Part shown: positions 1 through 64,000 of the stretch, one piece after another
Layout: every line of letters begins with the position of its first letter
How positions within the stretch are numbered: position 1 is the first letter of the stretch
Position numbers and translations under genes: made by a program
IMG/VR virus record: IMGVR_UViG_3300036760_000327
Span: 1-64,000 of that record
From: a virus
DNA length: 64,000 nt
Reading direction: 5' to 3' (one strand)
Notes under the pieces: generated by a model
What the model was told of the DNA's origin: nothing
The model's input: only the letters and a program-made list of their open reading frames with translations
Database searches by the model: none

Positions 1-52
1 TTCACTTTCACAATGTCGATTAACCTATCGAAATCATTCATGATTTTTCTAT

Positions 53-81
53 TTGACTTTTCGTTTGTGAAAAGTTAGAAT
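53..81 (+). promoter_or_regulatory. sigma70-type early promoter
   Basis: TTGACT (53-58), exactly 17 nt, TAGAAT (76-81), upstream of the whole + strand early region. Confidence 0.75.
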
Positions 82-87
82 TGTCTC

Positions 88-1735
88 AAATTTGGAAGAA
101 AAGTTTGAGAATTTGAGAAGAAAGAAGGTGAAAAGAGAAGTAAAATAATCTAACATTCGTTCCACAATGGGATGACCGCGTATCCCATAGAGTAAACTAT
201 CCAATGCTCTGAATGTAGCCTATACACTACAACGCGTGGAAAGTCAAATCTCCTGTAATGGGATAGCATTTAGACAGGTATGACTAATACAGTCTGTCCG
301 AACAGACTGGCGGAGACGCACCAGGCCGTATATGCCCAATATACGAAAATAACTCGGTAATGTATAGACTATGCCTTGCTATAGGCCCATGTTAGAACTT
401 ATCTGGCCTCTCCATCTTACAAAATGAGAGGTCAACATGGATAAGAACATGGTAACTTTAAAAATCGGAAAGACGATTATTCAATGCCGTCCAGAAGACG
501 TGGGAAATATAATGTCTTCAGTTTCTACGGCACCTGTAACCGCGGAAAAGAAATATGAAAAATCTACGGTTATCCATAAGGCAATCCGTAATCTAGAGGC
601 GAACACTCCAGAGGAATTAGTGATTGGTGCTCTAGCCAATAGATCGGGAATCCATACCGTCTTTTCAGGGTTAAATGAAGAATTGAGAAACCGTTTCGGA
701 GCAGATCCCATTGATGTAACTGAAAAGATGATGAATGCCGGTCTTATTAAGGGGCGTCCGGCGAAAAAGGGATTTTGGATCACTAAATAACTTTTCGCAT
801 AAAGCTATCAGTCAATAGCACAATGCGAAAATGGAGAGGTCAAATTGGTTCTAACATGGTTTTTCAGATATAAGAAGTTATAGGTGTTCTTGTATATACT
901 TGTAATAAGGGGTTATAGTTTAAACCTTTGCTATTTCTTATAGAAATGGATAAAACTAAATATATACAAGAGCTTACTAAAATTTCTTATCCGTCTGCCT
1001 CCAGAGTAGAAATAAGTAAGGGCAGAGCAAGAGTGGAAATCTCTTGACTATACTCGTTTGGAACCATTAAGCGAGCTCTTATATAAGTCTCGTTGAACAA
1101 CGGGTTGAGTATAGGTTTCATTTCTGGCTTATTTTGAAAAGGAACGGACACTGATTAAGAAATGGATGGCCTATAATGGAATATATCCTATTCCTAACTT
1201 ATAAACTATATAATGCACCTAATATTATATAGTTAAGTAAGTAACGGCCCAGTTGCGAGAATGTAGACGTTGCTACTTACTGGGTGATGACTGGATAAAT
1301 GAATATTATGACGCATGTCATCATTTACGCCAGTATAAAAGCGCAGACGGGAAAAACTAACCCCGATTGAGACTAAGGGGCAACGAGAGAATGTCGGCCC
1401 GTCGTATGTCATACGGACAGAGCTCTTTCGAGATGAGCACGTATGTCTTTATCCATTATAAGAATGAGGTCAAATAACATGACAAAATGGATATATCTTC
1501 TAAAGGTATTTGTTCAGCCAGCCTATGAAGATATTATAATTGGCAAGAACACGAGGCAGAGAGGATACTGGAGCTCTGCTGAAAAGAGAATAACTGGCCG
1601 AGCAGACAACTCGGAAGAGCAAGCCAGTAGTTGAAGCTGGCATACTATACAATAAATAGGGCGGCCACGAGCTGCTTAAACAGATGACGGGGTATGTTCT
1701 TTATGCGGACATACCCCGTTATTCTTATATCTACC
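88..1735 (+). ncRNA. candidate large structured early RNA (leader plus intergenic domain) with embedded ORF 437-790
   Basis: Near-continuous stems: 160-165/236-241 closing three hairpins, 290-309, 387-415/831-859, 792-831, 888-898/961-971, 1204-1214/1224-1234, 1684-1699/1707-1722, 866-876/1722-1732. Many non-WC pairs are G.U on the + strand. Confidence 0.55.
437..790 (+). CDS. first early protein, small basic protein (possible winged-helix nucleic-acid binder)
   Basis: 117 aa, SD GAGAGG 426-431. The C-terminal GIHTVFSGLNE...GLIKGRPAKKG segment resembles, from memory, an uncharacterised bacterial family. Confidence 0.7.
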   Translation: MDKNMVTLKIGKTIIQCRPEDVGNIMSSVSTAPVTAEKKYEKSTVIHKAIRNLEANTPEELVIGALANRSGIHTVFSGLNEELRNRFGADPIDVTEKMMNAGLIKGRPAKKGFWITK

Positions 1736-1876
1736 ACAATTACAATTCCAGCAGAGTAGACGAAATGGATAAGTTCCGAGCAGATGGAAAAAGAGATCGC
1801 GCAACCACAGAACTCTTTCTAACTCAAGCTGAAAAAGCTCTAGCAAATGGGGAACGTGCAATTATGGAATTCGTAA

Positions 1877-3259
1877 TTGACGAGAGGTAAAATTATGTCA
1901 CGCACAATCGCTGATTTACTCAAGAATGAAATAGGAAAAAGACCAATATGGGACTATAGAATATGGGCACCTCTAAGTCTCGACGATGATGCAGAAGTTA
2001 AAATTATTATAGATTTTGGTAAAACAACAATGGAAACGACAGAATGTTATTTTTTAAAAATTGCTAAACCAAAAAAGAGGTGATCGGAATGAGGCCCTAT
2101 CATATCGCGTGTAACAGTACAAATCTAAGCACGGTTAAAATTAACAAAGGACATAGGACTATTATATTTGATAAATGTGAATACTGCAATAGAATTATTG
2201 AATCCCATGAAATAAATAGTTCAAGAATTTTATTTTATAAAGCTATATCAAATATAAAATCTCGTCCTCAATCTGGGGACATGGCCAAAATGATTATTAG
2301 ATCCTATAAAAATTAAAAATTGGAGAGTGATGTGGAAAATATGTTGAAAGAATATGAAGCCGAGGCAACGGATCTTAAGGAAGCTCTTAAAAGATTTACG
2401 GGAATGACTATAAAAGAAGCCCAAAATTATGGATGGGGCGAAAAAGAGGATAGATTACAGGGTAGATTATGGATATTAGGGTACAAGATAACTGATCTTA
2501 AGAATAAAATATCTAAAAATGAAAAACCGATGGATTAAATCTTGGGCTCATAAATGGACTGAGTGTAGATTCTGCCATAGAAATGTATATAAGGGAGAGT
2601 TAGTGTGGAAACTTACAGGAACTATATCCCCGTACTATATATGTAACGTATGCAAAAGAAAGGAGAAATTGAAGAATGAAAAATTTCATTATAACAAGCT
2701 GGACAAATTTCCATGAAAATGAAAGATGGGAAGTTGAGGCCGAGTCTTTAGAAGAAGCGCAAAAGATTGCTTTAGAGGAGTTCAATATAACAGTTGAAGA
2801 AGTTCCAGAAAAAGAAATAGTATGAGAGAAAATAGAAAGCGTGAACTATCCAGAGTCATGGAAAAAGGCGCACAAATTGATAATGAACTCGTATCCAAAT
2901 GCGCTTATTATCCCTTGTTCCGTTTCTGTAAATTTGTTGATAAGAAAACTGGCGATCTAATTGTCGGCCAGCAATTAGTATGCAAAAATTGTTCTATAAT
3001 AGAGCCTAATTTAAGGTGTAAGCACAGTAGTATCTTGTCATGGTAAAGGATAAATATAATGAATATTAATAAACTTCAACTTATTAATTGTATATGCCAT
3101 AATGGTTATAAAGAAACGATCAATTCAATTATACATATTCCTCCTAAAATTGTTAACGAATACGCTGGCGCTTTTATAGTGAGCAATGGTTCTATCCAGT
3201 TAGCCAGAATAATGCAATTTATTAGAAAAGAAGACGGGACAATTATTAAAATAAAATGA
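1877..3259 (+). CDS. run of small early hypothetical ORFs (1877-2083, 2080-2316, 2320-2538, 2519-2716, 2822-3046, 3059-3259)
   Basis: Tightly packed or overlapping co-directional ORFs, several with CxxC motifs; exact starts uncertain. Confidence 0.55.
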
Positions 3260-3549
3260 ACCATTTAAATGCGAAAGAGAAAATCGGGGATGTCTATGTT
3301 ATTCATTTTGATAAAAAATACTACCATTGTCTTCATTATATAGGATTCACACAAATTGGTATAAATAATAGATTGTATTTACATAAAACAAATCGTGGAG
3401 CAGCTTTATTAAAGGCTGTTAATAGAGCAGGCATTGACTACAAGATAACTTTATGTTTTAAAAATGTTCCTCAATCATTTGAATTTAAATTGAAACGTCA
3501 AAAGAAAGCAAGTAATATATGTCCGTTATGTAAACAAAGGAGGCTATAA
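3256..3549 (+). CDS. GIY-YIG nuclease-family protein
   Basis: DVYVIHF...HYIGFT...RLYLH...E.KLK pattern and C-terminal CPLC. Confidence 0.7.
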   Translation: MNHLNAKEKIGDVYVIHFDKKYYHCLHYIGFTQIGINNRLYLHKTNRGAALLKAVNRAGIDYKITLCFKNVPQSFEFKLKRQKKASNICPLCKQRRL

Positions 3550-3744
3550 AAATGGAAAAATTTACTGTCTTTTATGATCAAATAGATAGAATAAATTATC
3601 AGATTTTAGCAAAAGATGAAACGGAGGCAATTTTAAAAGCGAATGAAATATATAAAAGAAAGATAGATATTCCTGACGGTTATGTTCAAGCAGGATGGAT
3701 TTCAGAAAGTGATGGCGAAAATAAATAGAAAGAAAGAGGATAAA

Positions 3745-4729
3745 ATGAAAATAACAGAAGTTAATTTTGGTCCTATGTTTAATGCTAGCACTGATAAACA
3801 TCCGGTAATAGTCCCTACTGGAAAAGTTACAATATCAGATTGCTATGATGAGAAGGAGCCTCGTCCATATGGAAGATTTCTGGTTAATGTGCACGTTAAT
3901 GTTGGAAGGGATTATAGAGTTATTCAAATTACTGAAAAGAATTATGCTAATCCTATAATAGTAGGTGGGATTGATTGTACGCCATATTTAAATGGAGCAT
4001 AAGCAAGGAAGCTATACCTTATTTAATTAATACTATGTATAAGGAGAAGAAAATTAAACCTTGGAGGGAAGGAGAAAAAAATGAAGTTTAAATTAAAAAC
4101 TTCTGGCTATTTTTACAAAGATGAGGACAAGGAAAAACTATTGAAACTGGGGTTTAAATTTGATCCTTATATATTTAAGGAATATAGATGGACTAAAAAA
4201 GATAATGTACCAGAAATAGAAATAAATTCCCTTAATGAGTTGGTTAAATTTATGGAAGAATGGGGAGATTTAATTTTATCCCCCAACGCAATAGAAATTT
4301 ATGATAACTATAGAGAATAAAACGATAATAAAAGGAGCTAATATGAAAAATAATAGAAAATATAGTGATGATATTGGATGGAATATTATAGGTTGGATAG
4401 CTGAACGAGTATTTCCTTATCTGCTTCTTGCTGTGATAGGAATATTCTCGTTATTAATAATAGGAATGGCAATAAAATTAATATTAATTCTAATACATTA
4501 AATAATATAAAAGAAAGGAGGTTAGATGAATACTGAAAAAATTATAGAAATTGCAACTCAATGGACTGAAAATCCGCCCTCCCAATTAAGAAATGCTACT
4601 GACTTAAGGATTTGTAAGAATGCAATTTTGTTGCTGTCGTATCGTGGTCTTTCTTCAGGGCTAACCCAGAAGGAGCGAGTTAACCTAAATATTTTGGTTG
4701 GTTTAAGAAAGGAGGAATTACGAAAATAG
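3745..4729 (+). CDS. small hypothetical ORFs (3745-4002, 4081-4320, 4343-4501 membrane, 4526-4729)
   Basis: Each has an AGGA/GGAG SD; starts adjusted to the SD. Confidence 0.55.
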
Positions 4730-5550
4730 ATATTATAAATTCCGTTGAAGAACTAGAAGTTTTTAAAGATTATCAAAACAGAAAGATCTCATTCAAAGGA
4801 TCAGTCAAGTTTAATTGCCCAGTTTATCTTAAAGATGACTGGTCAATAAAGGCTGAGGGATTCATTACTACCACAAAATTCATTGATATAGGAGGATTCA
4901 TTGATATAGAAAGATTCATCAGGGCCGGAGGATCCATTAGAGCGAGAAAGCACATTAAGGCTGGAGAATACATTGATATAGAAGGATTCATTAAAACCGA
5001 AAAATACATCAAGACCGAAGGATTCATTAGGGCCGGAGAGAGCATTGAGGCTGGAGGATCAGTTAGGGCGAGAAAACACATTAAGACTGGAGGGCACATT
5101 AAGGCTGGAGAGGGCATTGAAACCGAAGAGGGCATTGAGGCTAGAAGGTATATTGAAGCTGGAGAGCACATTAAGGCTGAGGAGAGCATTGAGGCTGGAG
5201 GATTCATTAAGGCTGGAGAAGGCATTTACGCAGGGAAGTTCATTAAAGCTGGAGAATACATTTTTTCCTTTAATTTTGATATTTCAGCTAAATGGATTTC
5301 TACCAAAACTCTCCCGTTCTATCGAAAATTTTGGTCTGAAATGATTCCTCTAAAAAAGTGGAGATCAATGATTCTCGATAATGACATTTGTTGGAATACT
5401 TTCAGAAATCTTCCTTCGTTTAAAGAAAAACAGGAAATTGTAAATTGGAAGGGATGGCACTGGATTTTAAAAGGTCAACTCGAATGTTTTTTTAGATTAA
5501 AGGATCAATTTAAACCAAAAAGCAACGATGAGACAAAAATTATAAGTTAG
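4720..5550 (+). CDS. hexapeptide-repeat beta-helix protein (bactofilin-like repeats), non-ATG start
   Basis: Frame open 4684-5550, in frame with ATG 5341. Repeats IKAGEH/IEAGGF/IKTEGF. SD AAGGAGG 4709-4715 is followed by ACG 4720 (or ATA 4726). Confidence 0.7.
   Translation, partial: TKIDIINSVEELEVFKDYQNRKISFKGSVKFNCPVYLKDDWSIKAEGFITTTKFIDIGGFIDIERFIRAGGSIRARKHIKAGEYIDIEGFIKTEKYIKTEGFIRAGESIEAGGSVRARKHIKTGGHIKAGEGIETEEGIEARRYIEAGEHIKAEESIEAGGFIKAGEGIYAGKFIKAGEYIFSFNFDISAKWISTKTLPFYRKFWSEMIPLKKWRSMILDNDICWNTFRNLPSFKEKQEIVNWKGWHWILKGQLECFFRLKDQFKPKSNDETKIIS
4845..5262 (+). repeat. 18-bp coding tandem repeats
   Basis: Recurring (C)ATT-AAG/GAG-GCT-GGA-GAG/GGA units. Confidence 0.8.
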
Positions 5551-5909
5551 CGATGAAAGACGGGAAGCAAAAGGAACCCAGTTACTGGTATTAAATTTTA
5601 AAGGAGAAAGCAAAATGATAAAAAGAGTCCGCCAATGGAAACAGGACATCAACGGAAAAACTCAAGAGGATAAAAGTGTCATTGTACTTAGTTTAGGACG
5701 AGAGCGGAGTTTGGTAATTCGTAAGAAACCTTTCAAGATAAGTTACCATACTTTCGCGGGATGTGCTTAATCTTTATAAAAAAGGAAGTAATAAAAATGA
5801 ATAAAAGAATAACGAAAAAGATTTTGAAATTACAGGATAAATTAAATTATTCAAAGACTCAAATTGAAAGAGCAAAGAAAATTTTGAAAAAGGAGAAAGA
5901 TTAAATAGA

Positions 5910-6149
5910 ATGAAATTTGCTGGTAGAGATAAAAGAAACGAAGAAATAAAATATAATGATTTTAAAACTATAATCCATTTCTATTATCCTGAAACTGATA
6001 CTAGATGGATTTCTTTCTCGTCTGAATTGCCTACGTCTATACTAGATCAGATAGTAGATCATAATGAGTATGGGAATGAATTTATTAAAATAATAATATC
6101 TATAAAAAGGAAAGAAAAGGATGGAGAAAAATATGAAAAGAGTATTTGA
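5910..6149 (+). CDS. hypothetical protein
   Basis: 79-aa ORF in the early gene run. Confidence 0.55.
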   Translation: MKFAGRDKRNEEIKYNDFKTIIHFYYPETDTRWISFSSELPTSILDQIVDHNEYGNEFIKIIISIKRKEKDGEKYEKSI

Positions 6150-6312
6150 GGTCACATCTTTAATTTTAACGCTGATTGGCTCTATCTGGTTTTAGGGATG
6201 ATTATGGTCTCTAAGTTCTGCACAATGGTATCAAGTATGTATTGCCTTTAGTAGCATTATTACAGCTATCGCATTAATTGCCTGTATTGGAATTGTTGCA
6301 ATTAAAAAATAA
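6133..6312 (+). pseudogene. two-TM membrane protein interrupted by TAG and TGA
   Basis: MKRVFEVTSLILTLIGSIWF*G*LWSLSSAQWYQVCIAFSSIITAIALIACIGIVAIKK; stops at 6193 and 6199. Confidence 0.55.
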
Positions 6313-6345
6313 AAGGAGCTAATATGAAAAATAATAGAAAATATA

Positions 6346-6540
6346 ATATGTATTCTGATTTCCCCCCTACAACCCCCCGGTCTAGATCATTATGATCTAT
6401 ATTATAATTTATATTATCTATTTCGTTTCACTCATATATAATATAAATAGCGGAAACCCGCTATTTGTGACAAAATATTTTTAGATAATTTTAAATAGAA
6501 GATAAACAAATCGTAAAAGATTAATATTTACAAGTAGATA
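6346..6540. other. putative replication origin / regulatory intergenic region
   Basis: C-rich CCCCCCTACAACCCCCC, palindrome TAGATCATTATGATCTA, AT-rich tract and perfect hairpin AAATAGCGG-AAAC-CCGCTATTT. Confidence 0.35.
6489..6536 (+). repeat. 48-bp dispersed repeat, copy 1 (copy 2 at 11481-11528)
   Basis: TTTTAAATAGRAGATAAACAAATCGTAAAAGATTAATATTTACAAGTA, 47/48 identical. Confidence 0.9.
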
Positions 6541-6567
6541 AAACAATATTTTAAAAAGGAAGCCAAA

Positions 6568-6957
6568 ATGAAAAAATTATTATTGTCAGGGTTATTAGTA
6601 TTAGTTTTATTTACATCAGCATTTTCAGCAGAATTAGTAGCACCATTTACAAAAGTTAAAGAAATGGTAAAGGAAAAAGGTGTATCAGTTGAAACAGATG
6701 TAAAGGTTATAACCTTTAAGACAGAAATTGATGGAAAACCAGTTCGTGTAGATTTTATTGTTGCAGAAAATAATGTCGGAATAGAAATGACAGACGGTAG
6801 GAATAGTATAATAGTTGGATATGATACCACAAATAAAGTTTATTTTATGGTAATAAATCCAGACGAAACCTCCCTTCCAGTTGTAATTACTGATACAAAT
6901 GCTCAGTTATTTGGATTTAACGTTTTTCGCTTACTGGTTGATAAAAATCTATTATAA
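6568..6957 (+). CDS. exported protein with signal peptide
   Basis: MKKLLLSGLLVLVLFTSAFSA Sec-type signal peptide. Confidence 0.75.
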   Translation: MKKLLLSGLLVLVLFTSAFSAELVAPFTKVKEMVKEKGVSVETDVKVITFKTEIDGKPVRVDFIVAENNVGIEMTDGRNSIIVGYDTTNKVYFMVINPDETSLPVVITDTNAQLFGFNVFRLLVDKNLL

Positions 6958-7013
6958 TACCCTTTGATTCATTCCAGAATGCCTTAAGACGATACTTTAA
7001 AAGAAATACTGGG

Positions 7014-7436
7014 TTAAAATAGCCTGAATTTATTACTTTCGAGATATCTAATTGCATTCATTAATATTTCTGAATCATCTTTCATAAGTCCCAATGCTGT
7101 ATTGTAGTTATTGCACAATAATCCTCTAACTTTTTCATTTGTATGATCATGATCTATACATACTTTATCTCCTGGGGTAAAGATATGGGAACAGATGGCG
7201 CATTTACTTTCTTGTTTTTCTAGTAATATTTTAAATTCTTCTAATGATATTTTATAGTTATATTTTATCTGATATTCTTTTTTGTACTCTTTCCGATGCT
7301 CTTTAACATCAGGTCGTTGAAAATATTTTTTATTATACTCTTTCATATATTCTCTATGATATTCTTTTCGCTGTTTTCTAATAGTGTCTTTGTTCTTTTG
7401 AAAATATTCTTTCATATACTCTTTTTTATCGAACAT
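7014..7436 (-). CDS. Endonuclease VII-family homing endonuclease, possibly inactive
   Basis: CAIC...DHDH...KVRGLLC; the last Zn Cys is replaced (CNNYN); paralog of 16961-17551. Confidence 0.8.
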   Translation of the reverse strand: MFDKKEYMKEYFQKNKDTIRKQRKEYHREYMKEYNKKYFQRPDVKEHRKEYKKEYQIKYNYKISLEEFKILLEKQESKCAICSHIFTPGDKVCIDHDHTNEKVRGLLCNNYNTALGLMKDDSEILMNAIRYLESNKFRLF

Positions 7437-7459
7437 AATATTATACTTCTCCATATATT

Positions 7460-7486
7460 AATAGTAAAATTTAGATATTTGTGACA
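7460..7486 (-). promoter_or_regulatory. phage promoter motif TGTCACA-N13-TACTATT
   Basis: Exact motif upstream of the minus-strand endonuclease. Confidence 0.7.
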
Positions 7487-7527
7487 AAATATTTTTAAAA
7501 ATTTAATAAGAATAAAGGAGACCAAAT

Positions 7528-7953
7528 ATGGCAAAAGGATGGGAAGGAGCCAATAAAGCTGAAAAAGATGACTTCTGTGCTGTGTGTAAAAGACAAGGAG
7601 ACATTAGGATATTTCATAGTTTAAGGGAAGGGGTGGAACATATCTTTGTATGTAAAGAACATGCCAATTCTCTCTCGGAAGATTGGCATGGCTGTGGATG
7701 TGGTGGATAAACTATTTATGGAAAAGGAGAACAGATGGCTAGGTTTGGAATAAATAGACGTATCTATAAGCGAGTAGATTTACACGGGAATCAGCAGGAT
7801 GTTATTGAGATTGTTGGTGAAATGGATTGTAAAGCGAACGCTTTATCAGGCGCATGTGAGAAGAAATGTGAAGGTAAAGTATGGATCGGCGAGAAGGGAA
7901 GGAAGTATTGCCCTCATCCTTATGGATTGGCTTGGGTTAGAATAAATGTCTGA
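7528..7953 (+). CDS. two small Cys-rich hypothetical proteins (7528-7710, 7735-7953)
   Basis: AAGGAG SDs, CxxC motifs. Confidence 0.6.
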
Positions 7954-8000
7954 ATAAAAATCATGACACTATGTCACCTTTTTGAAGGAGGAACCAAATA

Positions 8001-8855
8001 ATGACAAGAGATGAAATTATCAGAAACAAAGCAAATTTACAAGAAGCAGATTTACGGAAAGTAAATTTACAAGAAGCAAATTTGCAGAGAGCGGATTTAC
8101 AGGGAACAGATTTACAGGGAGCAAATTTACAGGGAACAGATTTACAGGGAGCAAATTTACAGGGAGCAAATTTACAGAGAGCAAATTTACAGAGAGCAAA
8201 TTTACAGAGAGCAGATTTGTGGAGAGCAGATTTGCGGGGAGCAGATTTGCGGGGAGCAGATTTGCGGGGAGCAGATTTGCGGGGAGCAGATTTGCGGGGA
8301 GCAGATTTGCGGGGAGCAGATTTGCGGGGAGCAGATTTACAAGGAACAGATTTACAAGGAACAGATTTACAAGGAACAGATTTACAAGGAACAGATTTAC
8401 AGGGAGCAAATTTACAGGGAGCAAATTTAAAGGGAGCAGATTTGTGGGGAGCAAATCTATATAGAGCAAATTTACAGGGAGCAAAAAATTTACCAGCAAA
8501 ATTTGCCAGCAATCTAAATCTTCTAAAACGGCAAAAAAATTCATTGATAGCTTTTAAATTTCTTAACGGGGATACATCTCCATATCAAAATTTCGCTTAC
8601 AAAATCGGAGAAACATATATTTGCGATGATGGGGATTCAGATGAAAGAATTCTTTGTGGCAAAGGTATCAATCTTGCCCCTCTAGAATGGTGTTTACGAC
8701 AAACAAATAATGATTTATCGAAAACTTATGCTATTTTTGAATTCAATCCAGAGGATATTTTGACAGTACCATATAACTCAGACGGAAAATTTAGGGTTAA
8801 AAGAGCGAAATATATTAGAAATTTAACCAGGCAAGAATTGAAAAATGTAATATGA
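8001..8855 (+). CDS. pentapeptide-repeat protein with C-terminal phage domain
   Basis: About 30 A[DN]L[QR]G repeats, then AFKFL...YKIGETY...CGKGIN domain. Confidence 0.9.
   Translation: MTRDEIIRNKANLQEADLRKVNLQEANLQRADLQGTDLQGANLQGTDLQGANLQGANLQRANLQRANLQRADLWRADLRGADLRGADLRGADLRGADLRGADLRGADLRGADLQGTDLQGTDLQGTDLQGTDLQGANLQGANLKGADLWGANLYRANLQGAKNLPAKFASNLNLLKRQKNSLIAFKFLNGDTSPYQNFAYKIGETYICDDGDSDERILCGKGINLAPLEWCLRQTNNDLSKTYAIFEFNPEDILTVPYNSDGKFRVKRAKYIRNLTRQELKNVI
8031..8483 (+). repeat. 15-bp coding tandem repeats
   Basis: Homogeneous blocks of GCAGATTTGCGGGGA and ACAGATTTACAAGGA. Confidence 0.9.
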
Positions 8856-8869
8856 TCTAAGGAAATAAT

Positions 8870-10093
8870 ATGAAAAATGCATTGATTATTGATAGTCTAG
8901 GAAAATTTGTTGAGATAAACAATACAACAACCTCAAAAATTGGGTTAATAATTGGTATTGTTAATTATAGAGATGTTTGTGTAAATTTGTTATCTCCAAC
9001 TTATAATCTAGAATATATATATCTTTCACCAAAAAATGAATGTCGAATTTTAAATTCTGACGAAATAAATAAATTATTTAATCCTATTAAAGTTATGAAT
9101 AGAATACCATTTCAAGGTTGTAATAATGGAGCAGATCCAGAAGTTTTTGTGGTTGATAAAGATGATAATGTAATACCAGCATTTACATTTCTTCCTGATA
9201 AGAAATGCGGAAACCCATTCTGGGATGGTTTTCAGGCCGAGTTTACTATTATTCCAACATCTTGTCTCAGCTATATGGTTGATTATATTAGAGACAAATT
9301 GCGCAGTGTACTTCAAAAAGCGCAAGCAAAAGATCCTAATGCTAAATTAACATGGAAAAGCGTTATGGATGTCCCTTGTGAAATTTTACAAAAGACAGAG
9401 CATAAGTATATAGAATTAGGTTGCGCACCAAGTCAAAACATATATGGTATAGAAATAACAAGACCTGATCCTATGGTCCTTCCTTTACGATTTGCAGGTT
9501 GTCATTTACATTTTGGTTTAGACCAAAAGGTAAGGGAAAATAAATTTCTTATCAATAATATAATAAAATATATGGATTCATTATTTGGAATAATTTCTGT
9601 TTCCTTATTACAAGGAATGGAAGATCCTCGCCGGAGATTATTTTATGGGTTGGCTGGGGAACATCGACTTCCCCCACACGGCATAGAATACAGAGTTCCA
9701 AGTTCTGCTATACTTGCTCATCCCGCATTATTTCATTTATGTTTCGATATTATAAGAGCTTCTTTATATTTGGCACAATATGATATAATGTCCTTATTTC
9801 ATATAAAAAATAGAGAAGAAGAGATAATTGATATAATTAATAATTATGATTTATTAGCTGCTAAAAAATATTTAAACAGACATAAAACTATAATTATATT
9901 AATACTTGATAGAATATATTGTGATAGGGGTAAAGAAATATTTGCCTTAATTACAGACGGATTTAGAAATAATGTAGATATATCCAGCATGGAAAAAAAT
10001 TGGATACTTGATTCAGATCAATGGAGTTGCCATTCTGAATCTAAAAATTGTAATGTGTCTAAATTGGAATTGCCGTCCAATTTATTAGAATAG
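8870..10093 (+). CDS. phage COOH-NH2 ligase type 2 (amidoligase, glutamine-synthetase-like fold)
   Basis: GADPEVF, WDGFQAEF, RFAGCHLHFG, RRRLFYGLAGEHR and GIEYRVPS motifs. Confidence 0.85.
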   Translation: MKNALIIDSLGKFVEINNTTTSKIGLIIGIVNYRDVCVNLLSPTYNLEYIYLSPKNECRILNSDEINKLFNPIKVMNRIPFQGCNNGADPEVFVVDKDDNVIPAFTFLPDKKCGNPFWDGFQAEFTIIPTSCLSYMVDYIRDKLRSVLQKAQAKDPNAKLTWKSVMDVPCEILQKTEHKYIELGCAPSQNIYGIEITRPDPMVLPLRFAGCHLHFGLDQKVRENKFLINNIIKYMDSLFGIISVSLLQGMEDPRRRLFYGLAGEHRLPPHGIEYRVPSSAILAHPALFHLCFDIIRASLYLAQYDIMSLFHIKNREEEIIDIINNYDLLAAKKYLNRHKTIIILILDRIYCDRGKEIFALITDGFRNNVDISSMEKNWILDSDQWSCHSESKNCNVSKLELPSNLLE

Positions 10094-10145
10094 AATTCTA
10101 ATATTTATGACAAACTATTTTTAAATATTTTAAAAGGAGAATACT

Positions 10146-10774
10146 ATGGCGCAATGGCATGTGTATCAAACTAGAGCAGGTACAATATTTACTATAGGAT
10201 TGTCTGGAAATAGTGATGAAGAAATAAAAATAGTAGCCTATGATCATAATATTCCGCCAACTACTGCAAAATTGGTAGGTATATTCCAGGCTGATTCTCA
10301 GTGTGATTATATAAATAAGATGATTCCAATTTTATTACGGAATTTAAAAGATAATATTGAAACAAAAAAAATTTATAAAAGGATTAAGAAAGAGGGATTA
10401 TAATGAAAATACAGATGATTAATCGGAAATATAAATTTCCGTTTAATTTGTATACACCAATTGTTTTTCAAAAAGAGTATAATGGGAAATATATTACAGG
10501 CGATATTATAACTGTTTATATTTTAATTGAAGATGCGCACTATGAGTATCTTCCTTCAAGATGGTATTATTTAATACTTAAGGGCGCAGAAAAATATTTT
10601 ATAATTAGATACCTTTCTACAAGAAGACGCCAACAGAGATGGAAACCTTTATATACAGAAGATGTATTTGCATCTTATATTGATGCTAAAACTTATATGG
10701 ACGACATAATTAATAATTGGAAGGATAATAATATATATAGTTTAATTGACATAATTCATGTAAAGGAAGTATAA
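10146..10774 (+). CDS. two hypothetical proteins (10146-10403, 10403-10774)
   Basis: SD and translational coupling (TAATG). Confidence 0.6.
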
Positions 10775-10789
10775 GAAAAAGGAGATAAA

Positions 10790-11497
10790 ATGAAGATTTG
10801 GATTGATGCAAACAAAAATTTAACCACGTGGAAGGCTATTGCCACAGCTGGAAACTTTTCTTTATATAAAGGAAGAGCAGATCCAGGAGATGTTATTATT
10901 AGATGGGGTGCAAATTACGGGAGATATAATTATCCCGCGGGAGTAATGATATTGAACCCTAAGTTAATTTTAAGTAAAGCTGCTCAGGGTAGAATATTAA
11001 TGGAACATGAAATTCCCATACCAACAATATTTAATACACGAGCGGAGTGGCAACAAGCCGGACGCCCATTAGTAGTTTGTAAACCGTGGCATGGTCAAGG
11101 TGGTACTGGAATGCGATTAACTACTGCCCCAATATTTGGCGGAAAATTTGTTATTCAACAATATCTTGAGAAACAAAAAGAATATAGAGCAATGATGGTG
11201 CATGATATACTGGCTTTCTTTATGGAAAAACATTGTCCAGATAATGGTAATTTTAGATGGAACGAGCATCAAGGAGCTGTCTGGACCGGAGTGCCAGAAA
11301 ATAATAGATTGCGAGCAAAAATTAAGATACTAGGGGCAAGCGCATTAAATGCTTTGGGTTATGATTTTGGAGCCATTGATATTATATTATACAATAATAT
11401 ACTTTATGTTTTAGAGGTTAATTCAAGGCCTGAGTTTGGACCTAGAAATGCAGAAAGATTTGTTAGAGCAATTCAAGAATTTTTAAATAGGAGATAA
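10790..11497 (+). CDS. ATP-grasp ligase (RimK-like)
   Basis: IIRWG, KP..GQGG.G, IQQYL..EYR, DFGAIDII and YVLEVNSRP. Confidence 0.9.
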   Translation: MKIWIDANKNLTTWKAIATAGNFSLYKGRADPGDVIIRWGANYGRYNYPAGVMILNPKLILSKAAQGRILMEHEIPIPTIFNTRAEWQQAGRPLVVCKPWHGQGGTGMRLTTAPIFGGKFVIQQYLEKQKEYRAMMVHDILAFFMEKHCPDNGNFRWNEHQGAVWTGVPENNRLRAKIKILGASALNALGYDFGAIDIILYNNILYVLEVNSRPEFGPRNAERFVRAIQEFLNRR

Positions 11498-11528
11498 ACA
11501 AATCGTAAAAGATTAATATTTACAAGTA
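11481..11528 (+). repeat. 48-bp dispersed repeat, copy 2
   Basis: Matches 6489-6536. Confidence 0.9.
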
Positions 11529-11571
11529 AACAGAAGAAAAGGAGTTATTAGTATGGAAGTGGAGGATCAAC

Positions 11572-12506
11572 ATGGAACTGGATATTAGTGTTAATAATAT
11601 TTTCTTTTCAAAAAATGTGCCTAAAGAATGGTTTTGTAAAATTATTAGAAAGAACGTGGATATTTTTAATATGACCAGAGTAGAAGTCTGTAATCCACCC
11701 GAGAATATAATAGGGATTGGATTAATATCTTTGAGTGATGACGATATGGAATCTATTATTAATGAAGTAGAAAAGAGTGAAAGCTATTGGATTATTGGAG
11801 AAGAAAAGGTTTCTCTTACTGGTACTAGTATTATGATAGATGCTCTAATTATTGAGCAAATGTAGAGGATAGTTATGCTTATTGAATTGATAAAAAATAA
11901 AACAACAATAAAAGTAATTAGACTTTTAAGCGGATGTACAATATTATCAAATTGTATAGTGTGTAATTCTCCTATAAAAGGGCATGATAACTGGAGAGCT
12001 TTGTGCAATTCTTGCGGGGAGTCATTATCACCAGAGAAAAGAATTTATTGGTTCAAACTAGCTTGTGACTATTATCCCCAACTTATAATATAGAACAGCA
12101 GGAGAAATAATGTGCGTGTAGAATATGTGGTTGAAAAAATAGAAAAAGGTAAAACTATACATATTGGAGCTGAAAATATACGCGATGCTGAACAAATATT
12201 GTGCTTAATCTCTAAACAACACAGAGGATCTGTTTATCCCTTATACTCGAAGGACATTTTAGTAAATGAAACCAAGGAGGATCAACAATGCGATTAGATA
12301 ATACAATAGTAGATGCTATTGCCCAAAAGTGTGTTGATAATATTATTGAAAAATTTGGCATAAAAAACTTGGCCACTATGCCTTTTGATGCGTTGAATGC
12401 AGAGATATATGAAATGATTGAAGATATTGAAGATCAAGTTGATAAGATAGTGGTATCAAAAATTATAGATGCTTCTGTTACTTCGATAGATGATCTCTGG
12501 AAATAA
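11572..12506 (+). CDS. four small hypothetical ORFs (11572-11865, 11875-12093, 12112-12297, 12288-12506)
   Basis: SD-preceded co-directional ORFs. Confidence 0.55.
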
Positions 12507-12548
12507 AATGAATATTTTAATAATATAAATTTTGTAAAGGGGAAAAAT

Positions 12549-14189
12549 ATGGATTTGCTTGTTGAACTTCCGGACACCGGGTACACGTACCAGTCATTAA
12601 ATCAGACAGAACTGTTACAGTTGTTTAATAAAACTAAATTTAAATTAATTATGGCTCGTATAATAATAGATGCTACAAATAATTATGGAGAACTAACGAA
12701 AGAAGAAATTTTAGATCCTACTATAAGGAAAACCAAAAGACCTCCATTACAAGAAAATACCATATATTGTTATTGTAAACTTAAACAACATAAAATTGAT
12801 TGCGCTATACTACAAAAACTTATTCAGTGTTCTCAACAATCAAACGAAATTCAAGTAAATCTTCCAGAACTGCTCCAATGGGAAAAGGATTATGTTACTA
12901 TTGATCTTCCAACACATAAAGATTTAATATTTAAACATAACGACGAGGAAATTGGATGGTACAATAAAGAAAATAATATATTATGGATAAGTGATATAGG
13001 ACATTTTTCAGAAAGGGTTGTTAAGAATTTTAAATTAATTTTATCCAATATTATAGAATTTAATAGAACTGGCAGTATTCCCGTACTGCCATATCTACTT
13101 ATTGGTTGTGATCTCGAGTTTGAACTATTTGATAAAAATGGAAACTTTATTCCAGCAAATGCGTATTTGCACGATATTGAAAATAGAAATCATGAACTAG
13201 GGCGCGAAGTTGGGCTTGATGGACATCCTCAAACAGGAGAAATTAGACCTGCTCCAGCGAATAATCCAATTAAATTGGCTGGCAATATTAGAAGAACTGT
13301 TAAAAAACTAATCCATATATTAACATTGCACAATCCTGATATACAGATATTTTGTGGCGGGGGTTTGAAAGAAAGTTTAGGCGGGCATATTCATTTTAAC
13401 ACAGAGGGTTTTGTTATTAATAACAATAACCTTAAATATATTTTATATAATTTAATAGGGAAATATATTAAAGCAGGTATGAATACGCGTAGTGTAAGAA
13501 TTGACCGAAACGAATTTATGAGTAAAGACGCGCCAGATGGTTTTAGAACAACCGAGTCTCATATTGGGTGGGAATGGAGATGTCCTCCATCATTTATGCT
13601 AAATGAAATAATATGTAAGTCTATCTTATGTACTACTTGGTGTGTTATTAAAGAATATTATGGTTATGGATTTGCAGAAACAGAATATACACGAGTTCAC
13701 ATAGAGCAAGATAGCATTAACGTATTAACAACATTACATTTTTATCCTTATTATAAAAAATGGATTGATCAATTTATTGATATGTTCATTTTAAATAAAA
13801 CTGCAATGGAAGGAAAAGATATTAAAAAAGAATGGAACATTGTATCATACCAATATAATATCACAATATTTTCTGAACTTCCCTGGGTAGAAGAATATAT
13901 TAATTCTTGTTGGGTTGATATATCTAGAGTAATAAAAATTGGTATATATAAAAATAGGAATTTGATGTTTTCGGTTTCTACAATTAAATCCTTATCTAAG
14001 AAGTTATCCTCTGAGATAGAAGAATTTGCAATTAATCATTTAGTTTCATCATCAATTGCGCTTCACACGGATTCAACATTAGATATAATAATTTATATTC
14101 CGTGGGATGCTCCGCCTGATACAAAGATGGCTTCGGATAAACTTAAAGTTATATTAAAGAAAATAATTGTAGAGATTAATAAAAGTTAA
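12549..14189 (+). CDS. phage COOH-NH2 ligase type 2 with N- and C-terminal extensions
   Basis: IGCDLEFELF, GLDG...GEIRP, LGGHIHF and WEWRCPPS. Confidence 0.85.
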   Translation: MDLLVELPDTGYTYQSLNQTELLQLFNKTKFKLIMARIIIDATNNYGELTKEEILDPTIRKTKRPPLQENTIYCYCKLKQHKIDCAILQKLIQCSQQSNEIQVNLPELLQWEKDYVTIDLPTHKDLIFKHNDEEIGWYNKENNILWISDIGHFSERVVKNFKLILSNIIEFNRTGSIPVLPYLLIGCDLEFELFDKNGNFIPANAYLHDIENRNHELGREVGLDGHPQTGEIRPAPANNPIKLAGNIRRTVKKLIHILTLHNPDIQIFCGGGLKESLGGHIHFNTEGFVINNNNLKYILYNLIGKYIKAGMNTRSVRIDRNEFMSKDAPDGFRTTESHIGWEWRCPPSFMLNEIICKSILCTTWCVIKEYYGYGFAETEYTRVHIEQDSINVLTTLHFYPYYKKWIDQFIDMFILNKTAMEGKDIKKEWNIVSYQYNITIFSELPWVEEYINSCWVDISRVIKIGIYKNRNLMFSVSTIKSLSKKLSSEIEEFAINHLVSSSIALHTDSTLDIIIYIPWDAPPDTKMASDKLKVILKKIIVEINKS

Positions 14190-14236
14190 TAGGATATTTT
14201 GTATGGTAGGCTAACCTATCGGAAAGAGAGGACAAT

Positions 14237-15496
14237 TTGTGTGGCATTCTTGGTTTTATTACAGATAGGGCATCTAAAGAAAATATTAAATATTTTAAGA
14301 AAATTTTATATATGTCCGAAGCTCGAGGAAGAGAAGCAACAGGTATATTTTATACAAAAGACGATGCTTATGTGATTGAAAAACAACCGATCATCTCGTC
14401 AAAGTTTATTCAGGATATATTTCCAGTGCATGCTAATAATCTGGGACGAGCTAGAATTGCTCTTGGGCATACCAGATCTCCTACACAAGGAAGCCCCAAA
14501 GATAACAGCAATAATCATCCGCTAGAAAGTAAAAATTGGATCTTGATACATAATGGTGGAGTAACTTTAATGCCAAGATTAAATGATTACAAATATAAAG
14601 GAGAGGTTGATTCAGAAGTCTTATTAAGTTATATAGAAAAATATGGACTAAAAGAAGGGTTGCCTTATGTTGAAAGAGGATCGGCTGCTGTGGCATTAAT
14701 TCAGAAAAATGATTTAAATTCTGTGTATTTATGGAGAGAAACTAATCCAATTATACTGGCGTGTGATACAAAATCTAATACTATTTTCTTTGCGTCGCAA
14801 AAAGAATTTTTAGAAAGCGGACTAGCAAATAGGTTTTTATTTTTTACATCGTTTCAATTAAGAGAATTGCCTGAAAATCTTTTAATTAAAATAACCGCAA
14901 ATCCTTTTACAATTACTCCTATGGGATATATTGAAGTAATGAAATATGATTATACTAGATATGTATCTCCTATAATAGAGAAATATAAACCAAAAAGTAT
15001 ACCACTAGTATTTAATCAAAGTAATTTTCGATGGGAATTACCATCACAACCTTTATCAAAACCACCAGCTATAATAACAACAGATGGTCAGAAGGAAAAG
15101 TGTACTTTTCTTAATACTGATGGAAAGTGCTTTAAAGGATATACAACTCCTTGTCCTGAAAATAAATATGATTGTGATTATTTTGGAGCAGATCTTAATA
15201 CAGATAAATTACATAGTGGAGAACCTGAACATAATATAAATAAATATTATATAGATGGTATATCGAGAGATTTTAAAAATTGGTTTAAATTACCCAAACC
15301 AAACAAAGGACATATTTCAATGGATGGTGTATTATTTAAAAAATGGGACGATGTTAAGAAAAAACATTATATTATGCTAGTCGAGGATGCAATAAAAGAA
15401 AAGTTAATAGACGAGACATTACTTATAGAAGATGAAGATAGTTTAGATCTTCCATCTAAAATGATCCCGTATTATACAAATATGGAAATGGAGTAA
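14237..15496 (+). CDS. class II (Ntn) glutamine amidotransferase with C-terminal extension
   Basis: N-terminal (M)CGILG, RG.EATG, GHTR.PT.G, NNHP, HNG and VDSE. Confidence 0.92.
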   Translation: MCGILGFITDRASKENIKYFKKILYMSEARGREATGIFYTKDDAYVIEKQPIISSKFIQDIFPVHANNLGRARIALGHTRSPTQGSPKDNSNNHPLESKNWILIHNGGVTLMPRLNDYKYKGEVDSEVLLSYIEKYGLKEGLPYVERGSAAVALIQKNDLNSVYLWRETNPIILACDTKSNTIFFASQKEFLESGLANRFLFFTSFQLRELPENLLIKITANPFTITPMGYIEVMKYDYTRYVSPIIEKYKPKSIPLVFNQSNFRWELPSQPLSKPPAIITTDGQKEKCTFLNTDGKCFKGYTTPCPENKYDCDYFGADLNTDKLHSGEPEHNINKYYIDGISRDFKNWFKLPKPNKGHISMDGVLFKKWDDVKKKHYIMLVEDAIKEKLIDETLLIEDEDSLDLPSKMIPYYTNMEME

Positions 15497-15503
15497 AGAT
15501 AAA

Positions 15504-15815
15504 ATGCAAGCAACTGTATATTGTAGAGTAAATTATATGGTATTTTTAGATAGTAAAGATGAAATGATAGGCTATCAATTAGATAAGTCTACTTTAAAGA
15601 AAATGAAATTTTTAGATATTAAATTTCCTGTTGAACCGCCTGAGGGTACTAAAAAAGCAGTGGTAATAAAGGAAGTTCGATCTATGATAGTATACGAGAA
15701 AAAAAATATTGCTGATGAGATGGCTAGAGTTGTTACATACCAAATTCAAGATGGACCATATTATGTCCAGAAATTAATTAGGGATAATTTATCCCAGAAT
15801 TTATTGCTTGCTTAA
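15504..15815 (+). CDS. hypothetical protein
   Basis: 103-aa ORF inside the amidoligase cluster. Confidence 0.6.
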   Translation: MQATVYCRVNYMVFLDSKDEMIGYQLDKSTLKKMKFLDIKFPVEPPEGTKKAVVIKEVRSMIVYEKKNIADEMARVVTYQIQDGPYYVQKLIRDNLSQNLLLA

Positions 15816-15841
15816 ATAAATTTTTTGTTGCGGAGGTATAT

Positions 15842-16642
15842 ATGAAACAGGTAAAAATTGGTTGTGATCCAGAATTTATGATTTTAGCAAGTGATGGTAA
15901 AATTGTACCGTCTCTGACAATATGTGATGATGAAAATTTAAAAAATCATTTTGGAAGAGAGGTAGGCCAGGGTGGATGGCTATTTGAATTGCGTCCTGAT
16001 CCGTCTACCAATATATTTGCATTATTGGCAAATATACGTAAAATTATGAAAATTCATATACGGAAATTTCCTTATTTAAAAAAGTGTATATTTATTGGTG
16101 GCCATGCTGCTGAAGATCATTTTGCTATTGGCGGACATATTCATATTAGTACAGATGAAATGTATTCAGATGATTTATTGGAGTCTAATTTTAAACGTTT
16201 TATTAATAAAATAATATACAGTGGTTTTATGCATATAATTAATGATAAGGAGGGCCAGTATGTTCGTCAAACAATAGGATATGGTAAAGCGAGAGATTTT
16301 AGATGTTGCAAATATGACAGTTCTTCTTTAGAATATCGAACTCCACCATCGTGGCTTGTTAGTCCGACACTAGCTTTTATTTTCTTAACATTAGCAAAGA
16401 TTTGTGGATTGCTGTATATTAATAAAAAATATTTTAATATTAATGATGAGATTTATAATTTGTCGCATGATACACATAAAGGGATGTTGCTATTAAAAAG
16501 ATTTTTTACTGTGGTGAAAATTTGTGACGGATTGATGGAAGAAGAGGATGTGGTTAAATGTATAGAAATGCTAGAAAATTTACCAAATAAGCGGATAAAT
16601 TTAAACTGGAATCGTGATTTTAAAATAGCATGGCAATTATAA
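15842..16642 (+). CDS. phage COOH-NH2 ligase type 2
   Basis: IGCDPEFM, FELRPDPS, IGGHIHI and LEYRTPPSW. Confidence 0.88.
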   Translation: MKQVKIGCDPEFMILASDGKIVPSLTICDDENLKNHFGREVGQGGWLFELRPDPSTNIFALLANIRKIMKIHIRKFPYLKKCIFIGGHAAEDHFAIGGHIHISTDEMYSDDLLESNFKRFINKIIYSGFMHIINDKEGQYVRQTIGYGKARDFRCCKYDSSSLEYRTPPSWLVSPTLAFIFLTLAKICGLLYINKKYFNINDEIYNLSHDTHKGMLLLKRFFTVVKICDGLMEEEDVVKCIEMLENLPNKRINLNWNRDFKIAWQL

Positions 16643-16910
16643 TTTATTACAGGAGATTATCAAAATGGCAAATTGTATGATTTGTAATAAAGAAATTATT
16701 AATAAGGATGACGAGGTTATTCCAGCCGTCAAATATAATTTATGTAGAGCGTGCCGTAAAAAAAGATTTATTGTAGAAGAATATAATTATATTGCTGATG
16801 AAAATGATAAGGAATTAATAAAAAACCTATTGCACATAGATGCTATTTTAACTTAATAGTTATGAATACTATTAAAGAATAAAATTATTTGCGGGTTTTC
16901 CAAACTATTT

Positions 16911-16937
16911 TGTCACAAACTAGCTCGTTTTACTATT
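16911..16937 (+). promoter_or_regulatory. phage promoter motif TGTCACA-N13-TACTATT
   Basis: Exact motif at the start of the replication module. Confidence 0.7.
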
Positions 16938-16960
16938 AATATATAAAGAGGTATAATATT

Positions 16961-17551
16961 ATGTTCGATAAAAAAGAGTATATGAAAGAATATTATCAGC
17001 GACCTGATGTCAAGAAGCGTCAAAAAGAATATTATCAAAAAAATAAAAAATATATAAAAGAATACCAGCAAAAAAATAAAGATATTATTAAAGAATACCA
17101 AAAGGAGTATTATCAGCGTCCTTATGTCAAAGAATATTATCAACAGCCTGATATTAAAAAGCGTAAGAAAGAATATGATAAAGAATATCGTCAGCGGTCT
17201 GATATTAAAAAGCGCCAAAAAGAATATAATAAAGAATATAATCAACGACCTAGTATTAAAAAGCGTAAGAAAAAGTATATGAAAAAATATAATATAAAGC
17301 ATAACTATGGAATATTATTAGAAGAATTCAAATTCTATTTAGAAAAGCAAGAAAATAAATGTGCTATCTGCTCACATACCTTTACTCCAGAAGATAAAAT
17401 ATGTATAGATCATGATCATGCAACTGGAAAAGTTAGAGGATTATTGTGCTTTAAATGTAATGTATTACTTGGAATGGCAGTAGATAATTCAAAAACATTA
17501 ATGAATGCAATTAAATATCTCAATGAATACAATCAGATAGCCGAACTTTAA
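16961..17551 (+). CDS. Endonuclease VII-family homing endonuclease
   Basis: KEYYQ helical repeats, then CAIC...DHDHATGKVRGLLCFKCN. Confidence 0.88.
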   Translation: MFDKKEYMKEYYQRPDVKKRQKEYYQKNKKYIKEYQQKNKDIIKEYQKEYYQRPYVKEYYQQPDIKKRKKEYDKEYRQRSDIKKRQKEYNKEYNQRPSIKKRKKKYMKKYNIKHNYGILLEEFKFYLEKQENKCAICSHTFTPEDKICIDHDHATGKVRGLLCFKCNVLLGMAVDNSKTLMNAIKYLNEYNQIAEL

Positions 17552-17582
17552 TATTATTTCCTTTTCACAGACACTTAATTTT

Positions 17583-18983
17583 ATGATAAAAAGTGAGCTT
17601 TATGAATATCAAAAACGTAATCTTAAGTTTCATCTATCTCGAAATAGATCCGCTGATTGGTCTGACATGGGTATTGGAAAGACCATTATTGCTCTGGCTA
17701 AGATTGATATATTAAAAAAGCAAGGTGTCATTAAATCAGCCCTGGTTATTTGTCCCAGATCAGTAAGTCCGGTATGGGAGTCAGAAGTAAAGAAACACAG
17801 TACATTATCTGCTGTTGCTCTTACGGGATCACTTGAAAATAAAATAGAACTTTTAGCCAAAAATTCGGATATTTATATAATTTCATATGACTCTATTCCA
17901 GGACGTAAAAAAACCTTAGGAATATTATTCCAGTTCCTTTTAAACAAATGTTTTGGTATTGTAATTCTGGATGAAATTACCCATGTAAAAAATTTCAATG
18001 CTGTACGTACTAAGGCAGTTACTGTTTTATGTAATAAAATCAATAAAGTATTAGCACTTAGTGGTACTCCAATTACCAATTCACCCGAATCTGTAATAAC
18101 CATATATAATTGTGTTGATGGGGGAGAAACTTTTGGTAGAAATTATTTTGCTGCTCGTAACTATTATTTTGTAAATCATGGCTATTCTTTTCCTGACTGG
18201 CATATAAGAGAAGAAAAGAAAGAAGAATTTAAAAAAAGACTATTTTTTAATGCTATTAGATTATCCAAAGATGAATGCCTGGATTTACCTCCTAAGATAT
18301 TTACTGAAAGATATACAGAACTGTTGGGTGTTCAGAAAGATATTTATAGGAAAATAGCTAATGAACTTTTGTACGAATTAAGATTACCAGCGGGCATAGT
18401 AAAAATAAAAAATAGTTTAGTAAAACTAACTAAACTGTCTCAAATCGCTAACGGATTTATTTATACAAATAAAGATGTGCAATTATTTTCTGAAAATCCA
18501 AAACTAGAATTATTACAGCAAACCATTGCAGAAATACCGCGGGATAATAAAGTTATAATATTTGTAAAATGGACACAAGATGTTAAAAATATAGCGCAAT
18601 TGCTGGATAAATTTAATATTCCCTTTGCTGTTATTCAAGGAAAAACACGTGATCGGGCAATCCCAATTAATAATTTTATTAATTCTGATCAAATAAAAAT
18701 ATTGCTATCTCAAATTACAGTTGGTGCGTATGGTCTAAATCTTATAACGGCTAATTACATAATTTATTATTCTTTGGGATTCTCTGTTATTGAATTTTTA
18801 CAAAGCCAGGACCGAATTCATCGAGTTGGACAAACAAGATCGTGTATATATATTTCTTTGCTTTGTCATAATTCTGTGGACGAGTACATTTATAAATGTT
18901 TAAAAGAAAATATTAGTATAGCCCAATCATTATTGAATAATATATCTGTAGAACAATTAAAGGAGAACTTGCGGGGTATATAA
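17583..18983 (+). CDS. SNF2-family helicase
   Basis: DMGIGKT, LDEITH, LSGTP, GLNL and QSQDRIHRVGQ. Confidence 0.93.
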   Translation: MIKSELYEYQKRNLKFHLSRNRSADWSDMGIGKTIIALAKIDILKKQGVIKSALVICPRSVSPVWESEVKKHSTLSAVALTGSLENKIELLAKNSDIYIISYDSIPGRKKTLGILFQFLLNKCFGIVILDEITHVKNFNAVRTKAVTVLCNKINKVLALSGTPITNSPESVITIYNCVDGGETFGRNYFAARNYYFVNHGYSFPDWHIREEKKEEFKKRLFFNAIRLSKDECLDLPPKIFTERYTELLGVQKDIYRKIANELLYELRLPAGIVKIKNSLVKLTKLSQIANGFIYTNKDVQLFSENPKLELLQQTIAEIPRDNKVIIFVKWTQDVKNIAQLLDKFNIPFAVIQGKTRDRAIPINNFINSDQIKILLSQITVGAYGLNLITANYIIYYSLGFSVIEFLQSQDRIHRVGQTRSCIYISLLCHNSVDEYIYKCLKENISIAQSLLNNISVEQLKENLRGI

Positions 18984-19232
18984 ATGTTAATTGAATTTAT
19001 TGATAATAAACATGATGATGATAATAACATTCTAAAAACGGGAAAACGGTATATGGTTGCCCGTGATTCTGTACTTTTATCTTCCGGCCGAACGATACGG
19101 ATAATAGCTATTAATCGTTCAGCTTATGATCCTAATCAAGAAGTTCAATATATTTATGAGGGCGGGTTTCCAAATGGAACCTTTTGTAGACGAGAACAAG
19201 AGATATTATCAAGTATTATGTTAGAGCCATAG
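18984..19232 (+). CDS. hypothetical protein
   Basis: Coupled to the helicase stop. Confidence 0.55.
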   Translation: MLIEFIDNKHDDDNNILKTGKRYMVARDSVLLSSGRTIRIIAINRSAYDPNQEVQYIYEGGFPNGTFCRREQEILSSIMLEP

Positions 19233-19253
19233 TCTATAAGGAGACAAACGAAA

Positions 19254-20144
19254 ATGACAATTCCTGAATTAGTTCATCTTTTATCTGATGCTTCTGTATT
19301 AGAAAATGAAGGGCAATTGGATAGTGCATCTAAACTTTTAACACAAATAATTGATGATCCTATTTGTCCTAAACAAATAAAAATGACTGCCGAGAAAATG
19401 ATGAATAGGATAAGTACCAAACAAAATAATATAGTGGGCGAGACAGTGGAATCAAAACCTATTACAAAAGATAATATATTAAATGTGGATGTGTTTGCCT
19501 TGGGAAGTATTCCTCAAATAGAAGGCAAAATGGCAATTAAACCAGAGGACTATGAAAGAATAAAGGAAGGAATAAAAAAGAGAGGAATTATAAATCCTCT
19601 AATTGCTTTGCCAGATCTTAGATTGGTTTGCGGATATAATAGATTAAAAATTGCTAAGGAATTAGAACTAAAAACAGTACCTGTAATATTTAAAGATATT
19701 CCAGAGGCCAGAATAGTTGAATATGCTATGAAGGACAATATCGAAAGGAGACAACTTTCACCAGAACAGATAGCGGATTATGTTGCGGGAGTTGTATCGC
19801 AGGGAGTGGGACGACCTAAAAAAGGAAGTAGAAATAAAACAAATGAGGACATTGCTCAAGTGCTGGGTATCTCTGAAAGAACAGTGCAACGAGCAAGAAA
19901 GTTTACTAAAAAAGTTAAAGAAAATCCTCAGCTTAAAGGACAGAGTATAAAATCAGTAATTGAGGGCGGTAATCGTATAGATAGATTAAATATGAGATTC
20001 CAATATATTATTGGTGTGGGTGATTTTAATCAAGAAATGATTGAAGACGGGGCTAAAACAATAAATAAAATACAAGATTTAAATCCAGCTAACGGAGATA
20101 AAATTAAAGTTGTAACCCAGATTTATTTAATTCGGAGGAAATAA
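19254..20144 (+). CDS. ParB/Srx-like domain protein with HTH
   Basis: GIINPLI...GYNRLKIA...DNIERRQL, then IAQVLGISERTVQR. Confidence 0.85.
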   Translation: MTIPELVHLLSDASVLENEGQLDSASKLLTQIIDDPICPKQIKMTAEKMMNRISTKQNNIVGETVESKPITKDNILNVDVFALGSIPQIEGKMAIKPEDYERIKEGIKKRGIINPLIALPDLRLVCGYNRLKIAKELELKTVPVIFKDIPEARIVEYAMKDNIERRQLSPEQIADYVAGVVSQGVGRPKKGSRNKTNEDIAQVLGISERTVQRARKFTKKVKENPQLKGQSIKSVIEGGNRIDRLNMRFQYIIGVGDFNQEMIEDGAKTINKIQDLNPANGDKIKVVTQIYLIRRK

Positions 20145-20171
20145 TTATAGGGGTGATGACATGTAATATTA

Positions 20172-20244
20172 GCTTGCGTAGCTTATGAAGGTAAAGCCCT
20201 GTTTTGTAAACAGGAAGAAGGGGGTTCAATTCCTCCCGCAAGCT
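20172..20244 (+). tRNA. tRNA-Thr(UGU), CCA not encoded
   Basis: Acceptor GCTTGCG/CGCAAGC, D arm GCTT/AAGC, anticodon arm CCTGT-TTTGTAA-ACAGG, T arm GGGGG-TTCAATT-CCTCC. Confidence 0.9.
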
Positions 20245-20296
20245 CTAAGATGTGGGCTCTACCCTGACTTGTTCTACCAAATTTTTTCAAGGAGGA

Positions 20297-20509
20297 AAAA
20301 TGGGAGACCGTTATTTAATAACAGTAAAGTGTTCTGAATGCGGTTTTATAGAAGGAGAAGTTTATTATGCTCCAACTTGCGGATTTACAGACTGGAATTG
20401 CCCAAAGTGCAATCACAAAGTTGATTTGGAAAATTATACGGGAATTAGTTATAAGGACGCTTCTAACAAAGAGTTAATAGAAAAAATTGTAAAAGCAGTT
20501 GGAAAGTAG
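20297..20509 (+). CDS. zinc-ribbon protein
   Basis: CSEC and CPKC motifs; start near MGDRY after AGGAGG, approximate. Confidence 0.6.
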   Translation, partial: KMGDRYLITVKCSECGFIEGEVYYAPTCGFTDWNCPKCNHKVDLENYTGISYKDASNKELIEKIVKAVGK

Positions 20510-20593
20510 ATTGATCTTATAAATTATTGATCAGAATTTGATTTCCATAACGAGTTCTGATATAAGAAAACAAATCGTGGAAGGAATTTTAAT

Positions 20594-21013
20594 ATGACCA
20601 ACGAGGAGCTAAAATTATTAAAAGAATTGCGGTGTGGTCAGCATAAATGTATCCATTGTGGTAAAGATTTAGTCGATGGTTATGATAATGAATCTTGTAA
20701 ATCATGTAGGCGTCTATTACATAAAGCGATGAATGATGGGGGTTGGCGGGCTAAACTTACTGTTAAAATTTTAGACCATTATGGCTGGAAATGTTCCTGC
20801 TGCGGTTGTGATATTCCTGAATTTTTAACCGTTGATCATTGTTTTGGAGCCGGTAACGAGCATAGAAGAGACGCTAGAAAAATGGGCAGTAATGATTGGT
20901 ACAAAACAATTATTGCTGAAAACTATCCTGATAAATATCAAATACTTTGTTATAATTGTAACTTAGGCCGCCAGCGTAATAATGGAATATGCCCGCATAA
21001 ATTGGAGCAATAA
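20594..21013 (+). CDS. HNH-like Zn-binding nuclease
   Basis: CSCCG...LTVDH...QILCYNCN...GICPH. Confidence 0.75.
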   Translation: MTNEELKLLKELRCGQHKCIHCGKDLVDGYDNESCKSCRRLLHKAMNDGGWRAKLTVKILDHYGWKCSCCGCDIPEFLTVDHCFGAGNEHRRDARKMGSNDWYKTIIAENYPDKYQILCYNCNLGRQRNNGICPHKLEQ

Positions 21014-21017
21014 CTAT

Positions 21018-21335
21018 ATGGCAGATAAATATGCTGAATAACGTCGTTCTATTATTAATAGAAATAAATGGTTAGCTTTTTTAAAGGAGAATGATAAGAC
21101 TTGCTGTTCTAGATGTGGATATGATACTTATTTTGGCGCTATTGATTTTCATCATTTAAATCCCGCGCAAAAAGAATATGATATTGGGACTATTTTGACA
21201 CAGAAAATAACAGATAAAAGAATACAGGAAATTCAAAAATGTATAACTTTATGTTCTAATTGTCATAGAGAACTTCATGCAGGATTATGGACTATTTTAA
21301 ATGGTGTTTGTCCGCACAAAGAAGAGGAAATATAA
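21018..21335 (+). pseudogene. HNH endonuclease with in-frame TAA at codon 8
   Basis: MADKYAE*RRSIINRNKWLAFLKENDKTCCSRCGYD...IDFHH...LCSNCHRELHAGLW; paralog of 38636-39118. Confidence 0.75.
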
Positions 21336-22204
21336 TGTCTTATTACCATATCCCAAATTTATACCAGGATCAATCTATTCTTCTTTTTAAAGAGTGTTAC
21401 GCCCTAGAAAAGATTCATGGAACTAGCGCTCATATTTTATATAAGGATGATGATATAGTATTTTTTTCTGGAGGTGTTAAATACGAGGAATTTGTAAAAT
21501 TATTCAGTTACGAAAATTTGTTATCCATATTTAGAGAACACTTTACACCAGAACAAAAGGTATGCGTATATGGAGAAGCTTATGGTGGTAAATGTCAAGG
21601 AATGTCGACTACTTATGGCCCAAATTTAAAATTTGTAGCATTTGAAGTTCTTGTAGATGGTATATGGTTAAAGGTTCCAGATGCTGAAACAGTTGTTAAA
21701 TTTCTGGGATTAGAATTTGTATTTTATCGTAAAATTCCTACTGATATAGAATCTATTAATAGAGAAAGAGATGCTCCTTCTATTCAAGCAGTTCGTAATG
21801 GGATCCCAGATTATCAGCCGATGTTTAGAGAAGGAATTGTTCTTCGTCCACTAGAAGAAATGATAAAAAATAATGGAGGACGTGTTATTGCTAAACATAA
21901 AAGGGATGAATTTAGGGAGACTAAAACCCCGCGAAATGTAATAGATAAATCTGAAAAACGGGAAAAATTAATTGAAGTAAATAAAATTATTGATGAATGG
22001 TTAACCGAAAGGCGATTGGATCACGTATTGGATAATGCTAATTTGGAATTAAAAGTGGAAAATATTGGGAAAATAATTCCTTTAATGATGGAGGATATAT
22101 ACAGAGAGGGGAAGGGCGAGATTGAAGAATCTCAAGAATTAAAGAAAGCCATCGGGAGAGAAACAGCACTTATGTTTAAAAGGAGATTAAATGTCATAAA
22201 ATAG
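21335..22204 (+). CDS. RNA ligase (Rnl2-like)
   Basis: EKIHGT (motif I), YGEAYG, FVAFEV, REGIVLRP and AKHK; start placed at the TAATG overlap. Confidence 0.88.
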   Translation: MSYYHIPNLYQDQSILLFKECYALEKIHGTSAHILYKDDDIVFFSGGVKYEEFVKLFSYENLLSIFREHFTPEQKVCVYGEAYGGKCQGMSTTYGPNLKFVAFEVLVDGIWLKVPDAETVVKFLGLEFVFYRKIPTDIESINRERDAPSIQAVRNGIPDYQPMFREGIVLRPLEEMIKNNGGRVIAKHKRDEFRETKTPRNVIDKSEKREKLIEVNKIIDEWLTERRLDHVLDNANLELKVENIGKIIPLMMEDIYREGKGEIEESQELKKAIGRETALMFKRRLNVIK

Positions 22205-22218
22205 GGTATTTCTCTATT
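22192..22218 (+). promoter_or_regulatory. variant phage promoter motif TGTCATA-N13-CTCTATT
   Basis: Same spacing as the consensus, followed by AAT. Confidence 0.45.
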
Positions 22219-22258
22219 AATAAAGATAGAGATGTATAAAACGGAGAAATAGATATTT

Positions 22259-22834
22259 ATGGATCAGGAACAATATTTTATTAATCTTTATATAAGCGCA
22301 AAACGGAATATAATGAAAAATAATTTTATAAAATCTCCAAAGACAGGATCAAAACAATATCAAAATTTAATTGATGCAGCTAATTTAGTAGAAAATATGC
22401 ATGCTGATCCAATTGATTTTATTCAGTTTTTTATAAAACGACTATCACCTTTACGTATTTTTCCACAACCGTACCATTTGGTGTCGAAAAAATTAATAGA
22501 AAAGTACAGATATCACCAATCTTTAAAAAATAGATATATTTTTGCTGATTATATGATGTGCGGAGACGATTTTACCATAAATAGAACTTATGAAGTTGTA
22601 AGTTATCGAGATGCAATAATGCTTCCGGTTGATAAAGATTTACGTTTAAAAACAGTTATGTTTATGTGCACACAAAAAGATCATAAATTAACTGACAAAG
22701 ATAAAAAAGATATTGCTTACGCGTTTGTTAAACTTAATTTTTTAGGAAAACCTGTACCTGAAAAATTAAAAATGCTTTATAGAAAGGAGGTGGAAGAAAA
22801 TGATAATGGAAAAAGCAGCCGTATTAGCAGTTAA
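22259..22834 (+). CDS. hypothetical protein
   Basis: 191-aa ORF with GGAG SD. Confidence 0.65.
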   Translation: MDQEQYFINLYISAKRNIMKNNFIKSPKTGSKQYQNLIDAANLVENMHADPIDFIQFFIKRLSPLRIFPQPYHLVSKKLIEKYRYHQSLKNRYIFADYMMCGDDFTINRTYEVVSYRDAIMLPVDKDLRLKTVMFMCTQKDHKLTDKDKKDIAYAFVKLNFLGKPVPEKLKMLYRKEVEENDNGKSSRISS

Positions 22835-23236
22835 AGAGTATCTAATAGAATTGTTAAACGACGAGAAGTGGTGTGAAGCTCAAAAAGTAGGAGAAGCACT
22901 AAGAATATTAGTGTATAGCCAAAAAAATCTGGCTCGGCCTACAATTTCAGATAGTATAATGGTAGGAGGGGGCATGGCACAGATCCAGCTTCCTAATGGC
23001 AGCTCTACGGCTTGCGGAAGAAAGGAGGTGAAATAATGTCAATAATAAAAGATGGTTCTATTGAAGGATGGTTTGTAGTATTGTGTGAAACAGTAATGGT
23101 ATTTGGATTATTGGCTGCTGGATTTTTTATTACGTCTGTACGGGATGCTTGGCCTACCATGGGGCCGTACATACAAACCATATATCCGTTAGCCATGGGA
23201 ACATGGTTTGCATACAAAACTGTAAAATCTTTCTAA
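22800..23236 (+). CDS. two small proteins (22800-23036; 23036-23236 membrane)
   Basis: AGGAGGTG SDs; the second is hydrophobic. Confidence 0.55.
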
Positions 23237-23248
23237 AGGAGGATAATT

Positions 23249-23599
23249 ATGAAAAGAATTATTTTAATCACTTTGGCCATAATGCTTTTGTCTACCTTGG
23301 TCTTTGGGGCAAATGTTCCACTTAAAGCAACATGGACTCCAAACACAGAAACAGATATGAAAGAATATAGACTTTATCGGCTTGATCCAACAAGAATATT
23401 AATAGGAACTATTCCTCATCCGCCTGTATTGCCTTATAATTTTACAACTACAGCACCAGACGGATCAGAAGTTTTAATGACTTTTGTTCTAACGGCAGTA
23501 GATCAAGCAGGAAATGAATCGGGGGACAGCAATGTAGCAACTTTCCCTTTCGATCAAATGGCGCCGGGTGTTCCTAAAAATGTTATTATTACAAAATAA
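23249..23599 (+). CDS. exported fibronectin type III-like protein
   Basis: Signal peptide, W.PNTE.D...Y.LY and TAVD.AGNES..SN. Confidence 0.75.
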   Translation: MKRIILITLAIMLLSTLVFGANVPLKATWTPNTETDMKEYRLYRLDPTRILIGTIPHPPVLPYNFTTTAPDGSEVLMTFVLTAVDQAGNESGDSNVATFPFDQMAPGVPKNVIITK

Positions 23600-23620
23600 A
23601 TTGGTGGCGGCGTCTGTATA

Positions 23621-25324
23621 GTGGAAAATATTGAAGAATATATTAAAAATAAAAAATGGCGATATAAAACTGTTTCCAGTAATAATGGGCCACAATTTTT
23701 AATTGAAAGATGCCCATTTTGTTTTGATATTACTGGAACTCATTTTTATATAGCAGCGCAGACTGGCCAGTATTATTGCCATCATTGTGGTGCAGCTGGT
23801 TCTTTCTTTAATCTAAAAAAGCATTTAGGAGATATAATTGAGCCGATCTCATTTGGTTCGCTAGTACCAAAAGAAAAAATTATTATTGACGAAAAGGAAT
23901 TAGAAAATGTGCGAAAAGCACATTTATGGTTATTACAAGATAAAGATGTCCTGTTGTACCTCTCTTCTCGCTGTATTACATTGGAGGCTGTAAAATATTT
24001 TAAATTGGGTTTATCTGACGAGAATAATATTAAATGGTTATTGTTTCCATATATCTCTAATGGTGAACTCAAAAATATTAAAATGAGGACTCTGCCTCCC
24101 GCTAAGAAGGGATTTAAAAGATTACTTGGTGGAGAGTCCTCATTATATAATGAGGATATACTACAAAAAAAATTAGATTGTGTTATGGTATGTGAAGGTG
24201 AAACAGATCTTTTAACATTATGGAGTAAAGGTTTTAAAAATGTTATTGCTACGTCAATAGGTGCCGGAGGTATAAAGAATGAATGGATAGAACAACTGGA
24301 TAAAATTCCAATTATCTATATTTGTTATGATAATGATGAGGCGGGCCAGACAGGAGCGCAAAAGCTGGCATCTAGATTGGGCATAGAAAAATGTAAACAA
24401 ATACGACTACCTATAAAATATAATGATATTAATGAATATTTTCAAAAACATAAAAATTCATCGAATTTTCAACAGTTAATTGATCGTGCAATTCCCTTTG
24501 ATGTTACTAGTGTTAAATCATTAGGAAATGTAATAAAAGATACGGTTCGTAAATTATCTTCCGGAATTCCAGAGGATAAACTTATTTTACCCTGGAAAAA
24601 TGTGGACAAATTATTAAATGGATTTATGCCAGGAGATTTAATTATAATAGGGGCTAAAGTAGGTGTTGGTAAAAGCAGTCTTGGTTTTAATCTATTATAC
24701 AATTATTCAATACAAGGTATTCCTTCTTTATTATTTTCTTTAGAGATGCCCCCGTGGAGAATTTTACCGCGTATCGTTGCATTACATAAACGTAAAGATT
24801 CAAGATTATGCTCAGATGCTGATATTTTATTAAGCGCTTATGAAGAACTAAAAGATGTTCCATTCTATTTGGCTTATAAATATGATAAACCAAATTGGGA
24901 TTTTATATCAGATACCATACGACACTGCGTAAAAAGATATGGCATTCGATTTGTAGTATTTGATAATTTGCACTTCTTGTGTCGATCTTTATCACATGCT
25001 ACTGAAGAAATTTCAGTTATGATACAGAGTTTTAAATTATTAGCTGAAGAATTAATGATTCCTATTATTGTAATTGCTCGGCCTCGTAAAACTACATCTA
25101 GAATAATTGACGAGGAAGACCTTAAGGGTTCGATAGATGTTGCTGGAGATGCTGATATTATATTATTACTATCCAGAGATAAAAAGAAGAGCGTTAGTGG
25201 GGAAGCTACAGAAGGAGTATTTGAGCCCCAGTGTTTAGTAACTGCTGCTAAAGTAAGATATGCTGCTGGCGGTAGTACATTTTTGTTTGTAAATGATGCA
25301 GAATGTCGATTTGAAGAGATGTAA
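23621..25324 (+). CDS. primase-helicase (T7 gp4/Twinkle-like)
   Basis: Zn finger CPFC/CHHC, TOPRIM EGETD and YDND, Walker A GAKVGVGKS, SLEM and FDNLH. Confidence 0.93.
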   Translation: MENIEEYIKNKKWRYKTVSSNNGPQFLIERCPFCFDITGTHFYIAAQTGQYYCHHCGAAGSFFNLKKHLGDIIEPISFGSLVPKEKIIIDEKELENVRKAHLWLLQDKDVLLYLSSRCITLEAVKYFKLGLSDENNIKWLLFPYISNGELKNIKMRTLPPAKKGFKRLLGGESSLYNEDILQKKLDCVMVCEGETDLLTLWSKGFKNVIATSIGAGGIKNEWIEQLDKIPIIYICYDNDEAGQTGAQKLASRLGIEKCKQIRLPIKYNDINEYFQKHKNSSNFQQLIDRAIPFDVTSVKSLGNVIKDTVRKLSSGIPEDKLILPWKNVDKLLNGFMPGDLIIIGAKVGVGKSSLGFNLLYNYSIQGIPSLLFSLEMPPWRILPRIVALHKRKDSRLCSDADILLSAYEELKDVPFYLAYKYDKPNWDFISDTIRHCVKRYGIRFVVFDNLHFLCRSLSHATEEISVMIQSFKLLAEELMIPIIVIARPRKTTSRIIDEEDLKGSIDVAGDADIILLLSRDKKKSVSGEATEGVFEPQCLVTAAKVRYAAGGSTFLFVNDAECRFEEM

Positions 25325-25510
25325 AAAGATGATTAGAATTCAATCTTGAAATCTAAATGTGAAAGAATGAAAAGGCGGAAAAGAAAATGACGAAAGAAGA
25401 ATATGATAAGAGTTATTTTGATTTATGGTACTGTGATTATTTTTGGGTTTGGTATATTGCTAAAAAAGAGATGTATGACCAATGGCCTTTTTCTCAAAAG
25501 GAGTAATAAG

Positions 25511-25744
25511 ATGGATGAGAAAATAAAAGAGATTCAGGAAAGATGGCATAGGCTTCCGATCCCAACTTATAATCAATCGGCAAGAGATATTGGATATCTT
25601 CTCTTATATATTACGAAACTTCAAGACCATGCTGAGAAGTTAAAGGAAGGAATTAAGGACTTTCTCGATTGTTGTCATAGGGAAGATCATAACATTCCAG
25701 AACGGGTTATGGATAAACTTAGAAAACTGATAGAGAAGAAATAG
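25511..25744 (+). CDS. hypothetical protein
   Basis: AAGGAG SD before MDEKIKE. Confidence 0.6.
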   Translation: MDEKIKEIQERWHRLPIPTYNQSARDIGYLLLYITKLQDHAEKLKEGIKDFLDCCHREDHNIPERVMDKLRKLIEKK

Positions 25745-25826
25745 GGCAGGTCGGTGGCTCTGAAAAGAGTAGGGCAACCAGCGAAGGTTGACTCGGAATA
25801 GTGGGCAATTCCGCCCGACCCGCTTT
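25744..25826 (+). ncRNA. four-way-junction RNA motif, copy 1
   Basis: Closing stem GGCAGGTCGG/CCGACCCGCT; hairpins GCTCT-GAAA-AGAGT, CAACC/GGTTG and CGGAAT/ATTCCG. Confidence 0.55.
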
Positions 25827-25921
25827 AAAAAGAATCGGGATTAGTATTTTCTCGTCAACACAGACTCTCGCCGTGGGACATTCTTGCGATGAGAAATATT
25901 AATCCCGAGAAAGGAAAATTT

Positions 25922-26404
25922 ATGTCGGAAGTGTGTGCAAACAAACTTTTGGAAACAAAACTTAAACAAAAAGCAAAATGGGTGGCCAGAAGATATCCGG
26001 AACTGTTGGAAAATGATTTAATACAAGAAGGTTTAGAATTAATTTGTAAATTAAGGAACATTAAAGGAAAAAATATTTCCATACATTATTTATTAAAAGC
26101 CCTTTCATTTCATTTTTCTAATATAATGAGAGCAACCAATCAAAAACATAATATAAGTATGCAAAATATTAATTTTCAGGGCGAGGATTTATCAGTAAAA
26201 AAAGAATTTGAAGAATTAGAAAAGCGATTTGACAGAGAAAAATTTATTAAATATATAGAAAACAATAATTTATTATTTATACTATCTGGTTTAATGAATG
26301 GAGATAAAATAAAAGAAATTGCAAAAAGAAATAATATTTCTGTAAGAACAATTTATCGACACATAAAAACTTTAAAGAAACTAAGAGAAGTTTGGGAAAA
26401 ATAA
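25922..26404 (+). CDS. phage sigma70-family (ECF-like) sigma factor
   Basis: Region 2-like ENDLIQEGL and region 4 HTH KEIAKRNNISVRTIYRH. Confidence 0.75.
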   Translation: MSEVCANKLLETKLKQKAKWVARRYPELLENDLIQEGLELICKLRNIKGKNISIHYLLKALSFHFSNIMRATNQKHNISMQNINFQGEDLSVKKEFEELEKRFDREKFIKYIENNNLLFILSGLMNGDKIKEIAKRNNISVRTIYRHIKTLKKLREVWEK

Positions 26405-26416
26405 GGAAAATGATTT

Positions 26417-26959
26417 ATGTCACAAATTTGGTTTACCGCGGACACGCATTTTAATCATATTAATATTATTAGATATTGTAATCGTCCATTTGATAATGTT
26501 ATTGAGATGAATAAAACATTAATTGAAAATTGGAATTCCCGCGTATCTGAAAAAGATTTAGTATATCATTTAGGGGATTTTGGTTTTAAGTTTCAGTATT
26601 TACAAGGGATTATTGATTCTTTAAACGGAAAGAAAATTTTAATTCCAGGTTCCCATGATCATAGATTGGAAAAATATGTTACAGGTATAACGTTTGTTAG
26701 TCCTTTATTTATTTTAAAAGGTGTTTCTAGTGTTCCAGATATTATTCTTTGCCATTATGCCATGCGTACCTGGCCGAGATCACATTGGGGAACATGGCAT
26801 TTATTTGGGCACAGTCATGGTAAATTGCAAGGATTTGGAAAATCTTTTGATGTGGGCGTAGATGCAAATCAATTTATGCCAATTTCATTGTATGATGTAA
26901 GTAAACGAATGGAAAATATTAAAAATAGTGATGAAGTAAGGAGGGGATGTAATGATTAA
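26417..26959 (+). CDS. calcineurin-like metallophosphoesterase
   Basis: ADTHFNH, HLGDF, GSHD, LCHY and GHSHG. Confidence 0.92.
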   Translation: MSQIWFTADTHFNHINIIRYCNRPFDNVIEMNKTLIENWNSRVSEKDLVYHLGDFGFKFQYLQGIIDSLNGKKILIPGSHDHRLEKYVTGITFVSPLFILKGVSSVPDIILCHYAMRTWPRSHWGTWHLFGHSHGKLQGFGKSFDVGVDANQFMPISLYDVSKRMENIKNSDEVRRGCND

Positions 26960-27131
26960 ATTACTTAATTTGAAATTATATAATACTTGTGATCACTGTC
27001 CGTATTATGATTCTACCTGGAGTATGTGTTGCGAAAAAAATAAAGAGGTTGAAATTGATGAAGAAAAAGGAACTTTATTTCCTGATTGGTGTCCATTAGA
27101 AACTCTGGAAATAGAGTAAGAATTTTAACCT

Positions 27132-27209
27132 GTGGCCGAAGGCAAAGTAGACGAGCCACCTGGTTGTGGCCCAGGTAATTAGCGGGTGCGAGTCTCGCCG
27201 GCCACCCCA
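27132..27209 (+). tRNA. tRNA-His(GUG)
   Basis: Acceptor GTGGCCG/CGGCCAC, anticodon arm CCTGG-TTGTGGC-CCAGG, T arm GCGGG/CTCGC, C73 plus CCA. Confidence 0.85.
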
Positions 27210-27225
27210 TTTAAAAAAGAAAATT

Positions 27226-29055
27226 ATGCCGAATTTAAATAATAATTTTGGAAAATGGTATAAAATAAATAATTTACAAGAATGGAAAAAATGGCTATAT
27301 AAAATATATAAAAAGGGATACTTTATTTTTGATCTTGAAACAACGGGATTAAATCCATTTTGGGATAATCAATATATTAAAATGATATCTTTTTCTATAG
27401 ATGAAGACGAAGCATTTGCTTTAGTATTTGAGAGCTGGAACAAAACTGATTGGGCTGAAATTTTGAATGATCTTAAAAAATTATTTGAAGATAAAAATGT
27501 AGGAAAGATAGGTCAAAATTTAAAGTTTGATATCCTTTGGCTTCAAGTAATTGAAAATATTCAGGTTAAAGGAATTATTTGGGATACCATGTTATCCCAA
27601 CATACATTATATCCCAATAAATCGAATCATTTAAAAGATATGGCGGGGGAACTTGGACTTGGAGGGTATGAAAACCTATCTGTAGATGTCCAGGATGCGT
27701 CTGGAGATGAATTAATTGAATATGGTTGTAAGGATAGTTTAATAACTCACAAAATATATAACTTACATAAAAATGTTTTTGTTAAAGAGCCTGAATTATA
27801 TAAAGGTTACAAGCACTTACTTATACCAGTTTCATCTGTTTTAAGTATAATGGAATATAATGGTATACGAATAAATCCATCTCGTTTGCATATAGCAAAT
27901 ACAAAGACAGATAAAATAATTAAGAATGTTTTAGAAGGCATTAAACAATATCCCGCGATTAAAAAATTTGAACATCAACATAAGATGGAGTTTAATCCAA
28001 ATTCACATGTACAGTTGCAAGAAATTCTTTTTGGAGATAAATATGAAAATTTGGATTCTATTAAGGAAACTAAAAAGAAGAAACAACCTTCTACTGATAA
28101 AGATGTATTGGAATATTATAAAGATACAAATCCATTTGCAAATTTATTATATACTTATTCTCAATATAATACTATGCACAAATTTTGTAATGAAATTAAG
28201 GAAAACATTACGCCGGATAATCGGATTCATACAACATACTGGTTGACCGAAACAAGATCTGGGCGCTCGTCCAGCCGAAATCCTAATTGCCAAAATTTTG
28301 CTAAGGGTGAAAAAGATTTAATTGGTTTACGTAATATATTTATAGCAGATAAAGGTTTCTTTTTGGCCGAATTAGATCATTCTCAAATGGAACTAAGAGT
28401 TATGGCAGAAGAAGCACAAGATGATGTTTTAAAAGACGCTGTATTAAATAGTGATGTTCACCAATTAACAGCAGCCACATGTTTAAATAAGGATCCTAAA
28501 TTAATAACTGAACAAGAAAGACGCGATATTGGAAAGGTTATGAATTTTCAATCAATTTATGGTGCCAGTGAGTTTGGTGTTGCCAGAGTATTAAAATGTA
28601 ATCTGGCTACTGCAAGATTATATTTATATAACTTTTTTAAGAAATATTATAAAACGAAAGAATGGATGGACAAAACAGCAGTTTTTGTGAAAAAAAATGG
28701 TTATGTTGTTATACGATCTGGTTTTAAAAAATATTTTCCCAATTATCCAAATTTAAATGATCATGAAATAAAGAGTGCAATGAATACTCCAATTCAAGGG
28801 CTAGCTGGTCATATTTTATTTATGGCGTTAATAGAGGTTCAAAAATTTATAGAATTAAATAAACTTAAATCATTTCTTAGTCTTGAAATTCATGATTCAA
28901 TAGTAATGAATATTCATAAATCTGAAATAAATATTTTGCCGGAGATTAAAAATCTTATGGAGACTTGCCATTTAAAATATATTCCAGATTTTAAAATTCC
29001 GTTGAAGGTGGATATAAAGATCGGAGAAAATTTAGGTGAATTAAAAGGAGAATAA
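27226..29055 (+). CDS. polA: family A DNA polymerase (3'-5' exonuclease plus polymerase, no 5' nuclease)
   Basis: FDLETTGL, QNLKFD, DHSQMELRVMA (motif A), RDIGKVMNFQSIYG (motif B) and IHDS (motif C); start moved downstream of the tRNA. Confidence 0.95.
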   Translation: MPNLNNNFGKWYKINNLQEWKKWLYKIYKKGYFIFDLETTGLNPFWDNQYIKMISFSIDEDEAFALVFESWNKTDWAEILNDLKKLFEDKNVGKIGQNLKFDILWLQVIENIQVKGIIWDTMLSQHTLYPNKSNHLKDMAGELGLGGYENLSVDVQDASGDELIEYGCKDSLITHKIYNLHKNVFVKEPELYKGYKHLLIPVSSVLSIMEYNGIRINPSRLHIANTKTDKIIKNVLEGIKQYPAIKKFEHQHKMEFNPNSHVQLQEILFGDKYENLDSIKETKKKKQPSTDKDVLEYYKDTNPFANLLYTYSQYNTMHKFCNEIKENITPDNRIHTTYWLTETRSGRSSSRNPNCQNFAKGEKDLIGLRNIFIADKGFFLAELDHSQMELRVMAEEAQDDVLKDAVLNSDVHQLTAATCLNKDPKLITEQERRDIGKVMNFQSIYGASEFGVARVLKCNLATARLYLYNFFKKYYKTKEWMDKTAVFVKKNGYVVIRSGFKKYFPNYPNLNDHEIKSAMNTPIQGLAGHILFMALIEVQKFIELNKLKSFLSLEIHDSIVMNIHKSEINILPEIKNLMETCHLKYIPDFKIPLKVDIKIGENLGELKGE

Positions 29056-29162
29056 AATGGAATTAAGTCTTACACAAATGATGTTTACATTTTTTTTAAT
29101 AGGAATTGGTGTGGGTTTTATTACATTTTTATTAATTTTTAAAAATTGAAAGGGGGAAAATA

Positions 29163-29567
29163 ATGTTGTCCAGAAAACATTATAAGGCGATAGCTAATAT
29201 AATTACTAAATTACACTGGAAAGAATTTGAAAATGAACCAATCGTTTATATTTCTGAATTAACTAAAAATTTGGCTGTGTATTTTAAAGAGGATAATCCA
29301 AAATTTAAAATAGAAAAATTTATAAACGCCTGTTATATAGGAGAATAAAATGGATTTGTACAAATACAGATATGTAAAGCGAGTACCATACAAAAGAATA
29401 TGGAACGCACCTATGTTAATGGAACAGATTAATTCTAAAATGTTGCGCTTTCTTAGGGAAAGTAAACTGGTATACGGAGACTTTATTTGTTTTGATTTTA
29501 GATTATTTGTGGAGAAAAATGGAAAAAAGTAGAGTATGTAGATGAAGAAGAGTACCTGGAATTTTGA
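29163..29567 (+). CDS. two small ORFs (29163-29348; 29350-29532, possibly frameshifted to 29567)
   Basis: SDs; an alternative frame after the A-tract at ~29515 reads WKKVEYVDEEEYLEF. Confidence 0.5.
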
Positions 29568-29569
29568 AG

Positions 29570-29649
29570 AATAGGACAGGTTGGTGGTGAAAGCCAAGCA
29601 AAGTTTATATTGCAGGAGTATGAATAGTTCCTGCCCGACCTGCCTTATT
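29570..29649 (+). ncRNA. four-way-junction RNA motif, copy 2
   Basis: Closing stem AATAGGACAGGTTGG/CCGACCTGCCTTATT; hairpins GGT-GAAA-GCC and GCAGGA/TCCTGC. Confidence 0.55.
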
Positions 29650-29990
29650 GAGAAAGGAAAAGAAGATGGAGTATTATTTTACTGAGTTTGGAACATGGAA
29701 TCCTTACGAAATAGATTTATCGCCTTATAAATTAAATTCTACATACGACTTTGTAGAAGAGTATGAAATAGAAGACAGGTAAGATGAAAACAAAAATTTG
29801 TCCAAATTGTCATCATCCTTTGCAATATATTAAAGGATTAGATAAAACAAACTGGTGGGAGTGCTCTAATACATTACGATGTAGGTATATTAAAGTGGAC
29901 CGTAATTATACTATAGATTATATGGCTATTGGTATTTTATTATTCATAATATTTGTTACAGTAATTCTAATAAAATAATAGGAGAATATT

Positions 29991-30257
29991 ATGCCTTACA
30001 TTACTCAATTGGACAGAGAACGTATTAAACCTTATATTGAGGAATTTTGGGGGAAGTGTCCTACAACAGAAGAAGGAGAAATGAATTATATAATTACCCA
30101 GCTTATTGAACATTATAGAAACGGAAGATATAAATATTCTCTTTTCAATAAAATTATAGGTATTCTAGAATGTATTAAATTAGAGTACTATCGAAGAATG
30201 GTGGCTCCTTACGAATCTGAAAAGTGTCATGAGAATGGAGATGTGTATCATTACTAG
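29991..30257 (+). CDS. conserved phage helical protein
   Basis: MPYI...GEMNYIIT...GILECIKLEYYRR..APYE...NGDVY pattern. Confidence 0.7.
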   Translation: MPYITQLDRERIKPYIEEFWGKCPTTEEGEMNYIITQLIEHYRNGRYKYSLFNKIIGILECIKLEYYRRMVAPYESEKCHENGDVYHY

Positions 30258-30267
30258 GAGGTTTTTT

Positions 30268-30777
30268 ATGATAGACAAAAGAATCACAATATATCTTGCA
30301 GGTGCTATTCGTGATGACCATCCAGAAGATATTGAATGGAGAGAGTTGTTTATTAAACATCTTAAGAATATTGCTACTATATTCAATCCATTAGCGGGCA
30401 AGGTTTTTGATTCTGAAAAGAAAAAGTGGTATTTACACGGTCATTTTAGTACAGGTGAAATAATCGTACCACACGATTTTTGGATGGTAGAACACAGCGA
30501 TTTAATTATATTTAATTTTTTGTCTTTAGCAGAAGGATATCCTAGTATTGGTACATTAGTAGAATTTGGGCATGCAACAGCAGGAAATGCTTTACTTTAT
30601 TGTATAATTCCCAAGGGTTATACTGGGCACGATAGTACAAATCAATATAAATTACATCCATTTCTAGCTAAAAATGCTACAATGGTATTTCAGGGCGTTG
30701 ATTCTTGTTTGGAATTTTTAATTAAACGTGTTCAAAGTTTGAACGGAAACAAGCCTGAATATGGGGATTATGTATGA
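30268..30777 (+). CDS. nucleoside 2-deoxyribosyltransferase-like protein
   Basis: IYLAGAI, WR, FNP, D...SD and SIGTLVEFG. Confidence 0.75.
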   Translation: MIDKRITIYLAGAIRDDHPEDIEWRELFIKHLKNIATIFNPLAGKVFDSEKKKWYLHGHFSTGEIIVPHDFWMVEHSDLIIFNFLSLAEGYPSIGTLVEFGHATAGNALLYCIIPKGYTGHDSTNQYKLHPFLAKNATMVFQGVDSCLEFLIKRVQSLNGNKPEYGDYV

Positions 30778-30998
30778 ATTTTATAGAATTATTACCCTGG
30801 ATATGTTCAGGGTTTTCGGCTATCGGATCAATTTTTAATATATTTAAAAAGAAAATATGTTTTATTATATGGACAATAGGCAATATTGGATTTCTTTTTT
30901 TAAATATTAAATTTGAAATGTATGGCCAATTACCTGTATGGATTGTTTTTATAGCATGTAATATTTATGGGTATTGGAAATGGAGTAAAGAAAAATAA
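30774..30998 (+). CDS. small PnuC-like membrane protein
   Basis: Three TM segments ending NIYGYWKW. Confidence 0.55.
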   Translation: MNFIELLPWICSGFSAIGSIFNIFKKKICFIIWTIGNIGFLFLNIKFEMYGQLPVWIVFIACNIYGYWKWSKEK

Positions 30999-31444
30999 TG
31001 AACGAAAAAATAAAACGATTTAATAGTGGAACTACACAAGATATAGATAATGATAAAGATAAATTGATTATACCAAGCGATTTTTGTGCGGCGGAACACC
31101 GTAAAATAAGACGATTTAATAGTGGGGCTACACGAGATATAGATAATGATAAAATTGATTACGAAGGTTTCTTATCTCCACTTGTATTACAGGCATTTGG
31201 TGAATACATGAACAAACATCGTTACCAGTCAAACGGGGCTGTACGCGACTCGGATAATTGGCAAAAAGGAATCCCAAAAGATGTTTATATGAAATCAGCG
31301 TTAAGACATATCCATGATTTATGGATGGAACATCGAAAATATAAATCTCGAGATGGAATTGACTCTGCTCTAGGAGGATTATTGTTTAACGTTATGGGTT
31401 ACTGGTTTGAACTTCTTAAAGAGCGAAGAATACAAGGAGGGTAA
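30998..31444 (+). CDS. dATP/dGTP diphosphohydrolase-like (DUF5664-like) protein
   Basis: F.SGATRD...KIDY...NWQKGIP...SALRH; the N-terminal motif is duplicated (31015-31057 / 31111-31153). Confidence 0.65.
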   Translation: MNEKIKRFNSGTTQDIDNDKDKLIIPSDFCAAEHRKIRRFNSGATRDIDNDKIDYEGFLSPLVLQAFGEYMNKHRYQSNGAVRDSDNWQKGIPKDVYMKSALRHIHDLWMEHRKYKSRDGIDSALGGLLFNVMGYWFELLKERRIQGG

Positions 31445-31445
31445 A

Positions 31446-31808
31446 ATGCCTATATTTTTATACAAATGTTTAGATTGCGAGTATGAATTTGAAAAAATTG
31501 TAATTGATAGTCAAGCGGGATTTAGTGAACCAGATCAATGTCCCGAATGTAGAAGTAATATTATTGAAAAAATGGTTACCGCGCCAGCACAAATTCGTAT
31601 GGATGGTAAAGCAGGTTTACGATCAGTACCAGATCCTAAGCCACCATTACAGGAATTAAGGGGTAAAAATAAATCTGGATGCGAGGGCGGTTATGCGGAT
31701 CTTCCCGAGTTTAAGCCAACGGAACGTAAAAAGACGAAAGGCGGAAATTGGGAATGGAGCGAAAAAAAGAAACAATATATTGATATGAAAAGGGGAGGAA
31801 AAAAATGA
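31446..31808 (+). CDS. FmdB-family zinc-ribbon protein
   Basis: MPIFLYKCLDCEYEFE...CPEC. Confidence 0.75.
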   Translation: MPIFLYKCLDCEYEFEKIVIDSQAGFSEPDQCPECRSNIIEKMVTAPAQIRMDGKAGLRSVPDPKPPLQELRGKNKSGCEGGYADLPEFKPTERKKTKGGNWEWSEKKKQYIDMKRGGKK

Positions 31809-32019
31809 AAAAGACTACTACAATAAATAAAGAAATATGGAGTGTATGCGGTTGTGGTGGTAAAAAAGATTGCATTTTATGCGAAGGAACAGGAAAGTTT
31901 ATATCCGAAACTTTTGTAGAGACAATTGTGGAGGAAATGCCTGAAAAGATAGATGAAATAATAGATGCAGAAGAAATTTTACCTAAAATTCCTTTAAAAA
32001 GTAATTAAAATATTATTTT

Positions 32020-32046
32020 TGTCACAAAAACAGAGAATTTACTATT
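32020..32046 (+). promoter_or_regulatory. phage promoter motif TGTCACA-N13-TACTATT
   Basis: Exact motif upstream of the recombination genes. Confidence 0.7.
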
Positions 32047-32066
32047 AACATAGTAGGAGGCATAAA

Positions 32067-32600
32067 ATGAACGAAACAATTCAGAAGGATGTTGTTCGGA
32101 AAGATATTGAAGGAGATTTAAAAAAAGAGTTAGAAATTAATGATGCTGATATTGCTACTGAACTTAGGGAACAATCTACTAAATTTTTCTTTTATGGTAC
32201 ATTATGGGCCAGGGCTTTACGAGCAGAACGACAACAAAAATTAATTGTAGAAAGTCTTGAGGCATCTCTTAGTAAGGAATTCCGAGAACTTATGTTAAGG
32301 ACAGAACCAGGAACAAGAGTTACTGAAAAAATGCTAAAAGAATATATATCAGGTGCTCCTTTGTATCAAGAAGCACAACAGAAGCTTATTAATGCTGGTT
32401 ATTCTGCTGATCTATTTAATGTTGCCAAAACTGCATTTGAGTCACGAGGTCGTATGTTGTTAGAGTTGTCACGCCAGACTGGAGAAAATAAATTCTATGA
32501 TCGAGAGTTTCTTAATATGAAGGATGAGTTTGAGCGGCGAGAAGAAAAGAAAGCTAAGGGAAGATCTAAAAAGGCCGAATCCAAAGGAATCGTGGAATAA
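32067..32600 (+). CDS. UvsY-like recombination mediator (coiled coil)
   Basis: L.IND...EL..Q...., TEK and AFE.R..ML pattern; position upstream of SSB and RecA. Confidence 0.55.
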   Translation: MNETIQKDVVRKDIEGDLKKELEINDADIATELREQSTKFFFYGTLWARALRAERQQKLIVESLEASLSKEFRELMLRTEPGTRVTEKMLKEYISGAPLYQEAQQKLINAGYSADLFNVAKTAFESRGRMLLELSRQTGENKFYDREFLNMKDEFERREEKKAKGRSKKAESKGIVE

Positions 32601-32822
32601 TATGAGCTCTTTTCACAAAGTTCCCTATTGCTGGGGAAAATTAAAATATACACAAGATGATATACATAATCTTGGTTCTATTATTTGTCCTCACTGTAAA
32701 ATAACAATAACAAATCAAGATGTTGTTGATTCCTTACTTTTGGTCGATCTTATATCGTTGATAAAAGCAGCCGGAAGTAAACAAACCAATCTGTTCGAGG
32801 GAATTAAATAAGGAGAATAAAA

Positions 32823-33875
32823 ATGACAGATAATGATTATCTTCAGGACATGAAAGATTTTTACACCCGAACCTTACAGACTAGTAATAAAATCTCAGGC
32901 GTAGTTTGCCCTCACTCATTTGATACTCGAGACGAGAAAAATAATTGTGAATTATGTGAACTATGTAAAAATGTGCTTATTAATCGAGACACGCCTAAAA
33001 ATGATCCTTTGAAAGAGAAGGCCAGGACTATCAATTCTAAGAAAAAGTTTTATTCAAATATGGTTTTTATGGCCAATCCGTCTGAAGTTATTGTTCTTGC
33101 ATACGGAGAAAAAATATTTAATAAACTTATTGTAGGCCAAATGGACGAACTTAGTGAATGGAAAAATTTTATGCATCCGACACAAGGAAGAAATTTTTAT
33201 ATAACTAAAGTTAAAACTGGACCAGAAAAGAAAGATGTTGATTATAGCGTAGAACCGCGCATGGCAACAAGTCAATTGCCAGATCCATCAGTATTAGCCC
33301 GATTATATGATATTAATAATATAACAGCTCTCATAAAGTCAGGAGCTGTAAAACCGGTTCATCAATCCAAATTTGATTTTCAGAAAACCGAGGTTAGATT
33401 TCTTCCTAGTGGAGACAAAACCAGACCTTTAATGTTTTTTAAATTAGTTTTGTGGCATTATAATATTTCACCAGAAGAATTTACGGCTGTCCAGAACGGA
33501 CAATATAATCCAATTACTGGTCTTTATACAAAACAGACCCGTGAAATAACAGCCACAGAAATTGTTAAGATGCAAGAAAAAGCTAAAGATTTTAAAATTC
33601 CTTCTAGTACAAAAACTTTAGATAGTAAAGATTTATTGGCAGAATGGGGCGGAGAACTTGCGGATAATGATTTAACCGAGGATCCTTCTTTAACTGAAAA
33701 TGCTAATTTTGAGACAGAAATTGGAATAGAACCAATTTGTTTTGGCCAGTATGATAAAGATAATAAAACGTGTATAGGAAAATGTTCAGAAAATGAAGGA
33801 TGGGGAATAGCATGTCGTAAAATCGTAGAGGAAAGATTGGCCATGAGAGCAAGAGCAAAGAGATTAGTTAGATAA
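32823..33875 (+). CDS. single-stranded DNA-binding protein (T4 gp32-like)
   Basis: CP...CELC Zn site, KKKFYSN, P.QGRNFYITK and acidic region. Confidence 0.65.
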   Translation: MTDNDYLQDMKDFYTRTLQTSNKISGVVCPHSFDTRDEKNNCELCELCKNVLINRDTPKNDPLKEKARTINSKKKFYSNMVFMANPSEVIVLAYGEKIFNKLIVGQMDELSEWKNFMHPTQGRNFYITKVKTGPEKKDVDYSVEPRMATSQLPDPSVLARLYDINNITALIKSGAVKPVHQSKFDFQKTEVRFLPSGDKTRPLMFFKLVLWHYNISPEEFTAVQNGQYNPITGLYTKQTREITATEIVKMQEKAKDFKIPSSTKTLDSKDLLAEWGGELADNDLTEDPSLTENANFETEIGIEPICFGQYDKDNKTCIGKCSENEGWGIACRKIVEERLAMRARAKRLVR

Positions 33876-34088
33876 TTAATGTAAAATAAAAAGGAGCTAT
33901 AATGCCTTATTTATGTTACCAATGTTATATTGAAAAGTTTAAAGAAGATAAATGGGATACTTTTGATTGTAATTTAGAAATTAGAAAAACTTGCGAAAAT
34001 TGTGGTTTACTAGGATTATATGTTAGAGAGATCAAAGAAACAGAGAAAGAAAGGAAAAACTGATTTAACAAAAGGAGAAAAATATTAT

Positions 34089-34754
34089 ATGAGACCACCT
34101 GTATGGAGAATGCCAAAAAAGGAAATTGTACAACTTGCAAAATGGCGGTGTGTACATGGTGAAAGTGGACTATCACATTATAATTGCTTTTTAAGAGAAC
34201 ATCCTGATGTTCAAGAAAAAACAGGTTTTCTGGATATTGAAACATCTAATTTACATGCCACATTTGGCATTATTTTATCATATTCGATTAAAGAAAGAGG
34301 TGTGGATAATATTTATAGTCGAGTAATAACTGCCCATGAATTGCGTACATGTTTAGATAAGAATGTTGTTATGCAATGTGTAAGGGACATGCAAAAATTT
34401 GATCGAGTTATAACTTTTTATGGGACACGTTTTGATCTTCCGTTCATTCGGACAAGAGCTTTGGCTCTTGGAATAGATTTTCCTGAATATGGTCAATTAT
34501 ATCATAAGGATATATATTATATAGCTCGCAATAAACTTCGACTTCATTCCAATCGTCTGGATGCCGTTTGTCGTGCTCTTTTTGGCGATACAACCAAGAC
34601 TCGTATAGAACCTCAGCACTGGATCCAGGCATTGATGGGTAAAAAAGAAGCTTTAGATTATATTCTTGAACATAATAGGCAGGATGTGATTGAATTGGAG
34701 AGAGTGTATGATACATTAATTTGTTTTAATACAATTACTAATACAAGTATATAA
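34089..34754 (+). CDS. RNase H-like 3'-5' exonuclease (YprB/DnaQ-like)
   Basis: FLDIET, TFYG.RFDLPF and HN.QDV. Confidence 0.85.
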   Translation: MRPPVWRMPKKEIVQLAKWRCVHGESGLSHYNCFLREHPDVQEKTGFLDIETSNLHATFGIILSYSIKERGVDNIYSRVITAHELRTCLDKNVVMQCVRDMQKFDRVITFYGTRFDLPFIRTRALALGIDFPEYGQLYHKDIYYIARNKLRLHSNRLDAVCRALFGDTTKTRIEPQHWIQALMGKKEALDYILEHNRQDVIELERVYDTLICFNTITNTSI

Positions 34755-34888
34755 GATGTCAGAATATATATGGTGCGATAAACGGCAACAGCAAATTCAT
34801 GTGGACGTTTGTCAAAAATTAATATGCCGTAAAAGAAAAAAATGTGATGCGTGGATCCAGAAACAAAATAAACATAAGGAGGAACTGA

Positions 34889-35278
34889 ATGACTAATTTT
34901 CCTGATGTAGCTGTTGGTGATGGTAATTTTCAAAATATCAGAAAAAATGCTATTCGAGATAGATTAAACGGAGCAAAAATTAAAATAGGAGGCACAAATT
35001 TCCTGGTTGGAGTAAAAAACAGAGTAATGGAAAGATTTAAAGTTGCAGGCCAGACAGATTTTTTCAATTCTACAATATTATTAGAGGCCAATTTGACAGA
35101 GGGTAATACCTTAATAACTCTTTTACACGAGATGATAGAATGTCTTTCACGTATCTATCATTTAGATTTACCTCATGAATTGATTGAGCAATTAGAGACA
35201 CTTTTATTTGAAGCCTTGGTTACCAATCCTCGTGTCTTACAAGAGTTATTAATTTATGCAAAGAAATTAAATGACTAA
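34889..35278 (+). CDS. metallopeptidase-like protein (HExxE variant)
   Basis: TLLHEMIE; similar to 42978-43307. Confidence 0.5.
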   Translation: MTNFPDVAVGDGNFQNIRKNAIRDRLNGAKIKIGGTNFLVGVKNRVMERFKVAGQTDFFNSTILLEANLTEGNTLITLLHEMIECLSRIYHLDLPHELIEQLETLLFEALVTNPRVLQELLIYAKKLND

Positions 35279-35585
35279 GCAACAAAAAGAACAAAGAAAA
35301 TTAGAGCGTAAGAAACTTAAAGAATGGAGTAAAGAAGTACGTACTAATGATGGTTGGCATTGTGTTTATTGCAATAAAGAAAATAAAAGACTTAATGCCC
35401 ATCATCTTTTACCAAAACAAATTTATCCTCAATTTAAATTTGACCCTAAAGTAGGAATTTCCCTTTGTCCATTTTCTTGTCATCGTAGACGAGCCCATTA
35501 TGATGGTGTAGCTTTTACAATTTGGCTTATGGAACATAGACCAGAACAGTTTGAATATATTAAAAGCTTATTGAAAACAAAATGA
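35271..35585 (+). CDS. HNH endonuclease (NinG-like)
   Basis: W...VR..D...CVYC...LNAHH...GISLC..CH. Confidence 0.75.
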   Translation: MTKQQKEQRKLERKKLKEWSKEVRTNDGWHCVYCNKENKRLNAHHLLPKQIYPQFKFDPKVGISLCPFSCHRRRAHYDGVAFTIWLMEHRPEQFEYIKSLLKTK

Positions 35586-35914
35586 ATTTTTTTAATGAAC
35601 TTAAAAATTATTTTGGCAGAAAAATTTCTTTAGAATCTTATGGAGACAATTTTATAGCCCCTCCATGTCCGCTACAACTTCAAATAACTAAAACATGTGT
35701 TTGTATGACATGTGATTTAGTAAACAATTGTCCTATGGAAATATTGTGCAGACAACAAGGATGTGAAATGGTATTTATTAGAGGTTGTACTAGTTATACA
35801 AACAGGAAGGAAAAAAATTGTGAAGAAAAACGGGAAGTCTTTAGAGAAGGTTCCCACTTCGATGGAGGAGTCTTCTGTTTTAGAGGAAAACCCAAAACAA
35901 ATTCAACAATTTAA
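35582..35914 (+). CDS. Cys-rich hypothetical protein
   Basis: ORF overlapping the recA start. Confidence 0.45.
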   Translation: MNFFNELKNYFGRKISLESYGDNFIAPPCPLQLQITKTCVCMTCDLVNNCPMEILCRQQGCEMVFIRGCTSYTNRKEKNCEEKREVFREGSHFDGGVFCFRGKPKTNSTI

Positions 35915-38039
35915 AAAGTTACTTGAAGCCGAGGATAATATATTTGGCACAACCCTATATTATTTACATTCAGGAAATCTAGCTTTGGATTATATTATTA
36001 GCGGGAAAGCTGATGGGACAGGCGGGTGGCCAGGTGGCAAAGTTGTAGAAATGTTTGGGGCACCATCTTGTTTGGTAGCTGGAACCAAAATTTGTTTGGC
36101 GAATGGCAGTATGGTTCCAATTGAAAGTCTAGGGCATAATCATTTAGACAATATTAATATTGATATATTATTAGATAAATATGGTAATAAAGCTAATGCT
36201 AAAATATTTCATAAGTTTGATAATCAAAATATAGTAGAAATATTAATGCAAGGGGGAACAATAATTAAAGGTACATATAATCATCCTTTATTAAAAGTTA
36301 TGGATGATTATAGTTTTGTATGGACTACACTAGATAAATTAAAAATCGGAGATAAATTAGCAACGATTACTTATATTCCGTGCTCAATCGTAGAAGAAAT
36401 AAATACCGATTTTCATTATTTACCTATAAGTAAATATTCTCCTAAATATAAATATAATATTCCTGAAAAAGTAACCGAGGAATTGGCCGCAATATTTGGG
36501 TATATTATAGGTGATGGTTGGATACAAAAAGATAAAAAATATGGTTATGGATTTAGAAGAGTGGCATTTCTTGTAAATGAATCAGAACAAGATATTTTAC
36601 CTATATTACTTAAATATGTAGAAAATACATTTGGTTGTCCTCCTCGTATCTCTGTTAGAGAACCAGATACTACTCCACGATTAATGAAAAGCGGGAAATA
36701 TATTGTTGGAAAACAAACACTAACAGACGTAACTTATAGTAGTGTGCCAATGGCAACTATTTTATCTTTTCTTATTAATAAAGAAGTTCCAGATTTAATA
36801 TTTCGATCTGGCAATAAAGTGGTGGCATCATTTATACGGTGGCTATTTGAAGCTGATGGACATGTAGATGATCCTACAAATTATACATCCCAAAGTACTC
36901 CGGGTATAGGATTAACTTCAAATTATCCGCAATTATTACAAGATATAAAACTTTTATTATTAAGATTTAAAATTAGGAGTCGAATATATAATAATAAATT
37001 ATATATTTCAGATGGTCAATCTATAATATATTATGCACAACATATTGGATTTGTTTCTAATAAAAAGAAAAATAGACTAATTCACTTAATGTCAGTAAGA
37101 CAAGATAGAAGGAAACAAACATATTCTGATTACGAAATTATTAAAGATATTAAGTATTTAAACGACAAAGAATCAGTTTATGATATTGAAGTTCTATATG
37201 AACATAGTTTTATAGCTAATGGTGTTATAAGTCACAATACTGGGAAGACGCTTCTTATTGATAAAGCTGGCGCGGAAATGCAAAAAATAGGGGGTGTATT
37301 TGTATTAGCTGATGTTGAAAATCGGTGGAACAAAGCATTTGCTAAAATGCATGGCGTGAATGTTGACAATGTTATTTGTTTTTCCCCGTCTACAGTTGAA
37401 GAATTTACTATTAAGATAGATAGATTGTTAGAAGCTGCTGAAGATACTAAATTTTTAATTGCATTAGATAGTCTTGCACGTTTATCAACTATTAAAGAAG
37501 TTGATGATGTAGGCGATGGTGATATTAAAGCAGACCAAGGAAGAAAGGCTCAAAAAATCCATGCTGCTATGAGAGTATTACCAGCCAAAATTAGCAAAAC
37601 AAATTCCATATTTATGGTAGCAAATCATATAATTGATAACCCGAATCAAATGTATTCTTCTATTAAACATACCCCAGGTGGACGTGGGATACCATTTCAG
37701 GCTACAGTACGGGTTGATTTATCTTCACCAACTACTATAGTACTGAAAGGAAGAAATCGTCCCATCGGGGTAGAATTGCATGCTAAATGTGTAAAGAATT
37801 CTGAAACAGTCCCCTTTGGAGAATGTGATATTAAAATGTTATGGAGCATAGGTATAAGTAAATATGCAGGTCTGGCTGATATTTTAGTGGATTGTGGTAT
37901 TATTAACAAAAATGGAGCGTGGTTAGAATTTCAAGGGCAAAAATTTTATGAAAGAGACATATCTAAAATTATAGAATCCCATCCTGAAATATTAACTGAT
38001 AAGCAATTAACAAATCCATATTTTATGCGGGAAGAATGA
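35763..38039 (+). CDS. recA: RecA/UvsX-like recombinase containing an intein (true start probably 35820-35861)
   Basis: SGNLALD, GG.P.GKVVE.FG.PS//TGKT, LDSL and TPGG..IPF.A. Confidence 0.9.
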   Translation: MKWYLLEVVLVIQTGRKKIVKKNGKSLEKVPTSMEESSVLEENPKQIQQFKKLLEAEDNIFGTTLYYLHSGNLALDYIISGKADGTGGWPGGKVVEMFGAPSCLVAGTKICLANGSMVPIESLGHNHLDNINIDILLDKYGNKANAKIFHKFDNQNIVEILMQGGTIIKGTYNHPLLKVMDDYSFVWTTLDKLKIGDKLATITYIPCSIVEEINTDFHYLPISKYSPKYKYNIPEKVTEELAAIFGYIIGDGWIQKDKKYGYGFRRVAFLVNESEQDILPILLKYVENTFGCPPRISVREPDTTPRLMKSGKYIVGKQTLTDVTYSSVPMATILSFLINKEVPDLIFRSGNKVVASFIRWLFEADGHVDDPTNYTSQSTPGIGLTSNYPQLLQDIKLLLLRFKIRSRIYNNKLYISDGQSIIYYAQHIGFVSNKKKNRLIHLMSVRQDRRKQTYSDYEIIKDIKYLNDKESVYDIEVLYEHSFIANGVISHNTGKTLLIDKAGAEMQKIGGVFVLADVENRWNKAFAKMHGVNVDNVICFSPSTVEEFTIKIDRLLEAAEDTKFLIALDSLARLSTIKEVDDVGDGDIKADQGRKAQKIHAAMRVLPAKISKTNSIFMVANHIIDNPNQMYSSIKHTPGGRGIPFQATVRVDLSSPTTIVLKGRNRPIGVELHAKCVKNSETVPFGECDIKMLWSIGISKYAGLADILVDCGIINKNGAWLEFQGQKFYERDISKIIESHPEILTDKQLTNPYFMREE
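36069..37238 (+). mobile_element. intein with LAGLIDADG homing endonuclease (390 aa)
   Basis: Starts CLVAGT, block B GTYNHP, FGYIIGDG and IRWLFEADG, ends VYDIEV...ANGVISHN followed by Thr. Confidence 0.93.
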
Positions 38040-38639
38040 ATGATTAAAAGTATTTCTTTCTCAAATACTGAAATTTTACAGAATATTTTAAAATTATACG
38101 TGCGCGCAGATCGTTTTGATCTTGATCCTACTTTCAGTAAAGGAAATTTCTATAAAAATATACTTGAACCTACTTACAAATCCGATTTAATTCCGCAGAG
38201 ACCAGATATAATTCCAGCAGATTTTACTAAATTACCGTTTAAAGATAATAGCATAAATTCTATATGCGCTGATCCCCCATTTGTCGTGGGTTTGCCGAAT
38301 AAATCTAAAGATACTGTTGGGTCTAATTTGATAAAAAATCGTTTTGGCGCTTTTAGGACTATAAAAGATTTAAAAAATATCTACGTAGCTGCCATTAAAG
38401 AATTTTATCGAGTATTAAAACCAGGCGGCTGGCTTGTGTGGAAATGCCAAGATACCGTATCTTCGGGTAAACAATACTGGAGCCATGTTGATAGTTACAA
38501 CATGGCTATAGTTGCTGGCTTTGAGGCTATTGATCTTTTTGTTTTATTGGCTAAGTCCCGCATGACCAGCAGCAAATGGAGGGGCCAGTATCATGCAAGA
38601 AAATTTCATAGTTTTTTCTGGGTCTTTAAAAAGATATGA
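38040..38639 (+). CDS. phage DNA amino-methyltransferase
   Basis: LDPTFSKG, ADPPF, RVLKPGG and HARKFHS. Confidence 0.8.
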   Translation: MIKSISFSNTEILQNILKLYVRADRFDLDPTFSKGNFYKNILEPTYKSDLIPQRPDIIPADFTKLPFKDNSINSICADPPFVVGLPNKSKDTVGSNLIKNRFGAFRTIKDLKNIYVAAIKEFYRVLKPGGWLVWKCQDTVSSGKQYWSHVDSYNMAIVAGFEAIDLFVLLAKSRMTSSKWRGQYHARKFHSFFWVFKKI

Positions 38640-39118
38640 TAAAAATGGGAAGGCGTGATATAAAATTTCATGCATTGAAAAAAGGAAGACGTATAAAATA
38701 CCCGAAACTACAGGAATTATTACATACCGATCTAAAAGAATATCATCGACAAGTAGAAATTATTAATAGAGAAAAACGTTCCTTGCAAAAAAGAATATAC
38801 AAGAAAGAACATAAAAAAGAAATAAATACAGCTCGCCGAAGCCATAGAGTCCAAAATAAAATCAATAATCTTGAATGGTTAAAAACTTATTTAAAAGTTA
38901 ATAAAATTTGTTGTCAAAGATGTGGATATAATAAAAGTTTTGAAGCCATTGATGGGCACCATAAAAATCCACTAGAAAAGAAGAGCAAACAAGATCATTT
39001 TAGCTATTGGATTCTAGAAACTCCTAGTAACTTTAAAAATAAAATAATTAATAATGATATATTATTTCTGTGTTCCAATTGCCATAGAGAACTTCACGCG
39101 GATTTATGGAGCATATAA
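38636..39118 (+). CDS. HNH endonuclease
   Basis: CQRCGY...IDGHH...LCSNCHRELH. Confidence 0.85.
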   Translation: MIKMGRRDIKFHALKKGRRIKYPKLQELLHTDLKEYHRQVEIINREKRSLQKRIYKKEHKKEINTARRSHRVQNKINNLEWLKTYLKVNKICCQRCGYNKSFEAIDGHHKNPLEKKSKQDHFSYWILETPSNFKNKIINNDILFLCSNCHRELHADLWSI

Positions 39119-40113
39119 TGCCACTTTGGATGATTTTTTCGGATGTCCATCTTAAAGAATGGCGCCCGTTTTCATCTATTTTATCCAACGGAATGAATTC
39201 CCGTTTAATGGAACAAGTTAAAGTTTTACAACGAGTAAAACAGATTGCTCAACAATATCATATTTCTCATATTTTTTTCTTGGGGGATTTGGTAGATTCC
39301 CTTTCTCCGACTATTTCTAAAATTGTTATCAATACTGCTTTTTATATGGTACAATCATTAGCAGAAATAGCCAATATTTATTTAATCGTGGGCAATCACG
39401 ATATTTTTGGTCAGATAAACACCCTTACTCCATTTTCTTCTATTCCAAGAGTTAAAATTATTAATGAGGTTACGGTTATAAAACTAGATGGAAAAACTAT
39501 AGATTTAATTCCGTGTTACGGGAAAATTCCGCAGAAAAAATCCGAGTACTGTTTCGGGCACTTCGGAATACAAGGAGCTACCATAGGAAATGGGGTCATA
39601 GTAGACGAGGAAATTGAACCTAAAATGTTAGTCGGATATAAATTAGTTCTTGCAGGACATTTCCATTCTAGACAGCAAGTAGCAGATAATGCTTATCAAG
39701 TTGGTAGTGTAATGGATATAAATTTTTCCAGTACAACAGAAGATAAAGGAGTATTTTTATTAAATCCTAAAAATGATGAACTTAAGTTTATACCTATTTT
39801 ATCTTCTAAATTCTATACTATTGAAATTAATAATAAAAAAGATTTAGAAGATTTTATAAAACAATATAATTGTCAAAAAACAAATGATTATTTTAAATTA
39901 CGAATTAAAACGGACAATATTACAGTGCCAGAACTTTCTAATAATGTTATTGTAGAATTTGATTTTGAACCCTCAATAAACGAAAAAGAACTTATAGATA
40001 CTCATGATATTACAAACTTACAACCAATTATAAAAGATTTTATTCAATCATCTAACACAGCTTTAAATAAAGATATTTTATATAAAAAAGCAATAGAGCT
40101 TTTAGAAATATAA
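39118..40113 (+). CDS. SbcD/Mre11-like nuclease (T4 gp47-like)
   Basis: SDVH, LGDL, GNHD and GHFH. Confidence 0.9.
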   Translation: MPLWMIFSDVHLKEWRPFSSILSNGMNSRLMEQVKVLQRVKQIAQQYHISHIFFLGDLVDSLSPTISKIVINTAFYMVQSLAEIANIYLIVGNHDIFGQINTLTPFSSIPRVKIINEVTVIKLDGKTIDLIPCYGKIPQKKSEYCFGHFGIQGATIGNGVIVDEEIEPKMLVGYKLVLAGHFHSRQQVADNAYQVGSVMDINFSSTTEDKGVFLLNPKNDELKFIPILSSKFYTIEINNKKDLEDFIKQYNCQKTNDYFKLRIKTDNITVPELSNNVIVEFDFEPSINEKELIDTHDITNLQPIIKDFIQSSNTALNKDILYKKAIELLEI

Positions 40114-40944
40114 ATGATAGAAATAAATAAAACCTATAACGAGAATTGTTTGAATACAATGGCTAGAATGTATGATAATTTTATTGATTTGACGGTTACG
40201 TCTCCTCCTTACGATACTCTTCGTTCCTACAAAGGATATGAATTTGATTTTGAAAATATAGCCAAAGAACTTTATAGAGTAACAAAACAAAATGGAATTA
40301 TAGTTTGGGTAGTTGGAGATGCAACAGTAAATGGAAGTGAAACTGGCACATCTTTTAAACAAGCATTATATTTTAAACACATAGGTTTTAATTTACATGA
40401 TACTATGATTTATGAAAAATGTGGATTTCAATATCCTTCTAGTATCACTTCAAAACGGTATCATCAAGTTTTTGAATATGTTTTTATTTTATCTAAAGGT
40501 AAACCCAAAACATTTAATCCGATTTGTGATAGAGAAATTAAATGGCCAGAAGGTTCGTGGGGCAAATCCACTAGTAGACAAAAAGATGGAAGTTTAAAAG
40601 AAGGGCGTCGGACAAAACAAGATAGTAAAGAAAAAGGAAAAAGATTTAATATATGGACATATCCTGTGGGAAAAGGATTTGGAACTAAAGATATAATTGC
40701 TTATCAGCATCCTGCTAGATTTCCTGAAAAATTGGCCGAAGATCATATTATTAGTTGGAGCAATGAAGGAGATCTGGTTTATGATCCATTTATGGGTAGC
40801 GGTACGACAGCAAAAATGGCATTACTCAATAAACGTAATTATATTGGAAGTGAAATATCACAAGAATATTGTAAAATAATAGAGGAAAGACTAAATAATG
40901 TTTATATTAAAATCTCTCAAAATCAACAATTTTCTCTCCTTTGA
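40114..40944 (+). CDS. N4-cytosine/N6-adenine DNA methyltransferase, beta class
   Basis: TSPPY ... HPARFP ... DPFMGSGTT. Confidence 0.92.
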   Translation: MIEINKTYNENCLNTMARMYDNFIDLTVTSPPYDTLRSYKGYEFDFENIAKELYRVTKQNGIIVWVVGDATVNGSETGTSFKQALYFKHIGFNLHDTMIYEKCGFQYPSSITSKRYHQVFEYVFILSKGKPKTFNPICDREIKWPEGSWGKSTSRQKDGSLKEGRRTKQDSKEKGKRFNIWTYPVGKGFGTKDIIAYQHPARFPEKLAEDHIISWSNEGDLVYDPFMGSGTTAKMALLNKRNYIGSEISQEYCKIIEERLNNVYIKISQNQQFSLL

Positions 40945-42703
40945 TACCCTAGAAATTGATTTTAGCCAGCACGGTTTTTGGGCCATAAGTGGGTTCAATA
41001 ATAAAGGGGGAGACTCGAATGGTTCCGGAAAATCGGCTTTATTGTCCAGTATTGTATGGGGACTATTTGGAAAAACTCAAAACGGACTATTTGGCAAAGA
41101 TGTAGTTAGATGGGGTCATGATGATTGTGCTGTGATCCTAACCTTTTCTAATGGTACAAATATTTATTCTATTAGCAGAACTCTTAAATCTGTTGATTTT
41201 TATATTAATGATCAACTCCAGCAGGGACATAAGAAAGATATTCAGGATCTGATTAATAAAACCTTCGGGACAGATTACCAGTTATTTCTAACTTTTAATA
41301 TTTTTACAAAAGCATGGGGTAATTTTATTACAGAAATTGGGGATGCTGGGCGTAAAAAATTATTTAAATCAATATTAATGTTAGATAAAATAGATAATGC
41401 TTTAAACAAGGCCAAAGAAATATATGTACAATTAAATGTTCAAGCCAATAAAACCGAGGGTATAATTAAACAATTATCTAATACCCTACCAGAATTAGAG
41501 GATATTCTCAATAAAAATAAAGAACTATCTGCAAACGAGGAGAGAATTAAACAAGAAGCTATTAAAGAACTAGAACAACAAAAGATACAATTAAAGCCAG
41601 AAGTAATTGACTTTACAGCTAGTATTGTTGCTTTGGATAAAGAAATTAAGGATCTGGTTGATCAAAAAACTTCTGATACTGCGGAATATAATGACATTAA
41701 ATTAACCAATATTAAAAATTTAATATTTCATGATAAGGCTACTTTAGTTCAGATAGAAGAGAAACTAAAAAATATTAATTTAATTGGGGGTGAGTGTCCT
41801 ACTTGTGGCCAAAAAATTCTGGCAAAGAATAAAAAAATGCATATTAGACATCTAGAAATTCTTAGAGATGAATGTATAGAATCATTAAAAAATAATGAAA
41901 CAACAGAGAAAAATATAAATAAAGAAATTTATGAAATTGACGCGATACAGCAAAAAATATCTGAATTAAATAAAAGAAAATCAGATATAGAACGGCAAAT
42001 ATGGGAACAGGATATTAAAATTCAAAAGTATAATGATTTTCTTCAAATGTCAGCAAAATCTTTAAATTATCTTAGAGATAACCAAACTGATTATTCTGAA
42101 TTAATAAAGGTTACTGAATCTAAAATAAATAAGGTTAAAACAGGAATTGAATATAACCAGAATTTACTTATTGGATATGCAAAAGAGATTGATGTATTTA
42201 ATTATCTTCAATGGTTATATGGACGACAAGGGGTAATCAACCTTATTATAGAAAAATGTTTTGCTAGATTGGCTTATTTATCCAATAGATATTTACGTAA
42301 GCTTTCTGGAGAATTTAAATTAGAAATTTCGGCCCAGAAAGAATTAAAGTCGGGAGTATATAAGGACGAAGTTGATATATTCGTATGGAACGAAGGAAAA
42401 AGAGTACAATATGCTAGTTTATCGGCCGGGCAACAACAAAGACTTAATATTGCCATGTTACTGGCTCTTTGCGATTGGGGCAAAGAAATTGGGGCTAACT
42501 CGTTTGATCTTCTTATGCTAGATGAAATTCTTGATCTATCTCTGGCAGAAAGAGGACAAGAAGAAACCTTGGATTTGTTATATTCTAAAAAACCAACCAT
42601 AAATCATATTATTTTGATCAGTCACAAAGACTTGTTAAAGGGTCAATTTGATAAAGAAATTAATATTTTACGAGGCGAAGATGGAATATCAAGAATTGGA
42701 TAA
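40898..42703 (+). CDS. SbcC/Rad50-like ATPase (T4 gp46-like)
   Basis: NGSGKS, coiled coil with CPTCGQ hook, LSAGQ, LDE and ISH. Confidence 0.93.
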   Translation: MFILKSLKINNFLSFDTLEIDFSQHGFWAISGFNNKGGDSNGSGKSALLSSIVWGLFGKTQNGLFGKDVVRWGHDDCAVILTFSNGTNIYSISRTLKSVDFYINDQLQQGHKKDIQDLINKTFGTDYQLFLTFNIFTKAWGNFITEIGDAGRKKLFKSILMLDKIDNALNKAKEIYVQLNVQANKTEGIIKQLSNTLPELEDILNKNKELSANEERIKQEAIKELEQQKIQLKPEVIDFTASIVALDKEIKDLVDQKTSDTAEYNDIKLTNIKNLIFHDKATLVQIEEKLKNINLIGGECPTCGQKILAKNKKMHIRHLEILRDECIESLKNNETTEKNINKEIYEIDAIQQKISELNKRKSDIERQIWEQDIKIQKYNDFLQMSAKSLNYLRDNQTDYSELIKVTESKINKVKTGIEYNQNLLIGYAKEIDVFNYLQWLYGRQGVINLIIEKCFARLAYLSNRYLRKLSGEFKLEISAQKELKSGVYKDEVDIFVWNEGKRVQYASLSAGQQQRLNIAMLLALCDWGKEIGANSFDLLMLDEILDLSLAERGQEETLDLLYSKKPTINHIILISHKDLLKGQFDKEINILRGEDGISRIG

Positions 42704-42714
42704 AGGAGGAAAAT

Positions 42715-42969
42715 ATGAAATTGTGGTTATTGAGACCAAGAAAAGAATGTATTAAGAAAGATAATCCATGGGAGCCGTGGTATGATAAAGCGTTTGGATT
42801 TGTTATAAGAGCAAAAACAGAAAAAAAAGCTCGTTGTTTGGCTGATCAAGACGCGGGGGATGAAAATGACAATTTCTCTGCTTGGACAGACAAAAAATAT
42901 TCAACTTGTATTGAATTAACTCCATCAGGTAAAGAACAAATAATTCTGCGAGATTTTTACAGTGCTTAA
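42715..42969 (+). CDS. conserved phage hypothetical protein
   Basis: AGGAGG SD; PWEPWYDKAFGFVIRA. Confidence 0.65.
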   Translation: MKLWLLRPRKECIKKDNPWEPWYDKAFGFVIRAKTEKKARCLADQDAGDENDNFSAWTDKKYSTCIELTPSGKEQIILRDFYSA

Positions 42970-42977
42970 AATATAAA

Positions 42978-43307
42978 TCATTCCTTTAACAATCCAGCCG
43001 ATCTTAAAGCTCCCGTTAATACACGAGAAAATGGATTAACAATTAATTCTTCTATTTCGGCAAATTTAGCTGATACATCGGCTGGTATTACGGTTTCCAA
43101 ACTCCCGTGTATTAATTCATGAATTAAAGTTGAAATTTTTTCAGACGATGCCATTCTTTTTAATATATTTATTATTCTTTTATTAAAATCTATGTCACCT
43201 TTGGTTTCTATATCTTTATTCGAGTTAGAAATATGTTTCTTATATTTTATCTGATATAAAATCCCTCCAATTTCAACCGTCTTACCATTAAATCTACGAT
43301 TTTTCAT
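42978..43307 (-). CDS. HExxH metallopeptidase-like protein
   Basis: TLIHELIHG. Confidence 0.6.
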   Translation of the reverse strand: MKNRRFNGKTVEIGGILYQIKYKKHISNSNKDIETKGDIDFNKRIINILKRMASSEKISTLIHELIHGSLETVIPADVSAKFAEIEELIVNPFSRVLTGALRSAGLLKE

Positions 43308-43764
43308 TATTTTCCCCTAGTATAAATAATTTTGCTTCTCGTGCTCGTCTACCCATAAGACCTTTATTTATCTTTCCTCCGGCATATATCCAAGATAGCA
43401 TAGCTTCTGGAACTCTGCTATATTCACTCCTATTCAATCTAGACCTAGCCGTACTGGCCTGGAATCCTCCTGTCCCAATGTTAAAAACAAAGGAAAGAAG
43501 AGCCGCATATTGGTTATCCGTAAGAGGAACTCTAACTAATCTCATAATGGCCGTAGCTGTACGTAATAAATCTTTGCGCAATAAATCATCGGCTTGAGAT
43601 TCAGTTATGCCATCTTTAAATATAGTTTCTTCATTTGGCAATAAAAGATGTCCTACACCAATTGTTTTTTTGCCAGCTACATCAAGATAAATATGGAGGA
43701 CACAAGCTTCTTCTCGTTTAATAAACTCTATAGCAATTTGGGGTATTTGACGAACCGTTATCAT
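43294..43764 (-). CDS. endolysin, GH24 lysozyme
   Basis: E..C.L..Y.D.AG..TIG.GH, AL.SF.FN.G and GL..RR..E. Confidence 0.92.
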   Translation of the reverse strand: MITVRQIPQIAIEFIKREEACVLHIYLDVAGKKTIGVGHLLLPNEETIFKDGITESQADDLLRKDLLRTATAIMRLVRVPLTDNQYAALLSFVFNIGTGGFQASTARSRLNRSEYSRVPEAMLSWIYAGGKINKGLMGRRAREAKLFILGENNEKS

Positions 43765-44285
43765 TTTTTAATTCCATTCTTCAATGCGCTTATTACAGAA
43801 GAAGATGGCATGGAAGTTCTGCCTAAACTATACCTCATAAAACGGGCTCCAAACCAAAATGCCAAAATTGTCGATAGTACAGCAAAGTCTTCGCTGTTCC
43901 ATATTTGCGTTCCGACTTCGTTCCATTTGGCCCCTGCTTGAACTAAAGAATAGATTAAAGAATATTTAACGTACATATAGAGCACCATAAAACCGTATGT
44001 GATCGTTGGACGTACTGAGGAATTGTATAATGATACGATTCCATCAATCCAGCGAACACCAGTGATCTTTTGTTCTGATGCTTTATAGATCGCTTCTGTT
44101 TCAGCTATATCAGCCTGCGCACCCAACTCCTCTAGTTTAATCTGGCCCTGTAACTTCGCGGCTTCCATCTGTAATTTTCCCATCTCTATTTCATGTTTAT
44201 GATCTTCTTTATTGTTCCAAAATTTCAAAATTTCGGGCAATAATGAACCTAACAAACCAAATATAGTACCTAAAAGTGTTAGCAT
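43761..44285 (-). CDS. holin-like membrane protein
   Basis: TM segments, VRP.ITY and FWFG.R; directly upstream of the lysozyme. Confidence 0.65.
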   Translation of the reverse strand: MLTLLGTIFGLLGSLLPEILKFWNNKEDHKHEIEMGKLQMEAAKLQGQIKLEELGAQADIAETEAIYKASEQKITGVRWIDGIVSLYNSSVRPTITYGFMVLYMYVKYSLIYSLVQAGAKWNEVGTQIWNSEDFAVLSTILAFWFGARFMRYSLGRTSMPSSSVISALKNGIKK

Positions 44286-44288
44286 AAA

Positions 44289-44564
44289 TTATTTCACCTC
44301 TTTCGTTGTGTTATGATGGGGATAAAGGATCGTCTGTTGTGGGTGCATAATTTGAGCAATATGTGGATCCTCTGTTGTATTACAGTGGTAGAAGGACGGT
44401 GCGGGTAAAGGACCATTTGTTGTGGGTACAGGATTTGGCGGGTATACAGGACCACTTGGAAAAACTTCATAATTCCATATTGCTGGACTACAATCACATG
44501 TTTCTTTCCACGGTGCATTTACTCTACTACATCTTGGACAAATCCATCCATAATTTGATGACAT
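44289..44564 (-). CDS. hypothetical Zn-finger protein
   Basis: GWICPRC...PW...C.C. Confidence 0.6.
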   Translation of the reverse strand: MSSNYGWICPRCSRVNAPWKETCDCSPAIWNYEVFPSGPVYPPNPVPTTNGPLPAPSFYHCNTTEDPHIAQIMHPQQTILYPHHNTTKEVK

Positions 44565-44584
44565 AAATTTATCCTCCTTTGATT

Positions 44585-45715
44585 TTATTTGTTTTCTTGA
44601 ATTTTTTCACATATAAACGATATATTATCTTCGGACAATTCTACATGCAATGGAAGACTAATACACCTTTCAAAAAATTTAATGGCCTCCTGGCAACCAT
44701 TATCGGTTTCGTATGTACGATACATTTTATAAAGATGATTCAGGCGATAATGAACGCCGCATTGTATCCCTTGTTCAGACAAATATTTCATTAATTTATC
44801 CCTGTTATTTACAAGAATTACAAATAAATGATTAGCAGATATTCTATCTGGAAATATTTTTAATAATTCAATCTGTTCTGTATTAGCTAATAATTTTCTA
44901 TATTTATCTACTAGCATTTGTCTATAGATTCTATCTTCTTCATAATGTTGCAACTGCCCTAATCCAATAGCTGCTTGTATATCATTCATATGATTTTTCC
45001 AACCCATTGATACTATATCATAGTCCCATGAATATTTTTCATTATTTGTTCGTTCGGATGTATTTTTATTTATGCCAAACCATCGCAATAATCTGGCCAT
45101 TTTATCAATTTCTGGATCATAGGTAGTTAACAAACCACCATCTCCGATAGCAAGTGGTTTAACAGAATGGAGACTAAAAGTGCAGAATCTAGAATGCAAA
45201 CATCCTATTTTCTCGTTTTGATACTCAGCGCCGAAAGCGTGAGAGCTATCCTCAATTACATCTAAATGATATTTAGTAGCTATATCATATATTGCATTCA
45301 TATCAACTGGCATACCGCCAAAATGGACAACCATAATTGCTTTTGCTCTAGAATTAATAAATGGATTGGTCATTAATCTTTCAATAGATTTTGGATCTAT
45401 GTTGCCGGTATCTGGTTCAATATCTGCAAAAACAGGATAGTAACCAGCTTGTAAAATACAATGATTTGTGGCAATAAAAGTCAACGGGGTCGTAATGACA
45501 TAAGAGCCTTTGGGAGCTTTAAGACAAGCTAAAGCTATTTGTATGGCCGCCGTGCCAGAATTAAGTGCAATTACATATGGAGTATTCAAATATTGGGATA
45601 CTGCCTGTTCAAACTCAGCAACACGAGGGCCAAGGCCGGTCCAGCCGCTTTTTAATACTTCTGTAACATTATCAATGCTTTTCTGGTAAACGTGGTGGCG
45701 GAATAAAGTTATCAT
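44585..45715 (-). CDS. DegT/DnrJ/EryC1/StrS PLP-dependent sugar aminotransferase
   Basis: NSGTAA, VHFGG, IEDSSHA, FS.H.VK...GDGG and AAIGL.QL. Confidence 0.93.
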   Translation of the reverse strand: MITLFRHHVYQKSIDNVTEVLKSGWTGLGPRVAEFEQAVSQYLNTPYVIALNSGTAAIQIALACLKAPKGSYVITTPLTFIATNHCILQAGYYPVFADIEPDTGNIDPKSIERLMTNPFINSRAKAIMVVHFGGMPVDMNAIYDIATKYHLDVIEDSSHAFGAEYQNEKIGCLHSRFCTFSLHSVKPLAIGDGGLLTTYDPEIDKMARLLRWFGINKNTSERTNNEKYSWDYDIVSMGWKNHMNDIQAAIGLGQLQHYEEDRIYRQMLVDKYRKLLANTEQIELLKIFPDRISANHLFVILVNNRDKLMKYLSEQGIQCGVHYRLNHLYKMYRTYETDNGCQEAIKFFERCISLPLHVELSEDNISFICEKIQENK

Positions 45716-45716
45716 T

Positions 45717-45944
45717 TTATTCTTTTTCCCCCAGATATTCATAGCCAAACGGACGAATTTCCCACATGTCCATTCCCAATGATTCTAAAGCACAATGGGC
45801 ACATAATACGCAATCTTTTCCCATTATATCAATTATCTTTTTCCAGTACTTATTACTAAGCTGATAATCATAGTGCATACGGGCATGGCATTTTTTACAT
45901 ACCATACCATTATGTAAGATTGTCTCTAGTATTTTTTTTCTCAT
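45717..45944 (-). CDS. small Cys-rich protein
   Basis: CKKC and CAHC. Confidence 0.55.
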   Translation of the reverse strand: MRKKILETILHNGMVCKKCHARMHYDYQLSNKYWKKIIDIMGKDCVLCAHCALESLGMDMWEIRPFGYEYLGEKE

Positions 45945-46284
45945 CTTTCCTTTATTTTTCTCGCATAGCCCATTGTATAAAACATTCTTTACTACAAAAA
46001 TAATATTTTTTATTATTTTTTATTACAACATATACCGGATATTTAATTCCTTGAGATAATTTTTCTAATCCACAATAAGCACATTTCATATTTTTATCCT
46101 ATCCTACTTGGTTTTTCCACGTCTTCTAAACTATCAATCATTAGTTGAAGTAATGAAATTGATTTTTGATAATTAGGATAATTTTTAATTAAAGCCTGAA
46201 GTTGCTGGTCCAGATTTAATTTTATCATTTCCATTTTCATTTTAGAAGTCCAACTTCGTCTTAATTTCATGCTGTTTTACCTAG

Positions 46285-46815
46285 TTAGCACCTAGTAAAT
46301 CCACAAGAATAACATTTTGCACAACCTTCTTCCATAATTAAACCAGAACCACACTCTGGACAAGGCTCGGTAATAAATTTTGGGGTCTTTTTGACCGCAG
46401 TTTTTACTTCAGCAATAACTTTATCAAAATTGATCTTATGCACTTCTGGTAATTTTTCTTCTTTCTTTTCAATTATTGTTATAGATTTCTCTTGTTTTTT
46501 TCTGCTTTTAGCCAAACATTGAGCTACAGCATCAGCACAACTTAATGTTTTTGTATTTCCAAAACCATTAGATTGATGGCAACCTATACCTGCCAACTGT
46601 TTGATTATTGTTTCCATACTTGTTCCAGCTTTTAAAGCTAAACTAATAAGTCTTCCTAGAGCTTCAGATTGGCTGGCGGCACATCCTCCCGCCTTTCCTA
46701 AACGAATAAACACCTCCCACGGTTTTCCTTCAGCATCTTCATTTATAGTAATATATAAATTTCCACACCCCGTACTTATACGACGTGTATGTCCCCTAAG
46801 CACTTCTTCTCTCAT
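46285..46815 (-). CDS. stand-alone class II RNR C-terminal (NrdJb/TSCPD) domain with zinc ribbon
   Basis: TGCGNLYITIN, GKAGGCA, GRLISLAL, SCADA and terminal CPECG...EGC.KC.SCG..RC. Confidence 0.85.
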   Translation of the reverse strand: MREEVLRGHTRRISTGCGNLYITINEDAEGKPWEVFIRLGKAGGCAASQSEALGRLISLALKAGTSMETIIKQLAGIGCHQSNGFGNTKTLSCADAVAQCLAKSRKKQEKSITIIEKKEEKLPEVHKINFDKVIAEVKTAVKKTPKFITEPCPECGSGLIMEEGCAKCYSCGFTRC

Positions 46816-46816
46816 T

Positions 46817-47374
46817 TTACATGTCCTTGATATTTGTGGCCTGATTTTCATATGAATCTGATAGATCATCATAGCTGTAAATAACAGATGGTTTTTTTGA
46901 ATCAAAATTATGATTAATGGCCTCTAATAATTGAATAGGTTTTGTAACGGATTTAAATCCTGCTCTTGCATAGATAGCAATAGCATCTATATTGTCCATA
47001 TGGACTTCTACTCTAACTTTGTACAGTTTCATTTCTTCAAATGCAATACGGAGAATTCTTTTAACCATTTCTTCAGCATATCCATGTTGCCGAAATTCTT
47101 CTAATAATAATACTCTTCCTAATTTAGCCGTTCGACTAGTGATGTCAGTAGCATAAAGAGCGATAGTCCCGATCTTTTCACCGGATTTAAGCATTACAAT
47201 AAACATATTATCCGTACCAATATCCCTATATTTTTGATACCAAGCTTTTTGTTGTTCTTTGGTTATCTCATTTGCATCAAAAAAATGATCTCTATATTTA
47301 TTACGAGTTTCTCTTAACCATTCAATATCATTCTCATTTACGGGCTTAAAAACTAATCGTTCACTTTTTATCAT
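46817..47374 (-). CDS. GNAT acetyltransferase (PseH/RimJ-like)
   Basis: IG.I.L, FRQHGYA and N..AI..Y..AGF. Confidence 0.85.
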   Translation of the reverse strand: MIKSERLVFKPVNENDIEWLRETRNKYRDHFFDANEITKEQQKAWYQKYRDIGTDNMFIVMLKSGEKIGTIALYATDITSRTAKLGRVLLLEEFRQHGYAEEMVKRILRIAFEEMKLYKVRVEVHMDNIDAIAIYARAGFKSVTKPIQLLEAINHNFDSKKPSVIYSYDDLSDSYENQATNIKDM

Positions 47375-48245
47375 TTAATATTTCCTCCCATTTATGACCA
47401 ATTGTATCTATTGAATATTTATCCAGTACATCTTCTCTTGCCTGTTGTCCAATTTTAATTCGCAAATCTCTATTTTTTAATATCTCAAGATACATTGTCC
47501 ATTCGTTCTTTGAATTATTTAAACAAACAAATCCATTTTTGCCTTGACGAATGATCTCTGTATAAGCCGGAATTGGAGAAGTTATTACAGGCAACCCTAA
47601 TATCATTGACTGGGTTAAACGATTATTCCCCTTCGCAAGTTCAAATGGCGGCAGTTCACCGAGAAACGGTATTACAATAATATCTGAATCAATTAAATCT
47701 GACCATATAGTATCTAATCTCCATTGTTTTGTTGCTTCTTTACAGGCACTAATGGTAATATATTTAAAGCCCAGAGATTCTATTAATGGCCGTATGGTTT
47801 CGGCTTGGGGAAAATGAAGAAGAGTACCAAACCAAGAAATTATGAGATTATCTTCCCTGTGTTCTTTTTTATATAAATTTCTTGGGGTTTCATACGCGTC
47901 ATTTATCGTGTATAATTTAGCTTTTGTATAAGATTGAATCCATTCTCGGATGTACTCAGAGCCACAGACAACTTTATCAGCAATCTGGGCCATTGGAATA
48001 CCTTCAAAGTATAGATCATCCAGTATATAAATTACTTCTTTCCCCTTTTCTTGGCATTCTTTAGCCCTATTAATTTCAGTAAATATTTTTTGGAATATAA
48101 TAATATCATATAAATCAATATTATAGGGGGATATAAGTATATCCGAAATGATACCGTTTTGATTCATCCAGTTAGAAACATTTATACCCATAATACGACT
48201 GCTAGGAGTATTTTTATCACCAATTAAAATCCATCCTATATACAT
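47361..48245 (-). CDS. GT-B glycosyltransferase
   Basis: K.NNRL..SM.LGLPVI.SP...Y...I..G.NG. Confidence 0.8.
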   Translation of the reverse strand: MYIGWILIGDKNTPSSRIMGINVSNWMNQNGIISDILISPYNIDLYDIIIFQKIFTEINRAKECQEKGKEVIYILDDLYFEGIPMAQIADKVVCGSEYIREWIQSYTKAKLYTINDAYETPRNLYKKEHREDNLIISWFGTLLHFPQAETIRPLIESLGFKYITISACKEATKQWRLDTIWSDLIDSDIIVIPFLGELPPFELAKGNNRLTQSMILGLPVITSPIPAYTEIIRQGKNGFVCLNNSKNEWTMYLEILKNRDLRIKIGQQAREDVLDKYSIDTIGHKWEEILNDKK

Positions 48246-48751
48246 AAATTTACCAAATATAAAGTATGATTTCCTTTACTTTTAAGAGTATCTATTCCAA
48301 TAATTTCATTGGAACAAGATTCTAATTCAAATAATGCATCGCTACATATAAAATATCTAGTATGTTCTTTAAGCCAACAAATCAAATTTTTTCTCCATAC
48401 TAAATTTTCATCTGGTAACATATCCCATCGTCGCCACGTTTCTAGCATTAAAGTTAAATCAAAATTATTATTATAAGTATTAATAAAATCTTGAAATGTA
48501 GTATGATAAAATTTAATATTATTATATTTCGTCCATTCATCATATGTCCATATATCCACACCTTGACAAATAGTATTTGGAAATTTTTTGCTCAAACCGA
48601 AAAGAACATAACCCTTGCCACAGCACAAATCAAGTATATTATGAGGACGTATATTTCTATTTATAAGTGCTTCAAAGATTTTATATCCTCGTCCAATTCC
48701 TTCTTCTTCATTATTATTCTCGTCATTTCCCCATACTCTTTTAATTTCCAT
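48236..48751 (-). CDS. class I SAM-dependent methyltransferase
   Basis: ILDLCCGKG and GVDI. Confidence 0.8.
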   Translation of the reverse strand: MEIKRVWGNDENNNEEEGIGRGYKIFEALINRNIRPHNILDLCCGKGYVLFGLSKKFPNTICQGVDIWTYDEWTKYNNIKFYHTTFQDFINTYNNNFDLTLMLETWRRWDMLPDENLVWRKNLICWLKEHTRYFICSDALFELESCSNEIIGIDTLKSKGNHTLYLVNLCI

Positions 48752-48926
48752 ATCGCCTTCTGTCAATTTAATTCCTCCAATAATATATTACAAGGTTGCC
48801 CACATAAAGAACATATATAATAACAAGTGCCTATTTTTTGTTTCTTTACATCTTCTCCAATAAAATCAGGCATATCTGAAAATACTATTAATACTTCGGC
48901 TTGGCAACATGTACTTAGATTGGTAT

Positions 48927-49421
48927 TCATTTTACTGCCCTTAAAATAAAGACTATATTATAAATTATATTTAAATAATGTTTTTTAGCAAATTCTAATT
49001 CTTTACCGGATAATTTTTGTCCCTCTGGTGTCAGGGTTTCAATTAATTGGACTAGATCAAATTTTCCAGTGTAAGTATAATGTGGAACTTGTTTTTGTCG
49101 GCAATCAAGATACTCATAGGTTCTGTGAGTCCAATACTTTTTATGTGTTGGATCTCTAAAGGCTGATTCGCAACCCCAATACGGCACTTGTATTTCAACC
49201 AAAGCTCCAGGCATACAAACGCGATAAATTTCTCCCATAATCCTTAAGGGGTTATCCACATGTTCAAAAAAGTAAATAGCTCTTACTGCTGCTACACTAT
49301 TGTCCTCAAAGGGTAAATCTTCATTTTCTAAATCACATATAATCTCAGCTGGTGGAAGTTTATCTACCCCAATCCATCCTGGTAAACATTGATTTCCACA
49401 ACCAATATCTAATTTAATCAT
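48927..49421 (-). CDS. class I SAM-dependent methyltransferase
   Basis: KLDIGCG, FEH, EIYRV..PG and DPTH. Confidence 0.85.
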   Translation of the reverse strand: MIKLDIGCGNQCLPGWIGVDKLPPAEIICDLENEDLPFEDNSVAAVRAIYFFEHVDNPLRIMGEIYRVCMPGALVEIQVPYWGCESAFRDPTHKKYWTHRTYEYLDCRQKQVPHYTYTGKFDLVQLIETLTPEGQKLSGKELEFAKKHYLNIIYNIVFILRAVK

Positions 49422-49544
49422 AAACGCACCATTTACATCCTATAGGATTATGTTTAGTAATAATATTTAAACGTATTAACACATGTTCAAAAAAGTCGCA
49501 AAAGTCTTTACCCTGGGATAATAAAGCATTAATTTCTTTTTCCG

Positions 49545-50921
49545 TCACATGCCCCTCTGAATAGGTATCTCGTCTTTTTCTCTACACTTCCAAAATTGAT
49601 TTATAAAATAATCCCATTTAAATTCCCACCCATGTTCGGGTAAAAATTTAACCATAAAAAAATTAATCATATCGCTAATTTCTCTACTGCACCAGGGAGG
49701 AACATATCGCAAAGTATATTCGCTCCATTCTTTTAATGTTTGTGGCATTTTATATCCTTGTTTTTTAAAATCATCGTATAATTTTGAACCTGGGTAGGGA
49801 CGAATATAGAAAAGTTTAAATTTCATATAAGGATTAATTCGATGGGCTTCTTGAAGCATTAATATTGTATCTTTAAAGTCTTCTAATTCATCTGAATCCG
49901 GAAAACCAGTCATAGTAGAAAGATCTGGAACCATTCCAAATTTAGTTATCTTTTCTACAAATTGTAATATATTATCTTTAGTTTGATGTTTCTTTAGTCG
50001 ATCTAAAATAATCTGATTTCCACTTTCCGCTCCAATTAATATTTCCTTAATTCCAGCCTGCGCTAATGTAAGATACATTTCATCTGAATATGTTAAAGCA
50101 GCTCTTACATGCACCAAAATAGAAATTGGAACAAAATTATATCCGGTTTTTATCCATTTTTCACAAAATTCCATGACTCTAGATTTTTTAAAAAACCATT
50201 CGTCATCATCAATATTTAAATGGGATATAGACTTCTTGTGAGTAAATATATATTTAAGATCATTAATAATCTCATCAATATCCCTAAATACATATTTATG
50301 TTTGGATATAACTTGCAAGCAACAAAACCGGCAGGTTTCATAACATCCAAAACTGGTTAAGTACCCGAAATAAGGACCATATTTATCTAAATCAATCATC
50401 TCCCATGGAATTTTTCCAAATTTTAATGGTAAACTGTCAAGACCTGTATCAATTATACCTTCTGGTTCTTTCCACAATACACCAGGACAAGACTTTTTAT
50501 TATTAGCTATATCATCTACTAGGTTAACAATTAGATGCTCAAACTGGCCTTTGGCCACAATATCTGCATAAGATTCTTGAATAATATTTTCTGGAATTAA
50601 GGAAGCAGCCCATCCCCCCCAGACAATCGGAATAGATTTATCAAATGATCTTATATACTTAGCAAAATTAATAGCTCCTCTTAATTGTTGTCCAATTAAA
50701 CTACTAATCCCCACAAATAAAGGTTTACTTTTAAGATAAGTACTTAATATTTCAGGATTATCAACTCGGGCATCGAATAGTTTAACCTCATATCCAGCTT
50801 CCACCAATGGTCCAGATAGATTTAAAATTGAATAAGGAACTCTATGTAAACCATCGGTTTTAATATACGATATTTCTGGATAATACAAAAGGATAGTTCC
50901 TTTACTTATGTTCCATCCCAT
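49545..50921 (-). CDS. B12-binding radical SAM enzyme (class B methylase-like)
   Basis: N-terminal cobalamin-binding fold (VGISS, VWGG), CYETCRFC and IGAESG. Confidence 0.9.
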   Translation of the reverse strand: MGWNISKGTILLYYPEISYIKTDGLHRVPYSILNLSGPLVEAGYEVKLFDARVDNPEILSTYLKSKPLFVGISSLIGQQLRGAINFAKYIRSFDKSIPIVWGGWAASLIPENIIQESYADIVAKGQFEHLIVNLVDDIANNKKSCPGVLWKEPEGIIDTGLDSLPLKFGKIPWEMIDLDKYGPYFGYLTSFGCYETCRFCCLQVISKHKYVFRDIDEIINDLKYIFTHKKSISHLNIDDDEWFFKKSRVMEFCEKWIKTGYNFVPISILVHVRAALTYSDEMYLTLAQAGIKEILIGAESGNQIILDRLKKHQTKDNILQFVEKITKFGMVPDLSTMTGFPDSDELEDFKDTILMLQEAHRINPYMKFKLFYIRPYPGSKLYDDFKKQGYKMPQTLKEWSEYTLRYVPPWCSREISDMINFFMVKFLPEHGWEFKWDYFINQFWKCREKDEIPIQRGM

Positions 50922-50923
50922 AA

Positions 50924-51793
50924 TTAATCCTCAAATGTTCCTGTTATATTTACTAGTTTACCTTGTTCACAGAAATTCCAATTTTCATTGCTGCCATTAA
51001 TATAAGACTTGCTTGCTGTATTCCATCCGCCAAATCTGGATTCAAGCATTATATTATTATCTTGAGTATAATAACTGTAATAAGCAGGTGATTTTATTAC
51101 ATTTTTATTATACAATGCCTTAGCTATCCATTTTCTAGGATGAATATTTTCTTCTAATTGATATTCATTTTGCTTGATAACACAATCCGGTAAATATATG
51201 TTTTTCAATGCTAACATGCTAATTCTAAGCGGCATATCAAGATCATCACATTGGAGATCTTCATTAAAAAATTGTAATTGATCTAACATCTCGCCCTTAA
51301 AGGCCCATACACACCCGACAACCCCCGCTCTATCCGGCGATATGTATATCCAGAAATGTGGTGCCCGTTCTTCAATTTTTATTTCCTTGTAGAAAAATTC
51401 TTTACGACCAGGAGAATCTACAAAAAATGTAGGTCGAATAGCTAAAGCTGATCCAATGTCAGGATAGGACAAAGCTTTTAATATTAAATTTAACCAATTA
51501 TCTGATTCAATAACTGAATCATCGTCCCATTTTATATAAATTTGTGAGGGTTGGCGTAATGACATTAAGAAATTATGTCCAAAGACTATACCCGTATTAA
51601 AAGAATTTTGTCCAATATAATCAAATTCTTTTCTATATTTATGGATAACTTCTTTAACTTCTGGAGTTGCATTTTGATCTAAAACAGCCCATTGAAATTT
51701 AGATCTGTCTGTATGTAATAATAAGGCTTTAATACATTTTTCAGTAGCTTGAGGACGACCAAGAACGCACATTCCAATCAAAGGCTTTTTCAT
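50924..51793 (-). CDS. GT-A (family 2) glycosyltransferase
   Basis: LDQN, N.G and KWDDD (DxD). Confidence 0.75.
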   Translation of the reverse strand: MKKPLIGMCVLGRPQATEKCIKALLLHTDRSKFQWAVLDQNATPEVKEVIHKYRKEFDYIGQNSFNTGIVFGHNFLMSLRQPSQIYIKWDDDSVIESDNWLNLILKALSYPDIGSALAIRPTFFVDSPGRKEFFYKEIKIEERAPHFWIYISPDRAGVVGCVWAFKGEMLDQLQFFNEDLQCDDLDMPLRISMLALKNIYLPDCVIKQNEYQLEENIHPRKWIAKALYNKNVIKSPAYYSYYTQDNNIMLESRFGGWNTASKSYINGSNENWNFCEQGKLVNITGTFED

Positions 51794-52335
51794 TTTATAC
51801 CCCGCACATAAATTTTTAATTGAATAAAGTCTTCTGGCGTAATTCCTTTAGCTTTTAATTCTACATCTTCTCGTAACATATCTAGTTGCTCCAAAGCTAC
51901 ATCTTTAACATTCGAAAATCCAACACTTTTTAATTCTTCTATTATCATACTTGGCCATAATAAAGACCGATGGTAATCATACGGAGTTTGTCCTTGACCG
52001 AGTATATTATATATAACATAGGAATAATATTTACCTTGGTGAAGTAAATGAACAGAACCTTCAAAATTGGGACAGGTAATAAATAATGTTCCGTTAGGAA
52101 CTAAAACTCTATAACATTCTTTTAAAAGTCTATAAATATCAGGTAATTCCAGATGTTCTATAAATTCTACTGATACAATATTGTCTATGGATTCATCTTT
52201 ATATGGAATTCCTTTTCTTAAATCCCAGATAATATCTACATTTGGATGTTCAATAATATCAATACCAATATAATCTTTATACTGATTATATCTATTCTTT
52301 AAAGGATTTATACCGCATCCAAGATCAAGATTCAT
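51790..52335 (-). CDS. class I SAM-dependent methyltransferase
   Basis: NLDLGCG, FIEHL and ECYRVL.PNG. Confidence 0.85.
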   Translation of the reverse strand: MNLDLGCGINPLKNRYNQYKDYIGIDIIEHPNVDIIWDLRKGIPYKDESIDNIVSVEFIEHLELPDIYRLLKECYRVLVPNGTLFITCPNFEGSVHLLHQGKYYSYVIYNILGQGQTPYDYHRSLLWPSMIIEELKSVGFSNVKDVALEQLDMLREDVELKAKGITPEDFIQLKIYVRGIK

Positions 52336-54503
52336 ATTAATACCTCTAAGTATTTTTTAATCATAATTTCGGCTGTATAAGTATCCTGTATTTTTTTTAA
52401 TAATCCTTTTCTTATTGACTGTATAAATTCTTTGTCCTCTAATTGTACTTCAAAGATATATCGCAAATCATCTATTGTGTCAAATCCAAAAACTAAATCT
52501 TCTCCAAACATTTCGGGAACTACGTTACATTTTTTATTATAAATTATTGGACATTGACAAGCTGCTGCCTCGAGCGCTGTATTACTACATCCTTCATGTT
52601 CGCTAAGAAACAACATAGCATCTGTTGATCTATATAAATTTACTAATTGTTTTGGCGCTTTAACCGGCCCATAATACATAATATTAGGTAATTGTGAAAA
52701 TAATTCCATTGTTTTAGCCGTATCTAAACTAAAATAATTACCCACTAAATGAAAATCTATATTAGGATATTGTTTAGCAATTCCTTCAATTAAATCAGCA
52801 CGTTTGTGTGGAAATATACTCCAAGAATTTATTAAGATTTTTGTTTTATTACCTGGCAAAGAAATATGTGGTCCACTGGTATTAAAAATTTCTGTATCCA
52901 CGCCATTATAAATTACTACACTTTTCTTCGTAGTATCTACATAAGGCTCCCATACTTTCTTTGCAAATTCGGATTGCCATACAATTAAATCTGCTAGTTC
53001 ATAATTATCCTTCATTACTTTCAGTGCACATTCTTGTATCTCTCCTGGTTTCTGCCCAGAGTTATCTCCGAGGTACGAGACAAAGGGTAAACCATCCATT
53101 CGTTCTATAAATTTTATGCTTGGATCTCGCTTTTTGGCCGCTTGCAGAATTTCAGCATTTAAAAATGCTATCGAAAGTATATATTTAACTGCTGGTGAAT
53201 CTTGATCCACAATCTTATATTTATTATTGGTTAATCTAGGTATATATTTTTTTAATGTATTTCCAAAAGTTCCAGGACCACCGTCTGAGATTGCTGTTAA
53301 TATTCCGATACTATTATCTATTTCTTTATAATTTCCCATAATGGCATCACGATATAATGGATACCTTATTTTAATATCATAATTTTCTTCAATATCTTCT
53401 CTGGCCTGTAATCCGATTTTCGTGGATTCTATAGGATTTGCTTTACAATACAATATCTTATCCAGAAACTCATCTGCCGAACGAACAATAAATCCAGTTT
53501 TTCCATCTTGAATTGCTTCAGTATATGATCGACTAGGAGAAGAAATAATCGGTATTTTAGCCGCTCCGGCCATTGTATATTTTACTGCACTTTTAGAATC
53601 GAGCCATGTACTTTGCCACATGGGCGGCACGAGATAATCAATATCTTTATTACTAACAGGATTAATTATAAGATTCACTGATTTGCATAAACGGTAATAA
53701 TCTTCGATAGATAGCCAATCTATATAGGTTTTATATAAATTTCTAAATCCATTAATAAGTGTGCGCATCTGGGCCACGCCATTAGCATTTATAATCCATT
53801 CAATATCTTTAAATTCTTCCCATCGTGCATTGGCCTTCTCGCACATTTCAAATAATAAAGTTGCTCCAACTCTACCGCTACTGGTCATTAAAACTTTATA
53901 TTTAGAAATTTGACTAATCCAATCTAATTTTGGCAGGTAATCAAAGATCGGTAAATTAATATGTGTAGGTACATGAATAACTGGCACAGCAAAATTAGAT
54001 AATTTTTTAAAGAAATCCTTTAATTCAGAAGTAGCCACAATAACAGCATCACACATATTTGCAATTTGTATTGGAGCGTTCTGATTAGCATTAACCAGAA
54101 AATCATCAATATAATAAACTATTCTTACGCCAAGTTGTTGTAAATGTTTAACAATTCTTGTTACATTATTAAGACCAATTTCCTGACCAAATTCAGAATT
54201 TGTACCAACTCTTACCAAGACAACCCATTTAGGCACAAATTGAATGATTTCTTGCATGCCTTTTTGTAATGTAAATACAATTTGATATCCTTCTTTTTCA
54301 AAGAATGGCACATATTCTTTAACAATTTTGTCGATACAACAGTCACTTTTAGGGCCCACGAAGCAAATGGTCTTATCTGTGATTTTGATATCTCGTGCAG
54401 CCATTACTTGAGGCGGGGCTGTCAGATTAACCTTACATACTGGCAACTTAACATTATTTGCCCAATAAGGTCTAGCTATTTTGCGTCGTCTATGTTCTCC
54501 CAT
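52332..54503 (-). CDS. two-domain GT-B glycosyltransferase
   Basis: First module KSAVKY..AG..KIPII; second module IYNGVD...EGCSNTALEAAAC. Confidence 0.85.
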   Translation of the reverse strand: MGEHRRRKIARPYWANNVKLPVCKVNLTAPPQVMAARDIKITDKTICFVGPKSDCCIDKIVKEYVPFFEKEGYQIVFTLQKGMQEIIQFVPKWVVLVRVGTNSEFGQEIGLNNVTRIVKHLQQLGVRIVYYIDDFLVNANQNAPIQIANMCDAVIVATSELKDFFKKLSNFAVPVIHVPTHINLPIFDYLPKLDWISQISKYKVLMTSSGRVGATLLFEMCEKANARWEEFKDIEWIINANGVAQMRTLINGFRNLYKTYIDWLSIEDYYRLCKSVNLIINPVSNKDIDYLVPPMWQSTWLDSKSAVKYTMAGAAKIPIISSPSRSYTEAIQDGKTGFIVRSADEFLDKILYCKANPIESTKIGLQAREDIEENYDIKIRYPLYRDAIMGNYKEIDNSIGILTAISDGGPGTFGNTLKKYIPRLTNNKYKIVDQDSPAVKYILSIAFLNAEILQAAKKRDPSIKFIERMDGLPFVSYLGDNSGQKPGEIQECALKVMKDNYELADLIVWQSEFAKKVWEPYVDTTKKSVVIYNGVDTEIFNTSGPHISLPGNKTKILINSWSIFPHKRADLIEGIAKQYPNIDFHLVGNYFSLDTAKTMELFSQLPNIMYYGPVKAPKQLVNLYRSTDAMLFLSEHEGCSNTALEAAACQCPIIYNKKCNVVPEMFGEDLVFGFDTIDDLRYIFEVQLEDKEFIQSIRKGLLKKIQDTYTAEIMIKKYLEVLI

Positions 54504-54514
54504 CTTATCTCCAG

Positions 54515-55666
54515 TTAAATATCGTTGATCCCATTAACAACTACCAGATTTTGTATTCTTTCGGCTTCTTCAAAATTCCACACTTTATCTTCGTATCCAG
54601 GCACTTTAAGATTAGTGCCCTTCAATTTATTATACATTTCATAAAAAATAGCCGCGTGTTCTGCTATATAAGTATTGATATTATGGTGTTCTAATACATA
54701 ATAATATGCTCGTTTTGCCATTGCCTCTCTTTTCTCTTTATTTTCAATAAGATATGAAATAGCACTAATCCAATCTTCTGATGCATTACTCTTTGGAATA
54801 ACTGCGCATTTCTTCTCGTCCCAACCAAGATAAGGCAATACGGGAGATAATATCATTGGTATCCCCAAAATTGCATATTCTAGAGCTTTTCTATTTGTTT
54901 TACCCCAATTAAAGGCATTATCTTGTAATGGCGCTATTCCGATATCCATATCCAATGATGCTAGTGCAGGATAGAAAGCATCTACCGGAACAAAATTATA
55001 GTACTCGTACTTATTTTTAGGCAAAGTAGCAATTGATGGCGGCAGCCATCCCATCATAATCCATTTGACTTGCGGATAATGTTTAGTAATTTTAGGAACT
55101 ACATCCTTAATTATATCGGCATCTGGCTTATGATGTGGGGTTAAATGCCATCCAATTCTCAAAGTATTCTCGTCGTTTTTATCCCTTCCTGGACTTACAA
55201 ATTCATTTAAATGAGATTCAACTAAATTTCGCTCTACAAACACGTTTTGATTAAATTTTAAAGCAAGTTTTTTTAAATAAGGCGTAGAAGTCGTAAGAAA
55301 ATCAACCTCTTTAAGAACTTGTTCATATCGCGCAAGAACTTGTGGTGTATAAACAGATTTGGCTGGATTATCTGTGGGTAAATGCCATACATCGTCATCT
55401 ACATTACTGCCAAGTATAATTTCTTTTTGTTTGATTTTTCGTATATACATAATAATTTCAGGAACATACTGACGCTGCATCATAAAAATATCTGCATTCT
55501 CGGCTAGCGCTTGATCTAAAGTATAAATTAATTTTCCCTGAAGCAAATTAAACTTATGAAAGTATTGCAATGGTAAGAATTGAACGTGGTAGTTCTAATT
55601 AGGGCCAGAATTATCAGCTCCCACAAATAGAACTTTTAATAATTTTTTCTGGTCCATCATTGGCAT
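54515..55666 (-). CDS. GT-B glycosyltransferase with an in-frame TAG near the N-terminus
   Basis: AAGGAG SD, MPMMDQKKLLKVLFVGADNSGPN*NYHVQFLPLQY (TAG 55597-55595); later DIGIAPL..N.FN..K...K.LEY. Confidence 0.75.
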
Positions 55667-55763
55667 CACTCTCCTTTTGATAAGGACAAATTCCTTTATT
55701 ATATTAATTAGTTATAATTTATTGGATTAACCAGGTAATATTACGAGGGCCTCTATATATATT

Positions 55764-55790
55764 AATAGTAAAATGAGCTTATTTGTGACA
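55764..55790 (-). promoter_or_regulatory. phage promoter motif TGTCACA-N13-TACTATT
   Basis: Exact motif upstream of the glycosylation cluster. Confidence 0.7.
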
Positions 55791-55798
55791 AAATATTT

Positions 55799-55841
55799 TA
55801 TGCCCGCCAACCAAAAATTGCTTAATTGATCAACGGGCATA
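55799..55841 (-). terminator. hairpin at the end of the structural operon
   Basis: TATGCCCG...CGGGCATA inverted repeat with a large loop. Confidence 0.35.
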
Positions 55842-55902
55842 TTTTATATTGTTCTGATTTAAGGTAGGACTTTAAGGTAGGTGTTTAAAATTGTTAAGAA
55901 GT

Positions 55903-56280
55903 TTACTTCCTCCCGTAACCAACGAATCTTACAGTAAATGCTGAAAGATTTGTTCCATTAGGAATTTCTACTGCCATTTGAGATGCCGGACCTCCAGATG
56001 TGTCTCCCAAAGCCATAACTTTAGCGTTGTTATAATCATATTGAGCAATAAAAGATTGCCCAAGATTAGTTGCACCAGCACTTGGTTCAACACTAAATGA
56101 AATGAATAGAATCTCTTCGAGATCAATATCCGAAGCTGCTAAAGACTCGCCGCCAGACGCGTAAGAAGAATCCATGGTAAATTCACCAATGACCATAGAT
56201 AAATCTGAAAAAGTCTTTGATCTAACCGGTCTTACACTACCACCAGGACTATATCCTGTTTTAGAAAAAGTAAGTGCCAT
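55903..56280 (-). CDS. virion structural (decoration-like) protein
   Basis: Y..GG......, YD.....K and E..NGT.LS...R..G pattern typical of small virion proteins. Confidence 0.6.
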   Translation of the reverse strand: MALTFSKTGYSPGGSVRPVRSKTFSDLSMVIGEFTMDSSYASGGESLAASDIDLEEILFISFSVEPSAGATNLGQSFIAQYDYNNAKVMALGDTSGGPASQMAVEIPNGTNLSAFTVRFVGYGRK

Positions 56281-56358
56281 TAAAATCGCCTCCTTTCTAT
56301 TGTAATATTTTATCCAGAATACCTCTGGAAAGGAGATCTAATGATCCCCTTAGTTCAA

Positions 56359-56857
56359 TTACTTATAAATCGCTCCAGAGCCCATTTCTTTGCCTTTATG
56401 TTCTCCTCGCTCACTCCGTTCCCGCATATCTTTAAGTTTATTCTTCGCATTCTTGAGATCAGGAGCTGCAGGTACCCAATCGGGAATCCAGTCTATTATA
56501 TTTTCTAAAGTGCTTTTCTTTTTTGAAATTTCGTTATATGTTTCTTCCATATTATTACTCCTTGGTTAAAATACGGTCAATAATTTTATACATAAAATCA
56601 AAAAGTATGGATTGTGTAGAAGTCATATAATCCAAGAAATCACTTAGACATATTGAATTATTATTTGTTTTCTTGGCAATCATATTAGAAAGAATGGTTT
56701 CTTTGGAGTTCTGCAAGCCAAGATTAAATTTTTTCAATGGACTTGTCCAATTAGGATCACGTATACTACCCCAATCATTAGTCCTATCTATTTCAACTTC
56801 ATCCTGATCAACAGGCAATATTCCAAAAACCTCTTCTATGGTTAGTTTATCTTTCAT
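56359..56857 (-). CDS. two hypothetical proteins (56359-56550, 56555-56857)
   Basis: SD-preceded ORFs. Confidence 0.5.
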
Positions 56858-56897
56858 ATTTCCTCTTAATTAAAAAATTTCTAAATCAGGAATATTA

Positions 56898-57770
56898 TTA
56901 TGAATATTGTTTGCCAATTATATAAATTACTTTTCCCTCTATGGCATCAAATCCAATTATTGTAACACTCTGACCTGGAATGGTTATACTGGCTGGTAAT
57001 CCTGTAATAATATAAGATCCAGGATTAGCAGAAAGAATATAGTTTACAATTACACCGATATCAATTCCAGTAACTATATAGATTCCTGGTTCAACATTCA
57101 ATAATCTATCTGTAATAAGACCAGCATTTACTCCCGTAACAGCATAAATACCATTTTCAGCATTAAGAATTCGGGTTGCATGTAACCCTGCTTCTGTTCC
57201 AATTACCAAATAACTACCCGAATCGGCTGTAAGTACATATGCTCCAACACCTGAATAAACTAAATCAGCAACAGATCCAGTTAAATTATAACTTCCCACT
57301 TCAGCGTTGAGCAATCTATCAGCAAGAATTTGAGCAGTTGCTCCCGTCACAAGGTAACTTCCTATATCTGCCGAGATAAGTCTCTGGGCAAGCAAGACCG
57401 CATCTGCACCCGTAATTGTGTAAACACCACCATCTGCTGAAATGAAATATCCACGAGCAAGCACGGCATCTGCACCCGTAATTGCATAAACACCACTATT
57501 TACCGAGATAAGTCTCTGGGCAAGCAAGCCGGCATCTACTCCAGTTAATACATAACTGTCTGACAATGCCGCTATAATTCGATCAGCTAATACACCTGAA
57601 GCTATCCCAGATACGGCATAGGAACCTGGATCGACAGATAAAAAATAACTTCCCGCCGCTGCCGGCCAAATAATCAAGCCATTTTCGGTTAATAATCCAC
57701 TCCAAACGAATCTACCAAATTCGTCTATTAAGTATCCCGTTAAAACAATTCTTCCATCTTCTACGATCAT
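56898..57770 (-). CDS. virion protein with 22-aa repeats
   Basis: Repeating L.AD.GSY..TG.DA.LLA.R units. Confidence 0.65.
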   Translation of the reverse strand: MIVEDGRIVLTGYLIDEFGRFVWSGLLTENGLIIWPAAAGSYFLSVDPGSYAVSGIASGVLADRIIAALSDSYVLTGVDAGLLAQRLISVNSGVYAITGADAVLARGYFISADGGVYTITGADAVLLAQRLISADIGSYLVTGATAQILADRLLNAEVGSYNLTGSVADLVYSGVGAYVLTADSGSYLVIGTEAGLHATRILNAENGIYAVTGVNAGLITDRLLNVEPGIYIVTGIDIGVIVNYILSANPGSYIITGLPASITIPGQSVTIIGFDAIEGKVIYIIGKQYS

Positions 57771-59352
57771 GCTGACGTCACTATTCCATCGTAGCCGATC
57801 AGTTTCGCAAGCGAAGCATGAGTATTTTTTACCCTGAGATAACGGGTGTTATTAAGATGGAAAGCATAATAAGCCATAGCTCCTGCACCCTGCTCAGTTG
57901 TAAAAACAAGGCTATTTGTTCCATCATAAAGTTCAACCGTGATATCATATTCGTGGTAAATGTTATGAATAACCCATTCCACTCCCGCCCCAGGCTGTAT
58001 TGTTAAATAACCTGCTGAGGCTACTGAAGTAAGTGCAGAAATAACATCTCCTCTTGCCATATTAACCTCCTATACTTTCAATTTTCTCGTAAACCTTACC
58101 CCATCATCAAAAGAATCTACCAATAATGCCATCTGAACTCTTCTTAACGTATCCTGAGTCCATGCGCCTGCATCTGTTCGAGATGTTTGATAACACTTCT
58201 GCCCAAGAGAATAGGAATTCATCTGACCAGCAAGATCAACGGCAAAGTAAGATAAACCTATACTTGTAACTGTATTAGGGACTACCGTCATCCTATACCA
58301 GGTATCCTTCAATAAATTAACTGGAGTAGCAAAATAAGCCCAACATAAACCAACTGCCGTTCCAATTCTTTGGGCAAGGAGTAATTGTTTTGAAGCTAAG
58401 ACAGTGGTTCCGTCTGAATCATACAGAGTGAACGTAGCAGATTCGTCGAGATCACTATAAGCAACTATCCCCACTGCCCTACAAGGAAAGGGAATTTGAA
58501 AATAGTTTCCATATTCATCTGGAGACGATCCTGAATTGTAAGTGTAATAAGATAGAGTAGACATTGGATGAGTAAAACCAGAGGAATAAGAGCCATCAGA
58601 ATATTCGAGGGCTACATTGATTAAATTGGCACTTTTAGCCCACGCAGCTGTATATAAATCTGTATACACATTATAGTGGTTAGTCCCAATCCCTGTCCCA
58701 CCTGCTGAAATATTTAAGTTCCCTGCTACCCAAGCATTAAACTCAATGACGATAGCTATTGGGTCATTTTTTGTAACTGAGGCTCCAGCAACAAGGGTAA
58801 CAAGAAACCATGTATTATCATTGGTATCTGCAACAACCAGTGTCTGGTAAGCGTTTCCACTCGCAAGTATTGTTCCGTCAGGATTGCCTGAAGCATTAAC
58901 ACCCTGAAGAGATATTTTTAAAGTATCTCCTGTGGTGACTGTTCCAGTTCTAAATCCAACCTTTGAAATTGTTCCTGTCTTGGGGGCGTAGGTTATGAAT
59001 GCCGCTTTTTCAGCAGCAGCATCTATAAGCAGAGAACTCCAATAATAACTATGACAATAATCTATCAAACCAGGAATTAGTATGGGCGGATTAATTGCTT
59101 GTAACGTCATACCTTAAACACCGTCCCTTCGATCAAAGTTTTTAAATTCGAGAGTGACACTAAAGGATTCTCAACAATTATTTTTCTCATCTGCCCAAAT
59201 AATAACTGCTCTACTTCATCAAGAGAATCAGGAACCAAAGCTTCCCTTAGTTCCTGAATCGTTGTAACTTTGGTCATGGTTTTTGTGCCCGATGTATAGG
59301 TTAATATTACATGAGAACACGGAAGCTTATTAATTTTTACTGTGACGTCCAT
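57767..59352 (-). CDS. putative tail/virion proteins (57767-58060, 58070-59110, 59107-59352)
   Basis: Ala/Gly/Thr-rich, beta-type composition, coupled ORFs. Confidence 0.6.
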
Positions 59353-59410
59353 ATCTATTTCCCTACTTTGATAATCTCAAATTTCCTGGGAGTGTAGCCG
59401 CCGATATTTT

Positions 59411-59728
59411 TTATCTCATTTCTTTTCCACTAACCCCCAATTTTCCAGCATCCATAGAAAGTTCAAAGTGTCTGCATTGACAAATCCGACATTTGAAAAT
59501 CGTAAGATCGGGTTTATCACTCGGTTGAAGTTCAAGATTTTCGGGATTTTTACAACAGTCCTTCCGTTTATCATCTTGTTCTTTTGCCAAAACCTCTAAC
59601 TCATGGGTGATCTCTATGATTGGATCATTATTATGATCCCCTTCTTCAGTTGAAATAAACCAATTATCATTTAGAATAGAAAGCAATCTTCCCATGAGTT
59701 CGGCTGAAATATTGTATGTCTTAATCAT
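59411..59728 (-). CDS. Cys-containing hypothetical protein
   Basis: Start at MIKTYN after a GGGG SD; CC...CRICQCRH. Confidence 0.55.
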   Translation of the reverse strand: MIKTYNISAELMGRLLSILNDNWFISTEEGDHNNDPIIEITHELEVLAKEQDDKRKDCCKNPENLELQPSDKPDLTIFKCRICQCRHFELSMDAGKLGVSGKEMR

Positions 59729-59738
59729 TTTGACCCCC

Positions 59739-60209
59739 TTATGCAAGTTGTTTACGTGGACGTGGGCCGATAAGTGGCCCATGTGCCCTATATTTTCGCA
59801 TATAACAAGTCTGACATAGTCCCATTCCAGCTATTCTTTTGTCTGGATGGCATGTTGCAGTCCAATGGATTCCTCGGGGAGCACGATGTGAAGTCATCTT
59901 TTTCCATTGTTCAATAATAAATCGAATCTTTTCCCTTCTTCTTTCACCCAAAAATTGATATAATGTCATCATCCATCCAATGGCTCGTGATCCATAAATC
60001 CCGCATTTCCATGTTGGTTTATGGTTTTTTCTTTTCCAATAGTAAGGCTTTTCTGGACTTTTTACTCCCAACAAAAAGGCTGCACGGATTACAATATCAC
60101 AATCTGTCATCTGCAAGCCTATGACGGGCCACTTTTTGTCTTTTAGACCGAACCAACCTTCACCCTCTAAAAGACCAGCTAACCATGCAATGTCCATTAT
60201 ACGTTTCAT
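59739..60209 (-). CDS. free-standing LAGLIDADG homing endonuclease
   Basis: IAWLAGLLEGEG, MTD.D and C-terminal CHP...GLCQTCY. Confidence 0.85.
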   Translation of the reverse strand: MKRIMDIAWLAGLLEGEGWFGLKDKKWPVIGLQMTDCDIVIRAAFLLGVKSPEKPYYWKRKNHKPTWKCGIYGSRAIGWMMTLYQFLGERRREKIRFIIEQWKKMTSHRAPRGIHWTATCHPDKRIAGMGLCQTCYMRKYRAHGPLIGPRPRKQLA

Positions 60210-60213
60210 AGGT

Positions 60214-60648
60214 TTATGTCAAAGTCAGTATCGTTCCCGTTGTCTCTGATCCATCGAACTTGACCGAAAATGTCTCACCGACCTGTAAGGTTAAGGACGA
60301 ACCATAATCCCACCAGCTAACAAGAGGATCAGCAGGGCTAGTCTGAGTATCGTTATAAAGAACAACATACCGAAAAGCTGCCATTGCTGCTGTATCGCAT
60401 GTCCAAACTATTTTTGTTCCTGTTGCCGTTCCAGTTCCTCCCGTTTCAGCCCATGTAAGTTGTGCATCCTCACCACCTGCCGTATATCCATTGCCAGAAG
60501 CAACCTCGGTTAAATCGGCCTTGACGGAATTCGTTGCGGACGGCGCTGGAGTATTAACTAACATACATTTAAATACGGCTGTTCCAAGTACATGCTTACC
60601 TTGACCTAATTGATCAACAAAATCAAAAAATTTCTGATATGTAGCCAT
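60214..60648 (-). CDS. virion structural protein
   Basis: E...GNGYTAGG, FRYVVLYNDT and WDYGSS. Confidence 0.65.
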   Translation of the reverse strand: MATYQKFFDFVDQLGQGKHVLGTAVFKCMLVNTPAPSATNSVKADLTEVASGNGYTAGGEDAQLTWAETGGTGTATGTKIVWTCDTAAMAAFRYVVLYNDTQTSPADPLVSWWDYGSSLTLQVGETFSVKFDGSETTGTILTLT

Positions 60649-60695
60649 TTTTCTCTCCTCTTTTCTCTCCTTAAATAAATTTTATTTTGTTCAAA

Positions 60696-61175
60696 TTAAA
60701 ACACATCATGAAAATAATTATAATCTAAACTTGCTCTATTATTCCAATCAGTTATATAACTTTCATTAGCGCTTCCTCTATAATATCTTGCAGTGGTATC
60801 CGTCATTGCTAATATGTAATAATTTCCAGTCTCGTCCAGAAAACCATAATATTTTGTAGTTCCAGACGCGTCTAAATCAGATATTGCATATCCATCTTTA
60901 ATAAAGAATTGTTTACTCATATAGTATTACCTATGTCCTGCTACTAGCCAACCTATTATGGCAATTATTATACTTGCAAGAAACCCCGCCATTGCTCCCC
61001 ATACAGAAGCTTTGCCCTTAATTGTGCTAACGTCTTCAATAGATTTCATTTTAAATGTATCTAAATCACCGGATATTTTATTTAAAACCACCAGTATCTC
61101 TTGATGTGCTATATCATTTTGGGCCAGCTTCGTGTCGATACAGCCTAGCCGATACTCTAGAGATTCATTTGTCAT
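60696..61175 (-). CDS. two small proteins (60696-60920; 60927-61175 coiled coil with C-terminal TM)
   Basis: ORF track; the second has a hydrophobic C-terminus. Confidence 0.6.
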
Positions 61176-61176
61176 A

Positions 61177-63999
61177 TTATTCCTCTTCTTCTGTTTTTTG
61201 TTCCCCCGACCACATAGATCGTCCGGCTACATTTTCTGCTTTACCAAATTTAGATGGCATTAATCCTTCTTCTAATTCCTGAATTCTTTTTTGCATTGCA
61301 GGACGTAAATGTTTTGGCAATCTTTTTAATTGTGCCTGCAAATAAGTTATGGTTTTATGTGTTCTATAATATTTTGACAATTCAGAATATGTTAATACAA
61401 TATTATTTTTTTGCGCCTTCTCAAAAACTTGACGCACATCTTCCATTTTACCTTTATCTAGAGCATTAATACCTTTTAATACTAAATCTTGTTTATCTTT
61501 TCGGTAGGTATAAGCTTCATCACGCATTTGTTGATATAAATCATAGGTTGCTTTAGATCCTACATACGGAAATCCTGTAAGATCCATAATGGCATGTAAT
61601 GGACTTGTTTCCATCGTCATTAATTGTTGTTTTCCCGCTGCTTTATATCCACGTTCTAAATCAGTTGCAGTCCTTAATGCTTTTGCTCCATATCTAAATT
61701 GCGGAATAGATATAATGCCCAAAGCATTTAGTAAATCATCTGCTCCAGAAGATTTGTCTTCTGCGCTTTGACCAAATGTGGCCTGATAAGCTCCTTTCAT
61801 AATTTCCCATGGAACGGATAATATTTTTACTGGCATTAACCCAACACCAAAAATTGAACTAACATCCATGCCCAATTGGGCCATGGCTGCTGCAATAGTA
61901 AGTTGAAATCCAGCGTATAAACCAAATCTTGCTAGTACACTTTTATCTCCACTTTTAATACCCTCGGTTAATCCACGAGCCATAAATTGAATTGTATTAG
62001 CAGGATATGACCAAAATATAGTACTTATTTTTGCCACCGGTCCACGTGTTAATGGATTTCTCATGGTTTTAGAATAACCATATTGTGATGTAATTGTAGA
62101 TTTAAAAGCATTAAAATAAGCATCAGGAATTATTAAATCTGGTATATCTTCCATACTTTTTAATAATCCTAATCTAACGCCCTTTTCAAAACTCCAACCT
62201 CTTTCTCCTGCTTCGCTTAAAGCAGTCTGAAACGCTAAAAATTTATTAAAATGTTCTGTAGCCCTCATTGGACTCATTGCCATATCGCTAATCCAATCAT
62301 AAAAAGCTAATCCTTTTCCAGGTAAGGTTTCTGCTCTGCCCAATCTTGCTTTTAATGCCTTGCCACCAGGCCCTACTTCTTCATAATATTCTTCTGCCCC
62401 TAATAACATATCGTACCATTTTTTAACTTCTGGATCCCCTTTTCCTTTAATATATTCAAGATAAGAATTTAATCCTTTGGCAAATTTTCCTGGTCCTTCA
62501 TTAACTAGTGTTTGAACTGATTGTAAAATATTACGAATTGCCGTATCTGGCCCAATAGCTCCTCTGGCCACTTGTCCTGCCAATCGACCAGCTATTATAT
62601 TTGGAAAATTAGGATTTAATACCTCTTGTCCTATAACATTATTTAATCTTTCCACCTCTTGTGATAGCCACCTTGCTCCCATAGTTCTAGTTCCTAAAGC
62701 CTGTTTTACTTGTTTTTCCATATACCATCTAACAGATCTAATAATATCACTTCTAGGATATTTATTAATTATGGGCATGACCTCTTGTTTAAATATCCTA
62801 TCACATTCTTTATTAATCATTGTATAAAGATATTGAGACAATACTTCTTGCGAATCATGTTTATATGACAGTAAATTTCCACCTGTTCTCTCTTGTAAAT
62901 GGGGGTTAAATGTCTTTTCTCTAGTTCTAGCCATTACATCAGAAGGCAAAAATGCCCATTGATCATAAATTCCTTCAAAATCAAGAACATTATATCTAAT
63001 TCTGTTCTTCTCAATAGGAGATAATTCTTTCCATGTTTTGTTAGCAGCAAAAATGGTTTTTAATTCTAAAAATTCTTCATTTGATAAGGCTGATTGTCCT
63101 GCTATAATATATCTACTAGGCAAACCACGCGGATTATTAATTTTATCATATGGTGCATTATTATCAAAATTTGCAAACATTCCTTTAACTTTAAGATAAG
63201 TATTCTCATTATCTACAATTAATGGAAAATACTCATCTATAAAAAATTTACGTTCTCGTAAATTATTCGCATCCCCAAACTTATCCAAAAAAGAACGAAT
63301 ATTGTTTTTTACCTCTAATACTAATAGATTATTTGGAATAGTCTTACGAATAAATGAATCAGATACTTGTTCTCTTAATTCTTGAGCATTAGACTGCTCA
63401 TTAATTTTCTTATATATGGTATTTAATACACTATTAGCATCATAAACTAATTTCTTTTTTAAATCTCGTTTACGCACTTCATTTAAAGTTGCTTTTTCAG
63501 CCACCGCACGAATATCTGGATTTGCATTTGCCATACTCTGTCCAAGCATATCTGTAGCTTTTACCATTGGAACATCACCCTTTGAAATACCCTCAGGAGC
63601 TCCCATAGTTGTTACTGGTACTTTTGTAATATCCTTAGCCATGCTTTCAGTATGCATTGCAGCTATCTCGGCATCAGATAGTTTTAACTTTTCTCCGTCC
63701 ATCGTATCTTTTAGAACAGATGGCATTTCTTCCCGAGATATCCGTTTATTTGTACCCTTTCGGTCAGCAAATCCTTGATAAATACTTATTGTTTTTTGTT
63801 TAAGTCGAGATGCCATTTCTTTGGCCAAATCAATATCTATACCAGTACGAAGTTTAAGTCCAGTAGGTCCTGGTAATCCAAACCCTTGTTTTTCATAATA
63901 ACTTTGAATACTATTTTTAAATTCTTCTTTAAAGAAATCTTGTTGTGGTATATCCAGAGTATTGGGAAAATCTATTTTTGTGGGTTTTCCATCAACCGT
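61177..63999 (-). CDS. large virion (internal/ejection-like) protein, 5' truncated by the window edge
   Basis: The frame stays open from 63828 to the window end; helical composition with a hydrophobic C-terminal segment. Confidence 0.65.
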   Translation of the reverse strand, partial: TVDGKPTKIDFPNTLDIPQQDFFKEEFKNSIQSYYEKQGFGLPGPTGLKLRTGIDIDLAKEMASRLKQKTISIYQGFADRKGTNKRISREEMPSVLKDTMDGEKLKLSDAEIAAMHTESMAKDITKVPVTTMGAPEGISKGDVPMVKATDMLGQSMANANPDIRAVAEKATLNEVRKRDLKKKLVYDANSVLNTIYKKINEQSNAQELREQVSDSFIRKTIPNNLLVLEVKNNIRSFLDKFGDANNLRERKFFIDEYFPLIVDNENTYLKVKGMFANFDNNAPYDKINNPRGLPSRYIIAGQSALSNEEFLELKTIFAANKTWKELSPIEKNRIRYNVLDFEGIYDQWAFLPSDVMARTREKTFNPHLQERTGGNLLSYKHDSQEVLSQYLYTMINKECDRIFKQEVMPIINKYPRSDIIRSVRWYMEKQVKQALGTRTMGARWLSQEVERLNNVIGQEVLNPNFPNIIAGRLAGQVARGAIGPDTAIRNILQSVQTLVNEGPGKFAKGLNSYLEYIKGKGDPEVKKWYDMLLGAEEYYEEVGPGGKALKARLGRAETLPGKGLAFYDWISDMAMSPMRATEHFNKFLAFQTALSEAGERGWSFEKGVRLGLLKSMEDIPDLIIPDAYFNAFKSTITSQYGYSKTMRNPLTRGPVAKISTIFWSYPANTIQFMARGLTEGIKSGDKSVLARFGLYAGFQLTIAAAMAQLGMDVSSIFGVGLMPVKILSVPWEIMKGAYQATFGQSAEDKSSGADDLLNALGIISIPQFRYGAKALRTATDLERGYKAAGKQQLMTMETSPLHAIMDLTGFPYVGSKATYDLYQQMRDEAYTYRKDKQDLVLKGINALDKGKMEDVRQVFEKAQKNNIVLTYSELSKYYRTHKTITYLQAQLKRLPKHLRPAMQKRIQELEEGLMPSKFGKAENVAGRSMWSGEQKTEEEE

Positions 64000-64000
64000 T

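What the first reader, a model, noticed from the sequence alone, without database searches (positions are those of the whole stretch)
1..1735. ~1.7 kb almost continuously base-paired early RNA region
Seen: downstream of a canonical sigma70 promoter (53-81), nearly every segment lies in a stem. Examples are a four-way junction (160-241), CAGTCTGT-CCGA-ACAGACTG (290-309), GCG-GAGA-CGC, 792-831, 11-bp stems (888-898/961-971 and 1204-1234), a 16-bp stem (1684-1722), and a long-range 11-bp pair closing 866-1732. Many of the non-WC pairs I checked are G.U when read on the + strand, which favours a folded single strand of that polarity. About 650 nt (791-1442) lacks any ORF of 60 aa or more, unusual for such a densely coded phage. 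Inference: a large phage ncRNA or structured early transcript, acting as a scaffold, decoy, antitermination RNA or RNase III-processed multi-RNA precursor. I do not recognise it as a known family.
Basis: partly seen in the sequence, partly recalled or inferred. Interest (0 to 1): 0.85.

Follow-up and report, generated by a model that had tools for sequence, protein, structure and literature searches.

The report
New large pseudoknotted phage early RNA
The first early transcript of this 106-kb metagenomic phage is about 80% non-coding and contains a conserved, pseudoknotted RNA domain of roughly 0.65-0.9 kb that matches no known RNA family, with the only gene held in a loop closed by a 30-bp duplex.

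Summary
Windows within 1-1350 rank 1, 4, 5 and 7 of 708 genome-wide for excess folding. The segments 82-440, 785-1485 and 1480-1900 fold 4-7 SD better than dinucleotide shuffles.

I found three homologous loci: L003 (IMG/VR, 110 kb), L004 (ENA contig) and L019 (IMG/VR fragment). Over 15 curated helices, 97.7% of cells are canonical pairs, against 36-46% when partners are slid. Compensatory double changes occur in 66 of 112 columns.

- **Not coding.** Substitutions in 791-1634 have no codon periodicity. The core diverges less than the adjacent gene (26-33% versus 39%).
- **Long-range duplex.** A 32-bp duplex (387-418/828-859) encloses gene 437-790. L003 keeps it with a different sequence.
- **Crossing helices.** Two arrangements covary: d/q, and the h2 loop pairing with 1381-1385.
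- **Unit boundaries.** It runs from a sigma70 promoter (12/12 in L003) to a terminator-like hairpin.
- **No known family.** Rfam gives no match.

Best reading: a new family of large structured phage RNA made immediately after infection, probably processed at the duplex. Its function is unknown and I obtained no expression data. The scan had noted parts of this stretch before, on this same genome only.

The parts
53..81 (+). sigma70-type early promoter (TTGACT-17-TAGAAT)
   Evidence: 10/12. L003 has a 12/12 consensus promoter at the matching place, 5462-5490. Activity is inferred.
88..386 (+). Structured 5' leader, including the four-way junction 160-241 and the hairpin 290-309
   Evidence: z -4.1 and junction z -3.1. 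The L003 leader is also structured, z -3.7, but sequence homology is weak. No covariation test was possible.
387..418 (+). 5' arm of the long-range duplex that encloses the ORF
   Evidence: 32 nt, pairing with 828-859 (27 WC + 2 G.U). L003 5939-5968/6411-6440 forms 30 bp with a different sequence.
404..434 (+). Local hairpin that sequesters the Shine-Dalgarno of gene 437-790. It uses the same anti-SD as the long-range duplex.
   Evidence: -13 kcal/mol, z -3.2 in the window. It is absent in L003 (-2.9 kcal/mol, z 0.1), so it is lineage-specific.
437..790 (+). Gene for a basic 117-aa protein of unknown family
   Evidence: Seven close homologs at 63-73% identity. Third-codon-position substitution bias of 18/50/21. 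No Pfam or PHROG match. AF2 pLDDT is 68 with only weak winged-helix-like fold hits. The C-terminal ~50 aa domain is widespread, with 126 representatives.
792..831 (+). Post-stop hairpin with a conserved GUCAA-type loop
   Evidence: z -5.1. The inner stem covaries: GCUAU/AUAGC, GGUAU/AUACC, CAGCAU/AUGCUG.
828..859 (+). 3' arm of the ORF-enclosing duplex, carrying a pseudo-SD (GGAGAGG)
866..990 (+). Long irregular hairpin c with a variable tip
   Evidence: Present at the same place in the window, L004 and L003. The L003 sequence is different and tip size varies.
1010..1134 (+). Subdomain I. Helix r is 1010-1016/1128-1134, d is 1017-1023/1075-1081, hairpin e is 1028-1046 and q is 1048-1055/1107-1114. 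Helices d and q cross, giving a pseudoknot. Invariant GGGCAGAG and AGGUU motifs are present.
   Evidence: Helices r, e and q are fully paired in all four homologs with many compensatory changes. Helix d is paired in three and only partly in L019.
1189..1242 (+). Conserved AUUCCUAACUUGUAA motif and the long hairpin g (1197-1242)
   Evidence: The g stems covary. The motif is also complementary to 1457-1466 in three homologs, with covariation (PK3a/b). This may be an alternative or a tertiary pairing.
1248..1284 (+). Helix h (1248-1253/1279-1284) enclosing hairpin h2 (1263-1276), whose loop is 1267-1272
   Evidence: Helix h reads CCCAGU/ACUGGG, CGUAGA/UCUACG and CGCGGA/UCCGCG. The h2 stems covary.
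1290..1334 (+). Variable hairpin i
   Evidence: It has a different sequence in L004 and is absent in L003.
1346..1403 (+). Subdomain II. Helix j is 1346-1351/1398-1403, hairpin k is 1361-1380 and mini-hairpin l is 1384-1396. Segment 1381-1385 pairs with the h2 loop 1268-1272 (pseudoknot PK1).
   Evidence: Helices j and k covary in four homologs. In PK1, CGUUG/CAACG is invariant in three, and L019 changed both sides to AUAGUG/CACUAU.
1404..1493 (+). Hairpin m, helix o/n, and helix p (1450-1457/1486-1493) with inner hairpin p2 and the conserved AUAAGAAU
   Evidence: Helix p has five compensatory changes in L003. Hairpin p2 changes from GUCA/UGAC to CCUC/GAGG.
1494..1683 (+). Lineage-variable structured 3' region. 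The apparent ORF 1479-1634 is not coding.
   Evidence: Hairpins are shared with compensatory changes between the window and L004 only. There is no codon periodicity (20/16/16) and the ORF is absent in L003.
1684..1722 (+). Terminator-like 16-17-bp hairpin that closes the unit
   Evidence: L004 has a canonical terminator at 1092-1120. L003 and L019 have long hairpins followed by U-runs, seen by eye but not called by the scan.

Best explanation
Positions 53 to about 1725 form one immediate-early transcription unit read by the host RNA polymerase on the + strand. It has four parts:
- a structured leader;
- one small gene (437-790) held in a loop closed by a 30-32-bp long-range duplex;
- a 3' domain of about 870 nt, whose core (about 1010-1493) is a new, conserved, pseudoknotted RNA fold;
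- a closing terminator-like hairpin.

I infer that the duplex acts as an RNase III-type processing stalk, as in rRNA precursors and T7 or SP82 early mRNAs. Cleavage there would separate the leader, the mRNA and the 3' domain. In the window phage, duplex formation also frees the gene's ribosome-binding site. The released 3' domain would then act as a stable large non-coding RNA early in infection, possibly as an RNP with the basic 117-aa protein encoded inside it.

Shown: excess structure, conservation, covariation, lack of coding, and the promoter and terminator motifs. Inferred: transcription, processing, stability, trans action and any protein partner.
For: - **Excess folding.**. The 3' domains of L003 and L004 also give z -6.0 and -6.6.
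- **Covariation.** The curated structure on A7 is 90% paired, against 35-46% when slid. It has 13 pairs with changes on both sides, and 0 of 500 shuffles reach the observed values. A table of 15 helices over four homologs is 97.7% canonical, with 66 of 112 compensatory columns against 7-13 in slid controls.
- **Crossing helices.** Helices d and q cross and both covary. PK1 changed on both sides in L019.
- **ORF-enclosing duplex.** It is kept in L003 with a different sequence.
- **Non-coding but constrained.** There is no codon periodicity, and divergence is 26-33% against 39% in the gene. Stop codons of all three kinds occur in all frames.
- **Composition.** GC is 0.40-0.44 here against about 0.27-0.33 in neighbouring DNA.
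- **Framing.** Promoters are found, and terminators.
- **Synteny.** The downstream gene MxxYHxAC... is shared by the window, L003 and L019.
- **Precedent.** Abundant early-promoter lncRNAs of 0.6-1.2 kb are reported in phage K (PMC9241854). Large ornate phage-associated RNAs are also known (PMC12286853).
Against: - There are no expression data.
- Only four homologs were available, one of them partial and one lacking the 5' half. Helices were curated by eye on the same sequences used to count covariation, so the counts are optimistic.
- Strand asymmetry is modest.
- RNase III cleavage, RNA stability and protein binding are untested.
- The SD-sequestering switch is not conserved in L003.
- The k-loop and l-hairpin motifs, conserved in three homologs, are missing in L019.
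- Distant homologs of the protein occur in other phages without this RNA. The protein therefore does not need the RNA.
Confidence: 0.5

Rival explanations
1. The structure is a purely cis-acting regulatory untranslated region. The leader, the duplex and the 3' domain would control translation, mRNA stability or read-through of the 1684-1722 terminator into the downstream early genes, in the manner of a riboswitch or a put/EAR-like antitermination element. No separate RNA product would exist.
For: - The domain lies directly between the first early gene and a terminator-like hairpin.
- No strong promoter is seen for the genes that follow.
- In the window, the anti-SD can pair either with the true SD or with the 3' arm.
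- Alternative pairings (PK3 versus g/f) are each compatible with the covariation, as expected of a switch.
Against: - Known antitermination RNAs and riboswitches are 70-250 nt, not 650 nt or more with several pseudoknots.
- The SD switch is not conserved in L003.
- The part next to the terminator (1494-1683) is the least conserved, whereas expression platforms normally overlap the conserved sensor.
Confidence: 0.3
2. The region is a DNA-level element, such as a replication origin, packaging site or recombination site. On this reading the inverted repeats act in DNA rather than RNA.
For: - The region lies at the boundary between divergently oriented gene blocks, next to AT-rich DNA with palindromic repeats.
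- The minus strand also folds well.
Against: - Crossing helices and loop-to-strand pairings with compensatory changes make sense for a folded single strand, not for duplex DNA.
- Conserved G.U pairs outnumber A.C 16 to 4.
- The element is framed by a promoter and a terminator on one strand in several phages.
- No iterons lie inside 860-1500.
Confidence: 0.07
3. The region is a remnant or an unusual form of a self-splicing intron or other mobile element, with the ORF in a peripheral loop.
For: - An ORF inside a long closing helix recalls intron-encoded ORFs.
- The genome is rich in mobile elements: an intein with LAGLIDADG in RecA and an HNH-like relic at 1700-1773.
- An earlier first-reader note proposes group I introns in the capsid gene.
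- Rfam also failed on that capsid region, so a negative Rfam result is weak evidence here.
Against: - No interrupted host gene exists. The upstream gene ends at a stop conserved in eight homologs, and the flanks do not join into an ORF.
- There is no Rfam group I or II signal in four loci.
- No P3/P7-type core or domain V was recognisable.
- The element sits at the same locus in diverged phages, with no other copies in the genome.
Confidence: 0.05

Closest known systems
GOLLD and ROOL large ornate RNAs (Rfam RF01998, RF03087; PMC12286853)
   Same: Both are non-coding RNAs of 0.6-0.8 kb associated with phages or prophages. They are rich in pseudoknots and conserved loops and have no known function. 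They were found in the same way, as GC-rich, ORF-free, covarying intergenic regions.
   Different: No covariance-model match was found even at E up to 10. The element is not next to tRNA genes: the nearest tRNA is at 20172. It is co-transcribed with, and wrapped around, a protein gene. The family is very small and is known only from metagenomic phages.
Phage K (Kayvirus) lnc001 and lnc002 (PMC9241854)
   Same: These are RNAs of 0.6-1.15 kb in intergenic regions of a large virulent Firmicutes phage. They are transcribed from early promoters, are abundant, and have no known function.
   Different: There is no detectable sequence similarity to any GenBank phage. For phage K, expression is shown but structure and covariation are not. 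Here the situation is the reverse.
RNase III processing stalks (rRNA precursors; T7 and SP82 early mRNAs). This comparison rests on my own knowledge.
   Same: A near-perfect duplex of 30 bp or more, formed by sequences flanking a functional unit in a primary transcript made early by host polymerase.
   Different: Here the stalk encloses a protein ORF rather than an rRNA. T7 and SP82 sites are local hairpins between genes. Cleavage has not been shown.
Dual-function RNAs such as S. aureus RNAIII. This comparison rests on my own knowledge.
   Same: One highly structured transcript carries both a small ORF and extensive functional non-coding domains.
   Different: RNAIII acts by antisense pairing through C-rich loops. 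No targets or such loops were identified here.

Membership tests
GOLLD / ROOL (Rfam) | Match to the family covariance model | tested here: not met
   No hit at E up to 10 with permissive filters in the window, L003 or L004, and none at gathering score over 64 kb.
GOLLD / ROOL (Rfam) | Frequent adjacency to tRNA genes in phage or prophage DNA | tested here: not met
   The only tRNA in the window lies at 20172-20245.
Group I intron | Interrupts a gene, so that the flanking exons join into a functional product | tested here: not met
   The upstream gene is complete, with a stop conserved in eight homologs. The downstream sequence is a terminator and an unrelated small ORF.
Group I intron | Conserved P3-P8 core with a P7 guanosine-binding site; Rfam RF00028 match | tested here: inconclusive
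   There was no Rfam match and I recognised no P3/P7 topology. Rfam also found nothing in the genome's proposed capsid introns, so its sensitivity here is doubtful.
Group II intron | Domain V and a six-domain layout with the ORF in domain IV close to the 3' end | tested here: not met
   There was no Rfam match. About 870 nt follow the ORF loop, against about 100 nt expected.
RNase III processing stalk | Near-perfect RNA duplex of about 20 bp or more flanking the excised unit | tested here: met
   32 bp in the window and 30 bp in L003.
RNase III processing stalk | Cleavage by RNase III | not testable with these tools
   This needs an in vitro cleavage assay or end-mapping in infected cells.
Intrinsic terminator | GC-rich hairpin followed by a U-run | tested here: met
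   The scan called it in the window (weak U-run) and in L004. L003 and L019 show it only by eye.
Protein-coding region (standard or recoded) | Open frame and third-position substitution bias | tested here: not met
RNase P RNA | P4 core (CR-I/CR-V) and Rfam model match | tested here: not met
   There was no Rfam hit. The shared GGGCAG string is only a resemblance recalled from memory.

The most novel reading that the evidence does not exclude
This is a previously undescribed class of large (about 0.65 kb or more), multiply pseudoknotted RNA. Phages would deploy it in the first minutes of infection as a ribozyme, a self-assembling RNA or the scaffold of an RNP. Its partner protein would be encoded inside a processing stalk of the same transcript.
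Probability: 0.3. Interest if true: 0.85.

Novelty: new variant of a known kind. Interest (0 to 1): 0.68.

Why it matters
Bacterial and phage RNAs above about 500 nt with complex conserved tertiary folds are rare. The known ones are ribozymes, RNP scaffolds or, as shown recently for GOLLD and ROOL, self-assembling cages. A new family of this size would add a further class to study. This one has covarying pseudoknots, an immediate-early position and a gene embedded in a conserved 30-bp duplex. It would also give a concrete system for asking what large RNAs do during host takeover. The family is small, comes only from metagenomes, and has no known host and no expression data. These facts limit what can be tested now.

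Tried and rejected
- **Tool closure.** The contigs behind homologs P0002-P0008 could not be fetched, which limited the homolog set.
- **Similarity searches.** GenBank phages gave nothing in near or distant DNA mode.
- **Pattern scans.** Three patterns found only the L003 contig or that contig plus a chance match, L020. A relaxed pattern gave five further chance matches, L022-L026, whose e-stems do not pair.
- **Covariance model.** Model R1 hits only its three training loci. It misses L019, which is real but diverged.
- **Sequencing runs.** No RNA holder was listed; only one DNA run appeared, probably the source sample.
- **Shift-tolerant helix test.** With +-8 slop its null was too permissive to be useful. 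With +-2 slop single helices were mostly not individually significant.
- **Pairings dropped as not conserved or contradicted by covarying helices.**
- **Other rejected ideas.** Self-similarity within the genome showed only the HNH relic. A fold search of the protein gave no significant match. Recoding and a cryptic gene were rejected.
Full report
**Context.** The window is the first 64 kb of a 106,486-bp IMG/VR virus record. Its ends repeat over 127 bp, so position 1 is probably an arbitrary assembly break. Upstream, across the join, lie minus-strand genes ending at 105,911. From 437 onward the genes run on the + strand. The finding therefore sits at the divergent boundary where the + strand early and replication block begins. 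That block includes an SNF2 helicase, primase-helicase, family A DNA polymerase, gp32-like SSB, RecA with an intein, and an RNA ligase. Ribosome-binding sites are strong GGAGG-type and genomic GC is about 30%. The only sequencing run that holds the DNA is a sediment metagenome.

- Against dinucleotide shuffles the + strand folds with z -4.1 for 82-440, -7.0 for 785-1485 and -4.6 for 1480-1900.
- A 150-nt sliding scan averages about -1.9 over 1-1800 and about 0 over 1800-6000.
- In a genome-wide scan of 708 windows of 300 nt, corrected for composition, windows in 1-1350 rank 1, 4, 5 and 7. The only comparable region is 85.3-88.2 kb.
- GC is 0.40-0.44 here, against 0.27-0.33 in neighbouring DNA.
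- 791-1442 has no ORF of 60 aa or more, and all three stop codons occur in every frame, so no simple recoding opens it.

**Homologs.**
- The 117-aa protein from 437-790 has seven close relatives (63-73% identity) on short metagenomic contigs.
- Protein-guided scans recovered L003, a 110-kb IMG/VR phage whose protein is 54% identical. They also recovered L004, an 1,831-nt contig that starts inside the gene.
- A DNA pattern built from a conserved hairpin recovered L019, a contig that starts inside the RNA. L019 carries the same downstream gene (MxxYHxAC...) as the window and L003.
- The other pattern hits were chance matches.
- Nothing turned up in GenBank phages or in 185,579 species genomes.
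- More distant relatives of the protein sit in unrelated phages, for example a 70% GC one. Those loci have no long ORF-free stretch and give no hit to my covariance model.

**Not coding, yet constrained.** Between the window and L004, mismatches in the gene fall 18/50/21 by codon position, which is the coding signature. Across 791-1634 they are flat. Nucleotide divergence is 39% in the gene but only 26-33% in 1000-1478. The apparent 51-63-aa ORF at 1443/1479-1634 shows no periodicity (20/16/16) and does not exist in L003. Its 'start region' is instead the 3' strand of a covarying helix.

**Structure and covariation.**
- The 3' domains of L003 and L004 fold with z -6.0 and -6.6.
- On alignment A7 (1336-1500) a curated structure gives 90.4% paired cells, against 35-46% when the partner is slid. 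It has 13 pairs with changes on both sides, against 1-4 in slid controls, and 0 of 500 shuffles reach the observed values.
- A coordinate-based table of 15 helices over the available homologs gives 344 of 352 canonical cells (97.7%), against 36-46% when slid. It has 66 of 112 columns with compensatory double changes, against 7-13 when slid. G.U outnumbers A.C 16 to 4.
- I chose the helices on the same sequences used for counting, so these figures are optimistic. The slid controls and the individual cases below still make the signal clear.

Individual cases:

| Helix | Window | L004 | L003 | L019 |
|---|---|---|---|---|
| r | AAAUAAG/CUUAUUU | GAAUAGG/CCUAUUC | AUAUAUG/CAUAUAU | UCUUACC/GGUAAGA |
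| e | CAAGAG/CUCUUG | UAUGGG/CCCAUA | UAUAGG/CCUAUA | UACACG/CGUGUA |
| h | CCCAGU/ACUGGG | same as window | CGUAGA/UCUACG | CGCGGA/UCCGCG |
| j | GACGGG/CCCGUC | GCCAGG/CCUGGC | GACAGG/CCUGUC | GGACAG/CUGUCC |
| k | CCCC/GGGG | GCGG/CUGC | UGGG/CCCA | GGUC/GACC |

Helix p changes from UAUCCAUU/AAUGGAUA in the window to UGUAUGCU/AGCAUACC in L003.

**Tertiary features.**
- Helices d (1017-1023/1075-1081) and q (1048-1055/1107-1114) cross each other, and both covary. Both lie inside helix r.
- The h2 loop (ACGUUG, 1267-1272) is complementary to CAACG at 1381-1385. Both are invariant in three homologs. In L019 the loop is AUAGUG and the matching segment is CACUAU, which is three simultaneous compensatory changes.
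- The invariant AUUCCUAACUUGUAA motif is also complementary to UAUAAGAAU at 1457-1466, with covariation. This pairing competes with hairpin f and the base of g, so it is either a tertiary contact or an alternative conformer.
- Such crossing pairings argue for a compact folded single strand rather than duplex DNA.

**The duplex around the gene.** Positions 387-418 pair with 828-859 over 32 positions (27 WC, 2 G.U). L003 has a 30-bp duplex at the same place, 5939-5968/6411-6440, with a largely different sequence. In the window the 5' arm carries an anti-SD. That anti-SD can instead close a local hairpin over the true SD (-13 kcal/mol, z -3.2). L003 has no such hairpin. The duplex is therefore the conserved feature and the translational switch is lineage-specific.

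**Transcription unit.** The window has a 10/12 sigma70 promoter at 53-81 and L003 a 12/12 one. The unit ends in a terminator-like hairpin in the window and L004. L003 and L019 have long hairpins followed by U-runs, seen by eye but not called by the scan. About 79% of the ~1.65-kb unit is non-coding. The leader is structured in both phages but aligns poorly. L003 carries an extra 38-aa ORF in its leader.

**What it is not.**
- Rfam 15 gives no family at gathering score in 64 kb, and nothing credible at E up to 10 in the window, L003 or L004.
- It is therefore not GOLLD, ROOL, RNase P, tmRNA, a group II intron or a known riboswitch.
- A group I intron is unlikely because no gene is interrupted.
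- The region has no paralog in the genome, apart from a 74-nt HNH-like relic at 1700-1773.

**The protein.** It is basic, with no Pfam or PHROG family. The AF2 model has modest confidence and only weak winged-helix-like neighbours. Its C-terminal ~50 residues form a widespread small domain, also found at the C-terminus of a PIF1-like helicase and of a protein kinase. A role in binding nucleic acid is plausible but not shown.

**Most likely mechanism.**
- Host polymerase transcribes the unit right after infection.
- The duplex forms once the 3' arm is made.
- It serves as an RNase III-type stalk, and in the window phage it also unmasks the RBS.
- The 3' domain persists as a large folded RNA that acts in trans or as an RNP.

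I put this at about 0.5. The chief rival, at about 0.3, is that everything acts in cis on translation, stability or terminator read-through. A DNA-level element (0.07) and an intron or mobile remnant (0.05) are minor rivals.

**Novelty.** This is a new RNA family within the known kind of large ornate phage-associated RNAs. It differs from them by its immediate-early position and by the gene embedded in a conserved long-range duplex. Phage K lnc001 and lnc002 are the nearest behavioural precedent. The scan's earlier notes on this stretch concern this same genome only; no look-alike was noted elsewhere.

Noticed in passing
genome 106,119-106,224 (L018:2120-2225), just upstream of window position 1: Two 31-nt copies of a palindromic motif (AATyATGACAnATGTCACC...) lie 75 bp apart, with a third partial copy, in the AT-rich divergent region upstream of the early promoter. 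L003 has similar TGTGACATG / TATGACATGTGTC motifs at 5042-5127. They look like operator sites for a regulator.
   Followed up: partly
window 1700-1773 (- strand) versus 20928-21001: A 74-nt stretch with 65% identity (E 0.011) to the end of an HNH-like gene elsewhere in the genome. It overlaps the 3' arm of the terminator hairpin.
   Followed up: partly
L003:5559-5675: The L003 leader contains a 38-aa ORF with a strong RBS and a CxxC...HxxxC pattern. The window has no counterpart, which explains the longer leader in L003.
   Followed up: no
genome 85,300-88,200 (L017): This is the second most structured region of the genome by composition-corrected MFE. Rfam finds no intron there at E up to 1.
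   Followed up: partly
window 20172-22201 and 35763-38036: A tRNA-Thr(UGU) lies next to an RNA ligase gene (PF09414). The RecA gene is interrupted by an intein with a LAGLIDADG domain.
   Followed up: no
proteins P0099, P0057: The C-terminal ~50-aa domain of the 117-aa protein also occurs at the C-terminus of a PIF1-like helicase and of a Ser/Thr kinase. It appears as a stand-alone ~100-130-aa protein in many phages. It is an unnamed, probably nucleic-acid-binding module.
   Followed up: partly
L021 (G001:C1:14113-14355): The L019 phage fragment encodes a distant paralog of the 117-aa protein (35% identity over residues 22-96, in a 167-aa frame) about 14 kb from its copy of the RNA.
   Followed up: no

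What the first reader, a model, noticed from the sequence alone, without database searches (positions are those of the whole stretch)
387..859. Long-range RNA switch: a 3'-UTR element could unlock the RBS of the first early gene
Seen: arm A (387-415, CCATGTTAGAACTTATCTGGCCTCTCCAT) can fold locally onto the translation start. GGCCTCTC pairs with GAGAGGTC (SD 426-431), CTTATC with GATAAG and CCATGTT with AACATGG, covering the SD and the ATG at 449 and enclosing the ATG at 437. Arm A is also complementary over 29 nt (25 WC, 2 G.U, 2 mismatches) to arm B (831-859), just past the stop codon. The two pairings are mutually exclusive. Inference: the nascent mRNA is translationally silent until the 3' arm is made, the reverse logic of hok fold-back inhibition. 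Alternatively the A:B duplex is an RNase III-type stem that excises the ORF, as in rRNA processing, and could conceivably be ligated by the phage RNA ligase. Either would be an unusual timing device for the very first phage gene.
Basis: partly seen in the sequence, partly recalled or inferred. Interest (0 to 1): 0.82.

Follow-up and report, generated by a model that had tools for sequence, protein, structure and literature searches.

The report
RNA stem enclosing an early phage gene
The sequences just before and just after a small early phage gene pair into a 29-base RNA helix that loops out the whole gene. Relatives keep the pairing with unrelated sequences, so the helix is real, but the proposed job of unlocking the ribosome site shows clearly only in this phage and one distant relative.

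Summary
Arm A (387-415) and arm B (831-859) form 25 Watson-Crick pairs, 2 G.U pairs and 2 mismatches. They are the best inverted repeat in the 64-kb window and are kept in the minimum-energy fold of the whole 1.4-kb leader region (pairing probability 0.88).

Four other lineages carrying homologues of the enclosed 117-aa gene (54% down to about 32% identity) each have their own 30-39 nt helix in the same place, with unrelated sequence. Across the five helices the non-Watson-Crick positions are 13 G.U on the sense strand against 2 C.A. This points to selection on the mRNA, not on the DNA.

The local fold of arm A onto the Shine-Dalgarno (SD) sequence and start codon is real and far beyond chance here. 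The cost of opening the ribosome binding site (RBS) falls from 15.1 to 6.4 kcal/mol once arm B exists. Only one of the four relatives shows a comparable effect, so the switch is a lineage-specific add-on.

My best reading is an rRNA-like, RNase III-type processing or end-pairing helix that defines a one-gene message inside a heavily structured early transcript, and here also removes an anti-SD lock. Cleavage is inferred, not shown.

This scan has noted similar gene-bracketing stems in at least 54 other phage genomes.

The parts
53..81 (+). sigma-70-like promoter TTGACT-17-TAGAAT (10 of 12 positions), putative start of the early rightward transcript
   Evidence: L004 has a perfect TTGACA-17-TATAAT in the equivalent position upstream of its arm A. 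This is a consensus match only.
88..386 (+). ORF-free 5' leader, purine-rich at its start then hairpin-rich; a small hairpin at 373-386 abuts arm A
   Evidence: It has no sequence similarity to the L004 leader.
387..415 (+). arm A, the 5' strand of the long-range helix (weakly extendable to 418); it contains the anti-SD-like run GGCCUCUCC
387..453 (+). alternative local hairpin in which arm A pairs with the SD, the spacer and codons 2-6 of ORF1
   Evidence: fold; z = -5.0; RBS opening energy.
426..431 (+). Shine-Dalgarno GAGAGG, 5 nt before the start codon
   Evidence: start fixed by the homologue alignment.
437..790 (+). ORF1, a 117-aa conserved protein of unknown function (stop codon included)
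   Evidence: No Pfam or PHROG family. No significant structural match.
792..831 (+). 3' hairpin between the stop codon and arm B; loop CAGUCA; stacks directly on the long-range helix
   Evidence: I10. A hairpin with a GUCAA-type loop sits in the same place in L004 and L005.
831..859 (+). arm B, the 3' strand of the long-range helix (extendable to 828); it contains GGAGAGGUCAA, a near copy of the ORF1 SD region
870..990 (+). long irregular hairpin directly after arm B
   Evidence: (I15). Partly conserved in L005.
1010..1480 (+). conserved, ORF-free structured RNA between the ORF1 unit and the next gene (ATG at 1479)
   Evidence: The consensus fold of three sequences has 99 pairs, 27 of them with compensatory changes. 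No Rfam family matches. The core 1337-1407 is 76% identical to L004.

Best explanation
Arm A and arm B pair in the sense transcript. The resulting 29-bp helix (30-39 nt arms in relatives) closes the entire ORF1 cistron, with its SD and a 3' hairpin, into a loop of about 415 nt.

The conserved role is most likely that of a leader-trailer helix. It would be a long double-stranded RNA recognised by the host's RNase III. Whether cut or not, it ties the two ends of the ORF1 message together. It would thereby define and stabilise a one-gene mRNA within a long early transcript that also carries structured non-coding RNA (a tRNA in one relative).

The helix ends 17-27 nt before the start codon in four of the five lineages and starts 8-47 nt after the stop codon. 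Ribosomes can therefore initiate and terminate without melting it.

In this phage, arm A is in addition an anti-SD. Before arm B is transcribed it folds onto the SD and AUG. Helix formation, or cleavage that removes arm A, opens the ribosome site.

Shown: the pairings, their conservation, the RNA-level mismatch bias, and the predicted change in accessibility. Inferred: RNase III cleavage, stabilisation, and the effect on translation.
For: 1. Strength. The helix is the best inverted repeat in 64 kb. It has z = -9.7 against shuffles and survives in the global fold with probability 0.88 here and 0.89 in L004.

2. Conservation with unrelated sequences around homologous ORFs:
- L004 2936-2974/3405-3443: 39 nt, 92% complementary.
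- L015 2449-2479/2926-2956: 31 nt, 90%.
- L016 2376-2414/2824-2862: 39 nt, 79%.
- L017 (identical to L018 here) 2298-2327/2799-2828: 30 nt, 87%.
- Duplex energies run from -46 to -62 kcal/mol.
- Between the window and L004, 19 of 29 pairs changed on both sides. The arms are only 7 and 9 of 29 identical.

3. RNA level and sense strand. Over the five helices there are 146 Watson-Crick pairs, 13 G.U, 2 C.A and 7 other mismatches. My binomial test on 13 against 2 gives two-sided p of about 0.007.

4. Geometry is kept. Arm A to AUG is 21, 20, 27, 17 and 59 nt. Stop codon to arm B is 40, 47, 8, 20 and 10 nt.

5. Helices of 29-39 bp exceed the roughly two turns that RNase III needs (established knowledge). 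T7 early mRNA is cut in this way by host RNase III (PMC4858673).

6. Processing context. L004 has a second ORF-bracketing helix (26 nt, 96%, -39.9 kcal/mol). In L017 a tRNA-Ile gene starts 15 nt after arm B. Here a covarying structured RNA follows.

7. Lineage-specific lock. The RBS opening energy falls from 15.1 to 6.4 kcal/mol, and 0 of 150 shuffled arms reach the observed value.
Against: - There is no RNA data, so there is no evidence of transcription, ends or cleavage.
- The phage encodes no RNase III and the host is unknown.
- Nothing computed here separates 'cut by RNase III' from 'an uncut clamp'.
- The strong SD mimicry of arm B in this phage (GGAGAGGUCAA against GAGAGGUCAA) is not needed for a pure processing stem. 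It hints that regulation matters at least here.
- Only five lineages were available.
- The promoter assignment is a consensus match only.
Confidence: 0.5

Rival explanations
1. The nascent mRNA is silent because arm A sequesters the SD and AUG. Arm B, made about 415 nt later, displaces it, so ORF1 is translated only from complete transcripts. No cleavage is needed.
For: The local hairpin is far beyond chance (z = -5.0). The RBS opening cost drops by 8.7 kcal/mol when arm B appears, and 0 of 150 shuffled arms reach the observed value. Arm B copies the SD region nearly letter for letter. L017 shows a smaller significant effect (13.8 against 10.2 +/- 1.6; 1 of 150).
Against: L004, L015 and L016 show no occlusion beyond shuffled arms (15, 90 and 81 of 150), yet all keep the helix. 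Helices of 30-39 nt and -46 to -62 kcal/mol are much longer than needed to outcompete a local hairpin. The delay would be only the seconds needed to transcribe about 415 nt. An untranslated nascent RNA also risks Rho termination (general knowledge).
Confidence: 0.18
2. The helix is an uncut end-pairing clamp. It only protects the 5' and 3' ends of the ORF1 message from RNases, as in B. subtilis hbs, or insulates ORF1 translation from the flanking structured RNA.
For: The helix ends sit just outside the ribosome footprint at the start and stop codons. A 14-bp 5'/3'-UTR pairing modulates RNase Y cleavage in hbs (PMC5737220). In L017 RNase P cutting of the adjacent tRNA would leave arm B near the mRNA 3' end.
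Against: Long near-perfect double-stranded RNA is normally an RNase III substrate in bacteria (established knowledge). Helices far longer than 14 bp are not required for a clamp.
Confidence: 0.15
3. The helix is the closing stem of one large ribozyme or non-coding RNA whose 5' and 3' parts (88-386 and 860-1480) act together. ORF1 is looped out, as ORFs are in peripheral loops of group I introns.
For: Both flanks are ORF-free and structured. The phage has group I intron-like hits elsewhere.
Against: The group I model gives no hit in 1-1700. The 5' leader is not conserved with L004. L016 and L017 keep the helix without the downstream RNA.
Confidence: 0.07
4. This is a DNA-level inverted repeat: the terminal repeats of a small mobile cassette, an invertible segment, or paired operator sites for the ORF1 protein.
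For: Imperfect inverted repeats of 29-39 bp around a single small gene are typical of mobile cassettes. ORF1 has weak, unconfirmed winged-helix leads.
Against: G.U outnumbers C.A by 13 to 2 on the sense strand. No target-site duplication is visible. ORF1 has no transposase or recombinase family. ORF1 has the same orientation relative to the downstream RNA in the window, L004, L005 and L015. The arms diverge to random-level identity while the protein stays conserved.
Confidence: 0.04
5. RNase III excises the ORF1 unit, and the phage Rnl2-type RNA ligase seals the paired ends or rejoins the flanks. The result is a circular mRNA or a protein-catalysed splice.
For: An RNA ligase (PF09414) is encoded here at 21392-21898 and also in the L004 phage. 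RNase III leaves 5'-phosphate and 3'-OH ends, which such ligases join (established knowledge).
Against: There is no direct evidence. The ligase gene lies next to tRNA-Thr, the usual setting for tRNA repair. Ligation across a helix end would need a very tight turn.
Confidence: 0.03

Closest known systems
Leader-trailer (processing-stalk) helices that flank 16S and 23S rRNA in bacterial rrn operons and are cut by RNase III
   Same: Sequences hundreds of nucleotides apart, just outside the functional unit, pair into a helix of two turns or more that encloses the whole unit. The pairing is kept by compensatory change while the sequence drifts.
   Different: The enclosed unit is a translated protein-coding cistron with its own SD. 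Cleavage has not been shown. No boxA-type antitermination signal is detectable.
RNase III processing of the phage T7 early polycistronic mRNA (PMC4858673)
   Same: An early phage transcript made by the host polymerase is divided into mono- or dicistronic messages at double-stranded RNA sites. Processing affects translation of some messages.
   Different: T7 sites are local intergenic hairpins of about 60 nt, not helices formed across a whole gene. The T7 sites are experimentally proven.
icaR mRNA of Staphylococcus aureus: 3'-UTR pairing with the SD region (PMC3868564)
   Same: A 5'-3' interaction within one bacterial mRNA involves SD and anti-SD-like sequence and creates an RNase III substrate.
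   Different: In icaR the 3'-UTR carries the anti-SD and represses translation. Here the 5' arm carries the anti-SD and the 3' arm is an SD mimic that would relieve repression. The direct TIR:arm B duplex is weak here (-10.9 kcal/mol).
hbs mRNA of Bacillus subtilis: 14-bp 5'/3'-UTR interaction (PMC5737220)
   Same: Long-range pairing of the two UTRs of a small, highly expressed gene modulates RNase access.
   Different: That pairing is 14 bp against 29-39 bp here. It acts on RNase Y, and it is not a gene-family-wide covarying feature.
hok mRNA fold-back inhibition (tac/fbi end pairing) of type I toxin-antitoxin loci
   Same: There are mutually exclusive 5'-local and 5'-3' long-range pairings, with co-transcriptional metastable structures controlling RBS access.
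   Different: The logic is opposite: end pairing silences hok. There is no sign of a toxin or an antisense RNA. ORF1 is a 117-aa soluble-looking protein.
Long-range anti-SD effects in B. subtilis mRNAs (Gill et al. 2025, PMC12697547)
   Same: Anti-SD-like pyrimidine runs far from or near the RBS pair with it and lower expression. Neighbouring sequence can modulate this.
   Different: That work describes inhibitory elements and their depletion, not a dedicated 3' decoy that neutralises an anti-SD.

Membership tests
RNase III-type leader-trailer processing helix | Helix of about 20 bp or more formed by the sequences flanking the unit on both sides | tested here: met
   29 bp here (25 Watson-Crick + 2 G.U), and arms of 30-39 nt in four relatives.
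RNase III-type leader-trailer processing helix | Pairing maintained by compensatory change on the transcribed strand | tested here: met
   19 of 29 pairs are changed on both sides against L004. G.U to C.A is 13 to 2 over five helices.
RNase III-type leader-trailer processing helix | Cleavage by RNase III in vivo or in vitro | not testable with these tools
   No RNA run holds the stretch. The phage has no RNase III gene and the host is unknown.
Anti-SD / anti-anti-SD translational switch | Two mutually exclusive pairings, one of which occludes the SD and start codon | tested here: met
   Local hairpin -26.6 kcal/mol (z = -5.0). RBS opening energy falls from 15.1 to 6.4 kcal/mol.
Anti-SD / anti-anti-SD translational switch | Both alternative pairings conserved in homologous loci | tested here: not met
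   Occlusion by arm A is beyond shuffled arms only in the window (0 of 150) and L017 (1 of 150). It is not in L004, L015 or L016 (15, 90 and 81 of 150).
icaR-type 3'-UTR repression | The 3'-UTR element pairs directly with the SD region | tested here: not met
   The TIR:arm B duplex is only -10.9 kcal/mol here, and arm B alone does not raise the opening energy (4.6 against 5.8). In L015 arm B alone raises it modestly (8.5 against 4.1).
Mobile cassette or inverton with terminal inverted repeats | Repeat acts as DNA: symmetric mismatch spectrum, target-site duplication, a recombinase or transposase | tested here: not met
   Sense-strand G.U bias of 13 to 2. No duplication at the arm borders. ORF1 has no Pfam or PHROG family.
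Group I intron with looped-out ORF | Recognisable group I core next to the ORF-bearing stem | tested here: not met
   RF00028 gives hits only at 83.7-85.7 kb of the genome and none in 1-1700.
rrn-like antitermination leader (boxA) | boxA consensus ahead of the helix | tested here: not met
   GCTCTTTAACAA with up to 3 mismatches occurs at chance level (91 matches against 97 expected), and none lies upstream of arm A.

The most novel reading that the evidence does not exclude
ORF-bracketing helices are a general way for phages to package early messages. In this lineage, host RNase III cuts the helix. This both removes the anti-SD lock and leaves paired 5'-phosphate and 3'-OH ends, which the phage's own Rnl2-type RNA ligase seals. 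The product would be an end-closed or circular ORF1 mRNA, or rejoined flanks, that is, a protein-only splice. That would give phage RNA ligase 2, whose natural role is unknown, a substrate.
Probability: 0.04. Interest if true: 0.95.

Novelty: new variant of a known kind. Interest (0 to 1): 0.6.

Why it matters
Leader-trailer helices are textbook for rRNA, and local RNase III hairpins are textbook for T7 messages. A covarying helix that encloses a whole translated gene and travels with a protein family down to about 30% identity is not, to my knowledge, a described class.

If it is cut or acts as a clamp, it shows how phages with heavily structured early transcripts define and protect individual messages. 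It also gives a simple sequence signature for finding such units.

The version in this phage adds a 5' anti-SD neutralised by a 3' SD mimic. That is the mirror image of icaR and would be a rare case of a bacterial-type 3'-UTR activating translation. It is directly testable with a few reporter constructs.

Tried and rejected
- **GenBank phages.** There was no DNA or protein match to the region or to ORF1.
- **Scans that gave nothing new.** Viral scans with the first protein patterns and with three DNA patterns returned only the L004 contig. The genome-contig scans gave no relative and two hits at chance level. The metagenome scan gave only the truncated L005.
- **Sequencing runs.** No RNA holder was listed. 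The only holder is one DNA run that may be the source. Laying its contigs placed nothing on the region except an unrelated 36-nt piece.
- **Rfam.** Only tRNA-Thr passed the gathering threshold. Nothing meaningful in 1-2000 reached E <= 10.
- **Group I intron.** There was no hit in this region.
- **boxA.** This lead came from other notes of the scan. Matches are at chance level.
- **Candidate phage promoter motif** TTCTTRTATATACT. It shows only a weak excess and no clear placement.
- **ORF1 function.** No Pfam or PHROG family was found. The AlphaFold model has pLDDT 70 and no Foldseek match at E <= 0.001 in PDB or BFVD. The Atlas gave only sub-threshold winged-helix leads.
- **Position of helix defects.** A mismatch or G.U lies 11-13 bp from the outer end in 4 of 5 helices. 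By my estimate this is not significant (about 0.06, and chosen post hoc).
- **Complex prediction** was not used, because no protein-protein claim is made.
Full report
**Setting**

The window is bases 1-64000 of a 106,486-bp IMG/VR virus record with 34% G+C. Its "direct terminal repeat" is exactly 127 nt, a common assembler word length. The physical genome end is therefore not established.

Genes run rightward from 437 to about 43 kb and leftward from 43 kb to 105.9 kb. Base 1-437 thus lies in a divergent, ORF-free region.

A sigma-70-like promoter (TTGACT-17-TAGAAT, 53-81) points rightward. ORF1 (437-790, 117 aa) is the first rightward ORF.

**The observation**

They give 25 Watson-Crick pairs, 2 G.U and 2 mismatches.

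- The pair is the top-ranked inverted repeat of the whole window.
- Its duplex energy is about -41 kcal/mol, against -13.7 +/- 2.8 for dinucleotide shuffles of the partner region (z = -9.7).
- It is part of the minimum-energy fold of 360-900 (z = -4.7).
- It is also in the fold of the whole putative leader region 88-1480, where arm A bases pair with arm B with mean probability 0.88.

The local alternative is also real. CCAUGUU/AACAUGG, CUUAUC/GAUAAG and UGGCCUCUC/GAGAGGUCA form a hairpin over the SD (426-431) and the start codon. Its energy is -26.6 kcal/mol (z = -5.0, 0 of 1000 shuffles). Only about 0.1% of all 65-nt windows of the genome pair with arm A as well.

The start codon is ATG 437, because Met1 is invariant across the 9 closest homologues (A6).

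**Relatives**

ORF1 has no Pfam or PHROG family. It has seven homologues at 63-74% identity in the big protein collection. A profile search finds 136 cluster representatives at E <= 0.001.

Loci therefore came from pattern scans:

- L004: a 110-kb viral contig, 54% identity.
- L005: a truncated contig with only the 3' end of the gene.
- L015, L016 and L017: more distant homologues, about 32-48% identity over the matched parts. These came after widening the alignment to 21 sequences. L018 is identical to L017 in this region.

**The helix is conserved, the sequence is not**

In every locus with both flanks, the strongest inverted repeat brackets the homologous ORF.

| Locus | Arms | Length | Complementary | Duplex energy (kcal/mol) |
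|---|---|---|---|---|
| L004 | 2936-2974 / 3405-3443 | 39 nt | 92% | -61.5 |
| L015 | 2449-2479 / 2926-2956 | 31 nt | 90% | -58.1 |
| L016 | 2376-2414 / 2824-2862 | 39 nt | 79% | -46.4 |
| L017 | 2298-2327 / 2799-2828 | 30 nt | 87% | -45.7 |

The arm sequences are unrelated. Between the window and L004, in the ungapped register from the shared outer C-G pair, 19 of 29 pairs changed on both sides and stayed paired. Only 7 and 9 of 29 arm positions are identical.

L005 has an arm B-like segment at the right place, but its 5' side is missing.

The geometry is kept. Arm A ends 21, 20, 27, 17 and 59 nt before the AUG. Arm B begins 40, 47, 8, 20 and 10 nt after the stop codon. A ribosome can therefore start and stop without opening the helix.

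**RNA or DNA?**

Over the five helices I count 146 Watson-Crick pairs, 13 G.U on the sense strand, 2 C.A and 7 other mismatches. The C.A pairs would be G.U on the antisense strand.

Transitions should give G.U and C.A equally if only DNA complementarity mattered. My binomial calculation on 13 against 2 gives a two-sided p of about 0.007.

Four further points favour a helix selected in the sense RNA over transposon ends, an inverton or operator sites:

- There is no target duplication at the arm borders.
- ORF1 has no recombinase-like family.
- ORF1 keeps its orientation relative to the downstream RNA.
- The arms have drifted to random-level identity while the protein is conserved.

**Is the RBS lock conserved?**

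I computed the ensemble free energy needed to make the SD-to-AUG stretch single-stranded.

| Locus | Arm A only (kcal/mol) | Arms A + B (kcal/mol) |
|---|---|---|
| Window | 15.1 | 6.4 |
| L004 | 6.0 | 2.9 |
| L015 | 5.7 | 5.9 |
| L016 | 4.7 | 2.3 |
| L017 | 13.1 | 9.5 |

In the window the value is 4.6-5.8 without arm A. In L015, arm B alone gives 8.5.

As a control I replaced arm A by 150 shuffled versions in the nascent construct.

| Locus | Real arm A | Shuffled arms (mean +/- sd) | Shuffles reaching the real value |
|---|---|---|---|
| Window | 14.9 | 7.2 +/- 1.8 | 0 of 150 |
| L017 | 13.8 | 10.2 +/- 1.6 | 1 of 150 |
| L004 | 6.0 | 4.6 +/- 1.2 | 15 of 150 |
| L015 | 5.3 | 6.2 +/- 1.9 | 90 of 150 |
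| L016 | 5.1 | 5.5 +/- 2.4 | 81 of 150 |

So an arm-A lock on the ribosome site is strong here and moderate in one distant relative. It is absent in three. The helix itself is present in all five.

The lock is therefore an addition to a helix that is kept for another reason.

**Context**

The helix sits in an RNA-processing-rich setting.

- L004 carries a second helix (4219-4244/4608-4633; 26 nt, 96% complementary, -39.9 kcal/mol). It encloses the next two small ORFs.
- In L017 a bona fide tRNA-Ile(GAU) gene starts 15 nt after arm B.
- In the window, L004, L005 and L015 the ORF1 unit is followed by a conserved, ORF-free structured RNA (window 1010-1480). A three-sequence consensus fold has 99 pairs, 27 with compensatory changes. 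It matches no Rfam family. Its motif GGGCAGAG-hairpin-ACUAUAC...GUAUAGGUUUCA recurs in L015 with a fourth version of the hairpin.

The phage has no RNase III gene, so any cutting would be by the host enzyme. It does encode an RNA ligase of family PF09414, as does the L004 phage.

**Mechanism proposed**

The early transcript from the upstream promoter contains arm A. As the SD emerges, arm A folds onto it (in this phage). When arm B emerges about 415 nt later, it takes arm A by strand displacement. A:B is about 14 kcal/mol more stable than the local hairpin, and arm A bases 394-397 are free as a toehold.

The resulting helix of 29 bp or more, with the 3' hairpin (792-831) stacked on it, closes ORF1 into a loop with an open RBS. 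A helix of this length is a standard RNase III substrate. T7 early mRNA is processed this way (PMC4858673).

Cutting would detach the leader and the downstream RNA, remove the anti-SD for good, and leave the mRNA ends paired. Cleavage and stabilisation are inferences.

The pairings, their conservation and the predicted accessibility change are computed results.

**Comparison with known systems**

- The closest structural analogue is the leader-trailer helix around 16S and 23S rRNA.
- The closest functional analogues for UTR-UTR pairing are icaR (PMC3868564; there the 3'-UTR is the anti-SD and represses) and hbs (PMC5737220; a 14-bp clamp against RNase Y).
- A recent study shows that anti-SD-like runs act over long distances in B. 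subtilis (PMC12697547). This makes the predicted lock plausible.

Other notes of this scan report gene-bracketing helices in at least 54 further phage genomes. These are unverified AI notes and I used them only as leads. The boxA lead taken from them fails here.

**Verdict**

The helix is real, acts at the RNA level and is conserved across a gene family.

The switch reading is partly supported. It holds, by prediction, for this phage, but it is not the conserved function.

This is a new variant of a known kind. Interest is moderate to high and depends on experiments that are simple to do.

Noticed in passing
window 1010-1480: A conserved ORF-free structured RNA lies between the ORF1 unit and the next gene. 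The consensus fold has 99 pairs, 27 with compensatory changes in three sequences. Invariant blocks include GGGCAGAG, AAACUAA, GACUAA, CAACGAG and AUGUCGGCC. No Rfam family matches. The 5' motif recurs in L015 (from 3014).
   Followed up: partly
window 1020-1120; L017 2844-2913: The start of that RNA (GCAGAGCAA, a hairpin, then UAUAGGUUUCA) resembles the D-stem/anticodon-arm/T-arm stretch of the real tRNA-Ile that occupies the same place after arm B in L017. It may be tRNA-derived or a tRNA-like processing signal. ARAGORN calls no tRNA here.
   Followed up: partly
L004 4219-4244 and 4608-4633: A second long-range helix (26 nt, 96% complementary, -39.9 kcal/mol) encloses two small ORFs (4261-4407 and 4404-4598). 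Its arm ends 16 nt before the GTG start codon, and the other arm starts 9 nt after the stop codon.
   Followed up: partly
L015 2960-3011 and 3142-3195: Directly after arm B, two further inverted-repeat segments enclose the GGGCAGAG domain. This suggests head-to-tail helices that each wrap one unit.
   Followed up: no
L016 2855-2872: The last 8 nt of arm B contain the SD (AAAGGAGA) of the next gene (ATG at 2870). In that phage the helix would also touch the downstream gene's ribosome site.
   Followed up: no
window 792-831; L004 3384-3404; L005 about 255-285: The hairpin between the stop codon and arm B has a GUCAA-type loop in all three phages (CAGUCA, CUGUCAA, CGUCAA). A further UGUCA loop lies at window about 1399-1411.
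   Followed up: no
window 95-145; L004 2505-2560: Both leaders begin with a purine-rich, GGA/GAG-rich stretch right after the promoter. In L004 it ends in a strong SD for a 38-aa Cys-containing ORF (about 2560-2676) that the window lacks.
   Followed up: no
window 1-127 and genome 106360-106486: The terminal direct repeat is exactly 127 nt, a usual assembler word size. It contains the promoter-like site at 53-81. It may be an assembly overlap rather than a true end.
   Followed up: partly
window 20172-20245 and 21287-22204: tRNA-Thr(UGU) is followed about 1 kb later by an RNA ligase gene (PF09414, 43 bits). The L004 phage has the ligase too.
   Followed up: partly
genome 83742-85674 (beyond the window): Three sub-threshold group I intron matches (best 39.4 bits, E = 6e-10) lie on the minus strand in the capsid region.
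   Followed up: partly
ORF1 residues about 58-116 (window 608-787): The C-terminal module of ORF1 matches many proteins. In some it matches as tandem copies: P0017 has 15 stretches, and P0023 has 10 stretches where Pfam sees 10 PP-binding domains. ORF1 may have an acyl-carrier-like or winged-helix-like small helical fold. This is unresolved.
   Followed up: partly
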